Assembly (NCBI GenBank): GCA_043805855.1
Contig: JAZDHP010000032.1
Span: 1-16,220 of the forward strand
DNA: 16,220 nucleotides
Reading direction: 5' to 3'
DNA from: Candidatus Micrarchaeota archaeon
Lineage (GTDB): Archaea > Micrarchaeota > Micrarchaeia > Norongarragalinales > UBA8480
Part shown: one piece after another, positions 1 through 16,220 of the stretch
Position numbering within the stretch: position 1 is the stretch's first letter
How the letters are laid out: the number at the start of each line of letters is the position of its first letter
Translations under genes and position numbers: made by a program
The notes under the pieces: model-generated
Databases searched by the model: none
What the model was told of the DNA's origin: nothing
The model's input: only the letters and a program-made list of their open reading frames with translations

Positions 1-2
1 TT

Positions 3-113
3 GGCCAAATGACCCCTGCTGAAACGGCGCTTTACTCTCACCGCGCAAAAGCGTTTCAAGAACTTGCTTATTACTTAACGAAGCAGAAGCCGTTGGAGGG
101 TGTGCTTCGTTAA
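3..113 (+). CDS. rdgB: 3' end (partial) of non-canonical purine NTP pyrophosphatase, RdgB/HAM1/ITPase family
   Basis: Manual translation from nt 3: GQMTPAETALYSHRAKAFQELAYYLTKQKPLEGVLR*, stop TAA at 111-113. It contains the family's C-terminal SHR motif in the usual (F)xxMxxxExxxxSHRxKA context. Not in the ORF track. Confidence 0.75.
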   Translation, partial: GQMTPAETALYSHRAKAFQELAYYLTKQKPLEGVLR

Positions 114-148
114 GGCCTTACATTTCGCCGTACAAAGCGAAATGTAAG
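74..148. repeat. Two adjacent perfect 12-bp inverted repeats
   Basis: CTTAACGAAGCA (74-85)/TGCTTCGTTAAG (103-114) and CTTACATTTCGC (117-128)/GCGAAATGTAAG (137-148). Confidence 0.85.
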
Positions 149-167
149 TTAATCTAAAAACAAAACC

Positions 168-494
168 GTGAAACAAATGAAACAAAAAAAGCGCTATTTA
201 CTTTATGCAATTGAAGGCCAGGAACTGGACGAGAAAACCGCGAGGTTACTTGTACGTCGCAGTGTTTACAGTTTTCTCGGTGAGCACGGTGCAAGTGAGG
301 CAAATGTAAAGTTCATGGAGTTCGACGCAACGAAACAGATGTTCTTGTTGCGCTGTGCGTTGCCAACGTTGGAAAAAACAATAGCGTGCCTCGCGTTTGT
401 TATTAGTTACAACGAAAAACCCATCGCTCTACGTTTACAGAAAATGAGCGGCTGTGTTAAGCACGTTTGGAATGAGAATAAATCATCGAGGTAA
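168..494 (+). CDS. rnp2: Ribonuclease P protein component 2 (Rpp14/Pop5 family)
   Basis: N-terminal KKRYLLY, central SFLGEHGAS, C-terminal LQKMSGCVK match the Pop5 pattern (KxRY...lGexG...SGTik). Located upstream of psmA as in the archaeal superoperon. Start is GTG 168 or ATG 177. Confidence 0.8.
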   Translation: MKQMKQKKRYLLYAIEGQELDEKTARLLVRRSVYSFLGEHGASEANVKFMEFDATKQMFLLRCALPTLEKTIACLAFVISYNEKPIALRLQKMSGCVKHVWNENKSSR

Positions 495-501
495 TAGCGT
501 T

Positions 502-870
502 ATGGCTGATGATTTTAAAGGTACGATTATTGAAGAGAGCCTTAAGGATAAGGCGGTTTTGAAAAAGGTAAAGATAATCCGAACAAAAGTTGAACCGGTT
601 GTTGAAAAGCATAAAACACCTTGGCTAAAGCAATGGACTTTGTATAATGTTGAAATTCCAGAAGGCGATGCTGAACAAATCGCAATTACACTTAGCAAGT
701 CGCTTGAGCGGAATTACTGGTACGCTGATTTCAAAAACAAAACGTGCCATTTCATAGTTTTTAACAATAAAATCTTTGATATTGATAGAAAAAACAAGAG
801 GCAGTACGAAGAAGCTAGGCAATATGGGCTTTCCCTAGGAATTCCTGGTTATCAAGTTGCCTTTTCCTAG
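502..870 (+). CDS. Hypothetical protein (~122 aa)
   Basis: Likely start is ATG 502 (MADDFKGTIIEESL...), preceded by GAGGT and avoiding overlap with rnp2. Motifs GTIIEESL, KTPWLKQWT, WYADFKN, GLSLGIP. No function recognised. Confidence 0.7.
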   Translation: MADDFKGTIIEESLKDKAVLKKVKIIRTKVEPVVEKHKTPWLKQWTLYNVEIPEGDAEQIAITLSKSLERNYWYADFKNKTCHFIVFNNKIFDIDRKNKRQYEEARQYGLSLGIPGYQVAFS

Positions 871-978
871 GCGTTTTTACTAAAGGTAACCCATAAAAAG
901 CGGGTTTTTCCTATTTTTAGCGGTTAAGATAAACAAAATTACACTTTTTCGTGTTTTAGATAAGGAACTACAACAGAG

Positions 979-985
979 TTTTTAA
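979..985 (+). promoter_or_regulatory. Putative archaeal TATA box for psmA operon
   Basis: TTTTTAA, the same motif seen before several genes in the window. An SD-like GGTGAG lies at 1013-1018 before ATG 1024. Confidence 0.5.
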
Positions 986-1023
986 AAGGTTAAACTTTGT
1001 TTGGTTAGATATGGTGAGTTAAT

Positions 1024-1737
1024 ATGTATCCTCCGCAACAGTCAGCTTATGACAGAGCAATCACGGTTTTTTCCCCAGATGGAAGGTTATTTCAAGTTGA
1101 ATACGCGCGCGAAGCGGTACGAACAGGAAGTACGTCTATTGGCATTGTTTGCCGCGACGGCGTTGCTCTAGTTGCGCACAAGCGCATTGCTTCTAATTTA
1201 ATTGTTGGCGATTCGCACGAGAAGATTTTCCAAATTGATAAACATATCGGCGCCGCTTCCAGCGGGCTAGTTGCCGACGCGCGTAAGTTAGTTGATTTTG
1301 CTCGAGTTGAGTGCCAGCGTCACCACTTAACTTATGATGAATTTATGCCTGTTGAAATGCTTTCCAAGAAAATCGGAGACCACTTACAATTTTACACTCA
1401 GCTCGGCGGCGTTCGGCCATATGGAGTTTCACTGTTAATCGCAGGGGTAAGCGACGGTGCGCCGCGCTTGTTCGAAACTGACCCAAGCGGTGCGTTGTTT
1501 GAATACAAGGCAACTGCAATTGGAGTTGGGAAGAAGGTTGTAGAAGAGTTAATGGAAAAAGAATACAGGGATAGCTTGTCAGAACAAGACGCGGTTAAGT
1601 TAGCCGTAAGAGCGTTGAAAAAGAGCTTAGCTGCAGACGAGAAGTTAACCGCGGCGTTGCTTGACGTTACATTTATTTCTAAAAACACTGGCACTGCAAA
1701 GCAGTACAGTAAAGAAGATTTAGCTAGCTTAGTGTAG
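1024..1737 (+). CDS. psmA: Proteasome subunit alpha
   Basis: YDRAITVFSPDGRLFQVEYAREAV signature, GVRPYGVSLLIAG, LFETDPSG. Confidence 0.98.
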   Translation: MYPPQQSAYDRAITVFSPDGRLFQVEYAREAVRTGSTSIGIVCRDGVALVAHKRIASNLIVGDSHEKIFQIDKHIGAASSGLVADARKLVDFARVECQRHHLTYDEFMPVEMLSKKIGDHLQFYTQLGGVRPYGVSLLIAGVSDGAPRLFETDPSGALFEYKATAIGVGKKVVEELMEKEYRDSLSEQDAVKLAVRALKKSLAADEKLTAALLDVTFISKNTGTAKQYSKEDLASLV

Positions 1738-1772
1738 TTTGTACATGTTAGGCTTTTGAAGTTGAGAGAAAA

Positions 1773-2462
1773 ATGTCTGGAATTGAAAACACAATTATAG
1801 CGCGTTTAGAGAAGCACGGGGAACACTTTGAAATTTTAGTTGACCCCAAAAAGTCCTACGAGTATAAAACTGGGATAAAGAAAGATTTTGACAACGTTTT
1901 AATGTTCGACGAAATTTTCAAAGATGCAAACAAGGGAGAACGGCAGACTGGCCCGGCAATTAAAAAAGTTTTTGGCACAACTGACGCGATTGAAGTTGCA
2001 AAGATGATAATGCGCGACGGAGACTTGCAGTTAACAACTGACCAGCGTCGAAAAGTTCTCGAGGAAAAGCGGTTGAGAATAGTTAACTTGATTGCACGGA
2101 ATTGCGTTGACCCGCGGACAAAGGCACCGCACCCGCCGCAGCGCATTGCAGCTGCAATGGAACAAGCGCGTGTCAATGTAGACGCGTTTAAGCCAGCTGA
2201 AGAACAGATGTTAGTAATTATAGAAGCGTTGAGGGAGATTATTCCAATTTCAATGCAGCAAGCTAAAATCGCAGTGAAAATTCCAGGCCAATTCGCCGCA
2301 AGGGCGTATGGTTCGTTGAAAGAATACGGATTGCAAAAAGAAGAGTGGGGCAGCGACGGTTCGCTCATGGTGGTTTGTGAAATGCCTGCTGGAATGCAAG
2401 GGGAGTTTTTCGACCGCGTGAATAAACTAACGTCGGGCCAAGCTGCTACAAAAGTACTTTGA
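1773..2462 (+). CDS. sdo1: Ribosome maturation protein SBDS/Sdo1
   Basis: ARLEKHGEHFEILVDP, IFKDANKG, QLTTDQRR, VDPRTKAPHPPQRI. Conserved position after psmA. Confidence 0.96.
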   Translation: MSGIENTIIARLEKHGEHFEILVDPKKSYEYKTGIKKDFDNVLMFDEIFKDANKGERQTGPAIKKVFGTTDAIEVAKMIMRDGDLQLTTDQRRKVLEEKRLRIVNLIARNCVDPRTKAPHPPQRIAAAMEQARVNVDAFKPAEEQMLVIIEALREIIPISMQQAKIAVKIPGQFAARAYGSLKEYGLQKEEWGSDGSLMVVCEMPAGMQGEFFDRVNKLTSGQAATKVL

Positions 2463-2541
2463 ATTAAAATAAAAAATCAAATAAAAAATAAATTAAAATA
2501 AAAAAATAAGAAAATAATAAGTGAGAAAGTAAAAAATTACG

Positions 2542-3222
2542 GTGATTGAAATGACTGAAAAAAGAATTGTTATTCCTGGTGAAAAGGTTGGCGACGGAGC
2601 AAAGCGGCTTGATGGCTGTTTTGTAGACGGAGGTAAAACTTTCGCGTCAGTTGTAAGCATAATGCAAGATGAAAAAGTTGTACCCCTAAAAGGCAAATAT
2701 CTTCCTATTCCGGGCGACTATGTTGTTGGCATAGTTTCAGACGAGAGATTTTCTGGATTCACGCTTGACTTGAACTCGCCTTACGAAGGGCAAGTTTCAG
2801 CGCGGGACATTAGAGAACCACTACGCGTTGGAGATGTTGTATTTGTAAAAATTTCTTTTGTCGATGAAGTAAACAACGCTTCACTTGCAGACCCACGTCG
2901 GCTTTATGGCGGCGAAATTATTGAAATTGAGCCAGTTAAAGTTCCACGTGTTATTGGCAGAAATTCAAGTATGGTTACAATGATACGCGACTACACTGGC
3001 ACTGACCTTTTTGTTGGTAAAAATGGGCGGCTTTACCTAAAGGGTAAAAACACCGTTCTTGCAGGTGAAGCGATTTTCAAAATCTGTCGCGAAGCACACA
3101 CGTCTGGTTTAACTGAACGTATAAAACAATTCCTTGAAAGCAACGGTGGCGAAAACACTGGCAAAACTGAAAACAGTGAAGACGAGGGAGATGAAGAGGG
3201 AAACGGCGGAGAAGCAAATTAA
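2542..3222 (+). CDS. rrp4: Exosome complex RNA-binding protein Rrp4
   Basis: IVIPGE, PLKGKYLPIPGDYVVG (S1 domain), KVPRVIG and VGKNGRLY (KH domain), EAHTSGLTERI. Start is GTG 2542 or ATG 2551. Confidence 0.95.
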   Translation: MIEMTEKRIVIPGEKVGDGAKRLDGCFVDGGKTFASVVSIMQDEKVVPLKGKYLPIPGDYVVGIVSDERFSGFTLDLNSPYEGQVSARDIREPLRVGDVVFVKISFVDEVNNASLADPRRLYGGEIIEIEPVKVPRVIGRNSSMVTMIRDYTGTDLFVGKNGRLYLKGKNTVLAGEAIFKICREAHTSGLTERIKQFLESNGGENTGKTENSEDEGDEEGNGGEAN

Positions 3223-3240
3223 TTACATTTACAGGAGTTG

Positions 3241-4005
3241 ATGAAAAAAATGAGTAATACAGATCCAAATAAGCCTAAGTTAATTATAGGCGACAAACGC
3301 GTTAGCGGTAGAAGTTTTACAGACTTACGTTCGCCGTTAAAAATCACAGCCGGAGTTTTGAAACAAGCAGACGGCAGTGCGATGATTGAATGGGGAAAGA
3401 ATCGAATCATCGCAGCAGTTTACGGTCCCCACGAAGTGTTCCCAAAATTTTTAACTGACCACAACAAAGCGCTAGTAAAAGCACGCTATGTAATGGCCCC
3501 GTTTTCCTCACTAGAAGACCACGGCAGAAGTGGACCAAATCGAAGGAGCATTGAAATAAGCAAAGTTGCAAAACACGTTTTTGAAAACGTTATATTGACA
3601 AACAAGTTTCCTAAAACAGTAATTGACGTTCACATGGACGTAGTTCAGTCAGACGGCGGAACCCGCATCGCGGCAATTACTGCAGCTTCAGTTGCACTTG
3701 CAGACGCAGGGATTCCAATGAAAGATTTAGTTGCAGGAGTTGCAATTGGAAAAGTCGACGGCGAACTCGTTGTAGATTTAGATAAGTTGGAAGATAACTA
3801 TGGTGAAAGCGACGCAGCTGTTGTTATATCGCCCCGCACTGGAGAAATTTTACTATTCCAAATGGAAGGAATTTTAACGCCAGAGGAAGTCAAGCGTTCA
3901 GTGCGCTTGGCAAGCGACGCAGCGCTTCAAGTTCGTGAAGTGCAAGTAAATGCATTGAGAGAAAAATACTCTCAAGTTGCAAATGAAGTAGGTGAACAAG
4001 TATAA
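3241..4005 (+). CDS. rrp41: Exosome complex exonuclease Rrp41
   Basis: RNase PH fold: ADGSAMIEWG, AVYGP, RYVMAPFS, RRSIEISK, QSDGGTR, DLDKLEDNYGESD catalytic loop. Start uncertain (3238/3241/3250). Confidence 0.96.
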   Translation: MKKMSNTDPNKPKLIIGDKRVSGRSFTDLRSPLKITAGVLKQADGSAMIEWGKNRIIAAVYGPHEVFPKFLTDHNKALVKARYVMAPFSSLEDHGRSGPNRRSIEISKVAKHVFENVILTNKFPKTVIDVHMDVVQSDGGTRIAAITAASVALADAGIPMKDLVAGVAIGKVDGELVVDLDKLEDNYGESDAAVVISPRTGEILLFQMEGILTPEEVKRSVRLASDAALQVREVQVNALREKYSQVANEVGEQV

Positions 4006-4787
4006 TGATTTCAGAACAAGTAAAAGCACAATTTGTAAAAGATTTAATCAAAAAGAACCAACGGCCAGACGGCAGGCAATTTATGGAACACAGGTCAATT
4101 GAAATTATCAAAAACCCGTTTGAAAACTGTGAAGGTAGTGCAATTTGTCAAATTGGCGACACGAAAGTACTTGCTGGTGTAAAGGTAGATTTAGCAACGC
4201 CGTTTCCTGACCGTTTAAACGAAGGAATGCTCTCTGTAAACTGCGAGTTTTCTCCAATTGCGCACAATTCATTTGAAGCTGGCCCGCCAGACGAACGTTC
4301 AATTGAACTCGCAAGAGTAGTTGACCGCGGTATACGCGCAGCTAACACAATTGACTTGAAAAAACTCGTCGTTGCTCCAGGAAAAGTCCTCGGTATATTC
4401 ATTGACCTCTATATTCTTGACTATAATGGCAATTTGACAGACGCAGCTTCAATTGCAGCAATGTCCGCGTTGAAAAACGCAAAAATGCCAACAGTTGAAC
4501 AAGTTGGCGAAGTGTACAAGTTAAACCACGATAAACGCCCTGGTAAACTTCCACTTGGACAAGAAGTTGTTACGTGTACTTTCGAAAAAATCAACAACAC
4601 AATTGTACTTGACGCTTCTATTGAAGAGGAACACGCTTCAAGCGGCAGGTTCACTTTTGGCGCAACAAACGATGGCCACATTTGTTCAGCGCAGAAAAGC
4701 GGCTCAGCTGGCTTTACAATTGAAGAATTTGACTCGCTGATAGACACTACGCTTGAAAAACGAGTGGCGTTATTTAAACTACTTTAA
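4005..4787 (+). CDS. rrp42: Exosome complex component Rrp42
   Basis: RPDGR, EGSA, TPFPD, FEAGPPDERSIELARVVDRGIR, LDYNGNLTDA. Start overlaps the rrp41 stop (TAATG). Confidence 0.96.
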   Translation: MISEQVKAQFVKDLIKKNQRPDGRQFMEHRSIEIIKNPFENCEGSAICQIGDTKVLAGVKVDLATPFPDRLNEGMLSVNCEFSPIAHNSFEAGPPDERSIELARVVDRGIRAANTIDLKKLVVAPGKVLGIFIDLYILDYNGNLTDAASIAAMSALKNAKMPTVEQVGEVYKLNHDKRPGKLPLGQEVVTCTFEKINNTIVLDASIEEEHASSGRFTFGATNDGHICSAQKSGSAGFTIEEFDSLIDTTLEKRVALFKLL

Positions 4788-4801
4788 AGAGGTTATTAAA
4801 A

Positions 4802-5029
4802 ATGGGTTCAAGATACGGCAGGACAATAAGAAAACGAGAAGAAAAAGTGCTTGAAGTGCAACGCGCTAAACACCCTTGCCCAGTTTGCGGTAAGAAAAGT
4901 GTAAAACGTAGAGCAAATGCACTATGGCAATGCAAGTCATGTGGCGTTAAATTTGCAGGCGGTGCATACGCTCCAGAAACTGCAATTGGCGAAACCGCAA
5001 GGAAATTCCTAGAAGGACAGCCAGCGTGA
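4802..5029 (+). CDS. rpl37ae: 50S ribosomal protein L37Ae (eL43)
   Basis: GSRYGRTIRK, CPVC...WQCKSC zinc finger, FAGGAYAP. Conserved position after rrp42. Confidence 0.95.
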   Translation: MGSRYGRTIRKREEKVLEVQRAKHPCPVCGKKSVKRRANALWQCKSCGVKFAGGAYAPETAIGETARKFLEGQPA

Positions 5030-5040
5030 TTTTGTAACTT

Positions 5041-5823
5041 ATGGCATTTGCACTACTATCTGCGAATTTTCCAAACGGAAAATGCGAAGTTAAACTAGAA
5101 AATCCCTCGAAAGAACAGTTAGCTTTGCAGATAGAGAACTTTTCCCACTTAATCTCGGCGAATATTTACAATTACAGCCCAGTTGATTACAAGAAAGTCC
5201 AATCTCTAGTGCCAAAAACAATTAATTTACAACAAACACTTGCCGCGTTATCGCCGTCTAAGATTCTTGAAATCGTGCGGCCGGCAATTACGCTAAAATT
5301 ACCCGAACCGATTGATGAATCGCAAGTGAAAAAGCACAAGGCAAAAACCCGCGCGCTGGAACAAATTGCAGTGAACGCCTTTATTCACGCGTTGTTTGTA
5401 CAAATTTATCCTCAAAACTTCACACCCGCAGGCAAACCCTCGCAGCCAGAGGTGCGAGTAGCTGCTGATTTACCCGAATGGCGAGTTGTGAAAAAAGTAA
5501 ACCTTGCAAAAGCCGAGCCAAAAGAAGTTCTAATCGCGCTGTCCAGCATGTACAATTCACTCCACACGAAATACGTTTCCCTCTCTACAACGCCGCTAGT
5601 GCAAATTGAAGCACCGCGCAAATCCTACGCTAATTTACTTCAAAACGCGTCGTCGTCTTCAATTCCAACTGGAAAAGACTTTGCTACAGAGTGGAAAGCG
5701 TTTGAAGTGTTATCTGCTTACGGCTTCCCGCCAATACCTTCAACAGAAACAATCGGCGAGTTATATCCCGAGGTAAAAATCGCCAAACCCCGCGGAAACT
5801 TCGGAAGCAAAAAGAAAAAGTAA
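5041..5823 (+). CDS. Hypothetical protein, DUF2666-like, possibly internally duplicated
   Basis: AADLPEWRVVKKVNL...EPKEVLIALSS and the C-terminal LYPEVKIAKPRG plus basic tail resemble the archaeal DUF2666 family as I recall it. Not verified by search. Confidence 0.5.
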   Translation: MAFALLSANFPNGKCEVKLENPSKEQLALQIENFSHLISANIYNYSPVDYKKVQSLVPKTINLQQTLAALSPSKILEIVRPAITLKLPEPIDESQVKKHKAKTRALEQIAVNAFIHALFVQIYPQNFTPAGKPSQPEVRVAADLPEWRVVKKVNLAKAEPKEVLIALSSMYNSLHTKYVSLSTTPLVQIEAPRKSYANLLQNASSSSIPTGKDFATEWKAFEVLSAYGFPPIPSTETIGELYPEVKIAKPRGNFGSKKKK

Positions 5824-5833
5824 CAATAACAAG

Positions 5834-5840
5834 TTTTTAA
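5834..5840 (+). promoter_or_regulatory. Putative TATA box for tRNA-Pro
   Basis: TTTTTAA ends 30 nt upstream of the mature tRNA start. Confidence 0.5.
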
Positions 5841-5909
5841 TCACTAAACTCTTCTAAATTTTACATTTATGGGGGATTGGGCTAGCCTGGCTATGCTTCC
5901 AGCTTTGGG

Positions 5910-5972
5910 AAAGCTTTTTTCTTTTACAAAAGAAAAAACCTTGGAAAAAAGAAAATCCAAGCGCTTGAAAAC
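5910..5972 (+). other. tRNA-Pro intron 1 (37/38, 63 nt), carries triplex-type repeat
   Basis: Relaxed BHB: central helix TTTG/GAAA (one G.G mismatch), bulges GG|A and AC|A, closing helix AAGC/GCTT. Confidence 0.85.
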
Positions 5973-5987
5973 AGCTGGAGACCTGAG

Positions 5988-6050
5988 GAAAGCCCTTTTC
6001 TTGTAAGAAAAGGTCTTTCAGTCCCAAAAGAACTGAAATGCTTTCAGGTA
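5988..6050 (+). other. tRNA-Pro intron 2 (53/54, 63 nt), carries triplex-type repeat
   Basis: Strict BHB: central helix CCTG (5982-5985)/CAGG (6045-6048), bulges AG|G and TA|T, closing helix AAAGC/GCTTT. Confidence 0.87.
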
Positions 6051-6056
6051 TTCAAA

Positions 6057-6103
6057 TCTGCAAAATGACGAGTCATTTTGACTTTTCGCCTTGCAGACGA
6101 AAA
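6057..6103 (+). other. tRNA-Pro intron 3 (59/60, 47 nt)
   Basis: Central helix TTCA/CGAA (one A.C mismatch), bulges AA|T and AA|T, closing helix CTGCAA/TTGCAG. Confidence 0.8.
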
Positions 6104-6104
6104 T

Positions 6105-6223
6105 CTCAGATCCCCCATTCTTTTTTATAATTAGTTTAGTGGTTTCTTTTGGCCACGCCTGGCCTTTTCTTTATGAAAGAAAAGGCATGGCCTCGGATCC
6201 CCCATTTTCTTTTTTATAATTAG
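6105..6223 (+). repeat. Direct repeat of tRNA-Pro 3' end plus trailer, flanking a 57-bp insert
   Basis: CTCAGATCCCCCATTCTTTTTTATAATTAG (6105-6134) versus CTCGGATCCCCCATTTTCTTTTTTATAATTAG (6192-6223). Confidence 0.9.
6143..6186 (-). repeat. Free-standing, inverted copy of the triplex-type repeat
   Basis: Minus strand reads GCCTTTTCTTT CAT AAAGAAAA GGCCAGGCGTGGCC AAAAGAAA. Confidence 0.85.
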
Positions 6224-6224
6224 C

Positions 6225-7181
6225 CTAATTTTCAACTTTTTCTTCTGGCTTTTTCAACTTCTTAAAGTAAAACCAAACGCCCGCAATTACGATTATAATT
6301 GCTAGAAGTACAAGCGCTAAATTAGTGAAGTCAAACGAACTACTTTTTATCTTTTTCACCAGCACAAGTGTCTCTGCACTTTTCTCAACAGCGGCGTCTA
6401 CGTTTGCTGCGTTTATTGTGTTTAACTCTACAACGTTTTCAATTTCGCTTTGAACTAACGCTTCAGCTTCGGTTAGTTTTTCCTCACTTTGCACTACCAT
6501 CGGCGAGTCTCTGCCAACTGAAACTATTTTTTCGTTTAGCAACGTACGTGCTTCGCGCGTATCTTTCAGCGCCGCACCTAGTTTAGCTCCGTTTTCGTTT
6601 AAACTATTTACAAACGCGTTGAAGTCACTGTACTCGTCTTGAAAATCTTCATTTAATGTAGTTACTAATTCTAGTGTTGCGTTTCCTCGCATTTGCCGTA
6701 CAATTGTTGTTAACGCGTTTACCTTCGCGTCTGTTTTTGAAAAGTCAACTTCGGGAAGTAGAGTTTTCGCAGTTTCGGTTTTGTTCTTGGCGCTTTCCAG
6801 CTTAAGGGCAGCAGCGTCAATTATTGTGTTTACCTCGTGTTTAACTTTTCTAGCTGGTGTTTTTGCAATTATTGAATCACTTAACGCTTCTGCAGTTATT
6901 TGTAGAGTAGTTTCTCCGTTTTGTAAGTAGTCGCTACTAACTGAAGTAATTTTATCTTGGTCTTGAATTATGTTACCCTCTGTGTCAAGTACAAACGACG
7001 GCGTGTTGTTAACCAAAACTAAAACGTACGTCAAGTGAGTTTCGCTTCTAATTTGCTCTACAACTTCAAAAACAGAATAATCTTCAGTGTTGTCTAAATA
7101 TGTAGGAATGACTTTGTCAAAGTCAGCTTGCGCTGCAACTAAAAACGTAAAAGCCAAAAGGCAGAACAACAATCGCTTCAT
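6225..7181 (-). CDS. Secreted, C-terminally membrane-anchored protein (helical/coiled-coil ectodomain)
   Basis: Likely start ATG 7181 (MKRLLFCLLAFTFLVAA, signal peptide). Acidic helical middle region. C-terminal TM helix LALVLLAIIIVIAGVWFYF followed by KKLKK. Confidence 0.8.
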   Translation of the reverse strand: MKRLLFCLLAFTFLVAAQADFDKVIPTYLDNTEDYSVFEVVEQIRSETHLTYVLVLVNNTPSFVLDTEGNIIQDQDKITSVSSDYLQNGETTLQITAEALSDSIIAKTPARKVKHEVNTIIDAAALKLESAKNKTETAKTLLPEVDFSKTDAKVNALTTIVRQMRGNATLELVTTLNEDFQDEYSDFNAFVNSLNENGAKLGAALKDTREARTLLNEKIVSVGRDSPMVVQSEEKLTEAEALVQSEIENVVELNTINAANVDAAVEKSAETLVLVKKIKSSSFDFTNLALVLLAIIIVIAGVWFYFKKLKKPEEKVEN

Positions 7182-7239
7182 TTCACAAATTCCCTCTAGA
7201 AACGTTACTTCTCGCAAGTATAAAACTTGAACTGTGTGC

Positions 7240-7274
7240 CTTTCTTTTAAAAAGAAAGCCGCCGGGAAAGAAAA
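7240..7274 (+). repeat. Free-standing copy of the triplex-type repeat between divergent promoters
   Basis: CTTTCTTTT A AAAAGAAAG CCGCCGG GAAAGAAAA. Confidence 0.85.
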
Positions 7275-7294
7275 GGGGTTAACCCGGTATAGCT

Positions 7295-7301
7295 TTTTTA
7301 A
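7295..7301 (+). promoter_or_regulatory. Putative TATA box for tRNA-Tyr
   Basis: TTTTTAA ends 29 nt upstream of the mature tRNA start. Confidence 0.5.
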
Positions 7302-7366
7302 TGCTGTTTCTCCTAATTTTATTTGGTGTTCCCGCCTTAGCTCAACGGTAGAGCACCCCGCTGTAG

Positions 7367-7398
7367 CTTTGTATACTTCCTTAACCGGAAGAATAGAA
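7367..7398 (+). other. tRNA-Tyr intron 1 (37/38, 32 nt)
   Basis: BHB central helix CTGT/ATAG, bulges AG|C and AA|A, internal hairpin CTTCC/GGAAG. Confidence 0.87.
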
Positions 7399-7420
7399 AC
7401 GGGGCGGTTGTTGGTTCAAA

Positions 7421-7480
7421 CGGCTTTTCTTTTAGAAAAAGAAAAGTCCGTGGGAAAAGAAAAACTTTTCTCCATGAAAA
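7421..7480 (+). other. tRNA-Tyr intron 2 (59/60, 60 nt), carries triplex-type repeat
   Basis: Central helix TTCA (7415-7418)/TGAA (7475-7478), bulges AA|C and AA|T. Confidence 0.87.
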
Positions 7481-7599
7481 TCCGACAGGCGGGACTATTT
7501 CTTTTTCTTTGCCTATTTTTTCAATATATTTTTAGGGTGCACTTTTCGCTTTTTGTTAAAATGTGCTCCCTAACTATGTTTTGTACAGATCCTTATCCT

Positions 7600-7606
7600 T
7601 TTTTAA
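7600..7606 (+). promoter_or_regulatory. Putative TATA box (leaderless transcript)
   Basis: TTTTTAA ends 23 nt before ATG 7630. The same spacing occurs at 8546-8552 and 13677-13683. Confidence 0.5.
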
Positions 7607-7629
7607 TTCAATTTTACTTAGTATTTATT

Positions 7630-8490
7630 ATGAGTGAAGAACGCGGTAAAACTGGAAGGGAATTTGTAATTGTTAGCCGAAAGGAGCTTGTAGTTCCAGA
7701 ACCGGTAAGGGGTAAGTCGCTTGCGAAAGACGAGCCGCCCGAGCTTGAAGATCCGAGTTTTTTTGACAGTTCAACTGAAGCGTTTGAAGTTGGTGGTTAT
7801 CATTTTATACGTCCACAAGAGGATTATCATCGCCGTAGCCAGCCTACTTTTTCACTTGGGAAACATGAAAAAGGGTTCATTAGTGCTAACAATGGGGTTG
7901 TAGCTATTAGCACTAATCATGGTACATTTGTAGGCTATCCTGGGCCTGGTTTTCATTCAGCAGCTTCTAGAGCTGGTTTTGTTCGGGGGGCGTATAATGA
8001 ATCTGTTCCGCATTCAAATTATACTGACTCACCTTGGCTTTTTGAAAGGATTGACCTGCGGACTGGCCGTTTGAAACCAGAATATTTACACTTGTTTAAT
8101 CGTAGATATAAACCGCCAAAACCACGCGCGAAGGAAGCAGCTCCAGAAGTTGAAGAGCCTAAATCTCCGGTCCAGCTGTTAATTTCTGACATTAAAGACG
8201 ACCACGTCGCTTTCCGCACACTTCATAATCTAATAGACGACGAAATGGCATACGCGTTTACTGCCACTGAGATTCACAAGCCAAACCCCGCAGTTATAGC
8301 TTACGCAGTTAGAAAATTAGGTTTGTCCCGTGCTTCGGCTCCAGAGAAGATGCGGAAAGATGTTAAAGAACTTTTACAGCGATTTCACCCTGACAAGTTT
8401 AAACCGCGAGGTTTTGACCAAGAAGCACATCGTAAAGTTGTTGACCTTTTAAACTCAGTTCGCGGCTTCCTACGAAAAGCTTCTGATTAA
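7630..8490 (+). CDS. Hypothetical protein with C-terminal J-domain-like region (286 aa)
   Basis: Likely start ATG 7630 (MSEERGK). C-terminal AVRKLGLS...KDVKELLQRFHPDK...LLNSVRGFL resembles a J domain, with HPD at 8386-8394. Confidence 0.7.
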   Translation: MSEERGKTGREFVIVSRKELVVPEPVRGKSLAKDEPPELEDPSFFDSSTEAFEVGGYHFIRPQEDYHRRSQPTFSLGKHEKGFISANNGVVAISTNHGTFVGYPGPGFHSAASRAGFVRGAYNESVPHSNYTDSPWLFERIDLRTGRLKPEYLHLFNRRYKPPKPRAKEAAPEVEEPKSPVQLLISDIKDDHVAFRTLHNLIDDEMAYAFTATEIHKPNPAVIAYAVRKLGLSRASAPEKMRKDVKELLQRFHPDKFKPRGFDQEAHRKVVDLLNSVRGFLRKASD

Positions 8491-8545
8491 TTTTTGTCTT
8501 TTATTCAATGACTTTTTTGTTTTACTTAACTGGTAGCCTCTAGCT

Positions 8546-8552
8546 TTTTTAA
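8546..8552 (+). promoter_or_regulatory. Putative TATA box (leaderless transcript)
   Basis: TTTTTAA ends 24 nt before GTG 8577. Confidence 0.45.
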
Positions 8553-8576
8553 CCGCCTTGCGTTTACTTTTTGTAG

Positions 8577-10214
8577 GTGGTGTTGCTTTTGTCTAAATTG
8601 TTTGTCTTTATTGCGTTGTTGTCACTTTCTATATTTGTAGTTGCAGAGAGTGCTTATTCTTCAGAAGCCGAAACTAGTGCTGTTGGCCAGGCGCTTGCGC
8701 TGAAGTGCATTGAAAGTTACGGTAACTGTAATTGTGGCGAGTTGAGAGGTGCAAGTGCAGTTTCTTTATGTGAACAAAACAAAGCTAAAGTTGAAAGTTT
8801 TATTCAACGTTGTGCAGCTGATGTTGACAACTGTAACTGTGCTGAGCTGGGAGAGCAGGAAATGGTCACTGCGTGTAATTACCAGTTAGTTCAATTGCAA
8901 AGCCAAGTGAAGCAATTTGCAGAACGTTGCTATAAAGATATGGAAGCGTGCAGTTGCAGTGAATTTAAGGTGCCGCGGCAAGTTGAAATGTGCGAAGCGC
9001 AGAAACATCAGTATTTACAAAAAGCACAGGCAATTGTACTACAATGCGTTGACGACCCGTTTAAGTGTGATTGTTCTTCGCTTGGAAACCACGCCGGCGA
9101 GTGCCAGCGCCAAGTTGACATTGGAAAACAAGTTAGGGAGCTTTGCCACCAGGATTTGGAAAAGTGCGACTGTTCTCCAATTGAAAACAAAGCTGCGCGT
9201 GAATCGTGTACTAATGCAAAAGCGTATGGTTTAGAGTTTAAGTCAAAGTTTGAAAAGCAATGCACTGACAATCCAGTTACTTGCGACTGTGCAACAATTC
9301 CATCTGCTGCTGGTAGAAAAGAATGCGAGGAAAAAAAGCAAATTGCAATTAAACAAGCTGAAGGCGAAATTGCAGGTTACATGGACGCTTGCTTTGCCAA
9401 CATGGAAAAGTGTAATTGCAATGCGCTTCCAAAGCCAGAGTACGTTCCATTTTGCAAAGAAATGCTTGGCTATGGTTTAAGCTGTTTAAACGAAGGGGTA
9501 ATGTGTGAAAAGTTGGAAGACGTTGATATGGCGCCGCCTGGAATTCCTGAATTCCTGCGCCCGTATTTCAAACAATCTTTTCGCGCGAAGCTAGAGGCAG
9601 CTAAGCAAGATGGCGCTAGGAAAGCAGGTGAAATTGCAAAGACATGCGTGCTTGACCCGGAAAAATGCGACTGTTCTGCGGTTCCATTGTACGCGCGTGA
9701 CTTTTGCGTTGAGAAAAAAACCTTGCAGCTAAGTTGCATTAATGACAAGGATATTGCCGCTTGTAATAAATTAGACGCGAGTTTAGAAGTTGTACCTCCA
9801 GATGTTCCGTCGTTTATACGAGGACCGCTTGACGCGTTGCTTCGCCCGCTGGTATTAATTCAAAAAGACCAAATAAAGGGGCAATACGCGCAGGAAACTA
9901 AAGATTTGATTTTACAGTGCATTGATGACATTGAAAAATGTCGGTGCAACGACGTTCCGAAAATGTACCGCGATTTCTGTAACCACAAAGTTTCACTTGT
10001 AAAGCAATGCTATTCAAAGAACTACAACGCGTGTTTTACTGTGCTTGACGAGAAGAACATTCCAGACGACGTGCCGGGTTTCATCCGTGTTTTTATTGAA
10101 GGCGACGTAGATGCAAAGGTAAGGGCAAAAGGCGAAGAGATGCTCAAAAAACTCGCGCCACAAGAATGTAATAATTTAACGTTGCAGCAATGCAGGCAAA
10201 AGCTAGAAAAGTAA
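8577..10214 (+). CDS. Secreted cysteine-rich repeat protein
   Basis: Hydrophobic N-terminal signal. Nine Cx6CxCx10-11C repeats, plus three CxnC...P(P/D)x(I/V)PxF(L/I)R units. 44 Cys by my count. Confidence 0.85.
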   Translation: MVLLLSKLFVFIALLSLSIFVVAESAYSSEAETSAVGQALALKCIESYGNCNCGELRGASAVSLCEQNKAKVESFIQRCAADVDNCNCAELGEQEMVTACNYQLVQLQSQVKQFAERCYKDMEACSCSEFKVPRQVEMCEAQKHQYLQKAQAIVLQCVDDPFKCDCSSLGNHAGECQRQVDIGKQVRELCHQDLEKCDCSPIENKAARESCTNAKAYGLEFKSKFEKQCTDNPVTCDCATIPSAAGRKECEEKKQIAIKQAEGEIAGYMDACFANMEKCNCNALPKPEYVPFCKEMLGYGLSCLNEGVMCEKLEDVDMAPPGIPEFLRPYFKQSFRAKLEAAKQDGARKAGEIAKTCVLDPEKCDCSAVPLYARDFCVEKKTLQLSCINDKDIAACNKLDASLEVVPPDVPSFIRGPLDALLRPLVLIQKDQIKGQYAQETKDLILQCIDDIEKCRCNDVPKMYRDFCNHKVSLVKQCYSKNYNACFTVLDEKNIPDDVPGFIRVFIEGDVDAKVRAKGEEMLKKLAPQECNNLTLQQCRQKLEK

Positions 10215-10296
10215 AAACACTTAATTCGCGTATTGCCGTAGTGTATTTCGACAAACGAAAACTGTTAAAATAACTGTTGTTCCACTACTTCCACAA

Positions 10297-10842
10297 ATGA
10301 TTGAAATTCGTTTCCACGGCCGAGGAGGGCAAGGTGCTGTAACTGCAGCTGAACTGCTAGCTGTTGCTGTTGGTGAAGAGGGCAAATCCTCGCAGGCGTT
10401 TCCTTTTTTTGGAGTTGAACGCCGCGGCGCGCCTGTAAAAGCATTTTGCCGCATTGACGACAAAGAAATTATAATTCATGAGCAAGTTTATAACCCAGAT
10501 ATTGTCGTTGTGCTTGACGCTACGTTAATAGAAGCAGGTGTAAACGTACTAGAAGGAATTAAACCAAACGGAGTTGTTGTTGTTAATTCTCCAAAACCAG
10601 TTGCGTTTGCAAATCCAGTTGCGGCTGATGTGAAAGTGTTCTACGTTGACGCGACTTCAATTGCCCACCAGTGGCTTGGAGTTCCAATTGTAAACACTGC
10701 AATGCTCGGCGCGTTGGTAAAAGCAACTAACGTTGTAAAACTTGAAAGTTTGACAAACGCTCTTGAACACCGTTTCGGCGCAAAAGCAACGGCAAATATT
10801 GATGCGGTTAAAGATTGCTTTGAAAAAACGATAAAGGTTTGA
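10297..10842 (+). CDS. porC: Pyruvate/2-oxoacid:ferredoxin oxidoreductase gamma subunit
   Basis: [44 protein letters not shown]. Confidence 0.95.
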
Positions 10843-10849
10843 AATTTAA

Positions 10850-11149
10850 ATGAAAATTCCATATGCAAAACCAGGAACAAGTATTGCTAACAAAACTGGA
10901 GATTGGCGCAGCGAGCGGCCGCTAGTTAGCGACAAGTGCACTGCGTGCGGGACGTGTGTACGCGTTTGTCCAGACAGGTGTATGGAGTTAATTAGCCGAA
11001 GCGGTAATCCAGCGTCAATTGCAAAGGTAGATTATGATTATTGTAAGGGTTGTGGCATTTGCGCTAATGAGTGCCCCGTAAAGGCAATTGTTATGAAACG
11101 AGAGGAAGATGTAAAGAGCGAAGCTGCAAAGGAAGGCGAGAAAAAGTGA
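10850..11149 (+). CDS. porD: Pyruvate/2-oxoacid:ferredoxin oxidoreductase delta subunit (2x[4Fe-4S])
   Basis: KTGDWRSERP, CTACGTCVRVCPD, DYDYCKGCGICANECP. Confidence 0.95.
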   Translation: MKIPYAKPGTSIANKTGDWRSERPLVSDKCTACGTCVRVCPDRCMELISRSGNPASIAKVDYDYCKGCGICANECPVKAIVMKREEDVKSEAAKEGEKK

Positions 11150-12297
11150 AACGAACTATTGAAGGGAGTTTTGCAGTTGCAGAAGCGACGAAAAACTGCG
11201 AGCCAGAAGTAGTAGCGTGCTATCCAATTACTCCCTCTACTCATATTGCTGAAGAGCTAGCGCAGTTCTACGCTGACGGTAAGCTTAAGCAGTACATTGC
11301 GGTTGAAAGTGAATTCGCAGCAATATCCGCTTTAATCGGCGCAAGTGCAACTGGCGCACGTACGTTTTCAACAACGTCAAGCCAAGGCCTCGCGTTGATG
11401 AACGAAGTGCTGTTTACAGTTTCAGGAATGCGTTTGCCAATTGTAATGGCAGTTGCAAACCGCGCGTTGTCAGCGCCGCTGAACATATGGAACGACCACC
11501 AAGACGCTGTTTCCGAGCGCGACAGTGGATGGATTCAACTTTACTGCGAGTCAAACCAAGAAGCAACCGACACAATTCCCCAAGCGTTTAAAATCGCTGA
11601 GAAAACTTTATTGCCTGTTATGGTCAACATGGATGGATTTTATCTAACGCACAGCGTTGAGCAAATTGACGTTCCAGAAAAAGAGTTAATTGCAAAATTC
11701 TTATCGAAATTTAATCCCGAGATTAAACTCGACCCGCAAAACCCGCTAAGTTTAGGAGTTTACGCATTTCCAGAGCACTACCAATCTTTCCGCGAGGATT
11801 TACACCAAGATTTAATCGCGTCGCAAAAAATAATAACTGAAGTAAACGCCGAATGGGCGAAACTAACTGGGCGTAATTATGGCAACGGGTTGTGGGAAGA
11901 AATTAATCTTCACGACGCCGAGTACGTAATCGTAGCAATGGGCTCAGTTATTGGAAATGTTAAAAGCGTTATAAATGAAGAGTTGCAAAAAGGGAACAAA
12001 AAGTGGGGTTGCCTGCGCTTGAAATCCCTGCGGCCGTTTCCAACTCAAATTGCTTCTCTACTTAGCGGTAAAAAGTCAATTGGTGTTTTCGAAAAGGCGC
12101 TTTCACTAGGCGCGCCTGCAGTACTTTACAGCGAATTACGTAGTGCGTTGTACGATTGCAAGGAAAGCGCATCGCAGCGTCCAATTGTTTCAAGTTTCGT
12201 CGGCGGCTTAGGTGGTAGAGATATAACTCGCCAGCATATTCGAGATTTATTTACAAAATTAGAAAAAGGCACTGGCAGTGTGCAGCAATTCATTTGA
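11146..12297 (+). CDS. porA: Pyruvate/2-oxoacid:ferredoxin oxidoreductase alpha subunit
   Basis: YPITPST, VESEFAA, TSSQGL, NRALSAPLNIWNDHQD, GGLGGRD. Likely start is GTG 11146, overlapping the porD stop (GTGA). Confidence 0.95.
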   Translation: MKRTIEGSFAVAEATKNCEPEVVACYPITPSTHIAEELAQFYADGKLKQYIAVESEFAAISALIGASATGARTFSTTSSQGLALMNEVLFTVSGMRLPIVMAVANRALSAPLNIWNDHQDAVSERDSGWIQLYCESNQEATDTIPQAFKIAEKTLLPVMVNMDGFYLTHSVEQIDVPEKELIAKFLSKFNPEIKLDPQNPLSLGVYAFPEHYQSFREDLHQDLIASQKIITEVNAEWAKLTGRNYGNGLWEEINLHDAEYVIVAMGSVIGNVKSVINEELQKGNKKWGCLRLKSLRPFPTQIASLLSGKKSIGVFEKALSLGAPAVLYSELRSALYDCKESASQRPIVSSFVGGLGGRDITRQHIRDLFTKLEKGTGSVQQFI

Positions 12298-12298
12298 G

Positions 12299-13669
12299 AT
12301 GTTACAAAAAATGGCAGCAGTACTTGGTTTGGAAAAAGAACAATTGTTTGAAAAAGGACAGCGAGCATGCGCTGGCTGTGGTGCAACAATTGCAATGCAC
12401 TTAATTCTCGACGTAGTTGGAAAAGATTGCATTATAGTAAACTCAACAGGGTGCATGGAAATTATCTCTTCTCCATTTCCAGAAACCGCGTGGAACGTGC
12501 CGTACATTCACGCTAATTTTGAAAACGCAGCTGCAGTTGCAAGCGGAGTAAGCCGCGCGTTGAAAGCAAAAGGCAACGACCACACTAAAGTAGTTGTAAT
12601 CGCAGGCGACGGCGCAACTTACGACATTGGCTTTGGAGTTTTATCTGGTATGCTCGAACGCAACGAAGACGTACTTTACATTTGCTACGATAATGAAGCG
12701 TATATGAACTGTCTTAGCTTGGACTCGTTGATTTACACTGAAAATGGCTTGAAAAAAATAACTGAGGTTAAAGTTGGAGAAAAAGTTTATGCGTTTAATC
12801 AACAAAATGGCGAACTAGTGTTGAAAAAATGCACTGGCGTTTTTGACAACGGCGTAAAACCAGTTTATGAATTGTTAACTGGCCATCATTCTATAAAAGC
12901 AACTGCAAATCACCCGTTTCTCGTTGTGCAACGCAATGGTAAAAGCGGACACAATGAATTAGTCTGGAAAGAACTTGCGCTGCTAAAGCCAGAAGAAGAG
13001 ATAATGACTTTGAAAAATATCAAAGACAAAGAACCATTTGTTCCCGCAAAAATTATTTCAATTAAGTTAATTAAAGACGAGCCGACGCTTGACTTGCGTG
13101 TTGAAGGCGAGCATAATTTTGTAGCAGATGGAATTGTAGTTCACAATACGGGTGTGCAGCGGAGTAGTTCAACGCCGAAATTCGCTTCAACTACAACTTC
13201 GAAAGTTGGCTCTGAGATTCTCGGCAAGCAGGAGTTGAAAAAGCCAATTTTGGAAATCGTCGCTAGCCATAAGATTCCCTACGCTGCGTCGACAAGCGTT
13301 GCCTATCCATTTGATGTTTACAATAAATTGAAAAAAGCTCTTTCATTCAAAGGTGCGAAGTTTCTATTAATCCACGCGCCTTGCGTTCCAGGTTGGGTTT
13401 ACCCAACTAGCAAGACGCTCGAGATGGCCAGGCTTGCAATTGACACTGGAATGTGGAAAATGCTTGAATACGAAAACGGAAAATGGAAAATTACGAAAAC
13501 ACCATCTTTCAAACCAGTAAAAGAATACCTCTCACTGCAAAAGAGATTCGCACACGTTACCGAAGCACAAGAAAAACACTTGGAAGAGCAAATTAAGTTC
13601 GAATTCGAAGCACTACAAAAACTAGTCAACGCGACTAATGCTCCAACCGCTCCAGCGGCAACGCAGTGA
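12299..13669 (+). CDS. porB: Pyruvate/2-oxoacid:ferredoxin oxidoreductase beta subunit, intein-containing
   Basis: RACAGCG, TGCMEI, FENAAAVASG, GDGATYDIG...YDNEAYMN[intein]TGVQRSSSTP, APCVPGW. Likely start is ATG 12299, just after the porA stop. Confidence 0.95.
   Translation: MLQKMAAVLGLEKEQLFEKGQRACAGCGATIAMHLILDVVGKDCIIVNSTGCMEIISSPFPETAWNVPYIHANFENAAAVASGVSRALKAKGNDHTKVVVIAGDGATYDIGFGVLSGMLERNEDVLYICYDNEAYMNCLSLDSLIYTENGLKKITEVKVGEKVYAFNQQNGELVLKKCTGVFDNGVKPVYELLTGHHSIKATANHPFLVVQRNGKSGHNELVWKELALLKPEEEIMTLKNIKDKEPFVPAKIISIKLIKDEPTLDLRVEGEHNFVADGIVVHNTGVQRSSSTPKFASTTTSKVGSEILGKQELKKPILEIVASHKIPYAASTSVAYPFDVYNKLKKALSFKGAKFLLIHAPCVPGWVYPTSKTLEMARLAIDTGMWKMLEYENGKWKITKTPSFKPVKEYLSLQKRFAHVTEAQEKHLEEQIKFEFEALQKLVNATNAPTAPAATQ
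12710..13147 (+). mobile_element. Mini-intein (146 aa, no homing endonuclease) in PorB
   Basis: Block A CLSLDSLIYT, block B IKATANHPFLV, block F/G TLDLRVEGEHNFVADGIVVHN, +1 Thr. Removing it restores YMN-TGVQRS. Confidence 0.95.
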
Positions 13670-13676
13670 ACAACTG

Positions 13677-13683
13677 TTTTTAA
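13677..13683 (+). promoter_or_regulatory. Putative TATA box (leaderless transcript)
   Basis: TTTTTAA ends 23 nt before ATG 13707. Confidence 0.5.
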
Positions 13684-13706
13684 CCCAACGCGAGTAATTC
13701 TAACAT

Positions 13707-14348
13707 ATGGCTACTCTTGAAAACATTTGGCGCCAAGTTGACAACTGCCCAGCATGTCAAGCGAGCAAAAACTCGCTTCAACACGTGCACGGCGGCGGGC
13801 AGGAGAACAAACCCCGTTTCGCACTCGTGTTCATCAACCCAACGTACAATAACATTTCAACGCAACCGCAATGGCGCGGTAAGCGCTATCCTTTTATTGG
13901 CACTCGTGCAGTTTGGCGTGTTTTGGTAAAAAGTGGTTTGTTGCCTGTGAGTGTTTTGCAATTAACTGAAGGTAAGTGGAGTGAAGAAACCGCGGTGCAA
14001 GTTGAGAAAATAATGCAGGAAAGCGGCATCTACTTAACTAACGTTGTAAAGTGCACTGCACCGCACGGCGATGCACCTTCAGTAGAAACAATCCGTGACA
14101 AACTACCTTTGCTAATTGAAGAGCTGGAAATTGTGCAACCGCAATTGACAATCGCAATGGGCTTAATCCCATTCAAAGCTTTAACCGGCGAAAGTGTGAA
14201 GCTCGGCGAGTTTACAAAGAAATTTGCCGTTAAGCCTAAGTTTTTCCCTTCGCCGGCGGGCAAAGTTGTGCCGTGCTGGTTTCCAATTGGCCGCGGAAAT
14301 CCAAAGAAGGCAATTCAACTGCTTAAGGCCATTTCTGCTAACGTATAA
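13707..14348 (+). CDS. Uracil-DNA glycosylase superfamily protein (family 4-like, divergent)
   Basis: N-terminal CPAC, PFIG, IYLTNVVKC, EELEIVQPQLTIAMG. The canonical catalytic motifs are altered. Confidence 0.8.
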   Translation: MATLENIWRQVDNCPACQASKNSLQHVHGGGQENKPRFALVFINPTYNNISTQPQWRGKRYPFIGTRAVWRVLVKSGLLPVSVLQLTEGKWSEETAVQVEKIMQESGIYLTNVVKCTAPHGDAPSVETIRDKLPLLIEELEIVQPQLTIAMGLIPFKALTGESVKLGEFTKKFAVKPKFFPSPAGKVVPCWFPIGRGNPKKAIQLLKAISANV

Positions 14349-14379
14349 AAACTCTAATTCAGCAATAAATTAGCTAATT

Positions 14380-14410
14380 GTGACAAAAGTGACGCGTACG
14401 TGACAAAAGT
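14380..14410 (+). repeat. 11-bp direct repeat GTGACAAAAGT x2 (20-bp period)
   Basis: Copies at 14380-14390 and 14400-14410, immediately upstream of tRNA-Asp. Confidence 0.75.
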
Positions 14411-14478
14411 TGCAACTTAGTATTTGCCTTGGTAGTGTAGTGGCCTAGCATTCAAGATTGTCACTCTTGCGACCCGGG

Positions 14479-14539
14479 AAACCCCCTTTTTCTTAAAAAG
14501 AAAAAGGCCGTTTAAGGTTCAAAAAGAAGGGTTCGAGAA
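14479..14539 (+). other. tRNA-Asp intron 1 (53/54, 61 nt), carries triplex-type repeat
   Basis: Central helix CCCG/CGAG (one C.A mismatch), bulges GG|A and AA|T, closing helix AACCC/GGGTT. Confidence 0.85.
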
Positions 14540-14545
14540 TTCAAA

Positions 14546-14588
14546 ATGCGTTTCTCTCATTTTTTCGAGAAACACAAACGCAAGAAAA
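14546..14588 (+). other. tRNA-Asp intron 2 (59/60, 43 nt)
   Basis: Central helix TTCA/AGAA (one A.A mismatch), bulges AA|A and AA|T, closing helix TGCGTTT/AAACGCA. Confidence 0.82.
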
Positions 14589-14670
14589 TCCCGGCCAAGG
14601 CGTAAAAAGCAAAGGTGTTACAGCGCCATAACGGTTCCTAATAAAGAAGGAACAAGGAAAGTGATACGTT

Positions 14671-15885
14671 ATGGCAGCTGTTGACATCTATAATTTACCT
14701 CGTAAGCTGGAGCGCTACGTGGAGCGAATTAAACAAGAACCTACTATCTGTGATTCTAATCGCGAAGCCATACTCAAATTCTTCGACTACTGTTTTGCTA
14801 ATGGCTTAAGCACTGCTCGCGTGTTAATCTATGCGCAGCGCTTGCTTCCAATTGCAAAGCTACTTGGGAAAGACTTCAAAGAAGCCACAAAAGATGACAT
14901 CCAAGCTCTAGTTGGAGAAATTGAACGTAAAGCATGGTCGCCTTGGACTAAACACTTTTACAAGGTTACTTTGAAGAAATTTTATAAGTGGCTTGAAGGT
15001 AATGACGAGTTCTCCCCTGATAAAGTCAAGTGGATAAAGGGGAGTGTAAAAAATAGTCAAAAAATGCTTCCTGAAGAGCTTCTCAGCTATCAAGATATAT
15101 TGAAAATGATTGAAGCTGCGCCGAATGCTCGTGATAAGTGCTTGATCGCAGTTCTCTTTGAAAGTGGCTGTAGAATTAGCGAACTAGCTGGTGTTAAAAT
15201 AAAACACGTTTCATTTGACGCATATGGAGCGCAGCTACTTATTGCCGGAGGCAAAACTGGAGCACGAAGAGTTCGATTAATTACTTCAGTTAACTTGTTG
15301 AAAACCTGGCTTGATTATAATCCTTGGAAAACAGATCCAGAAGCTTCACTTTGGCCTCGTTTAACTAATCGCTGGAAAGGACAACCTTTACGCTACCAAG
15401 TAATTCGTCAACGCATTGTTGACATTGCTAAAACTGCAGGCGTAACAAAGCGAGTAAATCCACATAGTTTTCGTCATGCACGCGCTACGCAATTAGCGAA
15501 AATGGGTTTGAGTGAAATTCAAATGACGGGCATAATGGGCTGGGTTGTTGCTTCTCGCCAATGTGCTACTTATGTTCATATGAGTATGCGGGATACGGAT
15601 AATACGTTGCTAAAAGCGCATGGCATTGAGGTAAAAGATGACAATTGTGAGTTTATCTGTTGTCCCCGTTGCAGCAAGCAAAACACGTTGAACTTAAGCT
15701 ACTGCGGAGGTTGTGGAATGCCTTTAAACATGAAAGCTGCCGTTAGCGCTGACGCTAAAACCGCAGAGCTTGAAAAGAATCTCGAATGGTTACGAAATAT
15801 AATAGAAAATGACGAAAGTATTAGGAATGCAATTGCCGACAAACGAGCTAACCAGTTAAAATCTTCTAGTGAAACAAACCAATAG
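14671..15885 (+). CDS. Tyrosine recombinase/integrase with C-terminal zinc ribbon
   Basis: Catalytic R (ESGCRISE), K (GKTG), HxxR (HSFRHAR), W (MGW) and Y (ATYVH). CPRC...CGGC zinc ribbon. Starts 68 nt after tRNA-Asp. Confidence 0.93.
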   Translation: MAAVDIYNLPRKLERYVERIKQEPTICDSNREAILKFFDYCFANGLSTARVLIYAQRLLPIAKLLGKDFKEATKDDIQALVGEIERKAWSPWTKHFYKVTLKKFYKWLEGNDEFSPDKVKWIKGSVKNSQKMLPEELLSYQDILKMIEAAPNARDKCLIAVLFESGCRISELAGVKIKHVSFDAYGAQLLIAGGKTGARRVRLITSVNLLKTWLDYNPWKTDPEASLWPRLTNRWKGQPLRYQVIRQRIVDIAKTAGVTKRVNPHSFRHARATQLAKMGLSEIQMTGIMGWVVASRQCATYVHMSMRDTDNTLLKAHGIEVKDDNCEFICCPRCSKQNTLNLSYCGGCGMPLNMKAAVSADAKTAELEKNLEWLRNIIENDESIRNAIADKRANQLKSSSETNQ

Positions 15886-16219
15886 TTTCATTTAATGCAG
15901 GATAAGCTTCTAGCACCGGGGTTAGATTAGTATCGCAATAGATTTCATCAATTTTTTCTCGACCATTTTCCACTTCCCCAGTTTTCTGCTCATACTTTTC
16001 AACAGCATAACGCACTTGCGATACCTTAAGGGGGACTTTAACACCAAACAATGGATTAAAAGAAAGGGCATTCTTTTTCGCAATAAATTCACAACACCTC
16101 AAAAATAACAACCAAACATACCCAAAATTGATTGAAGCTGCATTTGAACTAAAAGCCACGGCATAATTGTGTAGAACCTCCCGTTCCTTTTCTTTAAATT
16201 TAATTACAAACTCCTTTCT
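15866..16219 (-). CDS. Hypothetical protein, partial (5' end beyond window)
   Basis: The frame of the track ORF 15866..16159 stays open to the window edge (RKEFVIKFKEKEREVLHNYA-VAFSS...). Convergent with the integrase, overlapping it by 20 nt. Confidence 0.55.
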   Translation of the reverse strand, partial: RKEFVIKFKEKEREVLHNYAVAFSSNAASINFGYVWLLFLRCCEFIAKKNALSFNPLFGVKVPLKVSQVRYAVEKYEQKTGEVENGREKIDEIYCDTNLTPVLEAYPALNETIGLFH

Positions 16220-16220
16220 A

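Follow-up and report, generated by a model that had tools for sequence, protein, structure and literature searches.

What are the short A/T-rich repeats that lie within and beside the tRNA genes of this Candidatus Micrarchaeota archaeon, and how did they come to be there? A first-pass annotation of the window (the whole stretch of 16,220 nucleotides analyzed here) had listed six copies. We followed these copies through the window, the genome, and related genomes. This tiny DPANN archaeon carries dozens of triplex-shaped repeats, most of them in tRNA introns, and the repeats may tie an odd DNA structure to the origin of introns.

Architecture and abundance of the repeat

Each copy consists of a pyrimidine tract (Y), a loop of 1 to 5 nt, the complementary purine tract (R1), and, after a short G+C-rich turn, a second purine tract (R2) that mirrors R1. 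We searched for this layout with an exact pattern: a pyrimidine tract of at least 7 nt with at least one C, a loop of at most 5 nt, the exact reverse complement, a linker of at most 30 nt, and the exact mirror. The search recovered all six copies in the first-pass annotation (5915-5955, 5996-6032, 6143-6183 on the minus strand, 7240-7274, 7424-7463, and 14487-14528) and no seventh copy anywhere in the window. These six are members of a large family of A/T-rich repeats, 35 to 50 nt long. We found 74 exact copies in the 1.03-Mb genome and 0, 0, 1, 1, and 1 copies in five genomes simulated with a third-order Markov model. The annotated pattern is confirmed, and it extends far beyond the window. 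Removal of one overlapping 7-mer match left a working set of 73 copies.

The tracts are simple, mostly a single G inside a run of A, with one or two G/C per 7 to 12 positions and an A/T content of 80 to 90%. The third tract is a mirror of R1 rather than a direct repeat, and it is always 3' of the hairpin. Non-palindromic tracts, 65 of the 74, allow the mirror to be distinguished from a direct repeat; in the other 9, which are palindromic, Y is able to pair with either purine tract. Downstream of 150 asymmetric Y/R hairpins of at least 8 bp, we found an exact mirror in 39 and an exact direct repeat in 3, and upstream of the same hairpins we found neither (0 mirrors and 0 direct repeats). A backwards-pattern control gave 0 to 1 matches per genome in sets of 41 and 201 genomes. 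Only 2 of the 74 copies contain a mismatch. Read on the complementary strand, the order is T run, G+C hairpin, T run.

Repeats at the tRNA loci of the window

Default ARAGORN and Rfam recognized no tRNA in the window. When intron segments were removed, ARAGORN restored the cloverleaf in tRNA-Pro, tRNA-Tyr, and tRNA-Asp. Since the program accepts these three tRNAs after segment removal, copies 1, 2, 5, and 6 are intron cores. This agrees with the annotation, which had described them as the bodies of 60- to 63-nt introns at three tRNA positions; the lengths are 63, 63, 60, and 61 nt, and the positions are 37/38, 53/54, 59/60, and 53/54, respectively.

The tRNA-Pro(UGG) gene (5871-6117, plus strand) contains three introns, and ARAGORN reported tRNA-Pro(tgg) once 5910-5972, 5988-6050, and 6057-6103 were taken out. 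The 63-nt intron at 37/38 (5910-5972, plus strand) has element 1 (5915-5955) as its core, with tracts T6CT4, A4GA6, and A6GA4 and the linker CCTTGG. The core of the 63-nt intron at 53/54 (5988-6050, plus strand) is element 2 (5996-6032); read by hand, this intron has a strict bulge-helix-bulge (BHB) motif with the central helix CCTG/CAGG and the outer helix AAAGC/GCTTT. The third intron, of 47 nt in the T-loop (59/60; 6057-6103, plus strand), carries no element and is unique to this genome among four of the genus. Downstream lies element 3 (6143-6183, minus strand), which is antisense to the tRNA and belongs to a subfamily with the linker GGCCAGGCGTGGCC. The tRNA-Pro 3' end is duplicated together with the terminator, one copy on either side of element 3 (6105-6134 and 6192-6223), and the element is missing from three genomes of the genus, G001 to G003.

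The tRNA-Tyr(GUA) gene (7331-7495, plus strand) was accepted after removal of 7365-7396, a canonical 32-nt intron without an element, and 7421-7480, a 60-nt intron at 59/60 with element 5 (7424-7463) as its core. The 59/60 intron is missing in G002. Element 4 (7240-7274, plus strand) is free-standing, 57 nt upstream of tRNA-Tyr. In G002, a duplicated 75-nt stretch, the promoter together with the first 27 nt of tRNA-Tyr, flanks the orthologous element on both sides. The tRNA-Asp(GUC) gene (14426-14602, plus strand) was accepted after removal of 14479-14539 and a second T-loop segment. The former is a 61-nt intron at 53/54 with element 6 (14487-14528) as its core; the latter is an intron without an element at about 14546-14588, with ambiguous boundaries. 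tRNA-Asp has no T-arm intron in G002 or G003; in G001 it has a single one, at 59/60, and the element there is a different one.

Archaeal BHB motifs place a 4-bp helix between two 3-nt bulges at the splice sites. Hand reading with an assumed cleavage rule gave a central BHB helix paired at 4 of 4 positions in 5988-6050 and 7421-7480 and at 3 of 4 in 5910-5972, 6057-6103, and 14479-14539. In minimum-free-energy (MFE) folds of the four element-bearing introns of the window, the Y/R1 hairpin always formed and R2 was always unpaired. The outer helix of 14479-14539 (AACCC/GGGTT) starts immediately after R2 and pins the 3' end of R2 at the junction. In some introns, such as this one, the splice-competent fold holds the third tract so that the full mirror register is unable to form there.

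Genomic placement and turnover within the genus

We assigned all 73 copies by reading their flanks, together with Rfam and ORFs. tRNA introns hold 57 of them, so the link with tRNA introns at several positions, noticed by the annotation, extends to the whole genome. About 28 of these copies are at 59/60, 6 to 7 at 53/54, 8 in the anticodon arm, and 8 in the D-arm. Two more copies are in a 23S rRNA intron, which puts 59 of the 73 within tRNA or rRNA genes. Outside introns, three copies are in tRNA trailers, two are upstream of tRNAs, two sit between duplicated tRNA 3' ends, one follows a C/D-box-like RNA, and six adjoin ORFs, four of these beginning immediately past the stop codon. Among these copies, three begin immediately past tRNA 3' ends, and one is located between convergent genes. 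The annotation saw no copy inside a protein-coding gene, and this holds genome-wide (0 of 73 in coding sequence by flanks, Rfam, and ORFs). Across the genome, intron removal yielded cloverleaf models for 28 of the 46 clusters, and at least two of these models are probably incorrect.

We found 62 copies in sense orientation and 11 in antisense, with 6 antisense among the 57 in tRNA introns. The earlier statement that orientation is always the same is therefore true of the four intron copies in the window but not of the genome. In the 59/60 introns, the hairpin begins 3 to 4 nt downstream of the 5' splice site, stacked on the outer helix. The linker CCGTCGG marks a subfamily found both in the T-loop intron of one tRNA and in the D-loop intron of another; judged from the shared linker, this subfamily has probably jumped between positions.

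Comparison of nine element-bearing introns with G002 showed that four sites retain an element, one has an intron without one, and four have no intron. The presence/absence test at orthologous sites, proposed along with the mobility claim, thus found sites that are not fixed. The loci compared in the genus, six tRNA genes and the end of one ORF, show gains, losses, swaps, and flanking duplications. tRNA-Asp has 0, 1, or 2 T-arm introns; at tRNA-Pro 53/54, the genomes either carry different subfamilies or lack the intron. Among the genomes compared, the tRNA-Tyr 59/60, tRNA-His 59/60, and tRNA-Arg D-loop introns are found only in this one, and decayed trailer copies are present in G002 and G003. 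Turnover of copies between species of the genus, by gain, loss, and replacement, is rapid.

The tracts had changed in step at five orthologous sites; at one, the third tract retained an extra A (tRNA-Arg 59/60, T4CT2 versus T3CT2). Changes concerted across tracts were seen at tRNA-Pro 37/38 (T6CT4 versus CT4CT4), tRNA-Ala 59/60 (CT4CT3 versus T7CT3), and the tRNA-His trailer (T5CT3 versus T3CT5). At the end of the endonuclease gene, T6CT3 is set against T4CT3, and the palindromic linker is CATCGATG in one and CGTCGACG in the other. The three-tract geometry and its covariation, first described from the six copies, are borne out both genome-wide and at orthologous sites. The near-perfect copies point more to purifying selection acting on each of them than to junk sequence, although the decayed trailer copies are exceptions.

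Terminal inverted repeats were not seen, the inverted repeat being internal to the element. Nor was a fixed target duplication seen: at four element loci, direct duplications of 25 to 75 nt of adjacent sequence flank the element, and the flanks elsewhere are not duplicated. Searches of this 92% complete genome for two families, the Y1 transposase (Y1_Tnp) and TnpB domains, found neither. Of the proposal that this is a non-autonomous mobile element, gain and loss between species stands; an autonomous or defined transposition mechanism finds no support here.

We found the splicing endonuclease domain PF01974 in a 412-aa frame (C10:28401-28661) of this genome and, across the phylum, in 198 of the 201 genomes sampled. 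The repeat pattern is patchy, occurring in 48 of the 201. With the endonuclease near universal, tolerance alone does not explain the distribution of the element.

Related systems and competing explanations

The closest known kind is the class II purine-motif intrastrand triplex repeats of bacteria, PIT, BoxC, and TMECO (Holder 2015, PMC4666352, which cites the earlier triplex-repeat work of Hoyne and Maher 2000 and 2002). Set side by side from their descriptions, both have the single-strand order pyrimidine, purine, and antiparallel purine third tract; high copy numbers per genome that far exceed shuffled controls; stems better conserved than loops; some copies in inverted pairs; and no known transposase. 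Both are associated with local rearrangement between close strains, as in E. coli (PMC4666352). The bacterial motif, however, is described as G/C-rich (TMECO stems), strictly intergenic, and without strand bias, whereas the archaeal tracts are A/T-rich and biased in strand and lie mostly inside tRNA and rRNA genes. The words "tRNA" and "intron" are absent from the main text of PMC4666352. Our literature searches found no published link between intrastrand triplex repeats and tRNA introns.

The introns of ARMAN-2 (Candidatus Micrarchaeum; Fujishima 2011, PMC3239211) are alike in phylum, in sites (53/54, 59/60, and 37/38), in relaxed splice motifs, in the three-unit endonuclease, and in a weak-D-arm tRNA-Pro. 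The literature on noncanonical BHB introns of ARMAN-2 and Thermoproteales (for the latter, a 2010 paper cited in PMC3239211) also includes related introns at different positions and the idea of intron transposition. At 13 and 25 nt, the ARMAN-2 introns in PMC3239211 are short, unlike the 60- to 63-nt element introns of the window, and the main-text passages on them mention no shared hairpin-plus-mirror core. The Methanomicrobiaceae repeats (PMC8044849), G-rich with a C-rich flank, fold in vitro as an antiparallel triplex or a G-quadruplex. They too are archaeal, dispersed, and noncoding, with a hairpin and an antiparallel purine third strand possible, but they are G-rich, with the third strand on the 5' side, intergenic only, and subject to quadruplex competition; the text of PMC8044849 mentions neither tRNA nor introns. 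MITEs and REP sequences (also summarized in PMC4666352) are likewise small, noncoding, structured, dispersed, and outside coding sequence, with presence/absence differences. Their terminal inverted repeats and short fixed target duplication are missing here, and the third mirror tract has no counterpart in them.

We favor, at a probability of about 0.45, a non-autonomous DNA repeat that is rendered harmless by splicing and whose register-selected single-stranded DNA fold seeds and remodels introns. Such repeats would persist only where their sequence is excised or untranslated, namely, in BHB introns of tRNA and 23S rRNA genes, in tRNA leaders and trailers, and in the first bases past stop codons. 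The broad-specificity splicing endonuclease of the phylum would neutralize the intron copies. The three-strand register itself may be under selection, with the fold probably arising in single-stranded DNA during replication or transcription. If the fold promotes local rearrangement and copying via host recombination or replication, introns would be seeded and remodeled as a consequence. Triplex formation is what we infer from the tract sequences. Several observations weigh against this explanation: the high A/T content of the tracts suits the purine motif poorly, near-perfect copies suggest selection on each one, the pattern is patchy in the phylum, and no transposase, terminal inverted repeats, or fixed target duplication were seen. 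The 62:11 orientation bias is likewise not what a purely DNA-level element would lead one to expect, and it could reflect an RNA role or RNA-mediated copying.

The repeat might instead be an RNA module of the intron, in which the third, A-rich tract and the U/A hairpin together make a compact tertiary fold in the pre-tRNA or the excised intron, whether as a triple helix, by minor-groove docking, or as a protein platform. It might prevent intron-exon mispairing, present the splice motif, or stabilize the excised, possibly circular, intron. The predominance of transcript-sense copies, the MFE folds with R2 free, the hairpin stacked near the 5' splice site at 59/60, and the suggestion of per-copy selection all fit such a role. 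ENE-type RNA triple helices place two U-rich strands around one A-rich strand; they resemble the repeat in having a U/A-rich hairpin region and a third homopolymer-like strand, but in the sense RNA here a single U-rich tract is combined with two that are A-rich, and an ENE-like make-up is confined to the 11 antisense copies. According to the Introduction of Holder 2015 (PMC4666352), the purine motif, to which the sense layout corresponds, does not form in RNA. The pinned R2 in introns like 14479-14539 blocks the mirror register along the hairpin, some copies are antisense or sit outside introns, and element-free introns are spliced from the same genes (6057-6103 and 7365-7396). We consider an RNA module possible but doubtful.

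A gene-end signal, that is, a bidirectional terminator or 3'-end protector built of T runs and a G+C hairpin with the intron copies secondary, would suit the copies directly past stop codons or tRNA 3' ends, the one between convergent genes, and the order of the complementary strand. Termination would be harmful within tRNA and rRNA genes, where 59 of the 73 copies lie, and a terminator does not need the mirror register; we consider this explanation improbable. Still less probable is that no three-strand structure exists and that the mirror is a by-product of low-complexity A/T runs, slippage, and an ordinary hairpin, or serves as an alternative hairpin arm. The simplicity of the tracts and the pairing choice open to the 9 palindromic ones lend themselves to this idea. 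An alternative arm, however, would be a direct repeat of R1, and mirrors outnumber direct repeats 39 to 3; the simulations yield almost no copies, and tracts change in concert at orthologous sites. To our knowledge, no copying process produces mirror repeats.

Going further than the favored DNA repeat, we think it unlikely that the triplex fold is what does the work in a new kind of intron-making element that drives noncanonical intron gain across DPANN, perhaps as the first RNA-relevant natural purine-motif triple helix. Such a repeat would insert or be copied beside tRNA or rRNA exons and would bring or provoke the flanks required for splicing by the endonuclease.

Copies in the window and their three-tract register

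An exact pattern search recovered all six copies listed by the first-pass annotation where it had placed them: 5915-5955 (copy 1), 5996-6032 (copy 2), 6143-6183 on the minus strand (copy 3), 7240-7274 (copy 4), 7424-7463 (copy 5), and 14487-14528 (copy 6). The window is an entire contig of a 1.03-Mb assembly with 41% G+C. Each copy consists, in order, of a pyrimidine tract of 7 to 11 nt that contains one C, a loop of 1 to 3 nt, the exact reverse complement of the tract, a G+C-rich linker of 6 to 15 nt, and an exact mirror of the purine tract.

Neither ARAGORN nor Rfam at default settings detected a tRNA in the window. We removed the intervening segments in silico and recovered three plus-strand genes with ARAGORN: tRNA-Pro(UGG) (5871-6117; introns 5910-5972, 5988-6050, and 6057-6103), tRNA-Tyr(GUA) (7331-7495; introns 7365-7396 and 7421-7480), and tRNA-Asp(GUC) (14426-14602; intron 14479-14539 and a second, T-loop intron with ambiguous ends). 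The splice sites of tRNA-Pro and tRNA-Asp were placed by hand; automated removal of segments bounded by bulge-helix-bulge (BHB) motifs, followed by ARAGORN, gave no model for these two genes because some of their splice motifs are relaxed. We found that copies 1, 2, 5, and 6 form the cores of introns at tRNA positions 37/38, 53/54, 59/60, and 53/54, respectively. The three other introns of these genes are free of the element. Copy 4 sits 57 nt 5' of tRNA-Tyr, and copy 3 is antisense, flanked on either side by a copy of the tRNA-Pro 3' end and terminator (6105-6134 and 6192-6223). We considered the second tRNA-Pro 3' end as a tRNA part, and some joins do give a cloverleaf in silico, but a terminator precedes it and we found no splice motif.

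Two other features of the window are recorded here. A tyrosine integrase gene (14671-15885) begins 68 nt 3' of tRNA-Asp, close to the contig end; an integrase beside a tRNA gene usually marks an integrated element. At 12278-13669, an intein interrupts the thiamine-diphosphate-binding subunit in a pyruvate:ferredoxin oxidoreductase operon (Pfam Intein_splicing between parts of the TPP domain).

It had been proposed that the pattern be compared with randomized sequence. We found 74 exact copies genome-wide, whereas five genomes simulated with a third-order Markov model contained 0, 0, 1, 1, and 1, and the pattern thus withstood the comparison. The tracts are non-palindromic in 65 of the 74. Allowing one mismatch added no locus, and imperfect copies number 2 of 74. 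To place the third tract, we took a census of every pyrimidine/purine hairpin of at least 8 bp in the genome and scored the neighboring tracts. Among the 150 asymmetric hairpins, 39 have an exact mirror tract on the 3' side and 3 have an exact direct repeat there; neither a mirror nor a direct repeat occurs on the 5' side (0 and 0). The third tract is therefore a mirror, always joined 3' of the purine arm.

The copies fall into recurring subfamilies defined by the linker and by the 3 to 7 nt ahead of the pyrimidine tract. Examples of linkers are CCTTGG; CCTTCGG, TCCGTGG, and ACCGAGG; palindromes of the CATCGATG type; GGTCTTTCAGTCCC; GGCCGTTTACGGTTC; and GGCCAGGCGTGGCC. Run lengths within the tracts differ inside one subfamily, always across all three tracts.

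Genomic contexts and turnover within the genus

We read the flanks of 73 copies by hand (one overlapping match was dropped), with support from Rfam, a scan for ORFs, and ARAGORN after in silico splicing. ARAGORN yielded models for 28 of the 46 clusters, at least 2 of which are doubtful, plus a few further models. Fifty-one copies lie in tRNA introns in the sense orientation, about 28 at 59/60, 6 or 7 at 53/54, 8 in the anticodon arm, and 8 in the D-arm. Six more are antisense in tRNA introns, four of them as the second partner of a forward-plus-reverse pair within one intron. A pair of this kind also occupies a presumed 23S rRNA intron located with Rfam (contig C5, 60369-60456; L148). The other copies lie beside ORFs (six, four of them directly 3' of a stop codon), directly 3' of tRNA ends (three), 5' of tRNAs (two), between duplicated tRNA 3' ends (two), and after a C/D-box-like RNA (one). 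The match to this RNA (contig C63, 10309-10560; L142) falls below Rfam's cutoff, with an E value of 2e-4; the element follows immediately, and after it come some 150 nt of A-rich near-repeats. Two of the copies, at C20:14437 and C31:63, sit at contig ends with the same tRNA 3' part and identical flanks and are probably one locus assembled twice.

The first-pass annotation had seen no copy inside a protein-coding gene, and this holds genome-wide (0 of 73 by flank reading and ORF scan). It had also described the intronic copies as always sharing one orientation. A sense bias relative to the local transcript is indeed present (62 of 73), but 11 copies are antisense, including the 6 in tRNA introns.

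We then compared orthologous tRNAs among four genomes of the genus, that of the window (G000) and three others (G001 to G003). All four have the tRNA-Pro 37/38 intron: two with T6CT4-type tracts (shorthand for the base runs of the pyrimidine tract), one with CT4CT4-type tracts, and one with another subfamily. Three of the four have the 53/54 intron of this gene, with a different subfamily in G000, and its 59/60 intron, copy 3, and the duplication around copy 3 are found only in G000. The tRNA-Asp T-arm is intron-free in two genomes; a third has a single, element-bearing 59/60 intron there, and G000 has two introns. The tRNA-Tyr 59/60 intron is missing from G002, and the tRNA-His 59/60 intron and the tRNA-Arg(CCU) D-loop intron occur only in G000. 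In tRNA-Arg(CCU), the 37/38 intron carries an element in G000 but is without one in G002; both genomes have the 59/60 element, whose hairpin arms are shorter by one base in G002.

Where an element is shared, its tracts change together. The tRNA-Ala(CGC) 59/60 element is CT4CT3 in G000 and G003 and T7CT3 in G002, and the tRNA-His trailer element is T5CT3 in G000 and T3CT5 in G002; in both cases all three tracts are altered. Decayed copies also occur: in G002 and G003, the elements in the tRNA-Ala trailer have hairpin arms that no longer match. Across six genes, G002 has a same-site intron for 6 of 12 G000 introns. Of the nine element-bearing introns among these, four sites keep an element in G002, one keeps an intron that lacks one, and four have no intron there. 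Fixed presence at orthologous sites, which would have argued against mobility, was thus not what we found.

Flanking duplications and matches beyond the genus

At four loci, an element outside an intron is flanked by a direct duplication of adjacent sequence, 25 to 75 nt long. These duplications comprise the tRNA-Pro 3' end around copy 3 (about 30 nt), a tRNA-Ile 3' end (G000, C9:30764 and 30852; about 25 nt), the tRNA-Tyr promoter with the first 27 nt of the tRNA (G002, L134, 1720-1890; 75 nt), and the last 9 codons plus stop of an ORF (G000, C10:28923 and 29024). They hint at copying of the element or at DNA rearrangement by it. We also considered the 25- to 30-nt duplications as a splice motif; this is unsupported, with a central helix made from palindromic tetramers and outer helices of only 0 to 2 bp. 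A domain search of the genome for single-strand transposases found neither Y1_Tnp nor TnpB.

The duplicated ORF end belongs to the tRNA-splicing endonuclease gene (PF01974 in a 412-amino-acid frame; C10:27711-29050; L146). Both copies of the end read YYEIEWVQP-stop, and an antisense element lies directly 3' of the stop codon. This insertion is common to G000 and G002, with tracts T6CT3 versus T4CT3 and linkers CATCGATG versus CGTCGACG; in G003 the site is empty and not duplicated.

We scanned for the family with one 8-nt core pattern, so that a genome with no match may still contain the family. Nineteen of 41 relatives from the order contain the pattern, as do 48 of the 201 genomes sampled across the phylum. 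Two of these 201, G067 and G218, are flagged as unpublished; no statement depends on either of them alone. The pattern is very patchy by family (for example, 9/10, 5/6, 1/56, and 0/36), and the backwards-read control gave 0 to 1 matches per genome. Endonuclease type offers no contrast to set against element presence: the domain occurs in 198 of the same 201 genomes, mostly in frames of about 385 to 420 amino acids.

At least 26 archaeal records are among the 80 matches listed from a scan of public genomes. Seven of them are titled Micrarchaeota or Micrarchaeia; the other archaea among the matches listed are Pacearchaeota, Woesearchaeota, Aenigmatarchaeota, Nanoarchaeota, Altiarchaeota, an Iainarchaeum, and four ANME-1/Methanophagales. 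One Micrarchaeota record (L055) has the same intron core as G002, a match that puts the genus of the window in this phylum. At one Aenigmatarchaeota locus and one Iainarchaeum locus, the element lies within an intron-spanning Rfam tRNA match. Extension of the triple register past the forced 8-nt core did not separate archaeal from bacterial matches (126 matches, 122 public-genome loci). Many Clostridia and Oscillospiraceae carry a different look-alike (bacterial records among L011-L132, for example, L022, L038, and L044): the same T4CT3/A3GA4 hairpin, but extended by 4 to 6 bp, then 1 to 2 nt, then AAAAGAAA. Rfam gave no match to it at the 12 loci searched.

DNA repeat or RNA module

We conclude that the element family is real, abundant, and lineage-wide, that it keeps a strict three-tract register, and that it is restricted to spliced or untranslated DNA, where it turns over rapidly. 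The register itself appears to be under selection: mirror repeats are not known to arise from any copying process, a tract serving as an alternative hairpin arm would repeat the purine arm directly, and the three tracts change jointly where sites are orthologous. The first-pass annotation had read the family as a small mobile or functional structured element tolerated because splicing removes it, and this found partial support. Our best reading, which we hold tentatively at a probability of about 0.45, is a non-autonomous DNA repeat that would be tolerated through splicing and may form a triplex. The layout on the sense strand is that of the purine motif, and copies occur in both orientations and outside introns. 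In every RNA fold of the window introns, the pyrimidine and purine tracts form a hairpin, which in 59/60 introns starts 3 to 4 nt past the 5' splice site, and the third tract stays unpaired, where it forms either the loop of a second, small hairpin or a strand at a junction. For introns like 14479-14539, the splice motif has its outer helix (AACCC/GGGTT) directly 3' of the third tract; because this helix abuts that tract, the mirror register cannot align along the hairpin in the splice-competent fold.

That the element instead works as an RNA module of the intron would fit the strong sense bias and the near-perfect state of the copies. We regard this as doubtful, given that some splice-competent folds exclude the triplex, that copies are not confined to introns or to one orientation, and that the corresponding bacterial repeats are DNA elements associated with local instability. 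In addition, the purine-motif layout is reported not to form in RNA (Holder et al. 2015, PMC4666352, in the text available). A signal at gene ends seems improbable, and it is very improbable that no three-strand structure is involved.

Four classes of intrastrand triplex motif are defined in the available text of Holder et al. 2015 (PMC4666352). The Escherichia coli TMECO/BoxC/PIT repeat is described there as a G/C-rich class II motif that is intergenic, shows no strand bias, sometimes occurs as inverted pairs, forms a triplex in vitro, and is linked to local rearrangement. In contrast to this G/C-rich, intergenic repeat, the archaeal family is A/T-rich and intron-dwelling, and from its layout we class it as a putative archaeal branch of intrastrand-triplex-type repeats. 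It would tie the poorly understood bacterial repeats to a concrete archaeal genomic niche. G-rich archaeal intergenic repeats fold as a triplex or quadruplex, according to the accessible part of a 2021 paper (PMC8044849). The words "tRNA" and "intron" are absent from the available text of Holder et al., and our search of the literature on triplex-type repeats and tRNA introns (archaea, DPANN, Micrarchaeota, mirror repeat, and intron transposition) found no paper making the link. In ARMAN-2, tRNAs are broken at 53/54 and 59/60, and a three-unit endonuclease cuts relaxed motifs; the main-text passages on this name no core common to the introns (Fujishima et al. 2011, PMC3239211).

The origin of noncanonical archaeal tRNA introns is an old question, for which the family gives a testable handle: most introns here have one recognizable core in common, and this core moves, swaps, and vanishes within a genus. 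Three-way covariation is the expected sequence signature of a triple helix, and hundreds of copies in many genomes make a rare natural data set, a direct basis for designing bench tests of triplex formation, cost, or use. The family also explains the near-absence of annotated tRNAs in these genomes. Standard tools miss nearly all of them: genome-wide, Rfam found five above its cutoff, and ARAGORN without introns found three.

Follow-up and report, generated by a model that had tools for sequence, protein, structure and literature searches.

How does a working tRNA gene come to be followed by a second copy of its own 3′ end? We address this question for the tRNA-Pro(UGG) gene of a Micrarchaeota genome, in which a 57-bp hairpin element lies between the two copies. 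The locus relates to two known phenomena, the insertion of small repeats and the partial duplication of tRNA genes, and it bears on how introns arrive in tRNA genes. For the protein-spliced introns of archaeal tRNA genes, this arrival is an unsettled question.

The window (the whole of contig C32, 16,220 nt) belongs to a draft genome of 1.03 Mb in 67 contigs, with ~41% G+C and an assembly completeness of 92%. Among its archaeal genes are those for the proteasome alpha subunit, SBDS, two RNase PH-type exosome subunits and subunits of pyruvate:ferredoxin oxidoreductase. Throughout, G000 denotes the genome studied, G001–G003 genomes of the same genus, L035–L040 metagenome contigs, and C a contig. 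We also compared four read runs, which contain relatives or module copies only (best share of words 0.12) and in none of which a contig spans the stretch.

Results

A single tRNA-Pro(UGG) gene interrupted by three introns

On the raw window, ARAGORN returned no tRNA and Rfam no match. Genome-wide, ARAGORN found 11 tRNAs when introns were allowed, and the Infernal tRNA model gave 19 matches, all of them partial. ARAGORN and Rfam miss the tRNA genes because nearly every one of them holds several non-canonical introns. The exon boundaries of tRNA-Pro were parsed by eye, and the exons were then joined in silico and tested with ARAGORN. Joining 5871–5909, 5973–5987, 6051–6056 and 6104–6117 gave a 74-nt product that was called as tRNA-Pro(UGG). 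This valid product bears out the three introns (37/38, 53/54 and 59/60) and places the start of the repeat described below at tRNA position 61.

The gene lies on the forward strand. Exon 1 (5871–5909, positions 1–37, from the ARAGORN call on the spliced product) is 39 nt long; it is identical in the six metagenome loci and present in G001–G003. Intron 1 (5910–5972, at 37/38) is a hairpin-plus-purine-tract module in sense orientation that is missing in L038 and L040 and present in the other seven orthologous loci. In-silico splicing places exon 2 (positions 38–53) at 5973–5987, exon 3 (T-loop positions 54–59) at 6051–6056, and exon 4, the working 3′ exon from U60 to the discriminator A73, at 6104–6117. 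Intron 2 (5988–6050, at 53/54) is a module of the GAAAGCCC...GGTCTTTCAGTCCC subfamily with copies on C45 and C8 that are 94% identical, and it is missing in G001, L036 and L037. Intron 3 (6057–6103, at 59/60) is a plain hairpin with no triplex module and has a homologue at only one of the nine orthologous loci, the metagenome locus L037; the UUCA:CGAA splice-site helix of intron 3 forms 3/4 pairs.

The word GATCCCCCA occurs twice in the genome, both times at the tRNA-Pro locus, and the matching 5′ acceptor word GGGGGAT[TA][GA]G occurs once, in the intact tRNA-Pro gene. The genome thus has a single tRNA-Pro(UGG) gene plus one extra 3′ end. A tRNA-Pro called by ARAGORN on C35 was considered as a second tRNA-Pro(UGG) and rejected, its acceptor stem being different by eye.

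The 3′ end is repeated on either side of a hairpin module

Copy 1 of the repeat (6105–6134, forward strand) consists of the last 13 nt of the tRNA and 17 nt of trailer. Copy 2 (6192–6223, forward strand) consists of a pseudo-3′ exon, CTCGGATCCCCCA, and 19 nt of trailer, and the copies are 87 nt apart. In a local alignment, 29 of 30 aligned positions are identical; the copies differ by an A/G substitution at 6108/6195 and by one 2-nt indel. This direct repeat is far above chance, its alignment score of 23.0 comparing with a maximum of 14.5 in 2000 shuffles and with a 99.9th percentile of 17.5 and a maximum of 24.5 at 3000 places of equal geometry drawn at random from the genome. An ungapped repeat search also recovered the pair of copies (family D1). 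The first-pass annotation had described this duplication, and both its coordinates and the differences between the copies proved right. It had also placed the start of the repeat at tRNA position 61, one base after the 59/60 junction. The in-silico spliced product confirms this: the repeat begins at C61, one base past U60, which is the first base of the 3′ exon.

The 57 bp between the copies (6135–6191, forward strand), here called module X, comprise the filler TTTAGTGG, a pyrimidine tract TTTCTTTTGG, a frame GGCCACGCCTG, a pyrimidine/purine (Y/R) hairpin at 6163–6185 with perfect pairing, and the closing sequence GGCATGGC. We built a profile of X from six copies, and its best genome-wide match is 6138–6191 (E = 4.4e-17, the window copy being among the six seeds). 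Nine strong copies (E < 1e-5) lie on C32, C22, C59, C8, C34, C9, C10, C45 and C29, the first six of which are the seeds; the profile also gave many weaker matches to the general hairpin family. The X copies have ~30 nt of exact sequence in common, and in a search of 12 family genomes the exact 14-nt core of X was confined to the four genomes of the genus. By our reading, 17 of 17 X copies are mirror-symmetric in that the C of the tract and the C of the hairpin arm occupy mirrored positions.

At tRNA-Pro, the pyrimidine tract of X comes first and the hairpin last, whereas in 23 T-loop intron copies the hairpin comes first, directly after the 5′ exon. The term "antisense" is therefore fair for X at tRNA-Pro, and the initial description of the interval as the repeat element in antisense orientation stands. 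Elsewhere, X lies within real introns and reaches to or close to the 3′ exon (C59, C34, C10, C29, G001:C83 and G002:C28); it has the reverse orientation on C22 and in a number of introns of relatives, and it stands free between genes on C8 and G001:C69. Nested insertions occur on C45. With 76 Y/R hairpins and nine strong X copies in the genome, and with both filled and empty sites, the family has the many dispersed copies expected of MITE-like elements.

Relatives carry a single 3′ end

We compared nine orthologous tRNA-Pro(UGG) loci, those of G001–G003 and those of L035–L040, which share the 39-nt first exon; L035/L039 and L038/L040 are apparently two pairs of near-identical records. Intron content varies widely among the nine. 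All nine have a single 3′ end, TCTCAGATCCCCCA, which is identical to the copy 1 sequence, and none has copy 2. The empty site that the first-pass annotation had suggested looking for in related genomes is thus present at every orthologous locus.

Incomplete modules also occur without a second copy. In L039, the tract and frame of X stand behind tRNA-Pro(UGG), and both the hairpin and a second copy are missing. Truncated modules consisting of the pyrimidine tract and part of the frame are found on C34, following tRNA-Pro(CGG), and on C8, following another tRNA, again with no second copy, and a homologous T-rich trailer precedes the truncated module in all three cases. A ~90% identical contig from the X1 run shares 6101–6149 (3′ exon, trailer and start of X), continues with 529 other letters and resumes at 6240, with no copy 2 before that point. 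Because this contig shares 6101–6149 and not 6150–6239, it suggests that the left part of the module predates copy 2. When the protein of the upstream ORF was used to search metagenome contigs, there was no match.

Beyond copy 2, an ORF of 330 codons (6225–7217, reverse strand) lies between tRNA-Pro and tRNA-Tyr. Its signal-like N-terminus and C-terminal hydrophobic stretch point to an ordinary secreted or anchored protein, and it matched no Pfam family. In G002, G003, L036 and L037, tRNA-Tyr directly follows tRNA-Pro; the intervening ORF is limited to the G000 lineage, the X1 contig also having it. tRNA-Tyr(GUA) (7331–7494, forward strand, boundaries by eye) has introns in the anticodon and T loops, with a partial Infernal match at 7338–7424 and 4/4 pairs in the T-loop intron helix. 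A sense module (7240–7275, forward strand) stands upstream of its promoter.

Copy 2 lacks the splice-site helix

It had been proposed that copy 2 could provide an alternative 3′ exon. When the tRNA is spliced with copy 2, ARAGORN still calls it tRNA-Pro(UGG), with a U50–G64 pair, so the proposed cloverleaf is valid; its use, in contrast, is unsupported by the splice site. In G000, 59/60 introns end in YGAA, which pairs and covaries with UUCR of the T loop and is followed by AAU. Among 23 T-loop introns, this helix has 4/4 pairs in 17, 3/4 in five and none in one. Copy 1 forms 3/4 pairs at tRNA-Pro and 4/4 at the corresponding locus on C9 (described below), and copy 2 forms 1/4 at both. Since copy 2 is without the helix, its use as an alternative exon lacks support. 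The tRNA-Ser(CGA) gene on C59, which gives a valid tRNA after in-silico splicing, splices at the end of X without the usual helix, and there the first intron bases pair with the AUGGC end of X. We sought such a partner for this end of X after the 5′ splice site of tRNA-Pro and found none.

It is therefore highly unlikely that copy 2 is a functional second 3′ exon, reached by alternative splicing of a read-through transcript or transcribed separately as a 3′ mini-half. The valid tRNA-Pro(UGG) with its U50–G64 pair, the precedent of tRNA-Ser(CGA) on C59, a TATA-like TTTATAA in the trailer before X and a T run after copy 2 would all suit such a role, but they have to be set against a helix of 1/4 pairs, the missing C59-like partner for the AUGGC end, the fact that the sole matching 5′ exon set in the genome owns its 3′ exon, and nine of nine relatives that manage without copy 2. 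Judging by its sequence, copy 2 is most likely a dead pseudo-exon.

Gene-end duplications recur around other modules

We scanned perfect Y/R hairpins with arms of at least 8 for direct repeats between their 125-nt flanks. In G000, such repeats flank three of 76 hairpins and score 24.0, 23.0 and 21.5, compared with a 99th percentile of 13.5 and a maximum of 21.0 at 1000 random places. The three loci are tRNA-Ile (C9), tRNA-Pro (C32) and a gene with a tRNA_int_endo domain (C10). At tRNA-Ile(GAU), the 14-nt 3′ exon and ~27 nt of trailer are followed by X and then by the same 14 nt and trailer again (41/39 nt), the repeat beginning at U60. The G002 orthologue of this gene has one 3′ end and neither intron nor module; no synteny between G000 and G002 was found within 1 kb around tRNA-Ile. 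The C10 gene has its last 29 nt on both sides of a module that belongs to a different subfamily; beyond the second copy lies the next gene. This gene encodes the catalytic domain of tRNA-splicing endonuclease (PF01974, E = 7e-13). At this locus, the gene junction is uninterrupted, and hence empty, in G003 and carries module and duplication in both G002 and G000; between the latter two, the outer stem of the module differs by a compensating pair (CGAT/ATCG versus CGAC/GTCG).

Repeats of gene 5′ ends were observed as well. In G002 and G003, the sense module is preceded by a repeat of the first 27 nt of tRNA-Tyr, which extends to as much as 83 nt with the promoter, and a duplicated 5′ exon also precedes this module in L036, where the 5′ repeats form a tandem array. 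In G002, the repeat takes in the purine tract of the module itself. The corresponding part of the window (7240–7330) has kept the module and the tRNA-Tyr promoter, with a remnant of the pseudo-exon at most. On C45, there is a 14-nt repeat of a tRNA 5′ end, and on C42 the 5′ end of a protein gene is repeated exactly over 68 nt around a different hairpin element (by eye ~75 nt with one 1-nt indel). The scan of all 36 contigs of G002 gave 50 hairpins and three loci with flanking repeats: the tRNA-Tyr 5′ end (83 nt), the endonuclease junction and, on G002:C36, a tRNA 5′ end whose 17-nt repeats enclose two inverted modules, both copies abutting hairpin ends. At six single-element loci, the hairpin end adjoins the truncated copy and the tract end adjoins the intact gene, as judged by eye. 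The flanking repeats are 14–83 nt long.

As flanking repeats were found at only three of 76 hairpins in G000 and at three loci for 50 hairpins in G002, duplication is no regular by-product of module arrival. The earlier suggestion to look for flanking duplications at other copies thus bore fruit at other genes but not at most hairpins. The recurrence of the order gene end, module, gene end nevertheless supports a duplication linked to the element and speaks against a collapsed integrase island. A candidate relic of an older 3′ exon and trailer in the tRNA-Ser intron on C59 (9/12 by eye) failed the flank-repeat scan and was rejected. An intermediate state of the tRNA-Ser locus was also sought in relatives, but in G002 the T-loop intron at this locus is of another kind and a duplicate is lacking.

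Discussion

Origin of the duplication

The tRNA-Pro locus is most likely the scar of a rearrangement by the same small repeats that build the tRNA introns of this organism. As to its course, our tentative preference, with a probability of about 0.4, is that the 57-bp module was inserted at the DNA level behind tRNA-Pro(UGG) and duplicated a target of ~30 bp, leaving copy 2 dead. A small non-coding module made of a pyrimidine tract, a spacer and a pyrimidine/purine hairpin would have entered the DNA behind the single tRNA-Pro(UGG) gene of the lineage, and the duplicated target would comprise the last 13 nt of the tRNA and 17 nt of trailer. Insertion and duplication would be one event, brought about by staggered breaks and fill-in, and the enzyme may have been host-encoded or have acted in trans. 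The upstream copy would have remained in the working gene, spliced at the normal 59/60 bulge–helix–bulge site, and the downstream copy would be a dead pseudo-exon that is starting to drift, with one substitution and one 2-nt indel so far. Later unequal recombination between the copies could delete or amplify the unit.

A one-step insertion is consistent with the filled/empty pair at the endonuclease locus and with the locus that holds two modules. Several observations go against it. Flanking repeats are rare in both genomes scanned (3/76 hairpins in G000; three loci for 50 hairpins in G002), and a duplication of fixed length is not seen at most copies; the lengths of 14–83 nt are unlike those of a transposase-made duplication. 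Truncated modules stand without a second copy in L039, C34 and C8, and the X1 contig suggests that the left part of the module is older than copy 2. Both tRNA repeats start at most one base from the 59/60 junction, which a random staggered cut leaves unexplained. Searches of the 92% complete assembly for two families, Y1 transposase (Y1_Tnp) and reverse transcriptase (RVT_1), found neither.

A duplication that came after the module fits the data as well as a one-step target-site duplication does, and we regard it as a doubtful but serious contender. Here X, or its left half, would already have stood behind tRNA-Pro, and template switching or microhomology-mediated repair at the hairpin or triplex would have copied 30 bp across it. 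The truncated or partial modules without a second copy behind tRNAs (L039, C34 and C8) count in its favour, and the X1 contig, with its trailer and X start and its difference at 6150–6239, agrees with it. So do the polarity at the six single-element loci, where by eye the truncated copy is at the hairpin end and the intact gene at the tract end, and the tRNA-Tyr repeat of G002 that includes the purine tract of the module. However, the intermediate that this order of events predicts, a complete module with the downstream flank (CCTAATTTTC at tRNA-Pro) directly after it, at a site that is duplicated elsewhere, was seen at no locus; the endonuclease locus shows only the empty and the fully duplicated states, and on G002:C36, where 17-nt repeats enclose two inverted modules, both repeat copies abut hairpin ends as in a classical insertion. 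The insertion footprint proposed at first inspection thus survives in its general form, a duplication linked to the element, with nine empty orthologous loci and recurrence elsewhere behind it, but a one-step target-site duplication is not singled out.

Crossing-over with a second allele could also place X and a 3′ exon behind the gene. In an illegitimate crossover between the resident trailer and another tRNA-Pro allele, on the sister chromosome or on incoming DNA, within an X-type T-loop intron of that allele, the end of the intron, the 3′ exon and the trailer would remain as a fragment behind the resident gene. This would account for X meeting copy 2 within one base of a splice junction both at tRNA-Pro and on C9, and X does end real introns beside the 3′ exon (C59, C34, C10, C29, G001:C83 and G002:C28). 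At tRNA-Tyr, the X1 relative has X immediately ahead of the 3′ part of the gene, a place at which the intron of G000 is of another type. The process would correspond, on a small scale, to the model of Sugahara et al. 2012 (PMC3293823). We nevertheless consider it quite unlikely: real T-loop introns that end in X put at least AAT before the T stem, but X borders directly on position 61 at tRNA-Pro and on position 60 on C9; a protein-gene end with the same architecture cannot derive from an intron-bearing allele; and no X-type intron was found in tRNA-Pro at any of the nine orthologous loci. Very unlikely, too, is an assembly chimera, in which two strain variants with a common module of ~54 nt were joined through that module by the assembler. 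The draft is in 67 contigs, X copies have ~30 nt of exact sequence in common, the closest related contig differs exactly at 6150–6239, and the best share of this genome's words in any read run is 0.12, all of which leave room for such an error. Yet a chimera needs a pair of alleles that differ by 30 bp moved across the module, and needs it at two loci (C32 and C9), while the architecture is also present in the independent assemblies G002, G003 and L036; with copies 87 nt apart, one short read could span both junctions.

Extremely unlikely, finally, is the alternative raised in the first-pass annotation that the copies are attL and attR of a tRNA-targeting integrative element that once occupied the interval between them and has since shrunk by deletion to 57 bp. 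Integrated elements are classically bordered by direct repeats of a tRNA 3′ end (PMC3293823), and such repeats are indeed present here. Of the two tyrosine recombinase genes in the genome, one is in the window (14671–15885) and the other on C12, and the X1 contig has 529 other letters after the start of X. But the recombinase in the window is 8.5 kb away, beside tRNA-Asp, the interval is one copy of a genome-wide 54-nt module, at tRNA-Ile likewise, and the protein-gene case has no att logic. No element bearing an integrase was found between the repeats in G000, and an integrase island, which would have favoured this alternative, is absent from all nine orthologous loci; the X1 contig has no copy 2 before 6240. 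With the same module at two tRNAs, a protein-gene case and no recombinase at the site, a collapsed island does not explain the locus well, and we set this claim aside.

Duplicated gene ends and the arrival of introns

Module scars outside the spliced region, namely long gene-end duplications and filled and empty sites, indicate a process at the level of DNA rather than RNA. It is conceivable, though unlikely, that the order gene end, module, gene end is the first stage in the birth of an archaeal tRNA intron. Modules would then enter DNA next to or inside tRNA genes together with long duplications of exons, and the working copy would be kept. Later loss of the upstream exon copy could turn trailer and module into a T-loop intron that ends in a module, as in tRNA-Ser(CGA) on C59. 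In that case, stages of DNA-level intron arrival, a route that the 2026 Asgard tRNA census leaves unsettled, are still to be seen in this genus. The loci described here are concrete places at which the process can be followed in population data.

Relation to known systems

MITEs, and the REP, BIME and REPIN sequences with their RAYT transposases, are small non-autonomous hairpin repeats. The modules resemble them in being short, gene-less and structured, with dozens of copies, filled and empty sites and nested insertions (C45). Unlike them, the modules rarely have flanking repeats (3/76 in G000), and these are long and variable (14–83 nt) rather than short duplications of constant length; the search for a Y1 transposase gave none, and the module retains a third, mirror-symmetric tract (17/17 X copies).

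Intron families common to the tRNA genes of Thermoproteales were reportedly described by Fujishima and colleagues in 2010 ("intron transposition"). As in those families, one sequence family here supplies introns at many positions and in many tRNA genes, with turnover between relatives; in contrast to them, the module also occurs outside tRNA genes and with long flanking repeats. For the Thermoproteales families, we know of no description of flanking exon-end duplications or of free copies behind genes. The shared families serve as a positive control in bioRxiv 10.64898/2026.10.13.758758.

In the model of Sugahara et al. 2012 (PMC3293823), an element bearing a recombinase introduces an intron and leaves behind part of a tRNA as a direct repeat. 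Our locus is like that model in having a partial tRNA copy as a direct repeat beside an intact gene, with intron gain and heterogeneity among close relatives. The model places a recombinase-encoding insert of 1.8 kb between fragment and gene and has a 5′ fragment as the repeat, whereas the tRNA-Pro locus has a gene-less repeat of 57 bp and no recombinase at the site, and a protein gene is affected too. Short direct repeats near splice sites are the subject of PMC11782384 (2025), whose material includes four introns from Archaea and one archaeal-type intron from a fungal nucleus; those repeats are much shorter than the gene-end duplications found here. Among the literature matches listed, none describes long gene-end duplications around small hairpin modules in DPANN archaea. 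Such long duplications flanking modules are what is new in this work.

Split and tri-split tRNA genes are known from Nanoarchaeum and Caldivirga. Copy 2 looks like one of these, being a stand-alone piece that encodes only a tRNA 3′ end and follows a structured leader. It differs from them in that G000 has no orphan 5′ partner and the 3′ end of an intact gene lies 87 nt upstream. We rejected copy 2 as the 3′ half of a split tRNA gene, the 5′ acceptor word occurring once in the genome and within the intact gene; in the absence of an orphan 5′ half, a split-gene half is unlikely. For annotation, the locus holds a twofold pitfall: standard tRNA finders overlook the tRNA-Pro gene entirely, and the pseudo-exon behind it can be mistaken for half of a split gene.

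Intron content and duplications around hairpin elements

We compared the tRNA-Pro gene of the window (5871–6117) with its orthologues in loci L002–L004 and in metagenome contigs L035–L040. Each close relative carries one to three introns in this gene, and the sites 37/38, 53/54 and 59/60 are occupied in four different combinations among them.

At G000:C10:28917–29046 (locus L025), in the same genome as the window, a module with 29-nt flanking repeats lies between the 3′ end of a PF01974 gene and the next gene. Across species, G000 and its same-genus relative G002 both have this site filled; in another same-genus genome, G003, it is empty. PF01974 is the catalytic domain of tRNA-splicing endonuclease, and the 3′ end of this gene is the site of the third duplication in G000.

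A duplication of ~75 nt at G000:C42:1160–1360 surrounds a GC-rich hairpin element of a type other than the module. The duplicated stretch, of which 68 nt are exact, comprises a ribosome-binding site and the first 22 codons of the gene, and a truncated copy of this gene start directly adjoins the hairpin. Two paralogous genes (G000:C34:1–370 and C45:27800–28160) each lie downstream of a truncated X and share the same ~70 nt upstream; one immediately follows tRNA-Pro(CGG) and the other is located at a contig end. These two loci possibly represent a rearrangement hot spot or a mobile gene.

Design of module X and candidate promoter function

In all 17 copies of X read by eye from G000–G003, the number of Ts from GG to C in the upstream tract matched that from CC to C in the hairpin arm (3, 4 or 5 Ts). 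This match is mirror covariation, the pattern expected of a triple helix. The X frame, GGCCACGCCTG...ATGGC, also encloses other inserts: at G000:C45:23343–23449 a 52-nt double hairpin is nested upstream of the pyrimidine/purine hairpin, and at C5:5170–5380 two tandem copies enclose a hairpin of another kind.

At G002:C36:25600–25760 (L124:5800–5960), a module hairpin is followed 3 nt downstream by the start of a tRNA gene. The centre of this hairpin, TTTTAAAAA, is TATA-like, and TTTAnAAA forms the centre of many module hairpins. The modules might serve as portable, symmetric promoters.

Other features of the window

Behind a multi-intron tRNA-Asp(GUC) gene, read by eye and ending near 14603, comes a tyrosine recombinase gene of 404 codons in the same orientation (together 14426–15885). 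Integrated elements typically show such an arrangement; the far border of one would lie outside our view because the contig stops at 16220. In the pyruvate:ferredoxin oxidoreductase cluster, the gene for the TPP-binding subunit (12278–13669) contains an intein (Intein_splicing, E = 6e-13). The listed 418-codon ORF at 7234–8490 overlaps both tRNA-Tyr and the module upstream of it; its initial ~130 codons are probably non-coding, and translation more likely begins at an ATG at position 7630 than at the listed start.
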